Origin: Actinomycetota bacterium
GTDB taxonomy: Bacteria; Actinomycetota; Acidimicrobiia; Acidimicrobiales; Ilumatobacteraceae
Assembly (NCBI GenBank): GCA_043746045.1
Contig: JAYTRT010000236.1
Span: 1 to 45,959 of the forward strand
Direction: 5' to 3'
Length of the DNA: 45,959 nt
The notes beneath the pieces were generated by a model. It was not told where the DNA came from and made no database searches. It saw only the letters and a program-made list of their open reading frames with translations. The position numbers were made by a program, and so were the translations under genes. This document shows positions 1 to 45,959 of this stretch, piece by piece; within the stretch, counting starts at the first letter, position 1; each line of letters opens with the position of its first letter.

Positions 1-380
1 CCCTGTCGGACGTCTTGGTAGAACGCCGTCCACAGCCCTTCGTTGTAATAGGTGAACACCCTGCTCGAGCCGCGTTCGGTCAACACATCGGCCAGCAGGC
101 CCGACCATCGAGTGCTCTGCAGCAGATCGCTCGTGCGGTGGATGCGGTCGTGATCCTCGCGAAACAAGAAGTACGACCCGTACGACGACACCTTTGCGAT
201 GACGCTCCAGGAGTCGTCGAGGTGCAGACGGTAGACCCGATTGGTCGACACCTTGGCGCTCACTTCGACCACGTTGACGATGACGCGAGAGTCGCCGTAT
301 GCCCGCCACGCGTCGTGCAGATGCCCGTCGTATTTCGCGTCCAGCACCCTCACTGCCTGCGGATGCTGGTGCTGCGTCAT
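1..380 (-). CDS. hypothetical protein, N-terminal part (possibly APH/phosphotransferase-like kinase fold); 3' end lies beyond the window start
   Basis: Absent from the ORF track because it runs off the window. ATG at 380-378 (minus) opens MTQHQHPQAVRVLDAKYDGHLHDAWRAYGDSRVIVNVVEVSAKVSTNRVYRLHLDDSWSVIAKVSSYGSYF... with no stop down to position 1. Composition is protein-like, whereas the overlapping + ORF 15..563 is Arg/Pro/Gly-rich off-frame noise. The family guess is weak. Confidence 0.45.
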   Translation of the reverse strand, partial: MTQHQHPQAVRVLDAKYDGHLHDAWRAYGDSRVIVNVVEVSAKVSTNRVYRLHLDDSWSVIAKVSSYGSYFLFREDHDRIHRTSDLLQSTRWSGLLADVLTERGSSRVFTYYNEGLWTAFYQDVRQ

Positions 381-393
381 CGCCTCAGCCTAG

Positions 394-1059
394 GTGTCGA
401 TGTTCGTTGCCCAGGTCAGTGCTTTCTCGAAGCGGGCCCTAGTCTTGGCCGCAGTGGACGCCGCCGTGCTCATACCGGTCAAGGACTTCCGGCAGGCCAA
501 AGCTCGGTTGGCCGGCGTGTTGTCCGCAGCCGACCGCATCCGCCTCGCCCGTTGGACCGCTGAACTGGTCGTCGCGTCGGCGGCCCCGCTGCCGGTTTTC
601 GTGGCGTGCGACGATCGGGATGTCGCCGACTGGGCCGAGTCGGTCGGCGCCGCCGTGCTGTGGCGTCCGAGCGTCGGCCTGAACGCAGCGGTGCTCGACG
701 GCATCGAGCGGCTCGGGGACGCCGGCATCGAACACGCCATCGTCGCCCACAGCGATCTACCGATGCGCGCCCCGTTGGCCGGGGTGGTGATGATCGGTGG
801 CATCGTGCTGGTTCCCGATGGTCGATCGGACGGCACGAACGTGCTGGCGGTACCGACCCACAGCGGCTTTCGACCGTCGTACGGATCGCAGTCGTTCCAT
901 CGCCATCTCGCCCACGCGCTCGAGCTCGGCCTGCCGGTACGCGTGCGGCGCGATCCGTTGCTCGCCCTCGACATCGACACACCATCCGATCTCGCCCATC
1001 CACTGATTGCAAAGGCGTTGCCGACATGGCTGCGAACGAACCCGGTCAACCGCCTGTGA
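394..1059 (+). CDS. cofC: 2-phospho-L-lactate (phosphoenolpyruvate) guanylyltransferase, F420 biosynthesis (CofC/FbiD)
   Basis: The 221 aa product has the family hallmarks AVLIPVKDFRQAKARL near the N-terminus, HSDLP, GTN and DIDTPSDL. Size is right for CofC. The exact start is uncertain. Confidence 0.8.
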   Translation: MSMFVAQVSAFSKRALVLAAVDAAVLIPVKDFRQAKARLAGVLSAADRIRLARWTAELVVASAAPLPVFVACDDRDVADWAESVGAAVLWRPSVGLNAAVLDGIERLGDAGIEHAIVAHSDLPMRAPLAGVVMIGGIVLVPDGRSDGTNVLAVPTHSGFRPSYGSQSFHRHLAHALELGLPVRVRRDPLLALDIDTPSDLAHPLIAKALPTWLRTNPVNRL

Positions 1060-1799
1060 CCAACGATGCGTGGACGGTGAATCTGCCGACGCCATTGGTT
1101 GCCTTGGCCATCGCTGCCCATCCTGACGACGTCGAGTTCGGCGCCGGCGGAACCCTCGCCAAATGGGCCGATGACGGATGCATCGTCCATCATCTAGTCC
1201 TCACCGACGGGTCGAAGGGCACATGGAACCCTGACGCCGACATCGACGCGCTGAGAATCGCCCGTCAGCGCGAGCAGCGCGAGGCTGCCCGGCGCATCTC
1301 GGGCAATCAGGCGCGGGGCGGCACGGTGACGTTCCTCGGACAGATCGATGGTGAGCTCGACAGCTCGGTCGCGATGCGCGGTGAGGTCGCGCGCTGCATC
1401 CGGACGGTTCGGCCGGATGTCGTCCTCGGCCACGATCCATGGAAGCGATACCGGTTGCATCCGGATCATCGCCACGCCGGTTTGCTCGCGTGCGAAGGAA
1501 TCGTTGCTGCTCGTGATCCGTTCTTCTTCCGCGAACAGGGACTCGCCCCCCATCGCCCGTCGTCGTTGCTGCTGTGGGAGGCCGATCAACCCGATCATGC
1601 CGAAGACGTTTTCGATTTCATCGACATCAAATTGCATGCACTCGAGGCGCACACATCGCAATTCGAGACGACGATGCGCGCTGCCTCCGACAGCGATCTC
1701 GGCCCGTTCCGGCAACGAATCACGGCGCGTCTCGTCGAACTCGGTGAGGCCAACGGCCTCCGGGCTTCCGAGGTCTTCAAACGCATCGACGATCTCTGA
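1026..1799 (+). CDS. PIG-L/LmbE family N-acetylglucosaminyl deacetylase
   Basis: Inner start of track ORF 606..1799, whose upstream part is off-frame noise over cofC. Carries the AHPDDVEFGAGGT and HPDHRH motifs typical of LmbE/MshB-type deacetylases. An alternative GTG at 1056 would make a GTGA overlap with the cofC stop. Confidence 0.8.
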   Translation: MAANEPGQPPVTNDAWTVNLPTPLVALAIAAHPDDVEFGAGGTLAKWADDGCIVHHLVLTDGSKGTWNPDADIDALRIARQREQREAARRISGNQARGGTVTFLGQIDGELDSSVAMRGEVARCIRTVRPDVVLGHDPWKRYRLHPDHRHAGLLACEGIVAARDPFFFREQGLAPHRPSSLLLWEADQPDHAEDVFDFIDIKLHALEAHTSQFETTMRAASDSDLGPFRQRITARLVELGEANGLRASEVFKRIDDL

Positions 1800-2683
1800 T
1801 GGCTGTTCTTCGCCATCTCGCCCGCACCGCGTCGCCCGCCGATGTGCTCGAAGGTCTCGCTGCGGACGGTGCGGTGATCATCGACGATCTCGTCGATCCG
1901 ACCACCCTCTCCGAATTTCGTGCTGACATGGAACGTGCGGCGGCCAGAATCGACGCCGGTACGCGGAGCCGTCTGGACACCGTTGCTGCATTCTGGGGCA
2001 CCCGGACCAAGCGCTTCACACGCCTCGCGATTCGTAGCGACGCGTTCGTCGACATCCTTCTCGATCCGGTCCTGCTGGCCGTGTCCGACGCGCTCCTGCT
2101 GCCGAACTGTTCCACCTACTGGATGAACACGGGACAGATGATGATCGTCGGTCCCGGCGAGTCCGCTCAGACTCTCCACCGCGACGCTGACAACTGGCGG
2201 ACGATGAACCGTCACGATGGCTTCGAAGTGACGGTCGGCTGCATGATCGCGATCAGTGATTTCACAGAGGAACAGGGTGCGACGCGTGTCGTTCCCGGCA
2301 GTAACCGATGGACGGATTTCGGGCGTCGGCCGAACATCGACGAGATCAGTCCGGCAGTGATGCGTGCCGGGAGCGGCATGATCTACACCGGACGCGCCCT
2401 GCACGGTGCGGGGGCGAACGTGAGCACCGATGGATGGCGGTACGGCCTGCACGTCTCGTACGTGCTCGGCTGGTTGACACCGGAGGAGGCCGGGCCGCTC
2501 GGTGTCGACTGGTCCACTGCGTCGAGACTTCCCGAGCGCGCTCAGCAGCTCCTCGGATGGCGTTGCTACGCCGCCGGGGGCACCGACTCGACCCGCCTGT
2601 GGACTGTCGACTACGAGGATGTTCCCGTCGGCCTGGGGCTGATCACGGCTGCACCGCCGACCGGCGGCACAGACATCGCCTAG
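1799..2683 (+). CDS. phytanoyl-CoA dioxygenase (PhyH) family Fe(II)/2-oxoglutarate oxygenase
   Basis: 294 aa. LHRDADNW (HxD) and a distal ALHGAG His fit the PhyH facial triad. TGATG overlap with the upstream PIG-L stop. Confidence 0.8.
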   Translation: MAVLRHLARTASPADVLEGLAADGAVIIDDLVDPTTLSEFRADMERAAARIDAGTRSRLDTVAAFWGTRTKRFTRLAIRSDAFVDILLDPVLLAVSDALLLPNCSTYWMNTGQMMIVGPGESAQTLHRDADNWRTMNRHDGFEVTVGCMIAISDFTEEQGATRVVPGSNRWTDFGRRPNIDEISPAVMRAGSGMIYTGRALHGAGANVSTDGWRYGLHVSYVLGWLTPEEAGPLGVDWSTASRLPERAQQLLGWRCYAAGGTDSTRLWTVDYEDVPVGLGLITAAPPTGGTDIA

Positions 2684-2689
2684 ACAAAC

Positions 2690-2719
2690 ACGAACGGGGG
2701 GCCGAAGCCCCCCGTTCGT
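2690..2719. terminator. bidirectional intrinsic terminator hairpin between convergent genes
   Basis: Perfect 12 bp GC-rich stem ACGAACGGGGGG / CCCCCCGTTCGT with loop CCGAAG. It lies 7 nt after the PhyH stop and 26 nt after the minus-strand Lys/Ala-rich gene stop. Confidence 0.65.
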
Positions 2720-2745
2720 CGCGCTCCCTCACCGAAGGTAAGGAA

Positions 2746-3117
2746 CTACTTCTTTGTTGACTTCTTGGCCGGAGCCGCCTTGGCGACCGCTGCCTTCTTG
2801 GCTGGTGCCGCCTTCTTGGCCGGAGCCGCCTTCGCAACAGCTGCTTTCTTGGCCGGAGCCGCCTTGGCGACCGCTGCCTTCTTCGCAGGAGCCGCCTTGG
2901 CGACCGCTGCCTTCTTCGCAGGAGCCGCCTTCTTGGCTGGTGCCGCCTTCTTGGCCGGAGCCGCCTTCGCAACAGCTGCTTTCTTGGCCGGAGCCGCCTT
3001 CTTGGCTGGTGCTGCCTTCTTGGCCGGAGCCGCCTTGGCGACCGCTGCCTTCTTCGCAGGAGCCGCCTTCTTGGCTGGTGCCGCTTTCTTCGCCGGGGCT
3101 TTCTTCGTTGCTGCCAC
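2746..3117 (-). CDS. Lys/Ala-rich histone H1-like repetitive protein (stand-alone counterpart of the actinobacterial HU C-terminal tail)
   Basis: 123 aa built almost entirely of AAPAKK and AAVAK units. GTG start preceded by GAAAGGAAGAGAC (SD-like). Lies directly downstream of the HU gene. The alternative frames (2643..2972, 2754..3560, 2765..3163) are artefacts of the same repeat. Confidence 0.7.
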   Translation of the reverse strand: MAATKKAPAKKAAPAKKAAPAKKAAVAKAAPAKKAAPAKKAAPAKKAAVAKAAPAKKAAPAKKAAPAKKAAVAKAAPAKKAAVAKAAPAKKAAVAKAAPAKKAAPAKKAAVAKAAPAKKSTKK

Positions 3118-3143
3118 GTCTCTTCCTTTCTCGTTACCTGTGT

Positions 3144-3428
3144 CTATTTCTTGGATGGGTTGAGTGCGGCTTTGAGCGTGGAGCTCGCCGTGAACTTCAT
3201 GGTCTTCGACGCCTTGATCTTCACCGGCTCACCGGTCTGTGGGTTACGGCCGACTCGTGCGGCGCGCTTGCCAGTGCTGAACGAGCCGAAGCCCGGCCAA
3301 GCGATCTTGTCGTCTTTCTTCGCCGACGCAACCACTTGGTCGAAGAAAGCACCGATCGTGCGCTCGGCATCAGCCTTGCTCACGTTCGCTTTCGCGGCCA
3401 CTGCATCAATCATTTCTGCTTTTGTCAT
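3144..3428 (-). CDS. hup: HU family nucleoid-associated DNA-binding protein
   Basis: 94 aa, MTKAEMIDAVA..., with GFGSF and RNPQTGEPVKI arm motifs. Strong SD GAGGAGAAA upstream of the ATG. The upstream region is AT-richer. Confidence 0.92.
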   Translation of the reverse strand: MTKAEMIDAVAAKANVSKADAERTIGAFFDQVVASAKKDDKIAWPGFGSFSTGKRAARVGRNPQTGEPVKIKASKTMKFTASSTLKAALNPSKK

Positions 3429-3556
3429 TTTTCTGATTTCTCCTCGGTTAACGGAGCATTACGCAGAGCACATCGAACAGGTTCGATGCCCGGATTACAA
3501 GTACCCAGATATTTGCAAATGCAACTAACGAAAAAGAGTTTGCCCACGTCAGCGGC

Positions 3557-4270
3557 TTGAGGTTCACTGCGTTGATGTCTGCTGTCGAACATTGGCCTCT
3601 GTTCGGACTCCGTGTCCGAACACCACGCGTCGAACTGTGTTACCCGAACGACGAACAGATCGCCGAAATCGCGTCACGCGCAGTCCGAGACGGTGTGCAC
3701 GATCCGGCCTTCATGCCGTTCACGATCGAGTGGACCGACGTCCCTGCGCCGCTCCAACAGCGACTCACGATGCAGCATCACTGGAGCGTGCGCGCGACTT
3801 GGACGCCCCGCGATTGGACGTGCAATTTCATCGTGCTCGTGGATGACCGGATCGTTGGTTCACAATCGGCAGCAGCCAAGGAATTCGCTCTCCTGCGATC
3901 GCCGCTCACCGGTTCGTACCTCTTCGCCCCGGAGCAGGGCAGAGGCATCGGGACCGAGATGCGCTCGGCAGTGCTGCACCTGTTGTTCGCCGGGCTGGGA
4001 GCCGACTACGCGCACACCGCAGCCTGGTCGGACAATGCGGCGTCGTTGGGAGTCACTCGGCGTCTCGGCTACGAATACCAGGGCACGCGACGGATGTCGA
4101 GTCGCGGGACCGCACGTGATCACCTCGACTTCCGGCTCACTCGTGAGGTGTGGGCGCGCACGCGCCGCGATGACATCGTCATCGAAGGGTTGACGCCGTG
4201 CCTCGACCTGTTCGGCGTCGCGGATGCTGGTGAACCTGGCAGCGACCCGCGCCCACCCTCGGAAATCTGA
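3557..4270 (+). CDS. GNAT family N-acetyltransferase (RimJ/RimL-like)
   Basis: Acetyl-CoA motif QGRGIGTEM, then NxxSxxVxxRLGY-like NAASLGVTRRLGYEYQG. The start could instead be the ATG at 3575. Confidence 0.75.
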   Translation: MRFTALMSAVEHWPLFGLRVRTPRVELCYPNDEQIAEIASRAVRDGVHDPAFMPFTIEWTDVPAPLQQRLTMQHHWSVRATWTPRDWTCNFIVLVDDRIVGSQSAAAKEFALLRSPLTGSYLFAPEQGRGIGTEMRSAVLHLLFAGLGADYAHTAAWSDNAASLGVTRRLGYEYQGTRRMSSRGTARDHLDFRLTREVWARTRRDDIVIEGLTPCLDLFGVADAGEPGSDPRPPSEI

Positions 4271-4345
4271 TTCATATGCTGTTCATCGAATAGTCCACCA
4301 CCTCGGTGGGCAGAGGAGCTATATCTCTTACTCGTTGGAACGCCT

Positions 4346-5764
4346 ATGTATTCCGAAGGGGTGTCGGTGACCGATCTCGTACCGGTTCGTGCTGTCCTGT
4401 TGTCCGACGACCAGAGGACCGTGCTGAGAACACGGTTCGTGATCGACACATCCGTGCTCATCGCCGATCCGGGGTGTGTCACGGGTTTCGGTGACGTGGA
4501 CGTCGTGATTCCGCTGACGGTCATCGAGGAGCTCGACGGCTTGAAAAGCCGGCCGGACGATGTGGGTCGAGCGGCACGTACTGCCCTCCGCACGATCGAG
4601 GACCTTCGCGTACGCAACGGAGGCTCCTTGGCCGAGCCGGTACCGATCGGCGGCGGTTCGGGAACACTGCGGATAGAGATCAACGGCGTCCAGAAGCACC
4701 TGTTGATCGAGCACGGCCTCGATGCGTCCAAGCCCGACAATCGGATCATCGGTGCTGCGTTGGGTCAGGCCAACTACGCCCCCACCCGAATGGTGTCCAA
4801 CGACGCCGCGCTGAGGATCAAGGCCGCTCATCTCGGGATCGAGGCGACGGAGCATCACCCTGCCGGGCGCGCGATGAACACTCGGCCGGTCGGATGGATC
4901 ACCGTCCAGGCCGAGCACGAGCAGATCGATCGTCTCTATGCCGATGGCCAGATCCCGGTCGACGAGGTCGGGTCCGACGATGCCGACACCACTGCAGCCG
5001 TGGACGGTCTGCACGAGAACGGCTTTGCGATCCTCCGGTCGGGATCACAGTCGGCGCTCGTTCGCCGACGCAACGACGAGTTCCAGCTCCTCGGCCACAG
5101 TGCGCCGGAAGCATGGGGACTGCGGTCGCGCTCGAAGGAGCAGCGCTTCGCCCTCGAACTGTTGATGGATCCGGCTGTCAGCGTCGTCGCGCTCGATGGC
5201 CGGGCGGGCACAGGCAAGACCTTGATGGCGATTGCCGCAGGACTCGAACTGGTCGTCGAACGGCGGGCGTTCGAGCGATTGGCGATCTACCGACCGCTCG
5301 TTCCAGTTGGTCGAGCAGACGTCGGCTTCCTACCGGGCGGTCTCGACGAGAAGCTCGACCCGTGGATGTCAGCGATCCATGATTCCATCGTCGCTCTCAC
5401 CGATCAGCGCAACAGTCGCGACGCGCGAACCCTGATGGAAGAACTGACGAGCCGGAACCAGTTGTCACTCGAGTCAGTCACCTTCCTGCGTGGTCGGTCG
5501 TTGCATCGGCAATTCGTTGTGGTCGACGAAGCGCAGAACCTCGAGCCGACGACGTTGAAGACGATCCTGACCCGGATCGGCGACGGCACCAAAGTCGTTT
5601 TCACCGGTGACACCAGCCAGATCGACGCGCCGTACATGGGCGAATCGAACAATGCGTTGGCCGTGCTGATCCAGGCCTTCGCCGGCCAGAGCTGCTTCGG
5701 CCACGTGACCCTGTCTGCGTGCGAACGTAGCGAGGTCGCCAGCCTCGCTGCGGAGCTGCTGTAG
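4346..5764 (+). CDS. phoH2: PhoH2-type protein: N-terminal PIN nuclease domain fused to PhoH-like ATPase
   Basis: PIN motifs VIDTSVLI, IPLTVIEELD and DNRIIGAAL. PhoH part has Walker A GRAGTGKT and Walker B VVDEAQN. The start is uncertain; in-frame GTGs at 4367 and 4421 are alternatives. Confidence 0.85.
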   Translation: MYSEGVSVTDLVPVRAVLLSDDQRTVLRTRFVIDTSVLIADPGCVTGFGDVDVVIPLTVIEELDGLKSRPDDVGRAARTALRTIEDLRVRNGGSLAEPVPIGGGSGTLRIEINGVQKHLLIEHGLDASKPDNRIIGAALGQANYAPTRMVSNDAALRIKAAHLGIEATEHHPAGRAMNTRPVGWITVQAEHEQIDRLYADGQIPVDEVGSDDADTTAAVDGLHENGFAILRSGSQSALVRRRNDEFQLLGHSAPEAWGLRSRSKEQRFALELLMDPAVSVVALDGRAGTGKTLMAIAAGLELVVERRAFERLAIYRPLVPVGRADVGFLPGGLDEKLDPWMSAIHDSIVALTDQRNSRDARTLMEELTSRNQLSLESVTFLRGRSLHRQFVVVDEAQNLEPTTLKTILTRIGDGTKVVFTGDTSQIDAPYMGESNNALAVLIQAFAGQSCFGHVTLSACERSEVASLAAELL

Positions 5765-5787
5765 TCACCGGTCGCGCACCCTTCGCG

Positions 5788-5800
5788 TAGGGTGAACCCA
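5788..5800 (+). promoter_or_regulatory. candidate -10 box (TAGGGT) giving a leaderless transcript for the exonuclease gene
   Basis: TANNNT-type hexamer at 5788-5793 lies 6 nt before the ATG at 5800 and no SD is present. This pattern is typical of actinobacterial leaderless mRNAs. Inference only. Confidence 0.3.
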
Positions 5801-6393
5801 TGGATCCGGCAGCCGCTCCCACGAGCGTCCAGAGTGATCTGCGCTTTGCCGTGGTGGACGTCGAAACGTCGGGATTGTCCACCGGACGGCATCGCGTCCT
5901 GCAGGTCGCTGTCGTCACCGTCGACAGCCACGGCACGGTCATCGATCGTTGGTCCAGCCTGATCCGTCCACGCAACCGGCTGTTCTTCCGCATCGGGCCG
6001 CGCCACATCCATGGCCTGACCCGCGCCGAACTGCGCGCTGCGCCGAAGGCGGCCGACGTCCTCGCCGAACTCGGCGAGCGCCTGCGGGGCAGCACCTTCA
6101 CCGCCCACAACGCCAAGTTCGACGCCGCGTTCTTGCGCGAGATGGCGGCTCGGGTACCGATCACGCTCGCCCTCACGCCTCAGCTGTGCACCCTTCGGCT
6201 GTCGCGCAAGCTCGACCCCGAGCGAAAATTGTCACACCGCCTCGCCGACGTCACGGCCCGCTACGGCGTCAACAACGAGCGACCGCACGATGCTCTCGAG
6301 GACGCCCTGGCAACCGCTGCAGTGCTGCCGTTCCTGCTTCGAGCCCACGGCATCAGCACCAGCGATCAGCTCTCCGAGCTGACGGACAACTGA
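5800..6393 (+). CDS. DEDDh 3'-5' exonuclease (DnaQ/epsilon-like)
   Basis: Exo motifs VVDVETSG, HNAKFDAAFL and HDALEDA are present in the correct order in a 197 aa product. Confidence 0.82.
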   Translation: MDPAAAPTSVQSDLRFAVVDVETSGLSTGRHRVLQVAVVTVDSHGTVIDRWSSLIRPRNRLFFRIGPRHIHGLTRAELRAAPKAADVLAELGERLRGSTFTAHNAKFDAAFLREMAARVPITLALTPQLCTLRLSRKLDPERKLSHRLADVTARYGVNNERPHDALEDALATAAVLPFLLRAHGISTSDQLSELTDN

Positions 6394-7346
6394 CCCGCTG
6401 CGGTGGCCCCGTAGCGGCCCAGAACTGATCGAGCCGAGTCGGCGGCCAGTGTGGCCCATCGTGTCGGAGCCACGACCACGGCGCGTTGACCGAGCCGCAG
6501 GAGGAGTCGCGCCAACCACTGTTCGCTGACCACCGGCATCACCACGATCGCGATCGTCGTGTCGTTCGGATCCGCGCTCAGCGAGTCCACGGGGTAGCGC
6601 TCGATCATCCACGTCAGTTCGCTCGGCATCCGCAATGTCACGCGTTCGATGTCGGAGTCGTCGGCGAACCAGCGGGCCGTGTCGGGCAACTGCACATCAC
6701 GGAGCGGGTCGACCACGCCGGTTGCGCTTGCGTCGAGAATGCGGTCGATACGGAACGAACGCTCACTGCCGGATCGGTGGTCGTCGGCGAACACGTACCA
6801 GTGGCCGGCATCCGCGAACACCGCTCGTGGCGTGATCTCGCGCTCGGTCGATTCATCACGCGATGGCGTCCAGTACGTGATCCGCAGCCGCCGGCCGGCG
6901 ACCGCGGCAGCGACGACCTGATCGGCCATCGGCGGACGTTCGAGATCGACCACGACGCCGTCCTCACCGAGCGCGGCGGCCAACTTGTCGAGCGCTCGCC
7001 CGAGCGGGCCGGCCGGTTCCGCGCCGGGCAGCGCCATTGCGGCCCGACCGGCCGTCAACAGCGCAAAACCTTCCGGAGCCGTCAGCCGTAAGGGCTTGGT
7101 GAACACCCGAGGTATGCCCGTACACACCATGCCCTCGTCGATGAAGACGTCGATCATCTCGTCGACGAATGGGGGGAGCCCGCACATCGAAGCCAATTCC
7201 AGATCGGCGACGACTTCGCCCGCCGACAGCGCGAAGTGCTCGGCCATCTCGACGATCGACACCTCACCACGCTCCATCAGCCAGGGCAGCATCACCAGCA
7301 GACGGCGCAGGCGCTCCGGTGCCGGGCGTGGGCCACGACGGCTCAT
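6366..7346 (-). CDS. pafC: HTH-WYL domain transcriptional regulator, PafC-like
   Basis: Inner ATG of track ORF 6366..7544 (MSRRGPRPAPERLRRLLVMLPWL...). ATGA overlap with the upstream paralogous gene. Carries a WYL-type core (AGHWYVFADDHRSG). The N-terminal extension in the track is an alternate frame of a tandem repeat. Confidence 0.75.
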   Translation of the reverse strand: MSRRGPRPAPERLRRLLVMLPWLMERGEVSIVEMAEHFALSAGEVVADLELASMCGLPPFVDEMIDVFIDEGMVCTGIPRVFTKPLRLTAPEGFALLTAGRAAMALPGAEPAGPLGRALDKLAAALGEDGVVVDLERPPMADQVVAAAVAGRRLRITYWTPSRDESTEREITPRAVFADAGHWYVFADDHRSGSERSFRIDRILDASATGVVDPLRDVQLPDTARWFADDSDIERVTLRMPSELTWMIERYPVDSLSADPNDTTIAIVVMPVVSEQWLARLLLRLGQRAVVVAPTRWATLAADSARSVLGRYGATAAGQLSVSSES

Positions 7347-8377
7347 CGGGCCGCCACGTCCGTCCTGCCCGACGAGATGATGTCCCCCGACGAGATGATG
7401 TCGTTCGACGAGATGATGTCGCCCGACGAGATGATGTCGGTCAGCCAATCGACGACCTCGACCCGTACGTCGTCGGGGCTGATCACCACGGCATGATCCG
7501 TCAACCCGAGCAACCACGACCGGAACGCATCGCGATTCACGCACGGCACTTCGACGTCGATGGAACCATCGGCCGAACGAGCGACGACGGCCGCGTCGCC
7601 GACCTCGCCGGCGACGAGTGCTGCTCGGGTCGCATCGATGCGCACAACGGCGCGACTGATCTCGTTCTCGGGCTCGCCCAGCAACTTCGGATCCGAAGGG
7701 AACACCGCGCGGATGTCGAAATCGTCCGGCCGGTTGAACGCGCCGCCGTCGCCGGCCTCGACCTTGCCGTCGATGCGGTCGACGCGATAGGTGCGTACTG
7801 CGTCGTGTGCATGGTCGTGTCCGATGACGTACCAGTAGCCGTCGCGCAGCAGAAGACCATATGGATCCAACACACGGCCAGCGTCGCGATACCGGAACTG
7901 AACGCTGGACTTCGACGCGATCGCTTCACGAAGCGGGGGCAACGACTCGAACGTCGGCACGGTGGCGGCAACAGCCCGCGACGGCCGCTCGCCCCCTGCG
8001 CCGAGCTTGAGCAGACCCTCCCGACCCCACGATTCGTCCGTGCGCACGGCGGCCACGGCCAGTTGCAGCGCGTGGCGCTCGTCGTCGCTCAACTCGAGGT
8101 CGGCCAGCTCGTAGCGCCGTCGGTCGATCCTGTAAGCGGTCTGGCCTGCCTGATCACCGCCGAGAACCTCCTGATCGATCGGTACCCCGATCTCGCGGAG
8201 CACGGCCTTGTCCCGCTCGAACGCGCCCCGAAGCGCGGGGGCCTTCGGCGGATACTGACCCGCCAACTCACCCGCAATCTGCACCAGTGTCAATGGAACC
8301 TTGGTCTCCAGCAGGAGCGCCAACAGATTCGTCATCCGCTCGAGTGGTTCGGCCATGTGACCCGAGCGTACGGCCAA
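7343..8377 (-). CDS. pafB: HTH-WYL domain transcriptional regulator, PafB-like
   Basis: N-terminal wHTH (ERMTNLLALLLETKVPLTLVQIAGEL) and WYL core (DGYWYVIGHDH). First gene of a translationally coupled pair. Start is either TTG 8377 or ATG 8356. Confidence 0.75.
   Translation of the reverse strand: MAVRSGHMAEPLERMTNLLALLLETKVPLTLVQIAGELAGQYPPKAPALRGAFERDKAVLREIGVPIDQEVLGGDQAGQTAYRIDRRRYELADLELSDDERHALQLAVAAVRTDESWGREGLLKLGAGGERPSRAVAATVPTFESLPPLREAIASKSSVQFRYRDAGRVLDPYGLLLRDGYWYVIGHDHAHDAVRTYRVDRIDGKVEAGDGGAFNRPDDFDIRAVFPSDPKLLGEPENEISRAVVRIDATRAALVAGEVGDAAVVARSADGSIDVEVPCVNRDAFRSWLLGLTDHAVVISPDDVRVEVVDWLTDIISSGDIISSNDIISSGDIISSGRTDVAAR
7370..7441. repeat. 4 x 18 bp in-frame tandem repeat (CGACGAGATGATGTCNNN) encoding (DIISSG/N)4 at the PafB-like C-terminus
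   Basis: Read directly. Units at 7370-7387, 7388-7405, 7406-7423 and 7424-7441 differ only in their last 3 nt. Confidence 0.95.
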
Positions 8378-8419
8378 TCCCTGCTGTGATGACGCGGGCT
8401 GTCATCTCAGGGTGTGAGG

Positions 8420-9106
8420 TCAATCGTCGGTCCGCGGCGGGAGCGAGCTCACCACCTGGTGGAGCTTCTGCATCCGCTGATCGAGATGAGCGGCAGTATT
8501 GGCCGCCTCGGTCAGTTCTTCCAGGAGCGCAGCCGGCACGTCGCGGTTGTATTTGAAATAGATCTTGTGTTCGAGGCTTGCCCAGAAGTCCATTGCAACG
8601 GTACGGAACTGCATCTCCACGAACACGTTCTCGGTCCCCGTGGAGAGGAACACCGGGATCTGCACAATGGCGTGCAGGCTCTGGTATCCGTTGGGCTTCG
8701 GGTTGGCGATGTAGTCCTTGATGTCGATCACCGTGACATCCGTCTGGCCGGTGAGCAGGTCGAAGATCGTGTACACGTCGGAAACGAAGCTGCAGGTGAG
8801 CCGGACACCGGCGATGTCGAAGATGTTCTCGCGGATTTCGTCGAGTGAGCGTGCGCAGTCCCGGTGACGGGCCTTGGCCATGATGCTGCCGGCCGTCTTG
8901 AGTCGCGTGTTGACGTGCTCGATCGGGTTGTACGCGTGGAGGTGGGTGAACTCCTCGCGCAAGATGTTGACCTTGGTGGTCACCTCGTCGATCGCGAACT
9001 TGTAGATCATCAGGAATCGCGTGAACTCGCTCCGGCCCGCTGGAAGATCGTCAGGCTCGACGTGATCCCGGATGTTCCGGTTGATCGTCGGTTCCGTGAC
9101 TGCCAT
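8420..9106 (-). CDS. small alarmone synthetase (RelQ/RelP/YwaC-type GTP pyrophosphokinase)
   Basis: Inner ATG (MAVTEPTINRN...) with a GGGAGA SD. Close motif-by-motif resemblance to RelQ/YwaC: IFDIAGVRLTCSF, KDYIANPKPNGYQSLH, EMQFRTVAMDFWASLEHKIYFKY. Confidence 0.85.
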   Translation of the reverse strand: MAVTEPTINRNIRDHVEPDDLPAGRSEFTRFLMIYKFAIDEVTTKVNILREEFTHLHAYNPIEHVNTRLKTAGSIMAKARHRDCARSLDEIRENIFDIAGVRLTCSFVSDVYTIFDLLTGQTDVTVIDIKDYIANPKPNGYQSLHAIVQIPVFLSTGTENVFVEMQFRTVAMDFWASLEHKIYFKYNRDVPAALLEELTEAANTAAHLDQRMQKLHQVVSSLPPRTDD

Positions 9107-9108
9107 GA

Positions 9109-9939
9109 TCAATCTCCCGGGGTCGTCGTCCGAGCATCGTACGTGGCCTTCGTCGAGCGCCGACCGCGGGCGAAGGGGCGCCATGCGCCGGCAGGTTGAG
9201 CGAGACGGTCGGCGATGACCGCCAGCGCTCTGGGATTGTGGCCGAGGCCACAGTGACTGCCGATCACGCGCACGTTCTCGGCGTCGGGTCGGCTGCCGGG
9301 AACATCGACGCAGGACTGCCACGGGACGATGCCGTCGCCCTTCGTGTAGATCGCGGTGGTGGGTACCGGCACGGGAACTCGTTCCAGCTCGGGCTCGCGC
9401 AGGGCATCGACTCGCAGGCTGTGGAATGTCGCCAGCATGTTGTAGAGGCCGCCCGCGTTCGACGTTTCCCGGTCATCCATCGCGAACGGGCTACCGAGCG
9501 TGATCACCTGACGGACGGCGTCGGCATGCCGGCGGGCCATCTCACGGGCGTAGATGCCGCCGAGACTCCAGCCGATGATGCTGATCGGTGCGTCGTGAGA
9601 CGCGTGCAACGATTCGATCCGCGCAGTCATGCCGTCGAGAATGCGGTCGGTCGGTCCGATGTTGACACCGAGCCGCCAACCGTGCGCGTGATAGCCGAGA
9701 TCGCGCAGGTACCACCGCAACGTACGGGTCGAATTGTCACTGGCCATGAAGCCCGGGAACACCAGTACTGCGTGACCGTCACCCTGCGGCGCGCGTCGAA
9801 GCAGCGGCAGCAATGCTCCCATCGTGCCCAATTCGAACGTGGCTCGCGCTGCCTCGGTGAACAGCAGCTGTGGTCCGGGCCGACGCATCGTGCGCTGCTC
9901 CTGATCGATCGGCCCTGTCGTGCCTCGTGTCGCACCCAT
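9109..9939 (-). CDS. alpha/beta fold hydrolase
   Basis: Nucleophile elbow GWSLGG and C-terminal GSHCGLGHN. Its stop is 2 nt from the alarmone synthetase start, so the two are in one operon. An alternative start is the ATG at 9888. Confidence 0.7.
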   Translation of the reverse strand: MGATRGTTGPIDQEQRTMRRPGPQLLFTEAARATFELGTMGALLPLLRRAPQGDGHAVLVFPGFMASDNSTRTLRWYLRDLGYHAHGWRLGVNIGPTDRILDGMTARIESLHASHDAPISIIGWSLGGIYAREMARRHADAVRQVITLGSPFAMDDRETSNAGGLYNMLATFHSLRVDALREPELERVPVPVPTTAIYTKGDGIVPWQSCVDVPGSRPDAENVRVIGSHCGLGHNPRALAVIADRLAQPAGAWRPFARGRRSTKATYDARTTTPGD

Positions 9940-9966
9940 GTTGCGGAACCCCCGGTTCGGTGACCG

Positions 9967-11616
9967 TCAGACGATCGAGGCGCCTCGTTGCGCCCGGTAC
10001 CACTCGATCAGCGCATTGGTCGAACTGTCGTGCGAGCCGGCTGGCGAGTCGGCACCGGTGAGCTCGGGGGTGATCCGATTCGCCAGTGCCTTCCCCAATT
10101 CAACACCCCACTGGTCGAAAGAGTTGACATCCCAAACGCATCCCTGCACGAAGACCTTGTGCTCGTACAGTGCGATCAGCTCGCCGAGGATCCTCGGCGT
10201 CAACCGTTGGGCGAGGATCGTGGTGGTCGGACGGTTACCGGTGAACGTGCGATGCGGCACCTGCGCGGCAGGAATGCCCTCGGCTTCGGCCTGCGCCGCC
10301 GTCTTGCCGAATGCCAACGCTTCGGTCTGCGCGAACAGGTTGGCCATCAGCAGATCGTGATGGTCCCGGTACGGATGGTTCGGGTCGGCGAAGCCGATCA
10401 TGTCCACCGGCACCAGTCGCGTGCCCTGATGCAGCAATTGGTAGAAGGCATGCTGGCCGTTCGTCCCCGGTTCGCCCCACACGATCGAACCGGTGTCGAT
10501 GGTGACCGGTGAACCGTCGCGATGCACACCCTTGCCGTTGCTCTCCATGTCGAGTTGTTGGAGATACGCGGAGAAGCGGCTCAGTTCGTGCGCATAGGGC
10601 ATCACGCCCTGGCTCTGCGCGCCGAGCACGTTGCTGTTCCACACACCGATCATGCCCATCAGAACGGGAACGTTCTCGGCCAACGGGGCCGTCCGGAAGT
10701 GCTGATCCATGGCGTGGAAGCCACCGAGGAACTCGGCGAACGCATCGGGCCCGATCGAAATCATCAACGAGAGGCCGATCGCCGAATCGACCGAGTACCG
10801 GCCGCCGACCCAGTCCCAGAAACCGAACATGTTGTCGGTGTCGATTCCGAACGCGGCCACCTTCTCGGCGTTGGTGGAGACGGCGACGAAGTGCTTGGCG
10901 ACCGCCGACTGGTCGCCACCGAACGCAGCGAGCAACCAGTCCCGCGCCGTTCCGGCGTTGGTCAGGGTCTCGATGGTCGTGAACGTCTTCGACGAGATGA
11001 CGAACATCGTCGTGGCCGGATCGATGTCGGCGATGTTCTGGGCGATGTCGGCACCGTCGACGTTGGAGACGAAACGGCACTCGATCTCGGGGTGTTTGAA
11101 GGCGTGGAGCCCTTTGTACGCCATAGCCGGGCCGAGATCGCTGCCGCCGATACCGATGTTGATGACGGTGCGGATTCGTTGTCCGGTGTGACCGACCCAT
11201 TCGCCACCACGGACACGACGTGCGAAAGTGCCCATCCGGTCGAGGGTCTCGTGGACGTCGGGCACCACGTTGTGGGCATGTCCGAATTCGTCGAACACGT
11301 TGACAACGGCGCCGCGGGGGGCGCGCAGTGCTGTGTGTAAGACGGCTCGGTCCTCGGTGGTGTTGATCTTCTCGCCGGCGAACATCGCGTCGCGTCGACG
11401 CTCGACATCGGCGGTCGCAGCCACTTCGAGCAACAGTCGAAGAGTCTCCGATGTGATCCGCTGTTTCGAGAAATCGAGTCGGAGATCGGCGGCGCTCGTC
11501 GTGAAGGTCGCGGCACGGTGAGGGTCGGCGGCGAACAGCTCGCGCAGGTGGGCGACGGGCGAATCATGATGATGGGTGAGCAGTGCGTCCCACGCCGAAG
11601 TAACGGTGATGTCCAC
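9967..11616 (-). CDS. pgi: glucose-6-phosphate isomerase
   Basis: 549 aa with full-length resemblance to Pgi: [33 protein letters not shown]. Confidence 0.95.
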
Positions 11617-11626
11617 GTCGGCGACC

Positions 11627-12319
11627 CTAATGCGGCAGTTCGGCAGCCGACAGTTCGCCGGCGGCCGCGGTGTCGATGATCAGCGTCGTGTCCGTCCGCT
11701 TGACCCGTTCGATCGGCAGTCTGCCGGCACGCCGCAGCCATCCCGCGAGTGGGGCGGCCTTGGCCGTTCCCACCGCCAGCACCATTCTCGACCGTGCTCC
11801 GTTGACGACGGCCGGGGTCACCGTCATCCGGATACAACCGTTGAACATGCCGCTGACCCCGACCAGCCCCGGCGCATCGATCACGTCATCGCCGGGAGGC
11901 CACGAGGCAGTGTGTCCGTCATCGCCGAGACCGAGATGGACGATGTCGAGTGGTTGATCGCCGAGCTTCGCGGCATAGGCGGCCGCTGCACGCGACAGCG
12001 ATTTGGCGGTCACGGGCATGAGATGGACATTCGCCTTCCGAACCGGAACGAGGTCGGTGAGGTGTGATGTCAATTGACCGGCGTTGCGTTGCGGATCGCC
12101 ATCCGGGGCGACCCGCTCGTCGACTTGGAAGACATGGACCGACGACCACGGCAGATCCATTGTCGCCAGATCGTCGAACATCAGTGCAGGGGTCGACCCG
12201 CCGCTGACGGCGAGCCGGCACTGACCGCGCAGTCGGACAGCCGATGTGATCCGGCGCGCCATCCATTCGGCGGCGGTGGAGGCGGCGTGCTGTGGGCTGT
12301 CGACGACGACGATCTTCAT
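11627..12319 (-). CDS. pgl: 6-phosphogluconolactonase
   Basis: 230 aa with [16 protein letters not shown] and [11 protein letters not shown] motifs. Lies immediately upstream of pgi on the same strand. Confidence 0.85.
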
Positions 12320-12372
12320 CTCGTCAAATTGCCATACGGACGACGCTCGTGCACGACGGATAGCGTCCGAGC

Positions 12373-12822
12373 GTGAGTCGACTCGAAGATGTTGGTGCAG
12401 CAGACGGCTGGCGATGCTGGTTGTGTGACGAGCCGGTTGATCCGGCGATGAACGTCAACGACGGTCGCGGCCCGAGCATCGACAGTCTGACCACGGCCAA
12501 GAAGGCCAAGGGCAAGTCCTCGGCGGTCGGTGTCGAACGACTCGCGCACCGGTACTGCAATACCCGCAAGGGCGCAATCGCAGCGGTCGTGCGCTGGCCT
12601 GAGCATCTCTTCGTGATCGATCCGGCGCCCATCTTCACCAGCGTCGAGCGGTTGCAGCGCAAGGCCGGCCGAGAGATCATGGCTCGCTGTCCGACGAGAG
12701 CCGACGCCGACGAAGCCGCGGCGTGGCTGGCTGACCGCGTCTCTCGGCTGTCACCTGAACTCGGCGCCGTTGCCGAGGTCGAGCCCGGCGCCGGTCAATT
12801 CCTGGTCGTGCTCCGCGCCTGA
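12373..12822 (+). CDS. small HNH-like protein (possibly degenerate HNH nuclease)
   Basis: CWLCDEP ... SIDSL ... LAHRYCNTRKG resembles a CxxC...DH...HxxCNxxKG HNH finger, but Ser occupies the place of the catalytic His. Function unknown. Confidence 0.5.
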   Translation: MSRLEDVGAADGWRCWLCDEPVDPAMNVNDGRGPSIDSLTTAKKAKGKSSAVGVERLAHRYCNTRKGAIAAVVRWPEHLFVIDPAPIFTSVERLQRKAGREIMARCPTRADADEAAAWLADRVSRLSPELGAVAEVEPGAGQFLVVLRA

Positions 12823-12871
12823 GATGGCCGACCGCACCTGGCTGACGTGAGCTGCCGGCGGACTGCCGGAT

Positions 12872-13531
12872 TCAGCCCAGCGACGCCCGATACGACTCGA
12901 GCCGGTCGACCAGTTCGCGTGGCCGACCGAACGCAGGGAGATGACCACCGTCCATCTCGTCCGGAACAATGCCGAGCCGGTCTCGGACGACGCGACGTTG
13001 GAACTCCGCGGGGAAGAAGCGGTCGTCGCGACACAGCAGGAACCGGGTCGGCACGTCGGGCCACGCGTCGAGCGACCACGGCTTCTCGAACGGCCGACCA
13101 GCCTGCGCCTTTTGCGGATGCGAGAACACCTCTGACACGACATCGTCCGGCACGCCGTTGAAGAAGTCGACCAGCGGATCGAACTCGCCGACGCCGGTCC
13201 GGTTCCAGCCGGTGTTCTGCCACCAGTCCCCGGGGGCTTCGCCGGGCGCCGGCACCATCGCCGCGACCATCACGAGGAGCTCTGCGGGCACACGTGCACA
13301 GACCAGCGGCGCAGTCATCCCACCCAAGGATTGGCCGACGACGACGAGACCCGAGCGACCGCCGATCGCGTCGACGACCACGTCGGCGTAGTCGTCCAGG
13401 TCAGCCGACTCGTCGTCACACGGCAGGTCGGGCGCGACGACATCGTGGCCGAGCTCTTCCAGCAGCGGGGTCACCCAATGCCAGGAGAAACTGTCGGAGC
13501 CTGCTCCGTGAATCAGGACGTATGTGCTCAT
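12872..13531 (-). CDS. alpha/beta hydrolase (methylesterase-like)
   Basis: YVLIHGAGSDSFSW, GQSLGG and a C-terminal DGGHLP motif in a 219 aa product. Confidence 0.75.
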   Translation of the reverse strand: MSTYVLIHGAGSDSFSWHWVTPLLEELGHDVVAPDLPCDDESADLDDYADVVVDAIGGRSGLVVVGQSLGGMTAPLVCARVPAELLVMVAAMVPAPGEAPGDWWQNTGWNRTGVGEFDPLVDFFNGVPDDVVSEVFSHPQKAQAGRPFEKPWSLDAWPDVPTRFLLCRDDRFFPAEFQRRVVRDRLGIVPDEMDGGHLPAFGRPRELVDRLESYRASLG

Positions 13532-13570
13532 CGCGATCGAGACGCCGGGCGACGCAAGAACTGAGCGCGA

Positions 13571-14698
13571 TCAGAGCCTTCTCGCTCGAAAATGCGGGAT
13601 CACGTGCTCGCCCCACTGACGGATTGTCTCCATACCGACATCGTGGGAGACGGTGCCCATCTGGGTCAGGCACAGGATCTCGTCGGCACCGGCGTCGACC
13701 AGTCGCTCGGCGTACTCGATCGCGTTGCGCCAGTCGCCATACGCGTGATCGGGTGGTGTGTACAGAGCCGTTGCCGCCGGCGTCAGGGGAATGTTCATCT
13801 CGCTGAGCCGGGCTGCGACGATCCGCATGTCCTGCTTCATCGCCTCGACGTTGTCACCCGCGTCGATGGCCAGTTCCGGCGGATCACCCGTGCCGTACCA
13901 GTGATGGATCGCTTCGGCGAAGAACCGCTGACCGCGAGTTCCGATCCGGAATGCCTCGTCCTTGTCGTCGAGCACGATCGTCGGGCACAGCGCCGCAAAG
14001 TGATCGTTGGGATGATCGCTGACGAACCGTTCTCCTGTTCGTGTCGCGATGGCCTCGTCGTAGATCTTGCGCAACCCGGCGATCTCGTCGGGACCGCCGA
14101 AACCGAGCACGAGCGCACCGACGCCCATGTCGGCCGCGAGCCGAACCGTGTCCTGCTTGGTGCAGGCGATGTGCAGTGGTGGGTGCGGCATCTGCACCGG
14201 GTGCGGCGTGATCGGCCGATTCGGAACGTCCAACCGGTCGGTGTGCCACTCGAACCGCTCCTCGCGCCAGATGGTGGAGAGGATCCGCAGCGTCTCCTCC
14301 AACTCCGGATAGGTGTCCTCGACGTTCACTCCGAACAGGCCCGTCTCCTGGCGCGTTGCACCTCGGCCGCCCCCGACCTCGAGCCTGCCACCGGACAGGA
14401 CATCGAGCATCGCCAGTCGCTCGGCGACGCGCACCGGGTGATTGAAGCCGAACGGCATCAACACGCAGCCATGGCCGATGCGAACTCGTCGGGTACGGGC
14501 GGCGACGAACGACAGGAAGATCTCCGGTGCGCTCATGTGCGAGTACCAGGTCAGGGCGTGGTGTTCCACCGCCCAGATCGCGTCGAAACCCATTTCCTCG
14601 GCGAAGACCGCTTCGTCGACGCAGTGACGCAGCACACGCTGCTCGTTGGCCGGTGATGCATCGTTCATCTGAGCTTCGAAGATCAACGAGAAGCGCAT
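13571..14698 (-). CDS. LLM class (luciferase-like) flavin/F420-dependent oxidoreductase
   Basis: MRFSLIFE..., EEMGFDAIWAVEHH and SGGRLEVGGGRG are typical of luciferase-like monooxygenases. Confidence 0.85.
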   Translation of the reverse strand: MRFSLIFEAQMNDASPANEQRVLRHCVDEAVFAEEMGFDAIWAVEHHALTWYSHMSAPEIFLSFVAARTRRVRIGHGCVLMPFGFNHPVRVAERLAMLDVLSGGRLEVGGGRGATRQETGLFGVNVEDTYPELEETLRILSTIWREERFEWHTDRLDVPNRPITPHPVQMPHPPLHIACTKQDTVRLAADMGVGALVLGFGGPDEIAGLRKIYDEAIATRTGERFVSDHPNDHFAALCPTIVLDDKDEAFRIGTRGQRFFAEAIHHWYGTGDPPELAIDAGDNVEAMKQDMRIVAARLSEMNIPLTPAATALYTPPDHAYGDWRNAIEYAERLVDAGADEILCLTQMGTVSHDVGMETIRQWGEHVIPHFRARRL

Positions 14699-14787
14699 GA
14701 TCAGGTTCCTTCCGAGGGACAGTTCATTTCGTTGTAGTTCTAATTGAGCTATTGTCGGTTGTCAACGTGAACACTGGAGGGATGCTG

Positions 14788-15549
14788 ATGCGGTTGCACG
14801 ACAAGGTTGCGATCATCACGGGCGCGGGCAATGGCATGGGCGCCGCACACGCCAGACGGTTCGTCACAGAGGGTGCGTTCGTCGTCCTGACAGATGTCGA
14901 CGCCCACGCTGGGCAGGATCTGGCCGACGAGCTGGGGGACCGGAGCCGATTCGTCCGCCACGACGTCTCCAGCGAGGACGATTGGCAGCGGGTGGTCGAC
15001 GCCGCCGAGGACACGTTCGGCGGATTGGACATCGTCGTCAACAACGCAGGCGTGCACTGGACCACGGCGATCGAGGACGAGACGGTCGACGGGTTTCGGC
15101 GGGCGATCGACATCAATCTGATCGGCACGTTCCTCGGAATTCGTACCGCGATCGCGCCGATGCGCCGACGTCGAGGCGGAGCGATCGTCAACATCAGCTC
15201 GCTGGCCGGAACGACGGGCCTCGGCTGGCATGGCGCCTACGGGGCCTCGAAATGGGGGGTTCGCGGGCTCAGCCGCACCGCAGCCGCTGAACTCGGCGGC
15301 GATGGCATCAGGGTCAACGCGATCATGCCAGGCGCGATCAGCACCTCGATGCTGCCGCCCGATCGCGAGGGACTCGGCGATGCCCGCTTCGCCAGGTTGC
15401 CACTGGGCCGAGCCGGACGCCCGGACGAGGTCAGCTCACTCGTCGTCTTCCTCGCCTCGGACGAATCGTCGTACATCACCGGCGGCGAGTACCTCGTCGA
15501 CGGCGGCAGTGCGGCCGGACCGCCACTCACACCACGGCCGGCTCGCTGA
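14788..15549 (+). CDS. SDR family oxidoreductase (3-alpha/20-beta-HSD-like)
   Basis: TGAGNGMG, NNAG and YGASK motifs. Start chosen at the ATG 6 nt after GGAGGG; the track ORF begins at 14752. Confidence 0.85.
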   Translation: MRLHDKVAIITGAGNGMGAAHARRFVTEGAFVVLTDVDAHAGQDLADELGDRSRFVRHDVSSEDDWQRVVDAAEDTFGGLDIVVNNAGVHWTTAIEDETVDGFRRAIDINLIGTFLGIRTAIAPMRRRRGGAIVNISSLAGTTGLGWHGAYGASKWGVRGLSRTAAAELGGDGIRVNAIMPGAISTSMLPPDREGLGDARFARLPLGRAGRPDEVSSLVVFLASDESSYITGGEYLVDGGSAAGPPLTPRPAR

Positions 15550-16115
15550 TGGAACCGGCCTCCGCCCTGCCGAACACGGCGTGGGCTGTGCTGGGGATGC
15601 TCTCGTTCGGACGCGAACTGAGCGGCTACGACCTCAAGAAATGGGCCGACAACTCGTTGCGGTTCTTCTACTGGAGTCCGGCATCGAGCCAGATCTACGC
15701 CGAGCTCCGCCGTCTCGAGAAGGCCGGTCTGGTCACATCGCAGATCGCCGCCCAGGACGACCTCCGCAACAAACGACTGTTCACGATCACCCCCGCCGGG
15801 ACAGCGGCCATCACCGATTGGGTCCAGCATTCGCCCGTCGATCCACCCGTGCTGAAGCACGGTGTCGCGCTGCGCGCATGGCTCGGTCATCTCGCCGACC
15901 CCGTTCAGCTACGCGTGGTCGTCTCCGCGCATCGGGACAATTCGGCTCGGTTGGCCGCCGAAGCAGCACACGCCGCCGACACTGCCGCAGACACCGACGG
16001 GTGGGAATTCCCGGCACTCGTCAACCGGTGGAGCCAACGCTACTACGAGAGTGAACAACAGTTGGCCGACGGGATGCTCGCCGATCTCGACCGATTGAAC
16101 AGCCGTCACCGGTAG
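15549..16115 (+). CDS. PadR family transcriptional regulator
   Basis: Winged-helix core AWAVLGMLSFGRELSGYDLKKW...IYAELRRLEKAGLV. TGATG overlap with the SDR gene. Confidence 0.8.
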   Translation: MEPASALPNTAWAVLGMLSFGRELSGYDLKKWADNSLRFFYWSPASSQIYAELRRLEKAGLVTSQIAAQDDLRNKRLFTITPAGTAAITDWVQHSPVDPPVLKHGVALRAWLGHLADPVQLRVVVSAHRDNSARLAAEAAHAADTAADTDGWEFPALVNRWSQRYYESEQQLADGMLADLDRLNSRHR

Positions 16116-16135
16116 CGGCGTCGTACTGTACGCCC

Positions 16136-16780
16136 ATGCCTGAATCCTTCGACCTCGCCCAGACCGACCGTCTGCTGACGACCACGCGCGCTGTTCGCAA
16201 GCGCCTCGATCTGACCCGCCCGGTCGGACGCGACCTGATCACCGAATGCATCCGCATCGCGACCCAAGCCCCCGCCGGCGGGAACGTGCAGCGATGGCGA
16301 TGGATCGTGGTCGACGATCCGGCGCTGAAGCTCGGGGTCGCCGAATTGTACCGCAAGGCCTACGCGCCGTACATGGCGGCTCAACGCGAGGCCGTGCAGC
16401 AGACTGCGCGAACAGGCATCGGCGCCATCATGGACAGCTCGGATCATCTCGCCGCCGTGCTGCAGGACGTTCCGGCACTGGTCATTCCGTGCTGTCTCGG
16501 CGAGCCGTCCGGTTCACAGGGCATGGTGGCCGGCTACTACGGCAGCATCCTGCCGGCTGTCTGGAGCTTCATGCTCGCCGCACATTCACGCGGGCTCGGT
16601 ACCGCGTGGACAACACTGCATCTCGAGTACGAGGCAGAGGCTCGCCAGCTGTTGGGCATCCCGTCGACGGTGACCCAGGTCGCGATGACGCCCGTGGCGT
16701 ACTACACCGGGGACTCGTTCAAACCCGGAACTCGTCGTCCAGCGGAGGAGATCACGTACTTCAACGGCTGGAAGTCGTGA
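16136..16780 (+). CDS. nitroreductase family protein
   Basis: TTRAVRKRLDLTRPV...ATQAPAGGNVQRWRWIVV is the typical nitroreductase-fold N-terminus. 214 aa. Confidence 0.78.
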   Translation: MPESFDLAQTDRLLTTTRAVRKRLDLTRPVGRDLITECIRIATQAPAGGNVQRWRWIVVDDPALKLGVAELYRKAYAPYMAAQREAVQQTARTGIGAIMDSSDHLAAVLQDVPALVIPCCLGEPSGSQGMVAGYYGSILPAVWSFMLAAHSRGLGTAWTTLHLEYEAEARQLLGIPSTVTQVAMTPVAYYTGDSFKPGTRRPAEEITYFNGWKS

Positions 16781-16784
16781 CCGG

Positions 16785-17327
16785 ATGAAGTGGACCGTGC
16801 ACGGCGAGCGGATGATCTACGAGAGTCCGTGGGTCAACTTGGCGCTGGCCGACATCGAGATCCCCGGCGGGGCACGCTTCGATCACCACGTGATCCGGAT
16901 GCCAGCCGAGGCATCGGGCACTGTCATCGACGTCGCGGATCGCGGCGTGCTGTTGCTGTGGCGACACCGGTTCACCACCGACTCGTGGGGCTGGGAGATC
17001 CCCGCCGGGCGGATCGACGATGGTGAGACACCCATCGAGGCGGGAGCACGGGAAGCACTGGAGGAAACGGGTTGGCGACCAGGACCGCTGCACCCTCTCG
17101 GCCGCTACTTCCCCCACAACGGCTCCAGCGACGCCGTCTTCAACCTGTTCGTGACCGACTCAGCGACCTACGTCGGCGAGCCGTCCGATCCGAGCGAATC
17201 GGAACGGGTCGAGTGGGTGGAGTGGGCAAAGATCCGGGCCGAAATCGCCGCCGGCCGAATCGGAGATGGGCTGTCGCTGACAGCACTCCTCTGGGTCCTG
17301 ATGAACCGCAGCGCGTCGGCCGATTGA
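16785..17327 (+). CDS. NUDIX hydrolase (ADP-ribose pyrophosphatase-like)
   Basis: Nudix box GRIDDGETPIEAGAREALEETG. Confidence 0.82.
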   Translation: MKWTVHGERMIYESPWVNLALADIEIPGGARFDHHVIRMPAEASGTVIDVADRGVLLLWRHRFTTDSWGWEIPAGRIDDGETPIEAGAREALEETGWRPGPLHPLGRYFPHNGSSDAVFNLFVTDSATYVGEPSDPSESERVEWVEWAKIRAEIAAGRIGDGLSLTALLWVLMNRSASAD

Positions 17328-17368
17328 CGCGTCGACCGATTGACGCGTCGACCGATTGACGCGGCGAC
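17321..17368. repeat. 3 x 16 bp direct repeat (CGATTGACGCGTCGAC), each unit with the 8 bp palindrome GACGCGTC
   Basis: Read directly. It spans the NUDIX stop codon and the convergent intergenic gap before the TetR gene stop at 17388. Confidence 0.9.
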
Positions 17369-17387
17369 CGTGTGAGCCGCGGCGACG

Positions 17388-18044
17388 TCAGACGACGGGC
17401 AACCGACGCACGAGCGTGCCCTCGAGGAAGCGACGCAGCGCCCTCACAGCGGCCGCATGCCGATCCGCGTCCCCTCTGATCGTCGAGAAGATTGCCAGCC
17501 CCGAGATGACGATCGCGATGATGTCCTCGACCGCTTGCGGCTGAACTCCTTCGGCGAACTCACCGTTCACCTGCGCAGTCTCGACGAGATCACGGATGAA
17601 GCCCGCCGATCGCGCCGGCTGTGATGCGACCAGGCCGGCCAGTTCCGGATGCCGTTGGACCTCGATCGAGACCGTCACCAGGAAACCCCCGAGCGAGGCA
17701 TCGGTGCGGTTGAACTCGACCGCTGCATCGAGGACCCGCTCGAATCGTTCGGTCAGGTGTCCCGGACCGGACGCTGCTCGCTCGAATCCGTCGTAGACGA
17801 TGCTCTGGGTCTGGTCGAAAACTGCGGCGAACAGTTCGGCCTTCGACGGGAAGTAATGGTAGATCGCAGTACTCGTCACCCCGACGGCTTCAGCGATGCT
17901 GCGATTGGTGGTGGCACCGAAGCCGTCCCGGGCAAAGATCCGTCGTGCGCCCTCGAGCAGGGCGCGGCGGGTCTCCGTCGAATCGACGTCGCGGGGGCGA
18001 CCCAACGTCTTGGAGACGGGTGTACGCCGTGGCATCGCCGACAT
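17388..18044 (-). CDS. TetR/AcrR family transcriptional regulator
   Basis: HTH TNRSIAEAVGVTSTAIYHYFPSKAELF in a 218 aa product. Confidence 0.87.
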   Translation of the reverse strand: MSAMPRRTPVSKTLGRPRDVDSTETRRALLEGARRIFARDGFGATTNRSIAEAVGVTSTAIYHYFPSKAELFAAVFDQTQSIVYDGFERAASGPGHLTERFERVLDAAVEFNRTDASLGGFLVTVSIEVQRHPELAGLVASQPARSAGFIRDLVETAQVNGEFAEGVQPQAVEDIIAIVISGLAIFSTIRGDADRHAAAVRALRRFLEGTLVRRLPVV

Positions 18045-18152
18045 CTAACTCTTCGTGTCCGGCAACCCCGTAGTCGGAGCAATGGGCGCGAATGTCACCG
18101 CAGCTGGTCGGGCGATGTCCGCTCGGGGGCGAAGTGCTGCGAAGCTGACGAT

Positions 18153-18815
18153 GTGAGCATCGCGACTGATCAACCGGCACTGGAACATCCGGCCGACGAC
18201 AGCGACGACGGCGACGTCGTCCTCCTGCCGTGGTGGCAGCGACCGCTCAACATCATCCTCATCCTCGTCGGCATCCTGCTCCTCGCTGCGGGCAGTGGTT
18301 TCGTGATCGGCGAGCGCAACGCAACCCCGAGTCCGACCGCCAGTGACATCGGCTTCCTGCAGGACATGCGCACCCATCACGAACAGGCCGTCGGGATGAG
18401 CCTGACCTACATGCTCCGGCCCGGGATCAACGGGGTCGTCGGCACGATTGCCCAGGAGATCGCCGTCGGCCAGGCCGTGGACAGTGGCCGGATGATCCAA
18501 CTCCTCCGCGAGTACGGCAAGTCGGAAGCCAACGAGTCGGGAATCGCGATGGGCTGGATGGGGGCTCCTGTTCCCGAGGACCGGATGCCCGGTCTCGCTT
18601 CTGCCGCCGACCTCGACAGGCTGGCCAACGCAACCGGCAAAGCAGCCGACACCCTCTTCATCAACCTGATGATCGTCCATCACCAGGCGGGCATCGTGAT
18701 GGCCACATATGCCGAAGCGCATTCCGGCACCAGCGAGGTGCGCGCTTTCGCCAACTCGATGGTCTCCAGCGAACAGGAAGAAATCGTCGAGCTCCAGAAC
18801 ATCCTCAAGGCGTAA
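18153..18815 (+). CDS. DUF305 domain membrane-anchored protein
   Basis: Inner GTG of track ORF 17649..18815, whose 5' part is antisense to the TetR gene. One TM segment (LNIILILVGILLLAAG) and two DUF305-type HH motifs (MRTHHEQAV, MIVHHQAGI). Confidence 0.72.
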   Translation: MSIATDQPALEHPADDSDDGDVVLLPWWQRPLNIILILVGILLLAAGSGFVIGERNATPSPTASDIGFLQDMRTHHEQAVGMSLTYMLRPGINGVVGTIAQEIAVGQAVDSGRMIQLLREYGKSEANESGIAMGWMGAPVPEDRMPGLASAADLDRLANATGKAADTLFINLMIVHHQAGIVMATYAEAHSGTSEVRAFANSMVSSEQEEIVELQNILKA

Positions 18816-18853
18816 CGGTCGGCACGTCGGGTCGATGCTCTAAACTCCGGCGC

Positions 18854-20524
18854 ATGCGTCGTTCGATGATCGTGCTCAGTGTTGCCGGTTGCCTCCTCGT
18901 TGCCGCGTGTGGCTCGTCCTCCCCCGGTCTGAGTGCGGCGCGATCCACATCCGGAACAGCATCTGTCGCGACCGATTCCAGCAGCCCGGGCACGAGCGGC
19001 CCCGACACCAGTGGCCCCGGCACGAGCAGCCCCGACACGAGCAGCCCCGACACCAGCAGCCCAGACTCGTCGCCGGGCACCTCGGCGGCGTCGATCCCGG
19101 ATACCTCCCCTTCCAGCCCGACCCTTGACACGACGACCGTGAACACAGCGAGCGTCGACACGTCGTCGAACAGCGACGTCTCGCTGCCGAACAACACGAT
19201 GGCGCCCCCGTCGAGCGTCGTCGCCAACCCGAACGACGCAACCATCGACTTCGGCGTCAACAAGACGCCCCAGCCGTACGACGCATTCCTGCAATCGTCG
19301 CTCGGCGACATCCAGGACTACTGGCGAAAGACCTACCCGGAGGTGTACGGCGCGCCGTTCAAGGACTTGACGGGCGGAATCTGGGCCAGCTACCCGAGTC
19401 GCAAGGAGGCAATTCCCCTTGGCTGTCCGACGAGTTCGTCACAGCAGTATCCGTCACAGGGCAACGCCTTCTACTGCGATCAGGGCGACTACATCGCCTA
19501 CGACGACGCCGCCCTGATCCCGAAATTGGTCAAAGCATTCGGCGAGAGTGCAGTCGGCGTCGTGTTCGCTCACGAGTTCGGTCACGCCATCCAGCATCGC
19601 GTCGGAGCACTCAAGCCTGGTACGCCGACGGTGTACTTCGAGCAGCAGGCCGACTGCTTCGCCGGAGCATGGACGGCCCACGTCGCTCGGGGCGAATCCA
19701 CGCGACTCAAGTTCGGTGATCAGGACATCAAGGCCGGCCTCTCGGCAATGGTGGCCGTCAAGGACGGAACCCTCGGCGAGGACGTGTTCAAGGGCGACGC
19801 CCACGGCAGCGCATTCGACCGAGTGGGCGCGTTCGAGAACGGGTTCAAGGGCGGAGCGGTCGCCTGCAAGGCGATGGAGACGAACCCACTGCCACTGCTC
19901 GATCTGCCGTTCAGCACGCAGCAGGAGAAGGACAGCGGTGGCAACTTGGCGTACGACAAGATCCTGCCGGCGGTGGAACAGGATTTGAACCGGTTCTGGT
20001 CGGTCGGCGTTCCATCGTTCTCGGCCCCGACAGTGACGACCTTCGCGCACAGCGGCCCGTTCCCGACGTGCGACGGCATCGACCAGAGTGCGTTTCCGTT
20101 CAACGCCGTGTACTGCCCGAAGACGAACGCGATCTTTCTCGACGAGGGATACGCAAAGACGCTGTACAACAAATACGGCGACTTCGCTGTCGGATACATC
20201 GTCAGCGACGCCTGGAGCGAAGCCGTGCAAACACAACTCGGCAGCAACCTCACCGGTGCACAGCGATTGCTGATCGACGATTGCCTCACCGGGGCATGGA
20301 CGAAGGACGCGATCCCGCCGGCCGACGGCAACCTCGACCCGACGCGTTTGTACATTTCCCCCGGTGACCTCGACAAAGCCGTCGAGACAGCGCTGCTGAG
20401 CGACGCCGGCATCGGCAACGGCAAGATGGCCAGCGCGTTCGAGAAGATCGACAACTTCCGGGCCGGCGTCATCGGTGGCATCACGGAATGCAACAACCGC
20501 ATCAGCGGCACCGGCGGCGGTTGA
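18854..20524 (+). CDS. lipoprotein, putative neutral zinc metallopeptidase (YpfJ-like)
   Basis: Signal peptide with lipobox LVAAC, a long Ser/Pro/Thr-rich repetitive linker, and the HExxH motif FAHEFGHAIQH followed by FEQQADCFAGAW. Confidence 0.75.
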   Translation: MRRSMIVLSVAGCLLVAACGSSSPGLSAARSTSGTASVATDSSSPGTSGPDTSGPGTSSPDTSSPDTSSPDSSPGTSAASIPDTSPSSPTLDTTTVNTASVDTSSNSDVSLPNNTMAPPSSVVANPNDATIDFGVNKTPQPYDAFLQSSLGDIQDYWRKTYPEVYGAPFKDLTGGIWASYPSRKEAIPLGCPTSSSQQYPSQGNAFYCDQGDYIAYDDAALIPKLVKAFGESAVGVVFAHEFGHAIQHRVGALKPGTPTVYFEQQADCFAGAWTAHVARGESTRLKFGDQDIKAGLSAMVAVKDGTLGEDVFKGDAHGSAFDRVGAFENGFKGGAVACKAMETNPLPLLDLPFSTQQEKDSGGNLAYDKILPAVEQDLNRFWSVGVPSFSAPTVTTFAHSGPFPTCDGIDQSAFPFNAVYCPKTNAIFLDEGYAKTLYNKYGDFAVGYIVSDAWSEAVQTQLGSNLTGAQRLLIDDCLTGAWTKDAIPPADGNLDPTRLYISPGDLDKAVETALLSDAGIGNGKMASAFEKIDNFRAGVIGGITECNNRISGTGGG

Positions 20525-20537
20525 CAGCAGTGTCGAG

Positions 20538-20921
20538 ATGAGTCCTCGAATTTCGATTCCACAACTGACGAGCCGCGACCGACGCGCCTTGCGCACGCAC
20601 GTCCTGGAAGAACTGATCCGTCTCGACGATCAGGTCACATCGCTGTCGCGCAGCTTCGACGACATCGTCGACGGTGCGGAACTGACCAGCACAGACGACG
20701 AACACGATCCGGAGGGAAGCACCATTGCCTTCGAACGGGCGCTGGTCAGTTCGCTCCTCCGGCAGGCCATCGACGACCGAACGGCAATGCGGCTCGCCAG
20801 CGACCGCATCGGAGAAATCGGATACGGAGTGTGCGAGAACTGCACGGACTTCATCGGCGTCGAGCGCCTGCTCGCACTCCCGTCGGCGCTGCGCTGCATC
20901 GCCTGTGCTCGCGCCATGTGA
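20538..20921 (+). CDS. DksA/TraR family C4-type zinc-finger protein
   Basis: C-terminal CENC-x17-CIAC finger preceded by a coiled-coil-like region. Inner ATG of track ORF 20475..20921. Confidence 0.7.
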   Translation: MSPRISIPQLTSRDRRALRTHVLEELIRLDDQVTSLSRSFDDIVDGAELTSTDDEHDPEGSTIAFERALVSSLLRQAIDDRTAMRLASDRIGEIGYGVCENCTDFIGVERLLALPSALRCIACARAM

Positions 20922-20971
20922 ACCGGGTCGTCGGCCTTCGCAGCCGGTACATCAGCTTCGCACCCGGCACA

Positions 20972-21901
20972 TCAGAGGACGGCGTCTCGGATCAGCATCG
21001 CCAGTTCCACGGGGCGATCGCCCTGAATGCTGTGACCGGCACCATCGATCAGCTCGATCCTGATCTGCGGCTGACGACGACGAGCCTCCGCCTCATCGTC
21101 GTCATCGACGACCGGCGACAGCGAGCCGCGCATCAGCGTGACCGGGACGTTCACGTTGCCGAAGTGGTCCCACAGCGGCGAATAGGCCAGCGCAACCGTT
21201 GCATCAGGCGCCGCCGGCGAGTCTCCTGATCGGGCGTGGCTGCGTCGGTCGTAGTTCCATTGCCACTGACCGTCATCGGTCTGATGAGCATTGTGCAGAA
21301 TTCCCCGACGCAGCGACGATCGGGTGCGGGTCGGGTTGTGTTCGATCGTCCTCGCGAGCAGATCGTCGAAGCTGGCGAAGGTCTGGGGGCCGTCGACAAA
21401 ATCGATCACCGCCTTCGCCTTCTGCTGGTTGACGCCGGGCGTGATGTCGACCAGCACGAGCTGGCGAACGAGCTCGGGATGACGGTCGGCCAGCTCGATG
21501 CTCGTTAGTCCGCCGAGCGACATGCCGACGACGGCCTTCGCCTCCGGTGCGAGTTGACGAATCACTGCAGCCACGTCATCGGCCAGATTGGTCGGCGTGT
21601 ACGCGCCGTCATCACGCCAGCCGGAGTGACCGTGTCCTGGCAGATCGACTGCGAGCATCGAGACTCCTAGCGCCAGCGCAACGGTGTCCCAGGTGTGCGC
21701 GTTCTGGGCACCGCCGTGGATGAACACGAGTTGCGGGTCGTAGTCGCCCCAGACCAGCGCGCTGACCGCACGTCCGGTGGACTCGTCGACAACCGTCTCC
21801 ACCCGCCGGACCGCCGGGGGTCCACTCGTCGGAAGGTCGAACTCCTCGACGTTCTCTTCGAAAAGTGCGAACTCGTCGTATGGCAGCAGCGTCATGGACA
21901 C
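20972..21901 (-). CDS. alpha/beta hydrolase
   Basis: HGGAQNAHTWD, GMSLGG and a C-terminal GAGHSIQGD motif in a 309 aa product. Confidence 0.8.
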   Translation of the reverse strand: MSMTLLPYDEFALFEENVEEFDLPTSGPPAVRRVETVVDESTGRAVSALVWGDYDPQLVFIHGGAQNAHTWDTVALALGVSMLAVDLPGHGHSGWRDDGAYTPTNLADDVAAVIRQLAPEAKAVVGMSLGGLTSIELADRHPELVRQLVLVDITPGVNQQKAKAVIDFVDGPQTFASFDDLLARTIEHNPTRTRSSLRRGILHNAHQTDDGQWQWNYDRRSHARSGDSPAAPDATVALAYSPLWDHFGNVNVPVTLMRGSLSPVVDDDDEAEARRRQPQIRIELIDGAGHSIQGDRPVELAMLIRDAVL

Positions 21902-21919
21902 ATGCTGACACGCGCCCGA

Positions 21920-23389
21920 TCAGGGAGTCGAAGTGCTCGGCGGTGGAGTGGCCGGAGCGGTCGTCGGCGACCCGGCTGCGGTCGTCGGCGCGTTGCTGGT
22001 CGTCGGCGGCGGCTTGACCGTCGACGTTGTCGGCGTCTTGACCGTCGTCGTCGTGGGCTTGGCCGACGTGGTCGTGGTCTTCACCGTCGTCGTGGCGGCT
22101 GGCTTCTGGGTGGTGGTGGTCTTGGGCACCGTGGTCGATGTCGTCGTGGTCGCACTCGGGTCGTTGTAGTTGAACACGGGAGTGCTCTCGCGTGAGGAGT
22201 ACTGCTCCGGTTCCTTGCCGTCCCAGCCCCACACATACACCCGGTCGCGGAGATGGACGTAGTTCTGGAACGTGTTCGAGATCAGCTTGTTCATCCGGAT
22301 GCAGCCGTGCGAGGCAGGTGTCAACGGGACATTCGATGCACCGTGCATCGCAATGCCGTAGTTGAAATAGACCGGGTTGTACATGCCACCGAGTGGGCCG
22401 ATGTGGTCACCCTGGAGCTCGCGTTTGAAACTGAACACGCCGCCCGGGGTGTAGGCCACGCCACACACCGGTTGGTCGACCGGCGCCGGGAGTGGCGAGC
22501 CGTCGGACGCGGTGTCGAGGTGGACCGTCGCACACCACGAGTTGGCCGCGGTTCGCTCGGGTGTGATGGCCGCGCCGCTGGAGATGTGGAGGACGAGCGT
22601 GGGCGTGTTGTCGGTGAAGACCGCCGCCACTTGCTGCGGGAGATAGATCTCGACGTGGGTGCCCGAACCCGGGCGCCGGGGCTGGATCGCGACCGGATCC
22701 TGCATGCTCTGCCACATCGCATTGGTGACCTTGCCGGTGGCCTTGTCGGGCTGAGTCTGGAGAATCAGCTTCTCGTAGGCCCACACCGCTTCCTTGGTCA
22801 TCTCGCCGAAATACCCGTCGATCTTGCCGGGCACGAAGCCGAGTTGGGCCAGCCGATTCTGCAGGGCCTTGACGGGGGCGCCGGACGTGCCGATGTACAG
22901 CGACGACGCAAGGTTGGTCTTCACGATCGGTGCGCCGGCCGCCGTGCCGACTCCGGGCAACGTGGACGACGGGACCGTCAACCCGGTCTCTTCGTAGTCG
23001 ACGCCGCCCGTTGCCGACAGGTCGGCAGCGGTTGTGGACGTGGAGTCCACGATCGGCTCCGCAGCGGCGACCGCCGCGATGGTGGTCGGCGTGGTGTCAG
23101 CGCCGGCGAGCCCCTTGCCACCTCCACCGACAGCCCCTGCTGCAACCACGACACCGAGCACGACCAGCGCCGCGATTGCCGGGATCCAGCGCCCGATCGG
23201 CACCGATGAACCGTTCTTCTGGCCGCCGTTCTTCTGGCCGCCGTTCTTCGGTGCGGGCGGCCGACGTTTCATCGGGCGGGTCTTGTCGCTCTGCCCGGCT
23301 GAACGGGCCGAAACAGCTCGGCGCTTCGACGGACCGCCAGCAGACGGCGCTTGTCGGCGGGGTGGTCGGGGCGGCTGAGACGGGGTCAT
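21920..23389 (-). CDS. L,D-transpeptidase with peptidoglycan-binding domain and Thr/Pro-rich C-terminal tail
   Basis: Basic N-terminus plus a TM segment. PG-binding-like VKALQNRLAQLGFVPGKIDGYFGEMT. YkuD catalytic motif HGASNVPLTPASHGCIRM. The start is uncertain because no SD is visible. Confidence 0.8.
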   Translation of the reverse strand: MTPSQPPRPPRRQAPSAGGPSKRRAVSARSAGQSDKTRPMKRRPPAPKNGGQKNGGQKNGSSVPIGRWIPAIAALVVLGVVVAAGAVGGGGKGLAGADTTPTTIAAVAAAEPIVDSTSTTAADLSATGGVDYEETGLTVPSSTLPGVGTAAGAPIVKTNLASSLYIGTSGAPVKALQNRLAQLGFVPGKIDGYFGEMTKEAVWAYEKLILQTQPDKATGKVTNAMWQSMQDPVAIQPRRPGSGTHVEIYLPQQVAAVFTDNTPTLVLHISSGAAITPERTAANSWCATVHLDTASDGSPLPAPVDQPVCGVAYTPGGVFSFKRELQGDHIGPLGGMYNPVYFNYGIAMHGASNVPLTPASHGCIRMNKLISNTFQNYVHLRDRVYVWGWDGKEPEQYSSRESTPVFNYNDPSATTTTSTTVPKTTTTQKPAATTTVKTTTTSAKPTTTTVKTPTTSTVKPPPTTSNAPTTAAGSPTTAPATPPPSTSTP

Positions 23390-23503
23390 ACGAAAGAGGA
23401 GACACTCGGCGGCCTCGAGGACGACGTTAGCAATCGCACCCCGAGCCGACCGTCATGATGCCTGCGATTTGCACGACAATCTCGTGACATCGTCAAGAAA
23501 TCG

Positions 23504-24247
23504 TCAGACAACCGGCGTGATGTCGAGCAGTTCTCGACGGAGCTCGCGCATCTCGCGGAGGATCTTGATGATGATCGCAGGACTGCTCAGCGTGGAGACA
23601 CCCCTGGTGCGCGGAAAGTAGTCGACCCCGAACTGGGTGACCGTGTAGCCGAGCTTCTTGGCCCTGATCACGAGCTCGGCATCGATGAACGATCCCTCGC
23701 TGTGCAGTTCGATGTGATCGAAGATCCGCCGTTTGCAGAGCTTGAACGCGAAGTTGATGTCGCGCATCTTGACACCGAACATGATCCGGATCAGAAGGTT
23801 GTAGAAGAAGGTGTAGATCGCCCGTGACGAACCCTCCTCGGTGCGGTCGTGGCGGTACGCACTGATGATGTCGCTCTCGTACAGACGCATCAGGCGCATC
23901 GCCTTGTTCAATTCGGCGAAGTCGAACGGCAGGTCGGCGTCGGTGTACAGGACGAGGTCGCCGGTGGCCGCTGCGAAACCGGTCTTGATCGATCCGCCCA
24001 ATTTGCGATTGACGGGATGATGGACCACTCGCACGTGTGCGTCCGAGGCTGCCAGCTCATCGGCCAATTTCGGGGTGTCGTCAGTCGACGCGTCGTCGAC
24101 GATGATCAGTTCGTAGTCGCCGATCTCGCCGTTGGCGATCAGTTCGGTGCAGGCATCACGGCCCGCCGCGATGGCCCGCCCGATGTACTCCTGTTCGTTC
24201 CACATCGGGAAGAAGATGGAGAGCTTGGCGAACTCTGGCTGACCCAT
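23504..24247 (-). CDS. family 2 glycosyltransferase (polyprenol-phosphate mannosyl/glucosyltransferase-like)
   Basis: Inner ATG (MGQPEFAKLSIFFPMWNE...). VDDASTDDT and TDADL motifs. The track's 5' extension is low-complexity noise. Confidence 0.85.
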   Translation of the reverse strand: MGQPEFAKLSIFFPMWNEQEYIGRAIAAGRDACTELIANGEIGDYELIIVDDASTDDTPKLADELAASDAHVRVVHHPVNRKLGGSIKTGFAAATGDLVLYTDADLPFDFAELNKAMRLMRLYESDIISAYRHDRTEEGSSRAIYTFFYNLLIRIMFGVKMRDINFAFKLCKRRIFDHIELHSEGSFIDAELVIRAKKLGYTVTQFGVDYFPRTRGVSTLSSPAIIIKILREMRELRRELLDITPVV

Positions 24248-24329
24248 GCGCCCACAGGGTACCGGCTCGACGCCGCCGCTGGTCAGTGCGACATCCGCAC
24301 CGCCGACGAAGCGGATACCATTCGCCCGA

Positions 24330-24938
24330 ATGGACACGAATGCGGTCGACCGGGCCGACCTGGCAGTACCCGCCGCAGATCCCGCCGCAGATCCCGCCGA
24401 CGTCAGCGGACTGCCGCTGCCACCTCCTCCACCGGCCCACGCGTCAGGCCCGATCAATCCCTGGGCGGGCCCACCGCTGCAGCCCGGGCAGTTGTCTCCC
24501 GGATGGCGAATGGTGTTCATCGCCGGATGGATCGGTGTGCTCGCCGGCTTCGGTGCCCTGTGGCAGGCCGGCCGGATCGCCGGCATCGCACCGTGGTGGC
24601 TCGGACCCGAGACCAACCTTCACGCCTTCCCGGTCATCGCGCTGCCCTTCATTGCTCCACTGATCGCCGTCATCCTCGGCGTCTTGGGCATCCGTCTGTG
24701 TTGCTACGTCGGAATCGTCGCCGGCCTGATCAGTGCTGCCGTGGCCCTCGGTGATCTGCACTTCCCCGGCCTCGCAGTCGTGGACGCCGCGATCGGTCTC
24801 TGCGGTGTCCTGGTCAGCGTTGCCTGTCTCGGTGGCCGGATGCGTGCAGCCCCAGAACCCGCCGCAGCACAGACCGGGGCAACACAGACCGGGGCCGCAC
24901 AGACCGGGGCAGCACAGACCGGGGCAGCACAGATCTAG
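24330..24938 (+). CDS. hypothetical integral membrane protein with repetitive termini
   Basis: Pro/Ala-rich N-terminus, roughly four hydrophobic segments, and a C-terminal (AAQTG)n repeat. Start chosen at the inner ATG because the track start abuts the divergent GT2 start. No family recognised. Confidence 0.5.
   Translation: MDTNAVDRADLAVPAADPAADPADVSGLPLPPPPPAHASGPINPWAGPPLQPGQLSPGWRMVFIAGWIGVLAGFGALWQAGRIAGIAPWWLGPETNLHAFPVIALPFIAPLIAVILGVLGIRLCCYVGIVAGLISAAVALGDLHFPGLAVVDAAIGLCGVLVSVACLGGRMRAAPEPAAAQTGATQTGAAQTGAAQTGAAQI
24864..24938. repeat. 5 x 15 bp in-frame tandem repeat (GCAGCACAGACCGGG) encoding (AAQTG)n at a gene 3' end
   Basis: Read directly. Units start at 24864, 24879, 24894, 24909 and 24924; the last unit contains the stop codon. 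Confidence 0.95.
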
Positions 24939-25195
24939 GCGGCGGGCAGTTCGCTGCGCCGGTCGACCTCGATGAAGATGCACTCGCCAGGGCACGCGTC
25001 AGCAGCGTCGATGACCGCGCGGATGTCGCGGTCGGGCACGAACGCCAGGCTGCCGGCACCACCGGGATCGTTGAGCGCGAATCCGGCCTCGGCCACGTAC
25101 GCGATGCCGTCCTCCAACTGCACGAACACGTCCGGACAATGGTCGAGGCAGAGCCCGTCACCGGTACACAAGTCTTGATCGATCCAAACCCGCAT
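24935..25195 (-). CDS. ferredoxin (single-cluster, actinobacterial type)
   Basis: MRVWIDQDLCTGDGLCLDHCP ... ACPGECI cysteine pattern. Inner ATG of track ORF 24935..25237. Confidence 0.75.
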   Translation of the reverse strand: MRVWIDQDLCTGDGLCLDHCPDVFVQLEDGIAYVAEAGFALNDPGGAGSLAFVPDRDIRAVIDAADACPGECIFIEVDRRSELPAA

Positions 25196-25261
25196 GCTGG
25201 CTGCAGGGTATCCAGCAACCTCAGCGTCCACACGCATTCCGTGGCACTACCCTTCGACCCG

Positions 25262-27280
25262 ATGGATGCCCCAGTTGCCAAGCAGGTCCCGTTCGAATGG
25301 AGCCGCCCGACCGGGACGGTCAGCGATCCGTGGTCGTGGCTGCGCAATCGCGACGACCCTGACACCGAGGCCTATCTGGCAGCCGAGAACGCGTACGCAG
25401 ACCAGTGGTTCGCGCCGTACACCGGCCTCGTCGAGACCGTCTTCGACGAGATCCGGTCGAGAGTCCAGGAGACCGATCTGGCCGCCCCCGTGCGCAAGGA
25501 CGGCTGGTGGTACACGTCGCGTACCGAGCAGGGCCTGAGCTACGGCATCCACTGCCGCGGGCGATCGGTGGAGACGGCAACCGAGCAGATGTTGCTCGAC
25601 GAGAACGTCGAGGCGGGCGGCCACGACTACTTCTCGTTGAACGCATTCGAGATCAGTCCGGACCATCGTCTGCTGGCGTGGTCGAGCGACACCGACGGGA
25701 GCGAGCGCTACACGATGTACATCCGCGACCTCGAGACCGGCGTCGACCTCGACGACCGGCTGACGGACACGACGTGGGGAGGATGCGCGTGGTCCGCCGA
25801 CAACCGCTTCGTCTTCTACGTCAAGCCGGACGAGGCGATGCGTCCGTTCCAGGTCTGGCGTCACGAACTCGGCACGTCGCAGGACGACGATGCGCTGATC
25901 GTCGAGGATCTCGACGAGCGTTTCTTCCTGTCGGTCGACCTGACCCGCAGCGGCGAGTGGATCGTGATCGAGTCGGAGAGCAAGCTCTCGTCGGAGGCGT
26001 CCCTGATCCCTGCAGCCGATCCGCACCGCCCGCCGCACATCGTCCGTCCTCGTACCCCCGAACTCGAGTATCACGTCGATCACTGGGGTGACACATTCGT
26101 CATCGTCACCAACCTCGAGGCCGAGGATTTCCGGGTCATGACGGCACCACTCGACGAGCCCCAGACGTGGACCGAGCTCGTCGCCCATCAGGCCGGCCGG
26201 CGAATCCTCGGTGCCGAGCCGTTCGCCGATCATCTGGTCATCCACGAGTGGTACCTGGCCCAGCAGCAGTTGCGTGTGCTGAGCCGCGACAACACGGAGA
26301 AGATCATCGATCTCGGCAAAGAACCGCACGAGGTCGAGCTGGACGCAAACCTGGAGTGGCACGCATCCACCGTTCGCTATTCGTATCAGTCGTTGACCAC
26401 CCCAGCGTCGGTGTACGAAGAATCGATCGCCACCGGCGAACGAACCCTGCTCAAGCAGATGCCGGTTCCCGGTGTGGATCTCTCGCACTACACGGCCAGC
26501 CGAGAGTGGGCGACGGCACCGGACGGAACACGGGTTCCGGTCGACATCGTGCGCCGCATCGACGTTCGCGCAAACGGAACCGCACCGTGTGTCGTGTACG
26601 GCTACGGGTCATACGAATTGAGCATGGCACCGTGGTTCTCCGCCGCTCGTCTGTCGCTGCTCGATCGCGGCTGGACATGGGCCCTCGTGCACCCTCGCGG
26701 TGGCGGCGAGCTCGGTCGCGGGTGGTACCTCGACGGACGTCTGCTGCACAAGATGAACACGTTCACGGACACGATCGCCTGCTGCGAGCATCTGATCTCG
26801 CAGGGCTGGGCGGCACCGGACAGGCTGGCCATTCGCGGCGGCAGCGCCGGCGGACTGCTCGTCGGTGCGTGCATCAACATCCGTCCCGACCTGTTCTCCT
26901 CTGCCGTTGCCGAGGTTCCGTTCGTCGATGTCGTCTCGACGATGAGCGATCCGAGTCTTCCCCTGACCATCACCGAGTGGGAGGAATGGGGCGACCCGCG
27001 CGAGGAGCCGTTCGCGAGTTACATGCTCTCGTATTCGCCGTACGACAACACCACGTTCAACGACTATCCGGCGCTCTACGTCACCGCCGGGCTGAACGAT
27101 CCACGGGTCAGTTACCACGAGCCGGCGAAGTGGGTCGCGAAGATGCGCAACCTGTGGTCGACCGAGCGGCCGTTGATCTTCAAATGCGAGATGGGGGCCG
27201 GTCATGGCGGTCCGAGCGGACGCTATGAACGGTGGCGCGACGAAGCACGGGTCATCGCCTTCCTCGACGTCGCGACCTGA
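25262..27280 (+). CDS. ptrB: oligopeptidase B / prolyl oligopeptidase family S9A serine peptidase
   Basis: N-terminal DPWSWLRNRDDPDTEAYLAAENAY, catalytic GGSAGG, and later D and H regions. Inner ATG (MDAPVAKQ...) of track ORF 25139..27280. Confidence 0.85.
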   Translation: MDAPVAKQVPFEWSRPTGTVSDPWSWLRNRDDPDTEAYLAAENAYADQWFAPYTGLVETVFDEIRSRVQETDLAAPVRKDGWWYTSRTEQGLSYGIHCRGRSVETATEQMLLDENVEAGGHDYFSLNAFEISPDHRLLAWSSDTDGSERYTMYIRDLETGVDLDDRLTDTTWGGCAWSADNRFVFYVKPDEAMRPFQVWRHELGTSQDDDALIVEDLDERFFLSVDLTRSGEWIVIESESKLSSEASLIPAADPHRPPHIVRPRTPELEYHVDHWGDTFVIVTNLEAEDFRVMTAPLDEPQTWTELVAHQAGRRILGAEPFADHLVIHEWYLAQQQLRVLSRDNTEKIIDLGKEPHEVELDANLEWHASTVRYSYQSLTTPASVYEESIATGERTLLKQMPVPGVDLSHYTASREWATAPDGTRVPVDIVRRIDVRANGTAPCVVYGYGSYELSMAPWFSAARLSLLDRGWTWALVHPRGGGELGRGWYLDGRLLHKMNTFTDTIACCEHLISQGWAAPDRLAIRGGSAGGLLVGACINIRPDLFSSAVAEVPFVDVVSTMSDPSLPLTITEWEEWGDPREEPFASYMLSYSPYDNTTFNDYPALYVTAGLNDPRVSYHEPAKWVAKMRNLWSTERPLIFKCEMGAGHGGPSGRYERWRDEARVIAFLDVAT

Positions 27281-27284
27281 CGGG

Positions 27285-27662
27285 TCAGGTCACTGCGGCG
27301 ACCACCGCGAGTGCGAGCAGCACACCGTTGCGCGCGAGGTGCTTCCAGCTCAGCGGCTTGGCACTCCACGAACCGAAGCACGCACACGGTGGCCGCTCGC
27401 CCTGCCCGAGCCGGATCGCGAGGAGCGCACTGAACGCCACGAGCATCAGCGCGGCCAGCGATGCGATCACCGGCCGGGCAACCTGTGCACACAGCAGAGC
27501 GCCGACCACGATTTCTGCCCATGGCAGCACCGGCACCACGATGCGCGGCGCTCCCAGTGCAGCGGCCTGTGTCGGCCATCGCTGCCCTGCGGCGATCTTG
27601 GCCGCGCCGGCGAGCAGGAAGGCCACGCCGACAATGATCGACGCGACGACGGCAAGGCTCAC
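27285..27662 (-). CDS. MauE/DoxX-like membrane protein
   Basis: Four hydrophobic helices and a PPCACFG motif. GTGA overlap with the upstream MBL gene. Confidence 0.68.
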   Translation of the reverse strand: MSLAVVASIIVGVAFLLAGAAKIAAGQRWPTQAAALGAPRIVVPVLPWAEIVVGALLCAQVARPVIASLAALMLVAFSALLAIRLGQGERPPCACFGSWSAKPLSWKHLARNGVLLALAVVAAVT

Positions 27663-28558
27663 ACGGTGAGCGTAAGCCCTTCGGATGCCGCCAGTACTTC
27701 GACGCCCTTGCGCTCACCCATCGCTTTCGCGTTCTTGAGGAGATGGTCGATCGCATCGTCGCAACGAGTCGGGTCGTGGTGGAAGAGCACGAGTCGTCTG
27801 ACCCCGGCCTCACCAGCGAGCCACACCGCGTAGTCCACGGTGCAATGACCCCACGTGCTCTTGTGCGCGAACTCCTTCGACGTGTACTGCGCGTCGTGGA
27901 TCAACAGATCGGTGCCGGCGCACAGTTCGAGCGCGCCGTCGGACGCCTTCATCGAACCGTCGTACGGCATCTGATGGTCGCTCATGTAGGTGATCGATCG
28001 ACCGTTCCACGTCACCCGGTAGCCACAGGTGGGACCGACATGTGGAATCAGCCGAGCCATCACACGGATCGGCTCGCGCTGGGGGCCCTGACGGAAGTCG
28101 ACGTCGAGCGGAGGGTCGGTGGTGATCACGAAATCGGTATCGCTGACGTCGTGGAAATCGATCGAGCCGGGGAAGTCGGCGAGCAGGATCGGGAACAGCG
28201 GCGGGCGAACGGTCTCGTGCAGGACATCGCCGACGGAGCGCCCGTCCTCCTGCACAGGACCGTAGACGTCGAGCTGCGACCCAGAGCACAACACGGGCGT
28301 GAAGAACGGCAGCCCCTGCATGTGATCCCAGTGGAGGTGGCTGAGCAGGACGTGGCCGCTGAAGCCGACGTCGGGAGACTGGGCCAACCCGAAGTAACGC
28401 ATCCCGGTACCCATGTCGAAGAGGACGGGGTCGTGGCCGGGGATTGCGAGGGAGACACACGACGTGTTTCCGCCATATCGCGCAACGTCGTCACCGTGGC
28501 ACGGGGTCGAACCCCGGACGCCGTGAAACGTCACATCGATTGCGTTCGTTGCGTGCAC
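27659..28558 (-). CDS. MBL-fold metallo-hydrolase
   Basis: HLHWDH metal motif plus later H/D ligands in a 299 aa product. Confidence 0.8.
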   Translation of the reverse strand: MHATNAIDVTFHGVRGSTPCHGDDVARYGGNTSCVSLAIPGHDPVLFDMGTGMRYFGLAQSPDVGFSGHVLLSHLHWDHMQGLPFFTPVLCSGSQLDVYGPVQEDGRSVGDVLHETVRPPLFPILLADFPGSIDFHDVSDTDFVITTDPPLDVDFRQGPQREPIRVMARLIPHVGPTCGYRVTWNGRSITYMSDHQMPYDGSMKASDGALELCAGTDLLIHDAQYTSKEFAHKSTWGHCTVDYAVWLAGEAGVRRLVLFHHDPTRCDDAIDHLLKNAKAMGERKGVEVLAASEGLTLTV

Positions 28559-28614
28559 GTGACCCCTCGACCCCCGGACTGCTCACCGTATGCGCCCATC
28601 GTGCACCTTGTAAA

Positions 28615-28654
28615 CGAAACACGATTGTGACGTGCGTCGCAAACGTCTGTTTCG
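28615..28654. promoter_or_regulatory. nested 40 bp palindrome (candidate operator or leader hairpin) 15 nt upstream of the module-1 start
   Basis: Outer arms CGAAACA/TGTTTCG enclose the near-perfect 18 bp palindrome TTGTGACGTGCGTCGCAA. Lies in the divergent intergenic region between the MBL gene and 28670. Confidence 0.4.
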
Positions 28655-28669
28655 GCTACCGTCGGCGAG

Positions 28670-30127
28670 GTGCCGACCACTGCGCCGAACATTGTCCCGC
28701 CGATTCTTCCCGACGGCCTCGTCGTGGTCGTCAAACGCGAATGCGCAACATGCGCAATGGTCGTTCCGGCGTTGATCCGCATCGCCGACCACGGCGGGCT
28801 GACCGTCTACACACAGGACGATCCGACCTTCCCGGATGGCATGCATTCGGTGCACGACGCAGACCTCGCAGTCAGCTGGCACCACGACATCGAGACGGTG
28901 CCGACGTTGATGCGCGTCGTCGACGGGTTGGAGACCGAGCGCACCGTTGGATGGCTGCGCGATGCGTGGCGGACGATGACGGGCATCGACGATCTCGGCG
29001 AGGAGCTGCCCGTGATGCGGCCCGGATGCGGATCGATGTCGGTCGATCCCGACCGGGTCGACGGGCTGCGAGCCCGTTTCACCGGCAGCATGCTCCACGC
29101 TCGCCGGGTCGAGGTGGCCGACGCCGAGGACGAGATGGAGGCCATGTTCGACCGCGGCTGGACCGACGGTCTGCCCGTCGTTGCGCCCACTGAAGCGCGT
29201 GTGCTGAGGATGCTGACGGGCACGACCAGGCAGCCCGGCGACATCGTCGCGGTCGTGGCTCCGGACCTCGTCGACGTGACCGTCGAGAAGATCGCGATCA
29301 ATGCCGTGATGGCCGGCTGTCGACCTGAATTCCTGCCGTGGGTGATCGCCGCGTTGGAGGCGGTGTGCAACAGCGAGTTCAACATCCACGGCGTCCTGGC
29401 GACGACCATGCCCGTCGGACCGGTCATCGTCTGCAATGGCCCCGGTACCCGCAGCATCGGAATGAACAGTGGCATCAATGTGCTCGGGCAGGGCAACCGG
29501 GCCAACCTCACCATCGGACGCGCCGTCCAATTGGTGATCCGCAATGTCGGGGGCGGTCGGCCGGGCGAGGTCGACCGAGCCACGCACGGCAACCCCGGCA
29601 AGATCAGCTTCTGTTTCGCCGAGGACGACGTGCATTCGCCGTTCACCTCGCTGTCCGTCGAGCGCGGATTCGCCGCTGACGACGACACCGTCACCGTGTT
29701 CGCCGGAGAAGGCCCGCGGTGCGTCGTCGACCAACTCGCCCGCGATCCAGATCAGCTGGCGACCACGTTCGCAGCGTGTCTGCGCACTCTCCACAACCCG
29801 AAGATCGTGATGGCGTTCGACGCGATCGTGGTGATGGGGCCAGAGCATGCCCGGGTCTTCGCCGACGCCGGCTGGAACCGCGAGCGAGTGCTCGCCGAGA
29901 TCCACGCAAGGTTGCAGATCCCGGGTTCCGAACTGGTTCGGGGTGCCGGTGGGATCGCCGAAGGTGTACCGGCGCATCTCGCCGACGCGACGCTGCCGAA
30001 GTTCCGTCCGAACGGCATTCTGCTCGTCCATGCCGGAGGAGGCGCCGGATTGTTCTCGACGATCATCGGTGGATGGGCGAACGGCGAGGTCGGCAGTCAA
30101 CCGGTGACACGCAGAGTTGGATCCTGA
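28670..30127 (+). CDS. thioredoxin-like (CxxC) domain fused to a conserved domain of unknown function; large subunit of redox module copy 1
   Basis: N-terminus VVVVKRECATCAMVVPAL... has thioredoxin-fold character. The C-terminal ~350 aa is clearly paralogous to 39959..41020, sharing GW(T/G)DGLP(V/L)VAPT, INAV(M/L)AGC, GxGNRAN and (T/A)(I/V)GRAV. The antisense 671 aa ORF is noise. Confidence 0.7.
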   Translation: MPTTAPNIVPPILPDGLVVVVKRECATCAMVVPALIRIADHGGLTVYTQDDPTFPDGMHSVHDADLAVSWHHDIETVPTLMRVVDGLETERTVGWLRDAWRTMTGIDDLGEELPVMRPGCGSMSVDPDRVDGLRARFTGSMLHARRVEVADAEDEMEAMFDRGWTDGLPVVAPTEARVLRMLTGTTRQPGDIVAVVAPDLVDVTVEKIAINAVMAGCRPEFLPWVIAALEAVCNSEFNIHGVLATTMPVGPVIVCNGPGTRSIGMNSGINVLGQGNRANLTIGRAVQLVIRNVGGGRPGEVDRATHGNPGKISFCFAEDDVHSPFTSLSVERGFAADDDTVTVFAGEGPRCVVDQLARDPDQLATTFAACLRTLHNPKIVMAFDAIVVMGPEHARVFADAGWNRERVLAEIHARLQIPGSELVRGAGGIAEGVPAHLADATLPKFRPNGILLVHAGGGAGLFSTIIGGWANGEVGSQPVTRRVGS

Positions 30128-30154
30128 GTCTGTCGAGCATGGAAGACTGGACCG

Positions 30155-30694
30155 ATGAGCTCGACCCTTCTCGACCCGACCAACGAGCGCCGGCTCGCTG
30201 AACTCACCCGCTGCCCTCGACCGCCATCGGTGAAGGGTCTCACGGTTGGGCTGTTGGACATCTCCAAGGCTCGCGGCGATGTGTTCCTCGACCGACTCGA
30301 CGTGTTGCTGACCGACCTCGGCGCGAACGTCGAACGGTTCCGCAAGCCGACGTTCACGAAGCCGGCTCCCGTCGACCTCCGCCACGAGATCGCCAGCCGA
30401 TGTCACGTGGTCATCGAGGCGCTCGCCGATTGAGGCAGTTGCACGTCGTGCAGTGTGCACGACATCGTGGATCTGGAGCGTCGGGGCATCCCCGCGATGT
30501 TCATCGCCAGCGACGAGTTCTTCACCGCCGCTGAAGCGCAGTCGACGTCCCTCGGCTTTCCCACCGTCGCACGAGTGTTCACCCCACACCCCGTGCAAGA
30601 CCGCACCGACGACGAGCTACGCTCCTACGCCGACGCGGCCCTCCCCCACATCCTCGCCGCCATTACCACCCCCACCCCCACCCCCGAACCCTGA
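30155..30694 (+). CDS. UGSC-motif putative selenoprotein (TGA 30431-30433 read as Sec93); small subunit of redox module copy 1
   Basis: Track ORFs 30155..30433 and 30455..30694 are in the same frame, separated by the TGA and 7 sense codons (21 nt). The read-through product ...VVIEALAD-U-GSCTSCSVHDIVDLERRGIPAMFIASDEF...PHPV aligns across the TGA with paralogue 41085.. (...IVITGAAD-C-GSCTAYSVFDAIALEKHGIPTVVVTTTEF...PHPL). A hairpin starts 11 nt after the TGA. The second ORF has no SD. Confidence 0.7.
30434..30474 (+). promoter_or_regulatory. candidate bacterial SECIS stem-loop
   Basis: Core stem GTCGTGCA (30445-30452) / TGCACGAC (30456-30463) with a G/U-containing apical GUG. It can extend with CAC/GTG and CAG/CTG pairs. 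The core starts 11 nt after the UGA. Confidence 0.45.
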
Positions 30695-30835
30695 AGGTTC
30701 TGCGATCGTTTTCGCCCCCTCTGGCGCGCTTTTGACCGCAAACTCTTGCAAGCAGTCCGCGCGACGGCAAATGCTTGCATTTGTTAGCGCCCAAAAGCGC
30801 GCTCTGGGGGTCGAAAACGCTCGCAGAACTTTTCA
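30693..30835. repeat. ~140 bp low-GC imperfect palindrome (REP/MITE-like element or long bidirectional terminator)
   Basis: Left arm GAAGGTTCTGCGATCGTTTTCGCCCCCTCTGGCGCGCTTTTG (30693-30734) pairs with right arm CAAAAGCGCGCTCTGGGGGTCGAAAACGCTCGCAGAACTTTTC (30792-30834). The paired runs are 9, 8, 5 and 10 bp. The central ~57 bp is AT-richer and has its own partial dyad. The element exactly fills the gap between two convergent stop codons. Confidence 0.6.
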
Positions 30836-31786
30836 GTGGGGGAGGTGGTAGGTGGCGGTGGTCGGGTCGAAATCGGCCAGTCCGTCGGCGGCGAGAGTGG
30901 CCGCGACCCGTTCTGCGCGCTGCTGCTGGCCGGGCCACGCCATCACCGCTGTCAATGCGTCGATGTGGACGTCTGCCGCTCCGAGGGCTTTGATCAGACG
31001 GCCCCTCCCCTGCCGGTCCGACCCTTCGAAGCGACTCTGTGTTCCGCTCACGCCGAACGAACCAACAGCGGGATCGGCACCGACACCGTGGAACTCGCAA
31101 TCCTGCAACAGCGGACACTCGGCACACCGGGGCCGTGACGGACGGCAGAGCGCTGCGCCGAGATCCATGATGCACTGGTTCCACGCCCACGACTGATCGA
31201 CAGGCAGTGCGGCGTCGGCCATCGCCTGGGCCTCGCGCCCTGTCAGTCGACGCCCGCTGACACGGGCCAGGACCCGGGCGATATTGGTGTCGACGACGGC
31301 TGCCTCGCGCTCGAAAGCGAATGCGAGCAGTGCCCGTGCCGTGTACGCGCCGACGCCGGGCAGTTCGAGCAGCGTGGGCAACGTGTTCGGAAACGAACCG
31401 AGTTCGGCGATGCGTACGGCAGCGGCGTGGAGGTTGAGAGCGCGTCTCGGGTAGCCGAGTCCCTGCCACGTTCGGAGTACGTCGCCGAGGCTTGCACCGG
31501 CGCAGATCGTCGGCGTCGGGAACACGTCGAGGAACGCGAACCACTTCGGGATGACGCGATCGACCTGGGTCTGTTGCAGCATCACCTCGCTGACGAGCAC
31601 CGCCCAGGGGTCCCTCGTGCGCCGCCACGGTAGGTCGCGCAGTTGGGCCAGCCCCCAGCTCAGGACCCGGTCAGCGGCCGCTTCGTGCACCCGTGCAACC
31701 TCGAACCGGCTCAGCGAGTGCTCGTCGGACCGGCCGACACGAACTTCACGCGTCCCAGACGTGCTCGCCGTCGTACGGGCGCGCAC
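30833..31786 (-). CDS. mutY: A/G-specific adenine DNA glycosylase
   Basis: HhH-GPD core (LPGVGAYTARALLAFAF, VDTN) and a 4Fe-4S loop CRPSRPRCAECPLLQDC. The start is uncertain: ATG 31786 overlaps the MaoC gene by 41 nt, and GTG 31690 is an alternative. Confidence 0.85.
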   Translation of the reverse strand: MRARTTASTSGTREVRVGRSDEHSLSRFEVARVHEAAADRVLSWGLAQLRDLPWRRTRDPWAVLVSEVMLQQTQVDRVIPKWFAFLDVFPTPTICAGASLGDVLRTWQGLGYPRRALNLHAAAVRIAELGSFPNTLPTLLELPGVGAYTARALLAFAFEREAAVVDTNIARVLARVSGRRLTGREAQAMADAALPVDQSWAWNQCIMDLGAALCRPSRPRCAECPLLQDCEFHGVGADPAVGSFGVSGTQSRFEGSDRQGRGRLIKALGAADVHIDALTAVMAWPGQQQRAERVAATLAADGLADFDPTTATYHLPH

Positions 31787-32261
31787 GCGGCGGCGCGAAC
31801 TCGCGCTTCCAGATCAGCACTTTGCGCCTGAAGTAGCAGACCTCTTTGCCGTCCTGGTTGAAGCCTTTCGACTCGACCGTGACGATGCCGCGATCAGGTT
31901 TCGACGACGATGGCTTGACCTCGAGCACCCTCGTCTCGGCGTGGATCGTGTCCCCGTGGAACGTCGGGAACTTGTGCTGCAGCGTTTCGACCTCGAGGTT
32001 GGCGATCGCGGCACCACTCACGTCGGGCACGCTCATCCCGAGCACCAGCGAATAGACGAGGTTGCCGACGACGACGTTGCGACCCTGCACACTCTGCTCG
32101 GCAAACCAGTCGTTGGTGTGCAACGGATGGTGGTTCATCGTGATCATGCAGAACAGATGGTCGTCGTATTCCGTGATGGTCTTGCCCGGCCAGTGCTTGT
32201 AGATGTCGCCGACGGTGAAGTCTTCGAGGTGACGGCCGAACGGTCGCTCAAACGTGCTCAT
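31746..32261 (-). CDS. MaoC family (R)-specific enoyl-CoA hydratase/dehydratase
   Basis: 171 aa hot-dog fold pattern FTVGDIY...ITEYDDHLFCMITMNHHPLH... Confidence 0.85.
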   Translation of the reverse strand: MSTFERPFGRHLEDFTVGDIYKHWPGKTITEYDDHLFCMITMNHHPLHTNDWFAEQSVQGRNVVVGNLVYSLVLGMSVPDVSGAAIANLEVETLQHKFPTFHGDTIHAETRVLEVKPSSSKPDRGIVTVESKGFNQDGKEVCYFRRKVLIWKREFAPPRARPYDGEHVWDA

Positions 32262-32276
32262 CCGGGGGACGCTACT

Positions 32277-33599
32277 TCAGGTGTCGTCGTCGCCGAAGTC
32301 CTGAAAAAGGTCGAGTGGCATCTCGTTGGTGACATCAGTCAGCCGGGTCTCGATCTGCGGCCGGGTCTCGATCTGCGGCCGGGTCTCGATGTGCGCCCGG
32401 GTGTCTGTGTCCGTCTCGGTGACGGTGACGGTCTCCGGTGGGTTGTCTCGCTTGGTCTCGGCAGTCGGATCCTCCTTCGGTCTTCGTGGCGAGAACTGCT
32501 CGTGGAACTGCAGGGGGCCGAGGTTGCGGTCCTCCTTACTGAGCACGACATCGCGGATGCTCTTCAACTGGTCTCGTCGCTCGATCCGCCACGGTCCGAC
32601 GCGCAGCGTGAGGTAGAGGATCCCACCGAGCAGGATCGGGAAGAACAATTGCGCCAGTCGGTAGGACGCGACACCGAGGGAAGCCGTCGCGCGGTCCAGG
32701 CCGAATCCGATCAACGTGGGTACGTAGACGCCTTCGACGATGCCGAGGCCACCGGGTGTGATCGGGATGACGGCAGCGATGTTGGCGAGACCGAACGACA
32801 CGATCAGCCCGTCGATGCTCAACCCGTGACCGTACGCGCGCAAGAAGACCCAGAGGGCAGCAGCATCCAACAGCCAATTGGCCGCCGCCCACCCGACGAC
32901 TCGACGGAGCAGCGCACGATCCGAAACCAATTCCTCGATGCGAACACCGATGTGACGAACCGCATCGCCGGCTCTGTCCTCGTCCTGACGCAGCCGTCGG
33001 GCGATCCAGCGCAACGCCCGCTCGGCGCGCGTCTGGCCTTCCATCAGCCCGAACACGATCGCTGCGGCGAGTCCCATGATGAGGACACCGGCGATGGCCG
33101 CTGTCACGTATGCCTTGTTGAGGCCGTTGAAGGGGATCGAGATGATCAGGCCGAACCAGAAGATCAGGTTGAGGACGACTGCCGATCCGAGCCCGGCCGT
33201 TCCGAGCGCGAAGCCAGCATCCGGTCCAGGGATGCCAGACACGGTCATCAGTCGGTATCCGAGCGCGGAGCTGGCGGCCGTGCCGCCCGGCACGACGCTG
33301 CCGAGCGCCCTCGTGCTCATCTGGATGCGGAACATCCGCAGCGACGAGACCAATTTGCCCGACTCGCCCAACGCCGCTCGGGTGAGGAGCGAATAGCAAT
33401 ACAGGGCAGCCAACTCGAGGCCGAGTCCGATCACGAGCAGGAACGGATTGACCTCTTTCAGCTCGTGCGCCGCTCGACGGAAACCGGGGATCAGGGGAAG
33501 GACGAAGACGTAGATGACGATGACGAACGCCAACAACTTGATCCCGGAGCGGATCCTTCCGCGCGGTTTGCGCAGCGGGGCGGTCATCTCCTCTGCCAC
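32277..33599 (-). CDS. UPF0104/YbhN-like (lysylphosphatidylglycerol synthase TM-region family) membrane protein
   Basis: Multiple TM helices and an IPITPGGLGIVEG signature. Acidic, repetitive C-terminal tail. Confidence 0.75.
   Translation of the reverse strand: MAEEMTAPLRKPRGRIRSGIKLLAFVIVIYVFVLPLIPGFRRAAHELKEVNPFLLVIGLGLELAALYCYSLLTRAALGESGKLVSSLRMFRIQMSTRALGSVVPGGTAASSALGYRLMTVSGIPGPDAGFALGTAGLGSAVVLNLIFWFGLIISIPFNGLNKAYVTAAIAGVLIMGLAAAIVFGLMEGQTRAERALRWIARRLRQDEDRAGDAVRHIGVRIEELVSDRALLRRVVGWAAANWLLDAAALWVFLRAYGHGLSIDGLIVSFGLANIAAVIPITPGGLGIVEGVYVPTLIGFGLDRATASLGVASYRLAQLFFPILLGGILYLTLRVGPWRIERRDQLKSIRDVVLSKEDRNLGPLQFHEQFSPRRPKEDPTAETKRDNPPETVTVTETDTDTRAHIETRPQIETRPQIETRLTDVTNEMPLDLFQDFGDDDT
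32342..32395. repeat. 3 x 18 bp in-frame tandem repeat (GCCGGGTCTCGATCTGCG) encoding (IETRPQ)3 near a gene 3' end
   Basis: Read directly. Units at 32342, 32360 and 32378. Confidence 0.95.
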
Positions 33600-33654
33600 C
33601 CGTACTTGTTAGCACAGCGAGTGTCAACCGACCTGGGAGTCCCCTGCGTCGGCC

Positions 33655-34683
33655 TCAGCCCCTTGAACCGCCATCCACGGGAAAGGCTCCGATCAATGCG
33701 TCCAGTTTCGGGAACAATGGGGCTCGGACCGCAGCCGGGATCTTGGCCAGGTGCACGACGACCAAGTCGCGTTCGGGAAGGACCACGATGAACTGCCCCT
33801 CGTACCCGTGCGCTGCGACGCTGCCGGGCTGATCCCGCCAGATCCACCAGTGCGCGCCATATCCGAAGTTCGGCGGCTCCTCGTCGACAGCGACCTCGGT
33901 CCTCGCGTACTGCATCCAGCCCTCGGGCAGCAGCCGTTGTCGGTCCCACACCCCGTCGCGCAGGTACAGATAGCCGAATCGGGCGAAATCGCGAGCGGTC
34001 GCGTACACGTACGACGACCCGACGAACGTTCCGGCGGCATCGAACTTCGGGTCGGCACTCGCCATGCCCAGCGGCCCGAACAGGCGCGTCGCGAGAAAAT
34101 CGCGCATCGTCGCTTCACTCGGTCGGCCGTTGCCGATGATGGTTCCGGCCAACCGGCTGATGATGTTGGTGGTCCCGGACGAGTAGTTCCAGACGGTGCC
34201 CGGCGGATGTTGCAGTCGCTGACTCGCTGCGAAGTGAGCATGGTCGTCCTGACCGGCTCCGAACAGCATCTCGAGACAGTGTGAGACGGAATCGTCGACG
34301 TAGTCCTCGACGAACTCGAGCCCCGATTTCATCGCAAGTAGCTGACGCACGGTGATCGCGCTCTTGTCGGTGCCGACGAACTCGGGAACCGCGGCCGGCT
34401 CGTCGATGTCGATCAGCCCGTCACCGACGAGCATCCCGACGACGGCCTGGGTCATGCTCTTGGCCATGCTCCACGAGATCAGCGTCGTCGACGCATCGGT
34501 CTCCGCGCCGTACTGCTCGACGACGAGCCGACCCCGGTGGATCGCAATCGTCGCCAAGGTCGTGCCGAGTTCCGCTGGGGTGTCGGCGATCTGTTGCAGT
34601 GCTCGGGCGACCGCAGCAGCGTCGACGTCGTCGGCGAGCCCCGCCGTCTCCCACTCGGCGCTGGGCCACGTCGCGTCTGTCAC
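33655..34683 (-). CDS. serine hydrolase, beta-lactamase (class C)/PBP4*-like family
   Basis: SxxK motif SWSMAKS and a YSSG-type motif WNYSSGT. Inner GTG (VTDATWPSAEWE...) chosen because the track's 5' extension is Arg-rich noise and would overlap the divergent gene. Confidence 0.8.
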   Translation of the reverse strand: MTDATWPSAEWETAGLADDVDAAAVARALQQIADTPAELGTTLATIAIHRGRLVVEQYGAETDASTTLISWSMAKSMTQAVVGMLVGDGLIDIDEPAAVPEFVGTDKSAITVRQLLAMKSGLEFVEDYVDDSVSHCLEMLFGAGQDDHAHFAASQRLQHPPGTVWNYSSGTTNIISRLAGTIIGNGRPSEATMRDFLATRLFGPLGMASADPKFDAAGTFVGSSYVYATARDFARFGYLYLRDGVWDRQRLLPEGWMQYARTEVAVDEEPPNFGYGAHWWIWRDQPGSVAAHGYEGQFIVVLPERDLVVVHLAKIPAAVRAPLFPKLDALIGAFPVDGGSRG

Positions 34684-34730
34684 GTCTCGGAACGTAGCCG
34701 AGAAACGACACCGACTGGCAAGCTGGTGAC

Positions 34731-35528
34731 ATGACTCAGAGCGATGCCTGGCTCGACGAGATCGAGACGTGGCTGGCGACGTTCGACGAGATCGCACCGG
34801 GCGCGGTCGAGGGCCTCTACGTCGTTGGTTCGGCGTCAATGAACGACTGGCAGGAAGCGTCGAGTGACATCGACATCATTGCCGTGACGGCGGAGCCGGC
34901 AGACGAGGAGATGGCCGGCACCCTGCTGACGGCGAGCGCCGTGTATGCGCAACGCCATTCGCGACGTTCGATCGACGGCCCGTTCGTCGCGTGGGGCGAT
35001 CTCGTGGTTCCGGCACAGAGCATCACGCGACCATGGAACCTCGACGGCATCTTCCATCACGACGCGGAGTGCTTCGAGATCAATCCTGTGACGTGGTTCA
35101 CGCTGGCCAAATACGGCGTGCGTATCCGCGGCCCTCAGCCGTCCGAGATGCCGATTGCATTCGACGCCGACGAACGAGTTCGCTTCGTGATCGACAATTC
35201 GAATTCGTATTGGCACAGCGTGCATGCCGAACTCGACGGCGCGATCGGCGAACTCGGCGTCTCGGACACACTTCCCAGTTCGGTGCCGGTGTGGTGCCTG
35301 CTCGGCGCATGCCGGATGCTGTACACCGCAACCACAGCGGATATCACGTCGAAGTCAGCGGCCGGCCGTTGGGCTGCCGGTGTGCTCGGCGACGAACACC
35401 GAGCGATCTGCGATGCAGTCGTCTCGATGCGCGCCGAGCCCGAACATCAGGTGCGCAGGGAGCAACTGATCGCGACCGAGGCGGCGATGCGCAACGTCCT
35501 TGAACGAATGGCCGCGCTCACGACGTGA
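34731..35528 (+). CDS. nucleotidyltransferase domain protein (aminoglycoside adenylyltransferase/ANT-like with DUF4111-like C-terminus)
   Basis: GS-x10-SDIDI pattern (VVGSASMNDWQEASSDIDIIAV) in a 265 aa product. Confidence 0.68.
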   Translation: MTQSDAWLDEIETWLATFDEIAPGAVEGLYVVGSASMNDWQEASSDIDIIAVTAEPADEEMAGTLLTASAVYAQRHSRRSIDGPFVAWGDLVVPAQSITRPWNLDGIFHHDAECFEINPVTWFTLAKYGVRIRGPQPSEMPIAFDADERVRFVIDNSNSYWHSVHAELDGAIGELGVSDTLPSSVPVWCLLGACRMLYTATTADITSKSAAGRWAAGVLGDEHRAICDAVVSMRAEPEHQVRREQLIATEAAMRNVLERMAALTT

Positions 35529-35547
35529 GAAGTCACGCCGTGACGAG

Positions 35548-36171
35548 TCAGATCGTGTCGAGGTCGATCCATTTGTGCGGTGTGGACGGTGCGGGTGCCG
35601 TTGCCAGGTCGAGCACGTCAGCCACGTTCGTGCCGCGTTGGGCGAGCGCAGCATGTTCGGGCTTGACGAACCCGGAGTCCACTGCCGACGCGAACATCGC
35701 GATCAGCGGTGCATAGAAACCGTCGACGTCGAAGAGGACGACCGGCTTACGGATGAAGCCGAGCTGGTTCCACGTCAGCACCTCGAGCAGTTCTTCGAAG
35801 GTGCCGAAACCGCCGGCCAGCGCGATGAAGCCATCGGACAGCTCGGCCATCCGGGCCTTGCGGGTGTGCATCGAATCAGCGACCTCGAGCGATGTCAGCC
35901 CGGCGTGAGCCAGTTCCGCACGAACGAGGCTCTGTGGAATCACACCGACCACGTTGCCGCCACCCGCCATCACCGCATCGGCCACGGCGCCCATCAGCCC
36001 GAGTCGACCGCCGCCGTACACGAGCCCGATATCCCGAGTCGCCATGGCCGTGCCGAGGTCAGTAGCCGCCTGCAGGTACGCGGGCGATGTGCCGACATTC
36101 GTGCCGCAGTAGACGCAGAGGCGCTTTGACGGCCCCGGCAGGGCGGATTCGGGCATCGATGGTTCTGACAT
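35548..36171 (-). CDS. LOG family cytokinin riboside 5'-monophosphate phosphoribohydrolase-like protein (TIGR00730)
   Basis: YGGGRLGLMGAV and LAGGFGTFEEL motifs. Inner ATG (MSEPSMPES...). Confidence 0.85.
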   Translation of the reverse strand: MSEPSMPESALPGPSKRLCVYCGTNVGTSPAYLQAATDLGTAMATRDIGLVYGGGRLGLMGAVADAVMAGGGNVVGVIPQSLVRAELAHAGLTSLEVADSMHTRKARMAELSDGFIALAGGFGTFEELLEVLTWNQLGFIRKPVVLFDVDGFYAPLIAMFASAVDSGFVKPEHAALAQRGTNVADVLDLATAPAPSTPHKWIDLDTI

Positions 36172-36252
36172 CCGTGGAGTTTGCCAGTACGGGCGCTGTT
36201 CCGTTCGGACAGTATTTCCGACGTCGGAATACTGGTCGGTAACCTTGGGATC

Positions 36253-37869
36253 GTGACAACTTCCGATCTCCAGGCAGCCGTAGACGTCATCGAACGTGCC
36301 GAAGCAATCGTCGGCAGAGCCGTTCGAAACCTCGCCGAGAACGGAGGACCGGATGTGCATCAGGTCATCGCCTACGACATCGCTCACGCGGCGTCCGCCG
36401 TGGCGACCGCTCGCGCACTTCTCGACTACGGCGCCAAGGGCGAGACCGAAGGTCTGATCACCTGCGCCTACACGGCCGACATGGCCCACGACCTCGTGTC
36501 CCGCCTGATCGGTCGGGAAACAGCATGGGGTGTTGACGTTGCCCCGATGAGCTCTGCCCAGGCTTTCATCGAGATCTATCGAGCTCCCGAATTCTTGGCG
36601 TCACTCGCTACCGTGCCGGGCCCGCGACACCTCGCCGACGACTACGAACTGGTGCAGGACACGTTCCGTTCGTTCGCCGACAAGGTCATTGCGCCACGTG
36701 CCGAGCACGTGCATCGTTACAACGAAGACGTTCCCGAGGAGATCATCAGCGGCCTGGCCGAAATGGGCGCGTTCGGCCTCAGCGTGCCTGCCGAGTACGG
36801 CGGCTTCAGCGAGGGCGGCGACGGCGAATACATCGGCATGGTCGTGGCCACCGAGGAGCTGTCACGCGGCTCGCTCGGCATCGGCGGCTCGTTGATCACC
36901 CGTCCCGAGATCCTGACCCGCGCGCTCGTGCGGGGCGGAACGGAGGCGCAGAAGCAGGAGTGGTTGCCGAAGTTGGCGTCTGCGGACGTGATGGCAGCCG
37001 TGGCGGTGACCGAACCCGATTTCGGCAGCGACGTGGCTGGTGTGAAGGTGACTGCCGTCGAGGCCGCCGGTCCGAATGGTGAAGCCGGTTACGTGATCAA
37101 CGGCGTCAAGACCTGGTGCACCTTCGGCGCCCGAGCCGACGTGCTGATGCTGCTCGCCCGCACCGACCCCGACCGCAGCAAGACCCATCGCGGGCTCAGC
37201 GTTTTCATCGTGCCCAAGCCCCGGGGCGACGCGCACGGTTTCGAATTCACCCAGGATCGACGCCCCGACGGAACCGCGGGGAAGATGGAAGGCCGCCCGA
37301 TCGACACCATCGGCTACCGGGGCATGCACAGCTACGAGATCGCCCTCGAGAACTGGTGGGTCCCGGCCGAGAACCTGATCGGGGAAGAGGCCGGCAAGGG
37401 CCGCGGCTTCTACTACCAGATGGAGGGTTTCGAGAACGGCAGACTGCAGACCGCCGCTCGCGCCGTCGGCGTGATGCAGGCCTCGTACGAGGCAGCCCTC
37501 GACTACGCGAACAACCGCAAGGTGTTCGGCCACAACATCATGGAATACCAATTGACCCAGGCCAAGTTGGGCCGGATGGCGGTGCTGATCCAGGCCGGGC
37601 GGCAGTTCTCGTATCACGTCGCGACGTTGATGGGCAAGGGCGAGGGGACCACCGAAGCAAGCATGGTCAAGGCCTACGTGTGCCGTGCCGCAGAGTGGGT
37701 CAGCCGGGAGGCGATGCAGATCCACGGGGGTTATGGCTACGCCGAGGAGTACACGGTCAGCCGCCTGTTCGTGGATGCACGAGTGCTCAGCATCTTCGAA
37801 GGTGCCGACGAGACGTTGTGCCTGAAGGTCATCGCCCGCCGCCTGATCGAATCGAGCAAAGCTGCCTGA
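36253..37869 (+). CDS. acyl-CoA dehydrogenase family protein
   Basis: ACAD N, middle and C-terminal regions (TEPDFGSDVAG, WCTFGARAD, QIHGGYGY, IFEGADETL). GTG 36253 chosen because ATG 36181 lies 9 nt from the divergent LOG start. Confidence 0.85.
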   Translation: MTTSDLQAAVDVIERAEAIVGRAVRNLAENGGPDVHQVIAYDIAHAASAVATARALLDYGAKGETEGLITCAYTADMAHDLVSRLIGRETAWGVDVAPMSSAQAFIEIYRAPEFLASLATVPGPRHLADDYELVQDTFRSFADKVIAPRAEHVHRYNEDVPEEIISGLAEMGAFGLSVPAEYGGFSEGGDGEYIGMVVATEELSRGSLGIGGSLITRPEILTRALVRGGTEAQKQEWLPKLASADVMAAVAVTEPDFGSDVAGVKVTAVEAAGPNGEAGYVINGVKTWCTFGARADVLMLLARTDPDRSKTHRGLSVFIVPKPRGDAHGFEFTQDRRPDGTAGKMEGRPIDTIGYRGMHSYEIALENWWVPAENLIGEEAGKGRGFYYQMEGFENGRLQTAARAVGVMQASYEAALDYANNRKVFGHNIMEYQLTQAKLGRMAVLIQAGRQFSYHVATLMGKGEGTTEASMVKAYVCRAAEWVSREAMQIHGGYGYAEEYTVSRLFVDARVLSIFEGADETLCLKVIARRLIESSKAA

Positions 37870-37870
37870 C

Positions 37871-37917
37871 GGTTGACATATCAACCTGACCGGAGTAGAG
37901 TGGTTGACATATCAACC
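37871..37917 (+). promoter_or_regulatory. consensus-like promoter (TTGACA-17-TAGAGT) embedded between two identical 16 bp inverted-repeat operators GGTTGACATATCAACC
   Basis: Operator copies at 37871-37886 and 37902-37917, with centres 31 bp apart. The -35 box (37873-37878) lies inside copy 1, the -10 box is at 37896-37901, and copy 2 covers the predicted TSS. Located upstream of yceI. Confidence 0.5.
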
Positions 37918-37947
37918 ACCGATTCCACGGAACGAAAGCAGCAGCAC

Positions 37948-38505
37948 ATGACTGACACGACCACCACCATCCCGGGCTACATCGCAGGCACCTGGACCAT
38001 CGACGCCGTTCACAGCGAAGTCGGTTTCTCCGTCCGCCACATGATGGTCAGCAAGGTTCGCGGCAAGTTCACCGAGTTCTCGGGAACGTTCGTCACCGGC
38101 GACAAGCCCGAGCAGTCGAGCGTCGCTGCGACGGTCGCACTGACGTCGATCGACACCGGCAACACGGACCGCGACAACCATGTCCGCTCCGCTGACTTCT
38201 TCAATGTCGAGACGAACAAGGACATGGCTTTCACCTCGACCGGCATCCGCTCCGACGGCGGCGACTACATCCTCGACGGCAACCTGACCTTGAAGGGCGT
38301 CACCAAGCCGGTGTCACTCGAGCTCGAGCTCGGCGGCTTCGGCCCCGATGCATACGGCGGCACCCGCGCCGGGTTCACCGCGACAGGTGAGATCAAGCGC
38401 AGCGACTTCGGCGTCGACTTCAACGCCGTGCTCGAGACCGGCGGCGTCGTCCTCAGCGACAAGGTCGCCATCCACCTCGAAATCGAAGGCGTACTCAAGG
38501 CCTGA
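37948..38505 (+). CDS. YceI family polyisoprenoid-binding protein
   Basis: GTWTIDAVHSEVGFSVRHMMVSKVRGKF and RDNHVRSADFF motifs. Inner ATG of track ORF 37873..38505. Confidence 0.85.
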   Translation: MTDTTTTIPGYIAGTWTIDAVHSEVGFSVRHMMVSKVRGKFTEFSGTFVTGDKPEQSSVAATVALTSIDTGNTDRDNHVRSADFFNVETNKDMAFTSTGIRSDGGDYILDGNLTLKGVTKPVSLELELGGFGPDAYGGTRAGFTATGEIKRSDFGVDFNAVLETGGVVLSDKVAIHLEIEGVLKA

Positions 38506-38507
38506 TT

Positions 38508-38936
38508 TCAGTTGCGGTTCGTCGAGCCGGGGTCTGGTACCCCGGCCGGAGTTCCCTCGTGGTATTCGATCAGTTCGATCAGATATCCGTCGTGTTCTTT
38601 GACGAACGCAACCGTGACCGGCCACCGATCCAGACGGGTCGGTGGCGTCACCGATTCGCAGCCCGCCGCGATGCACCGCTCATACAGCGACACGCAGTCG
38701 TCGGTGTTCAGATACAGCTTCCACATCGCAGAGCCCATGTCGATCGGGCCTGATTGGTCGAGTTGCTGGGCGAGTTGGATTCGCGATCCGCCCTGATCGG
38801 CTTGGAGCACGGCCTCGAGTGCAGTCGGAATCTCTGTACGGCTGCGAACGGGCAGTCCGCACACACCCTCCCAGAATCCGATCGACCGTTCGAGGTCGGT
38901 GACGTTGATGCAGAATTGCCCGAGGATCTGTCCCAT
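38508..38936 (-). CDS. VOC (glyoxalase/bleomycin resistance/dioxygenase) family protein
   Basis: 142 aa with FCINVTDLERSIGFWEGVCG and a C-terminal DGYLIELIE. AGGGAG SD 5 nt upstream. Confidence 0.8.
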   Translation of the reverse strand: MGQILGQFCINVTDLERSIGFWEGVCGLPVRSRTEIPTALEAVLQADQGGSRIQLAQQLDQSGPIDMGSAMWKLYLNTDDCVSLYERCIAAGCESVTPPTRLDRWPVTVAFVKEHDGYLIELIEYHEGTPAGVPDPGSTNRN

Positions 38937-38947
38937 GATGGCTCCCT

Positions 38948-39024
38948 GATGTCTGATGTCTGATGTCTGATGTCTGATGTCTGATGTCTGATGTCTGATG
39001 TCCGATGTCCGATGTCCGATGTGC
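38948..39024. repeat. heptanucleotide tandem repeat: 7 x GATGTCT, 3 x GATGTCC and 1 degenerate unit
   Basis: Read directly. Lies on the leader/promoter side of the VOC gene, 11 nt upstream of its start (immediately 5' of its SD), and downstream of the SDR stop at 39080. Confidence 0.95.
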
Positions 39025-39079
39025 GCTCAGGCTCACACGTCAGGACGACGGCCGACGAGGCGGGTCCGCATCCCGTTGC

Positions 39080-39871
39080 TCAGAGCATGATCAGCGGTCG
39101 CCGACCGAGATGTGCGCCGGCGTCGGCGAGGATCAGCTGACCCGTGATGCAACGGGACAGATCGGATGCCAGCACGACGCACAGTCGTGCCAACTCGTCC
39201 GGTTCGCAAACCCGACGCAGTGGCGTGGACATCGAGATCGCCTCGAACTGCTCGGCCCCGATCACCGCCGCGACGTCCCTCGTGTACGTGGTGCCGGGTG
39301 CGACCGCATTGACCCGGATGCCGTACGGGCCGAGTTCGGCGGCGAGGGTGGTGGTGAGATGCACGATGGCAGCCTTGGAAGCTCCGTATGCGGCCAGACC
39401 GATGGCGGGACGGGTGGCCTCCCCTGACGCGACGTTGACGATCACGCCGCCCCGACCCTGGCTGATCAGATGACGGGCCTCGGCGTGGCAGCATCGGTAG
39501 GTGGCATGCAGGTTCTGCTCGATGATCGCCCATGCATCATCCAAATCCGTGTCGACGAACGCAGCGGCGACGCGCCCGGCCATCATTCCGACGTTGTTGA
39601 TCGCGATGTCGACACCGCCCAGCGAGTCGGTCACGTACTGCAACATCTCGGCGACCTGAGCATCGCTGCGCACATCGGCCGGAACCGCAATCGCGATGCC
39701 GCCGGCTTCGACGATCGACGCAGCGGTGTCGGCTGCGCGACCCGGGTCGATGTCGTTGACGGCCACCACGGCATCAGCCCGAGCCATCCACTGCGCGATC
39801 TCGCGGCCGATCCCGGCCCCAGCGCCGGTGATCAGCGCTACCGCTCCGTCCAGCGTGACCTCGATGCCCAT
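39080..39871 (-). CDS. SDR family oxidoreductase
   Basis: TGAGAGIG, NNVG and YGASK motifs. Inner ATG 7 nt after GGGAG; the track ORF 39080..40960 has a long spurious 5' extension. Confidence 0.85.
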   Translation of the reverse strand: MGIEVTLDGAVALITGAGAGIGREIAQWMARADAVVAVNDIDPGRAADTAASIVEAGGIAIAVPADVRSDAQVAEMLQYVTDSLGGVDIAINNVGMMAGRVAAAFVDTDLDDAWAIIEQNLHATYRCCHAEARHLISQGRGGVIVNVASGEATRPAIGLAAYGASKAAIVHLTTTLAAELGPYGIRVNAVAPGTTYTRDVAAVIGAEQFEAISMSTPLRRVCEPDELARLCVVLASDLSRCITGQLILADAGAHLGRRPLIML

Positions 39872-39893
39872 CGTCATGCTCCCGATCGCTACC

Positions 39894-39932
39894 GTTCGAA
39901 TTGTCGAACCAGGTGTTCGACTATTGGAACAC
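39894..39932. promoter_or_regulatory. two adjacent inverted repeats (GTTCGAattgTCGAAC and GTGTTCgactattgGAACAC) in a divergent promoter region
   Basis: Read directly, between the SDR start (39871, minus) and the module-2 start (39959, plus). Both share a GTTCGA core. Candidate operators. Confidence 0.35.
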
Positions 39933-39958
39933 GCCAGGAATCCGAGGAAACCATCGTG

Positions 39959-41020
39959 ATGGCCATCGATACAGGCGAGCTCTTCACGGCAGCGACGATC
40001 GACATCGCCGACGAGTCGCCCGAGGCTGTTCTCGAAGCATTCGCGGCGCGGGGCTGGGGTGACGGCCTGCCACTGGTGGCGCCGACGGTCGCAAGGGTGG
40101 AGGCGATGCTGGCGTTCGCCGAAGGTCCCGTCGACGAGGTACTCACCGTGTTGCAGCCGCGCGCCGGCGTGGTCACCCGCCGGGTGATCGCGATCAACGC
40201 CGTCCTCGCCGGCTGTCCACCGAACACCTTTCCCGTCGTGCTCAGCGCGATCCGCGCGCTCGCTCGGCCGGAAGTGAACCTGCGCGGCGTGAACGCCACA
40301 ACGCATCCGGTCGCCCCGATGATCATCGTCCACGGACGGGCCGTCGACGAATGCGGCTTCAACGCAGGGATCGGTGCATTCGGACCTGGCAACCGGGCCA
40401 ACGCCACCGTCGGGCGCGCCGTACGCCTGATCATGCTTCACGTCGCCGGCGCACTCCCGGGCTCGGGCGACGCGGCCACCCATGGCCAACCGGCCAAATA
40501 CACCTTCTGCGCCGCCGAGAACCTGGCCGAGAGTCCCTGGGGCGGGTACGCCTCGGCCATCGGTATCGACGCACCCAGCGCTGTCACCGTCCACTGCGGC
40601 GAGGGCCCGCACAACGTGCACGATGCCGAAGCCGCTGGCGATGCCGGGCTGATCCTCGACAAGATCGCCTCGTCGATGACGACGCTGGGAATGAACAACG
40701 CACCGATCAGTCAGGCCGAGTTCTTCGTCGTCCTCGGTCCCGAGCACGCGCGCAGCATCGCCGCTGCCGGTCTGCAGCGCGCCGACGTCTCGAGCTATCT
40801 GTACGAGAAGGCGCGGATGCCGGCCGCACTGTTCCGCCGCCACTTCCAGGAGCTGGCCTGGGCGACGTGGATGAAGACGGCGACCGACGAGGCGCTGCTG
40901 CCGATGACCGGACACCCGGACAACGTGCGCGTGCTCGTCGCCGGGGGTCCGGGAAAGCACTCGCTCGTCGTGCCGTCGTGGGGCATGACACGATCAGCCA
41001 CTGTTCCGGTGGCCGGATGA
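39959..41020 (+). CDS. conserved domain-of-unknown-function protein; large subunit of redox module copy 2 (paralogue of the 28670..30127 C-terminal domain)
   Basis: Inner ATG (or GTG 39956) after a GAGG SD. Motifs shared with copy 1: GWGDGLPLVAPT, INAVLAGC, GPGNRANATVGRAV, GPEHAR. Lacks the thioredoxin-like N-terminal domain. Confidence 0.7.
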   Translation: MAIDTGELFTAATIDIADESPEAVLEAFAARGWGDGLPLVAPTVARVEAMLAFAEGPVDEVLTVLQPRAGVVTRRVIAINAVLAGCPPNTFPVVLSAIRALARPEVNLRGVNATTHPVAPMIIVHGRAVDECGFNAGIGAFGPGNRANATVGRAVRLIMLHVAGALPGSGDAATHGQPAKYTFCAAENLAESPWGGYASAIGIDAPSAVTVHCGEGPHNVHDAEAAGDAGLILDKIASSMTTLGMNNAPISQAEFFVVLGPEHARSIAAAGLQRADVSSYLYEKARMPAALFRRHFQELAWATWMKTATDEALLPMTGHPDNVRVLVAGGPGKHSLVVPSWGMTRSATVPVAG

Positions 41021-41084
41021 GACGAATCAGAAGCACGTCAGCACGGGACGACGCGCATGAGCGGACCAGGATGAGGAGGACCGG

Positions 41085-41930
41085 ATGACCATCACCGTGT
41101 ACGCACCCGACAGTGAGGCGCGCCCCGATCGAGCCTCGCTCGCCGCCTCGCCTGCGAGCCTCACCGGGTTGCGGCTCGCAGTGCTCGACAACGGCAAGCC
41201 GAACGCCGTGACGGTCATGGTCCGAGCCGCCGAGACGCTGGCGGCGCGAACGGGGGCCGTTGTCTCGTTGGTCGTCAAGAAAGGCCCGGGAGGACGGTCG
41301 GCCAACGCAGCGATCCCCTGCGCCGATGACATCTTCGACCGACTCCTGGCCGAGGCCGACATCGTCATCACCGGTGCTGCAGATTGCGGCAGCTGCACCG
41401 CCTACAGCGTCTTCGACGCGATTGCCCTGGAGAAGCACGGCATCCCGACGGTAGTGGTGACCACCACCGAATTCGCCCCCATCGCGACCACGATGTCCGC
41501 CGACTTCGGGATGCCCGACGTGCGCACCCTCGTGCTGCCGCACCCGCTCGGCGGCACCGACCGCGAGACGCTCTGGGTGTGGGCCGATGTGGCCACCTTT
41601 CGACTCGAAGCACTGTTCCTCGGTACCCCGCCGGCGACGGACGCCGTTGGAGCCGCATCTCCCCCTACCGATTTCGGGGCGGTCAGTGCCGCACTCGCCG
41701 GAGTCCAAGCGCTCGTCGAGGCCGACAGCAGTCGGTTCCATCTGGACCGGGTCTCGGCGGACGGGGTCGTCCACCTGACACTGCTGATCGACGATGCATC
41801 GTGCGCCGAATGCGTGATGCCGCGCGAGATCCTCGAGCGCACCGCAGCACGTGTGTTGCGGGCCGCCGTACCGACCATCAGTCGGGTGAGCATCGCCGAT
41901 CCGCGTGAGTTCTCGACGAGCCCGACGTGA
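41085..41930 (+). CDS. CGSC-motif (Cys form) homologue of the UGSC protein, fused to a NifU-like CxxC C-terminal domain; small subunit of module copy 2
   Basis: GAGGAGGA SD. The first ~180 aa align with 30155..30694, with Cys in place of the TGA-encoded residue. The C-terminal VHLTLLIDDASCAECVMPREILERTAARVLRAAVP resembles a NifU/Nfu C-terminal domain. Confidence 0.7.
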   Translation: MTITVYAPDSEARPDRASLAASPASLTGLRLAVLDNGKPNAVTVMVRAAETLAARTGAVVSLVVKKGPGGRSANAAIPCADDIFDRLLAEADIVITGAADCGSCTAYSVFDAIALEKHGIPTVVVTTTEFAPIATTMSADFGMPDVRTLVLPHPLGGTDRETLWVWADVATFRLEALFLGTPPATDAVGAASPPTDFGAVSAALAGVQALVEADSSRFHLDRVSADGVVHLTLLIDDASCAECVMPREILERTAARVLRAAVPTISRVSIADPREFSTSPT

Positions 41931-42961
41931 TCGTCGTCGGCATCCTGCATCCGGCTGCGTGGTACGGCGATCGGGCGGCATTCCAACAGCAGATGGATGC
42001 CCTGCGGGCGCTCGACCAGCGCGTCGAAGTGATCGTCGAGCCCTTCGTCGAGTCGCAGGAACGGCGTGTCGCGATCCGGCCCGGCGACACCGACACGCGA
42101 CCGCCCGCCGCTGTCCTCACCGATGTCCAGATCGACATGCTGTCCCGGATCGAGGTCGCGCTCACGCTCGACCTCCCCGATCAGCTCGGGACTGTTGCTC
42201 CGAACCTGCGCTGGGTGCAGGCGATCGGCGCAGGCGTGGAGCACCTCCAACCGAAGGTGGAGCGGACCGGGGTCCGTCTGACGACCAACGGCGGGAGCAA
42301 CTCGATCGGCATCGCCGAGTTCGTGATGGCGCGAATCCTGGCGTACTACAAACCACTCGCCGAGATCGCCTCGCTGCAGAACGAGCATCGCTGGGAACCG
42401 CGATACGGACGCCAGCTCGCCGGGTCCTCCATCGCACTGCTCGGCTTCGGTCCGATCAACCAGGCTGTCGCAGCGCGCGCACACGCGTTCGGTGTCCGTG
42501 TGGTGGTCGTCCGCCGCAACCCCGGTGAAACCCCGCCCGGCGTGTCCGCCGTCCACGGGCAGCACGAGCTGCGGGCGGTGCTGGCCGAGAGCGACATCGT
42601 CGTCTCGGCGGTACCCGAGACACCGGAGACAATGGGCATGATCGGCCGTGGCGAGCTCGAGGCAATGCGGCCCGGCTCGTTCTTCTGCAACGTCGGGCGC
42701 GGCTCGATCGTCGATGAAGCAGCGCTGATCGCTGCGCTCGAATCGGGTCATCTCGGCGGCGCTGCGATCGATGTGGCCAGCCTCGAGCCACTTCCCGCCG
42801 ACAACCCACTGTGGAATGCCCCGAACCTGCACATCTCGGCTCACTGCTCGAGCGTGCCCTCGGCGATGTTCCCGGAAGTGCACCGCCTGTTCCGCGAAAA
42901 CCTCGCCCGCTACCTTCGTGGAGAACCGCTGACCAGCGAAGTCGCCGTGGATCGTGGGTGA
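41927..42961 (+). CDS. D-isomer specific 2-hydroxyacid dehydrogenase family, NAD-binding
   Basis: GFGPINQAVAARA Rossmann motif, NVGRGSIVDE, and H in SAHCSS. GTGA overlap with the upstream gene. Confidence 0.85.
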   Translation: MIVVGILHPAAWYGDRAAFQQQMDALRALDQRVEVIVEPFVESQERRVAIRPGDTDTRPPAAVLTDVQIDMLSRIEVALTLDLPDQLGTVAPNLRWVQAIGAGVEHLQPKVERTGVRLTTNGGSNSIGIAEFVMARILAYYKPLAEIASLQNEHRWEPRYGRQLAGSSIALLGFGPINQAVAARAHAFGVRVVVVRRNPGETPPGVSAVHGQHELRAVLAESDIVVSAVPETPETMGMIGRGELEAMRPGSFFCNVGRGSIVDEAALIAALESGHLGGAAIDVASLEPLPADNPLWNAPNLHISAHCSSVPSAMFPEVHRLFRENLARYLRGEPLTSEVAVDRG

Positions 42962-43820
42962 ACCAGCGAGCGCGGCCGATCTTGCGTTCGTCGACGTCCA
43001 CGTACATGTCGCGTGCGACGACACCCAGCGCTTCCCGCGCCGACCAACGGGCGTCGGCAGCCAGTGGTGGAGCCAACCAGACGGCGCCGGACCTGCCGTG
43101 CTGCGAACGGCGAAAGACGCCGGCGCTGCGAACGTCGTGGTGGTCCAGGCGGTCGGCGCGTACGGCCACGACTGCGCCTGCGCGTCCGACGTCGTCGAAT
43201 CGTCCGCCGGCTACGCGTTGCTGGTCGCCTCGATCGACATGACCGCTGTCGACCTGTCAGCTGTCGACCTGTCAGCTGTCGACCTGCAGACCTCGCGTCG
43301 GCCGTGCGTCGGGTGGAGGTTGTTCGGCGTCGCCGACGGTGCGCCATGGCTCGACGACGAGCGCGCCGACCTCGTCTGGTCACGCGCCGCCGAGTTGGAT
43401 GCGGTCATCGTCCCGACGATCTTCACCGACCGACTGGACTCGTTGGCAGCCGTTGCCGCCCGTCACCCCGCCGTACGTGTCGCGCTCGATCATTGCGCCT
43501 TTCCCGACATCGGCGGCGCGAGCGCAGAGCACACGCTGTTGCGAACGGCCGAGACTTCGTCGATCCGTCTCAAGGTGACGACGCACGTGCTCGACGCATG
43601 GCTGCGCCAGGGTCGACTGGATCAGGCATTCGCCGACCTCGTTGACGCCTTCGGCACCGATCGGATGTGCTGGGGTTCCGATCACCCGCAGCACCAGGGA
43701 TCGACCTACGCCGAGAAGCTGGCGCTGGCTCGCCACGCGACACGGCACCTCGACGGCCAGCAACGATCACGGTTCTTCGTCGGCACCGCCGTCGAGCTCG
43801 GCTGGGCACCGGCGCGATGA
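42954..43820 (+). CDS. amidohydrolase family (amidohydrolase 2-type) metal-dependent hydrolase
   Basis: FVDVHVHV metal motif, LDHCAFP and WGSDHP. 8 nt overlap with the upstream gene. Confidence 0.75.
   Translation: MGEPASAADLAFVDVHVHVACDDTQRFPRRPTGVGSQWWSQPDGAGPAVLRTAKDAGAANVVVVQAVGAYGHDCACASDVVESSAGYALLVASIDMTAVDLSAVDLSAVDLQTSRRPCVGWRLFGVADGAPWLDDERADLVWSRAAELDAVIVPTIFTDRLDSLAAVAARHPAVRVALDHCAFPDIGGASAEHTLLRTAETSSIRLKVTTHVLDAWLRQGRLDQAFADLVDAFGTDRMCWGSDHPQHQGSTYAEKLALARHATRHLDGQQRSRFFVGTAVELGWAPAR
43245..43289. repeat. 3 x 15 bp in-frame tandem repeat (GCTGTCGACCTGTCA) encoding (AVDLS)3 inside the amidohydrolase gene
   Basis: Read directly. Units at 43245, 43260 and 43275. Confidence 0.95.
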
Positions 43821-43876
43821 AGCGCTGCCGAGAGGCATCGCTGTGAACCTGCGCGCCGATTGTGCCTCCGAGTCCG

Positions 43877-45091
43877 TCAGGGTTCGGCTTTGCGGCGCAG
43901 ATGTCGACGTTCCGGTTCGTTCGTGGCCAGCAGCGCAGCCCGGTGATAGGCGTGGCGTGCTCCGTCGTGCTCCCCCGCCATTTCGTGGAGGTACCCAACG
44001 GTGGCGTGATAGCGGTGATGGTCGGCCAACGATGCACCGAGTGCGTCCATCTCGCGCATCGCAGCCACCGGCCCATCGGTGTGGGCGATGGCGACAGCGC
44101 GATTCAGTCTGACGACCGGGTTGTCGGTGCGCTCGGCGAGCAGGTCGTAGAGCGCTCTGAGCTGGAGCCAATTCGTGGCAGCGTACGTCGGGGCCTGGTC
44201 GTGGACGGCGGCGATTGCAGCCTGCAGTTGGTATTCGCCCATCGCGTGCTGAGCGAGCGCAGACGTGAGCAGGCGGAGGCCTTCGGTGATCATCGGCTGG
44301 TTCCACAGCTGTCGGTCCTGCCGATCGAGCGGGACCAGATCGCCGTTCGCTGCGGTGCGCGCGTTGCGGCGGGCATCGGACAGCAGCAACAGGGCAGCCA
44401 GACCGGCCGACTCTGGATGGTCCGGCATGCGGTCGTGCAGGAGGCGGGCGAGGCGGATTGCTTCGTCGGCCAGATCGGTGCGCGTCAGCCGTGTTCCACT
44501 CGTCGCCGCGTGACCCTCGTTGAAGATGAGGTAGATGATCTGCATCACCGCCGGGAGGCGTTGGTCGATGAGGTCCAGCGGCGGACGAGAGAACGGCTCA
44601 CCGGACCGTGCGACGGTCGCCTTGGCGCGGCTGATCCGCTGGGCGATCGTGGCCTCGGGCTGCAACAACGCCTCGGCGATCTCTCTGGTGGTCAGGCCCC
44701 CGACCGCCCGCAGCGTCAGAGGGATCGCCGCGCTCGGTCTCAGCGCAGTGTGGCAGCACAGGAACAGCAGCGCCAGAGAGTCGTCCTCGGAGACGGTTGG
44801 TTCGATGGGCACCGTCGACCACGACACGACCAGCGCCTCGCGTCGTCGACGTGCTGTGTCACGGTGATGACGGTCGATCAGCCGGCGTTGTGCGACCCGC
44901 ACCATCCAGCCGACCGGACGATCCGGCACCCCCGTCGACGGCCACGAATCAAGGGCGATGAGCACTGCGTCCTGCACTGCGTCCTCGGCATCGGCGAACC
45001 GATTTCCCTGGCGCAGCAACACCCCCAGCGCTGTCGGGCCGGCGTCGCGGAGCAGTCGTTCGATGTCCGCTGGTGTGCGGGTGTCGGGCAT
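43877..45091 (-). CDS. ECF-type RNA polymerase sigma factor with long TPR-like C-terminal extension (YciI-associated type)
   Basis: Region 2 (AEDAVQDAVLIAL, WMVRVAQRRLID) and region 4 HTH (LTTREIAEALLQPEATIAQRISRAK), followed by ~220 aa of helical repeats. Inner ATG (MPDTRTPADIE...). Confidence 0.8.
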   Translation of the reverse strand: MPDTRTPADIERLLRDAGPTALGVLLRQGNRFADAEDAVQDAVLIALDSWPSTGVPDRPVGWMVRVAQRRLIDRHHRDTARRRREALVVSWSTVPIEPTVSEDDSLALLFLCCHTALRPSAAIPLTLRAVGGLTTREIAEALLQPEATIAQRISRAKATVARSGEPFSRPPLDLIDQRLPAVMQIIYLIFNEGHAATSGTRLTRTDLADEAIRLARLLHDRMPDHPESAGLAALLLLSDARRNARTAANGDLVPLDRQDRQLWNQPMITEGLRLLTSALAQHAMGEYQLQAAIAAVHDQAPTYAATNWLQLRALYDLLAERTDNPVVRLNRAVAIAHTDGPVAAMREMDALGASLADHHRYHATVGYLHEMAGEHDGARHAYHRAALLATNEPERRHLRRKAEP

Positions 45092-45104
45092 CGGGCATCT
45101 CCGG

Positions 45105-45512
45105 CTATGTCGACGCCGGTGCGCCGAGAACCTGTCGAACTTCGATCGGCTGACGGATCGGGGCTCCACCCATCCCGGGAGCGGCCGAAATCCGTGCAGC
45201 GAGCTCGATCGCGCGGTCCAAGGAGGCGACGTCGACCAATCGGTAGCCGGCGACGAGCTCCTTCGTCTCGGGGAACGGGCCATCGGACACGACAGGCGGC
45301 TGATGGCCGTCGGAGGTGACGAAGCGCGCTTGCTCCGGCCCGGACAGCCCCTGCGCGTCGACGAGTTCGCCCAGTGCGCTCAACTCTCTGTTGAGCGCGA
45401 TCTGGAACTCGATGTGGGTCTCGACATCTGCCTCGGACCACTGGTCCATCGGAGTCATGACCGAGTCGGCCGGGCCGTAGTTCTGGAGCAGCATGAAGCG
45501 CATCGGAGGTCC
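45105..45512 (-). CDS. YciI family (DGPF domain) protein
   Basis: MRFMLLQNYG... and SDGPFPETKELVAGY. Lies upstream of and co-oriented with the sigma factor, a known genomic association. Confidence 0.8.
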   Translation of the reverse strand, partial: GPPMRFMLLQNYGPADSVMTPMDQWSEADVETHIEFQIALNRELSALGELVDAQGLSGPEQARFVTSDGHQPPVVSDGPFPETKELVAGYRLVDVASLDRAIELAARISAAPGMGGAPIRQPIEVRQVLGAPAST

Positions 45513-45517
45513 CTGAC

Positions 45518-45959
45518 TCAACGATCGAAGGCCGTTTGCAGGACAGCAATGTCGAGCTTGTCCATCTGCATCATCGCGTCCATCGCCTGGCCGGCGCGCG
45601 TCCGGTCGGGGGCGCCGATCAGCGTGCCGAGCAGGCTCGGAACGATCTGCCACGACAGGCCGTAACGGTCCTTCAGCCAGCCGCATCGACCTGGCTCGCC
45701 CCCGTTGTCGATCAACCGATGCCACAGATCGTCGATCTCGTTCTGGGTCTCGACGCTGACGAACAGCGAGATCGCCTCGGTGAAGCCGGCGTGGACGGGA
45801 CCACCGTTGAGCAGCATCAGCTTCTGGCCGCACAACTCGAGCGTGGCTGCGAACACTGGCGCCTCCCCAGCTGAACGGTGCAGATCGGGCGAAGCCGCAG
45901 CGGGGAAGATCGACGTGTAGAACGCGATTGGTTCCGCGAGATCGGTGTCGAACCACAGG
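45518..45959 (-). CDS. VOC/PhnB-like (3-demethylubiquinone-9 3-methyltransferase domain) protein; 5' end beyond the window
   Basis: The reading frame stays open upstream of the track start (45856) to the window edge: LWFDTDLAEPIAFYTSIFPAAA...VFAATLELCGQKLMLLNGGP...DRYGLSWQIVP. This is typical of the PhnB-like family. Confidence 0.7.
   Translation of the reverse strand, partial: LWFDTDLAEPIAFYTSIFPAAASPDLHRSAGEAPVFAATLELCGQKLMLLNGGPVHAGFTEAISLFVSVETQNEIDDLWHRLIDNGGEPGRCGWLKDRYGLSWQIVPSLLGTLIGAPDRTRAGQAMDAMMQMDKLDIAVLQTAFDR

Follow-up and report, generated by a model that had tools for sequence, protein, structure and literature searches.

UGSC selenoprotein family and its unnamed partner: a duplicated two-gene unit in Acidimicrobiia and a putative thioredoxin-fed Sec/Cys reductase

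Two old copies of one two-gene unit, consisting of a small UGSC protein and a larger unnamed partner, were recognised by sequence comparison in a stretch of Acidimicrobiia DNA (hereafter the window, i.e., the whole 45,959 nucleotides that were analysed). The family of the small subunit, the signals for recoding to selenocysteine (Sec), the linkage and fusion of both families and their association with thiol-redox modules are established. In our opinion, each pair could be a thioredoxin-fed two-subunit Sec/Cys reductase; we give this reading about even chances, and the complex, electron flow, chemistry and substrate that it involves are either inferred or unknown.

A sequence-only reading of this DNA had proposed a duplicated module of paralogous gene pairs. 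Its four open reading frames (ORFs) are present as it placed them, all of them on the + strand, and the gene order is identical in the two copies. The two large proteins share 38% identity over 349 residues (E 3e-62) and the two small ones 30% over 170 residues (E 4e-20), and the motifs listed as shared are real, their columns being invariant or nearly so in the family alignments. The duplication is old, not recent; each copy has its own orthologues in other Acidimicrobiia (70–96% identity). The unit is linked or fused across many bacteria and archaea. The features of the window are as follows.

28670..30127, + strand: copy 1 large subunit, ORF of 485 aa with a thioredoxin-like N-terminus, followed at about 29081 by the conserved core; CxxC at 28742..28753, GWTDGLP at 29156, Cys217 at 29318..29320, Cys315 at 29612..29614, His of GPEH at 29846..29848
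30155..30694, + strand: copy 1 small subunit, predicted UGSC-family selenoprotein of 179 residues including Sec; Sec UGA at 30431..30433 (U93), resolving Cys at 30440..30442 (C96)
30445..30463, + strand: SECIS-type hairpin, GUCGUGCA-GUG-UGCACGAC, beginning 14 nt past the U of UGA
39080..39871, - strand: SDR oxidoreductase, divergent (Pfam adh_short)
39959..41020, + strand: copy 2 large subunit, ORF of 353 aa, conserved core only; GWGDGLP at 40052, Cys86 at 40214..40216, Cys184 at 40508..40510, His263 at 40745..40747
41085..41930, + strand: copy 2 small subunit, 281 aa, UGSC domain with Cys replacing Sec; CGSC at 41385..41396 (C101/C104), NifU-like domain at about 41673..41909 with its CxxC at 41802..41813
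41927..42961, + strand: D-isomer-specific 2-hydroxyacid dehydrogenase (PF02826, E 2.6e-47)
42954..43820, + strand: Amidohydro_2 hydrolase of lactonase/decarboxylase type (PF04909, E 1.6e-17, alignment from residue 13)

The small protein of copy 1 scores 162.7 bits against NF041046, above the curated threshold of 125, and 157.7 bits against PF24696 (cut-off 25, E 3.9e-46), with both alignments crossing the in-frame TGA. That of copy 2 passes the Pfam cut-off (PF24696, 145.1 bits, E 3e-42) and reaches only 105.1 bits with NF041046, under the cut-off of 125, so that of the two score cut-offs it passes only that of Pfam. Judged by these models, both are members of the UGSC family (PF24696, NF041046), called the "UGSC-containing protein" by Zhang and Gladyshev and described in the literature as a stand-alone selenoprotein of unknown function with a "likely" Trx-like fold. 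UGSC has been ranked among the most abundant prokaryotic selenoproteins of aquatic metagenomes since 2007–2008; it belongs to the commonest selenoprotein families there, is commoner in non-marine samples, and a 2026 review still reports no function for it. The module had been presented as one of unknown function; this remains correct with respect to function, but the small family had already been named and is not new. The non-marine bias of UGSC fits a freshwater-type Acidimicrobiia source.

The assignment of Sec to the small protein of copy 1 and of Cys to that of copy 2 was borne out. The in-frame TGA (30431..30433) lies within ALAD-U-GSCTSC, and Cys occupies the Sec position of copy 2 in ADCGSC (41385..41396). 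The column of the D-U/C-GSC motif is invariant among 36 diverse UGSC members; in the UGSC alignment the U/C position is invariant, the second Cys is at least 90% conserved, and N33, K35, K63, D97 and H150 are further conserved polar residues. Sec forms prevail over Cys forms by 71 to 9 in the 80 loci studied. Folding of the region in copy 1 gives an 8-bp helix with a GUG loop, and a hairpin with an 8-bp helix and a GUN loop is common to all 71 Sec-type homologues, being fully paired in 50 of them; in Cys-type UGSC genes it is decayed. In the hairpin alignment, 95% of the cells are paired and 5 of the 8 pairs have changes on both sides, while the observed score was not reached by any of 500 shuffles. 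It may be concluded, as far as such signals allow, that the UGA of copy 1 is read through as Sec.

The other way to explain this codon is that the copy 1 small gene is broken, with the TGA at 30431 a true stop and the ORFs 30155..30433 and 30455..30694 its remnants. Automatic gene callers do give products of 92 and 79 aa, and neither selA, selB, selD nor tRNA-Sec was seen in the 46-kb window. However, the HMM alignment spans the TGA at a score above the curated cut-off, the same position holds TGA in 71 of 80 relatives and TGC or TGT in the rest, the covarying GUN-loop hairpin lies 3' of it, and the frame stays open for another 87 codons, so a broken gene seems hardly credible to us. In a related locus of Paracoccus, selB was found 3 kb off. 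A 101-nt "tRNA-Cys" reported by ARAGORN just 5' of copy 1 was considered as tRNA-Sec-like and then dropped because Rfam gave no match, even at E<=10, and because its sequence overlaps with the beginning of a coding gene.

The AF2 model of the copy 2 small subunit (pLDDT 86.6) predicts a flavodoxin-like alpha/beta domain, and a fold search with it returned only generic flavodoxin-like, SIS and WrbA matches. The small proteins of the window share the U/CGSC position with the rest of the family, and that of copy 1 also has the family's SECIS hairpin. The UGSC of the literature is a stand-alone protein with a likely Trx-like fold; here, the predicted domain is flavodoxin-like, and the protein forms one part of a conserved unit made of two genes or of a single fused chain. 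Copy 2 further departs from the UGSC models as a Cys form below the NCBIfam cut-off that carries an extra NifU-like domain.

A remote connection with selenoprotein B was found for the small subunit. In a set of 36 diverse UGSC proteins, 21 match the GrdB model TIGR01917 at E<=0.01, the best value being 2.9e-6, further ones match GrdF, GrdH or PrdB, and no other family recurs. These matches amount to 18–25 bits over about 90 residues, with cut-offs of 65–800, and no UGSC protein matched Pfam GRDB at E<=0.01. Comparison by hhalign with PrdB/GrdB-like GOS reads puts U/C on U and the second C on C. On these alignments, UGSC can be regarded as remotely related to selenoprotein B (GrdB/PrdB) in the Sec region of the latter. 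The analogy with Stickland-type reductases, initially offered as speculation, has thereby gained a remote sequence basis for the small subunit, but none for the large one.

Like GrdB, GrdF, GrdH and PrdB, UGSC has a beta-strand, U-x-x-C, a helix and a "G-IPTV" strand around Sec, and, like selenoprotein B, it has a larger partner subunit whose gene adjoins its own. Grd receives its electrons from the thioredoxin system. In contrast to full GrdB, of which UGSC matches only the C-terminal part, and to Grd/Prd systems in general, the partner is not a detectable relative of GrdE/PrdA, and most of the hosts belong to the aerobic heterotrophs and the archaea, not to the amino-acid-fermenting anaerobes. 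GrdA, GrdC, GrdD, PrdC, PrdH and other Grd/Prd genes were absent from the window and from the annotated contexts. The U151C variant of PrdB is reported to be inactive (PMC11229817), which fits a family with a strong Sec preference. No solved PrdA/PrdB structure for comparison was found in PDB searches or in PMC11229817.

The large subunit belongs to a family of 6864 clusters. For the copy 1 protein more than 8000 homologues were found, some titled "thioredoxin family protein", and for the copy 2 protein 3107, every one "hypothetical". The sequence-only reading did not recognise this family, and profile searches with the window proteins and 62 diverse members also place it nowhere. Neither large protein has a family match in Pfam, NCBIfam or PDB; the 62 members gave only scattered single matches to Pfam/NCBIfam at E<=1, none of them to GrdE/PrdA, and no model recurred among them. 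A profile hit of both proteins to a characterised enzyme family would have refuted the proposed module, and none was obtained: the small protein is UGSC and the large one has no match. Searches of PDB sequences with single large proteins and two profiles yielded 3-oxoacyl-ACP reductase (E 0.029) and DnaB (E 0.22), both regarded as chance.

In the alignment of 62 members (copy 2 numbering), Arg153 is present in all, Glu187 in 61, Cys86 in 58, His263 in 57 and Cys184 in 54. Of the Cys residues of the large subunit just two are conserved; 6 members have Val in place of Cys184, and an aromatic residue precedes this Cys. The AF2 model of the copy 2 large subunit has a pLDDT of 80.9, falling below 50 in a highly conserved loop (residues 169–181) just before Cys184. 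In a Foldseek search of PDB, class I fumarate hydratases were the best matches of this model (E 2.4e-4, probability 0.91), with TM-scores of 0.26–0.32 and rmsd of 12–17 Å, and the weak matches also include cyanuric acid hydrolase (TM <0.33). As modelled, the large subunit is without a recognisable fold relative, the TM-score of the best Foldseek match being 0.28.

Linkage of the two families is very consistent. In 70 of 80 genome loci the UGSC and large genes are neighbours in the same orientation, a large gene is found within 400 nt of 84 out of 90 UGSC copies, and 50 of 76 long representatives are single-chain proteins containing both parts. Had the genes not been consistently linked, the idea of a module would have failed; with such loci, copies and many fusions, the pairing is consistent. 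From this linkage and fusion alone physical complex formation is inferred, and no activity or substrate is known. A GOS figure has a panel "UGSC/Unknown_1 fusion", and, as far as the part of that source available to us goes, the partner might have been noticed already. Neighbour clustering in the 80 loci revealed no universal third partner gene, only lineage-specific sets.

Other domains fused in the long representatives are Redoxin/AhpC-TSA (3), Thioredoxin_8 (2), TrxR-like Pyr_redox_2 (1) and FeThRed_B (1). Every other fused domain found, including the Trx-like one of copy 1 and the NifU-like one of copy 2, is a thiol-redox domain. Dedicated trxB or trxB-trxA genes occur in operons of three cultured organisms: Arthrobacter (trxB-trxA-large-UGSC; the pair of Arthrobacter sp. 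ERGS1:01 is a Cys form), Roseovarius (large-UGSC-trxB) and Variovorax (trxB-TctC-SDR-large-UGSC). Thioredoxin reductase genes adjoin the pair in 3 of 80 loci (L023, L024, L057); trxB or trxA occurs in a minority only (3/80 loci and 3/7 annotated plasmid contexts). The suggestion of a two-subunit reductase or thiol-transfer system is supported by these trxB/trxA operons, by the TrxR neighbours and by the TrxR-like, FTR-B and redoxin fusions. UGSC-like domains with neither Cys nor Sec at the motif were found in P0259 and in a Vibrio europaeus fusion, and therefore UGSC-based redox chemistry cannot be universal.

The accessory domains of the window itself are more weakly supported than those early assignments implied. 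At the N-terminus of the copy 1 large protein, three PDB sequence matches were obtained, all of them thioredoxins, and the best alignment puts the CxxC of WCGSC on ECATC and IPTL on VPTL. The Trx-like domain proposed here is putative, the best match being below threshold (E 0.098) and Pfam giving nothing for this region. For the NifU-like C-terminus of the copy 2 small protein, PF01106 scores 12.1 bits (cut-off 27, E 0.22) over profile positions 3–66 of 67. The window's own score is under the threshold; the CxxC is kept in 27 of 27 aligned long forms of the small subunit, and eight homologues among the matches listed (54–68% identity) have a recorded PF01106 match.

The overlaps from which translational coupling was proposed for copy 2 were seen in the junction sequences, namely GTGA at 41927..41930 between the small gene and the dehydrogenase gene, and an overlap of 8 nt at 42954..42961 between the dehydrogenase and amidohydrolase genes. 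The overlapping amidohydrolase start is favoured because the Pfam alignment begins at residue 13 of the long ORF. In Actinomycetota, an SDR gene of this kind is repeatedly found next to copy-2-type pairs; its orthologous cluster is represented in 13 of 80 loci, and in L009, L011, L015, L016 and L018 an SDR gene lies directly 3' of UGSC. Orthologues of the amidohydrolase adjoin the pair in 4 loci. A small-molecule pathway had been proposed from these neighbours. The genes are indeed there, but the link with the dehydrogenase and amidohydrolase is lineage-specific, not general. For copy 2, its neighbours suggest a step in the catabolism of a small organic acid. Phosphosulfolactate synthase genes were also met among the neighbours of pairs elsewhere and would point to sulfolactate-type compounds as possible substrates, as aconitase X neighbours would to imino acids derived from hydroxyproline.

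In the proposed mechanism, the small UGSC subunit with its predicted flavodoxin-like fold would present the reactive Sec or Cys of U/C-x-x-C where a beta-strand ends, by analogy with selenoprotein B, and the large subunit, in which Asp35, Cys86, Arg153, Cys184, Glu187 and His263 (copy 2 numbering) are the most conserved residues, would provide the substrate site. It is inferred that a bound small molecule, or else an intermediate held by the enzyme, is attacked by the selenol or thiol, that the neighbouring Cys resolves the adduct to a selenenylsulfide or disulfide, and that a thioredoxin-type donor re-reduces it. In copy 1, Sec would be the nucleophile, and the large subunit would have its donor built in as the Trx-like CxxC domain at its N-terminus; copy 2 would use Cys as the nucleophile, with the NifU-like CxxC domain appended to the small subunit.

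Several other functions of the pair have to be weighed. The large subunit might be a redox-neutral enzyme (a two-Cys racemase/epimerase, isomerase or hydro-lyase) with UGSC as a structural or regulatory subunit, which keeps the catalytic Cys reduced or acts as a redox switch and is not the nucleophile. The fusions lacking Cys and Sec in the UGSC-like domain still keep Cys86 and Cys184, such variants have aconitase X as a neighbour in Sporomusa and, in Vibrio, both aconitase X/DUF126 and a paralogue of enolase, and paralogue expansions occur among genes of CoA-transferase, enoyl-CoA hydratase and acyl-CoA dehydrogenase. Nevertheless, the preponderance of Sec over Cys (71 vs 9) at an invariant position is poorly explained by a regulatory thiol, the dedicated trxB/trxA genes and the TrxR fusion imply a stoichiometric electron supply, and UGSC has other conserved polar residues (N33, K35, K63, D97, H150). 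In alpha/beta folds, the active site is usually marked by residues at the C-terminal ends of strands. We consider this explanation unlikely, though deserving of attention.

A counterpart of the Stickland "protein B" systems is less probable still. The large protein would then be a proenzyme cleaving itself at Cys184 to form a pyruvoyl group in the manner of PrdA and GrdE, and the Sec of UGSC would attack the Schiff-base substrate. The remote homology of UGSC to the Sec region of GrdB/PrdB, the two-subunit logic shared with PrdA/PrdB (PMC11229817) and the 87% conservation of Cys184, after the conserved low-pLDDT loop 169–181, agree with it. Opposed to it are the absence of any match of the large family to GrdE/PrdA or other models, the replacement of Cys184 by Val in 6/62 members, the aromatic residue before this Cys, and the lack of PrdH-, GrdA-, GrdC- and GrdD-like genes in the window and the annotated contexts. 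To our knowledge, such an aromatic residue is unlike known pyruvoyl cleavage sites. Even more doubtful is a two-subunit Fe-S hydro-lyase of the class I fumarase/tartrate dehydratase type, in which Cys86, Cys184 and the UGSC Sec/Cys would ligate a cluster delivered by the NifU-like domain of copy 2. The subunit sizes (about 300 aa and about 180 aa) resemble those of class I fumarate hydratase/TtdAB, the best Foldseek matches include the two-subunit M. jannaschii enzyme, and the context of SDR and lactonase-type hydrolase would suit a sugar-acid dehydratase. But TM-scores and rmsd of these matches are very poor, hhalign gave a probability of just 1.3% for the large profile with E. coli TtdA and 0.3% for the UGSC profile with TtdB, the two conserved Cys of the large subunit make no three-Cys cluster motif, and the Sec UxxC motif and the Trx/TrxR links are not features of hydro-lyases.

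The thioredoxin-fed Sec/Cys reductase proposed here would resemble Msr-Trx fusions and ArsC-type reductases in its catalytic Cys/Sec, resolving Cys and recycling by thioredoxin; as in Trx-dependent reductases, the pair is joined by fusion or co-transcription to Trx, TrxR or redoxin domains. Unlike Msr-Trx and ArsC, to which it has no sequence or fold relation, its catalytic unit would be made of two proteins of otherwise unknown families.

Summarizing the data on UGSC, four additions to existing knowledge can be named: UGSC is almost always accompanied by one specific partner that is unnamed in domain databases; the two are often one fused chain; the unit appears to make use of thioredoxin, its reductase and similar modules of thiol redox chemistry; and the Sec region appears, from remote profile similarity, to be related to selenoprotein B of glycine and proline reductases. 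With them, a definite hypothesis on an enzyme can replace the former picture of UGSC as a small redox protein whose role is unknown. Cultured hosts of the pair exist (Arthrobacter, Roseovarius, Variovorax, Paracoccus, Natrinema). Only tentatively, UGSC with its partner may be seen as a selenoenzyme, so far unrecognised, that is very widespread among aerobic bacteria and archaea. It would be related to the Stickland "protein B" reductases, though pared down and driven by thioredoxin, and would have a new catalytic subunit for the reductive cleavage of C-N, C-S or C-O bonds in small organic acids. If this were true, selenium-dependent reductive chemistry would extend from anaerobic amino-acid fermenters to aerobic heterotrophs, including abundant freshwater Actinomycetota and marine Chloroflexota.

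The sequence-only reading placed four open reading frames in two large–small gene pairs, and all of them were recovered at the same positions. Together with the hairpin discussed below, they are:

28670..30127, + strand, copy 1 large protein, 485 aa
30155..30694, + strand, copy 1 small protein of the UGSC family, with an in-frame TGA
30445..30463, + strand, copy 1 hairpin, GUCGUGCA-GUG-UGCACGAC
39959..41020, + strand, copy 2 large protein, 353 aa
41085..41930, + strand, copy 2 small protein, 281 aa

The proposed paralogy is borne out by 38% identity over 349 residues between the large proteins (E 3e-62) and 30% over 170 residues between the small ones (E 4e-20). It is old, since each copy has its own orthologues with 70–96% identity in other genomes; both pair types occur in a single Ilumatobacteraceae MAG (JWM34_2406 and JWM34_2405, with consecutive tags, and JWM34_3007 elsewhere). 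The window has a GC content of about 65% and matches, without a difference, a section of an 80-kb metagenomic contig, and the nearest named relatives of its proteins belong to Ilumatobacteraceae and other Acidimicrobiia MAGs. The GTGA junction after the copy 2 small gene (41927..41930) and the 8-nt gene overlap (42954..42961), both noticed earlier, are present, and GGAGG-type ribosome-binding sites are found upstream of 41085 and 39959.

The surroundings of copy 1 (Peptidase_S9, MauE, an MBL-fold gene, the pair and a MutY-like gene) keep their synteny across Acidimicrobiia and give no metabolic clue. In Acidimicrobiia relatives (loci L086 6001..10419, L087 and L088), the gene just upstream of the thioredoxin-fused large gene encodes an alpha/beta hydrolase, and the two overlap at the start of the large gene; this hydrolase gene is absent from 28558..28670 of the window. 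In L086, the large gene and the UGSC gene are separated by an inserted FtsX-family gene. A 101-nt 'tRNA-Cys (gca)' called by ARAGORN upstream of copy 1 (28490..28590, − strand) overlaps the 5' end of the MBL-fold gene (27659..28558, − strand), and no tRNA or tRNA-Sec was found there by Rfam at E<=10; this call is most likely a false positive. Several tandem repeats were also found. A near-perfect heptamer array (CTGATGT x11, 98% match, 38946..39022), which could change its length by slippage, sits between a glyoxalase-like gene (38508..38936, − strand) and an SDR gene (39080..39871, − strand). In-frame repeats occur in the Amidohydro_2 gene (43234..43286, 15 nt x3.5, AVDLS repeated) and in the gene of a 440-aa membrane protein (32342..32402, 18 nt x3.4, IETRPQ repeated, within 32277..33599, − strand), and a nested array with periods of 18, 33, 51 and 69 nt and up to 17 copies (2761..3096) probably encodes a low-complexity repeat protein within the ORF 2754..3560 (+ strand).

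The two-gene module had been described as of unknown function. The large proteins match no family model; the small ones belong to the named UGSC family: both match Pfam PF24696 (E 1e-42 to 1e-46), and the score against NF041046 (cut-off 125 bits) is 162.7 bits for copy 1, in an alignment that spans the TGA, and 105 bits, under the cut-off, for copy 2. 'UGSC-containing protein' was mentioned in the literature as early as 2007, and its function was still given as unknown in 2022 and 2026. The selenocysteine assigned to the copy 1 small protein was supported by the in-frame TGA at 30431..30433, after which the frame stays open for 87 further codons. In loci from one genome per species, the motif codon is TGA in 71 genes and a Cys codon in 9. 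An 8-bp hairpin with a GUN loop, beginning 14 nt past the U of UGA, was found in all 71 Sec-type genes (fully paired in 50, and with at least 6 pairs in every one), and it is gone from the Cys-type genes, including copy 2, where only 2–7 pairs and no GU loop remain. In an alignment of 65 sequences, 95% of the hairpin cells are paired, and in 5 of the 8 pairs both partners have changed. One pair, which reads GC in 54 sequences and CG in 11, is unpaired in none, and in this swap a Trp-to-Cys codon change is offset by a synonymous change in a Val codon. The pairing score was reached by none of 500 shuffles. From the sequence data we conclude that the copy 1 small gene is a predicted selenoprotein gene; the Sec machinery of the organism is not established, and none of its genes lies within the window.

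The U/C of the motif is invariant in UGSC proteins, the second Cys is kept in at least 90%, and N33, K35, K63, D97, H150 and P151 are also conserved. An earlier suggestion of a thioredoxin-like fold was not borne out: for the copy 2 small protein, AF2 (pLDDT 86.6) predicts a flavodoxin-like alpha/beta domain and, after it, a distinct C-terminal domain. To this model Foldseek gave only generic matches, such as WrbA and SIS domains.

The large proteins are labelled 'hypothetical protein' in RefSeq. Neither those of the window nor a set of 62 diverse relatives match any Pfam or NCBIfam model, with the threshold relaxed to E<=1, and sequence searches of the PDB gave no match. The family comprises 6864 clusters (50% identity) at E<=1e-3, 1940 of them at E<=1e-30, and a one-genome-per-species collection yielded at least 594 confirmed stretches; its hosts include Actinomycetota, Chloroflexota, Pseudomonadota, Methylomirabilota, Binatia, Acidobacteriota and Bacillota among bacteria and Natrialba, Nitrosocosmicus and a Methanobacteriaceae MAG among archaea. 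The most conserved residues in 62 members (copy 2 numbering) are D35 (62/62), G36, L37, P38, P42 and T43, together with C86 (58/62), T115, N148, G152 and R153 (62/62), D171, K180, C184 (54/62), E187 (61/62) and H263 (57/62). The AF2 model (pLDDT 80.9, pTM 0.85) resembles no structure convincingly. The nearest matches were class I fumarate hydratases (E 2.4e-4), and this lead was rejected in view of TM values of 0.26–0.32 and of hhalign comparisons with E. coli TtdA and TtdB, for which the probabilities were 1.3% and 0.3%.

The linkage of the two genes proved consistent, as had been proposed. A UGSC gene adjoins the large gene, in the same orientation, in 70 of 80 loci (44 upstream, 24 downstream, 2 overlapping) and lies within 1.5 kb, again on that gene's strand, in 5 more; 4 loci have no UGSC gene, 2 of them being cut by the contig end. 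In the reverse direction, a large gene is found within 400 nt of 84 out of 90 UGSC copies, and in 4 of the 6 exceptions a single gene separates the two (annotated as DUF6282 in locus L057, with the inserts of L023 and L050 belonging to this same neighbour cluster). Both domains are joined in one chain in 50 of 76 long representatives; examples are a clean Cys-type UGSC–linker–large fusion (P0261), a large–UGSC protein ending at the Sec codon (P0245) and a tandem double large protein (P0244). A 'UGSC/Unknown_1 fusion' was named in a 2008 paper, whose Unknown_1 is not established to be the large family. Several genomes carry two or three pairs in tandem, as in some Chloroflexota, Acidobacteriota and Betaproteobacteria (L046 3317..8690, L057, L053, L068, L073), an arrangement resembling that of a catabolic enzyme family whose paralogues have multiplied and whose substrates vary.

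The accessory modules of the unit are all of the thiol-redox type. Fused domains include Redoxin/AhpC-TSA (3), Thioredoxin_8 (2), a thioredoxin-reductase-like flavoprotein (P0269) and the catalytic chain of ferredoxin-thioredoxin reductase, as well as the putative thioredoxin-like N-terminus of the copy 1 large protein and the putative NifU-like C-terminus of the copy 2 small protein and its Arthrobacter homologue. Corresponding operons in cultured organisms are trxB-trxA-large-UGSC in Arthrobacter sp. ERGS1:01, with a 4-nt trxA/large overlap, LysR-large-UGSC-trxB in Roseovarius sp. THAF8 and trxB-TctC-SDR-large-UGSC in Variovorax sp. SRS16. A thioredoxin reductase gene adjoins the pair in L023, L024 and L057, which we estimate to be well above chance, given roughly one such gene in each genome.

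No universal third partner was found among neighbours over 80 loci and annotated contexts. SDRs lie near the pair in 13 loci, including the divergent SDR of the window (39080..39871), and acyl-CoA dehydrogenases, TctC-type binding proteins, luciferase-like oxidoreductases, enoyl-CoA hydratases, family III CoA-transferases, Zn-dependent alcohol dehydrogenases, Amidohydro_2 and Amidohydro_3 hydrolases and DUF6282 recur; such a neighbourhood is that of small organic-acid catabolism. The 2-hydroxyacid dehydrogenase/amidohydrolase link of copy 2, from which a small-molecule pathway was suggested earlier, is one local version of this neighbourhood. On annotated plasmids, phosphosulfolactate synthase and aconitase X with DUF126 were each met twice near the pair. 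Genes of the former family lie within 3 kb of it in the archaeon Natrinema zhouii (L094 2883..3350) and the actinobacterium Arthrobacter sp. ERGS1:01 (L096 3710..4498), and these neighbours give hints of sulfonate-type substrates.

The Stickland-type analogy, offered as speculation, has a remote sequence basis, and this for the small subunit only. The copy 2 small protein gave weak matches to GrdF, GrdB, GrdH and general selenoprotein B models (E 2e-5 to 1e-3), which span profile positions from about 305 to 400 in models of 431–435. Among 36 diverse UGSC proteins, 21 matched GrdB TIGR01917 at E<=0.01 (best 2.9e-6), 14 matched TIGR01918, 11 GrdF, 8 GrdH and 1 PrdB, and outside selenoprotein B no family was matched by more than one member. 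PrdB/GrdB-like GOS supplement reads share the local pattern of beta-strand, U-x-x-C, helix and 'IPTV', and hhalign places U on U and C on C (E 0.003 and 0.006). The homology is remote and confined to about 90 residues. Since the scores fall far below the GrdB/PrdB cut-offs, UGSC does not belong to that family.

The best-supported model remains the suggested two-subunit reductase or thiol-transfer system, that is, an oxidoreductase whose complex, electron path, chemistry and substrate are only inferred, while family membership, recoding signals, linkage with fusion and the redox-only modules were shown. In a U/CxxC redox pair, the UGSC Sec or Cys would act as nucleophile; the large subunit would form the substrate site, and a thioredoxin-type donor would recycle the enzyme. 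This donor would be fused in copy 1, in the large protein's N-terminus, and in copy 2 the NifU-like CxxC domain may serve as its relay. It is also conceivable that the large protein is a redox-neutral enzyme with UGSC as a structural or regulatory partner. This explanation stays open because, as the main evidence against the model, some fusions have a UGSC-like domain without Cys or Sec at the motif: in P0259 (553 aa, Pfam UGSC match) and a Vibrio europaeus pVEu protein (L092 5374..7059, 561 aa, read by eye) this domain is N-terminal. Such fusions may form a branch of the family that does not depend on redox chemistry. A further single-chain large-domain protein is encoded in Sporomusa termitida pSPTER (L093 5365..7089, 574 aa), and its gene, like that of Vibrio, adjoins aconitase X and DUF126 genes. 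A pyruvoyl, PrdA-like large subunit and an Fe-S hydro-lyase are less likely.

UGSC was already known by name; new, within the searchable literature, are its partner family, the obligate pairing and the thioredoxin and selenoprotein B ties, for which no description was found there, and unseen database notes are not excluded. In our opinion, the unit would, on the proposed model, stand among Sec/Cys UxxC reductases related to selenoprotein B. Its function is not revealed, yet an old question on a very abundant selenoprotein family becomes directly testable.
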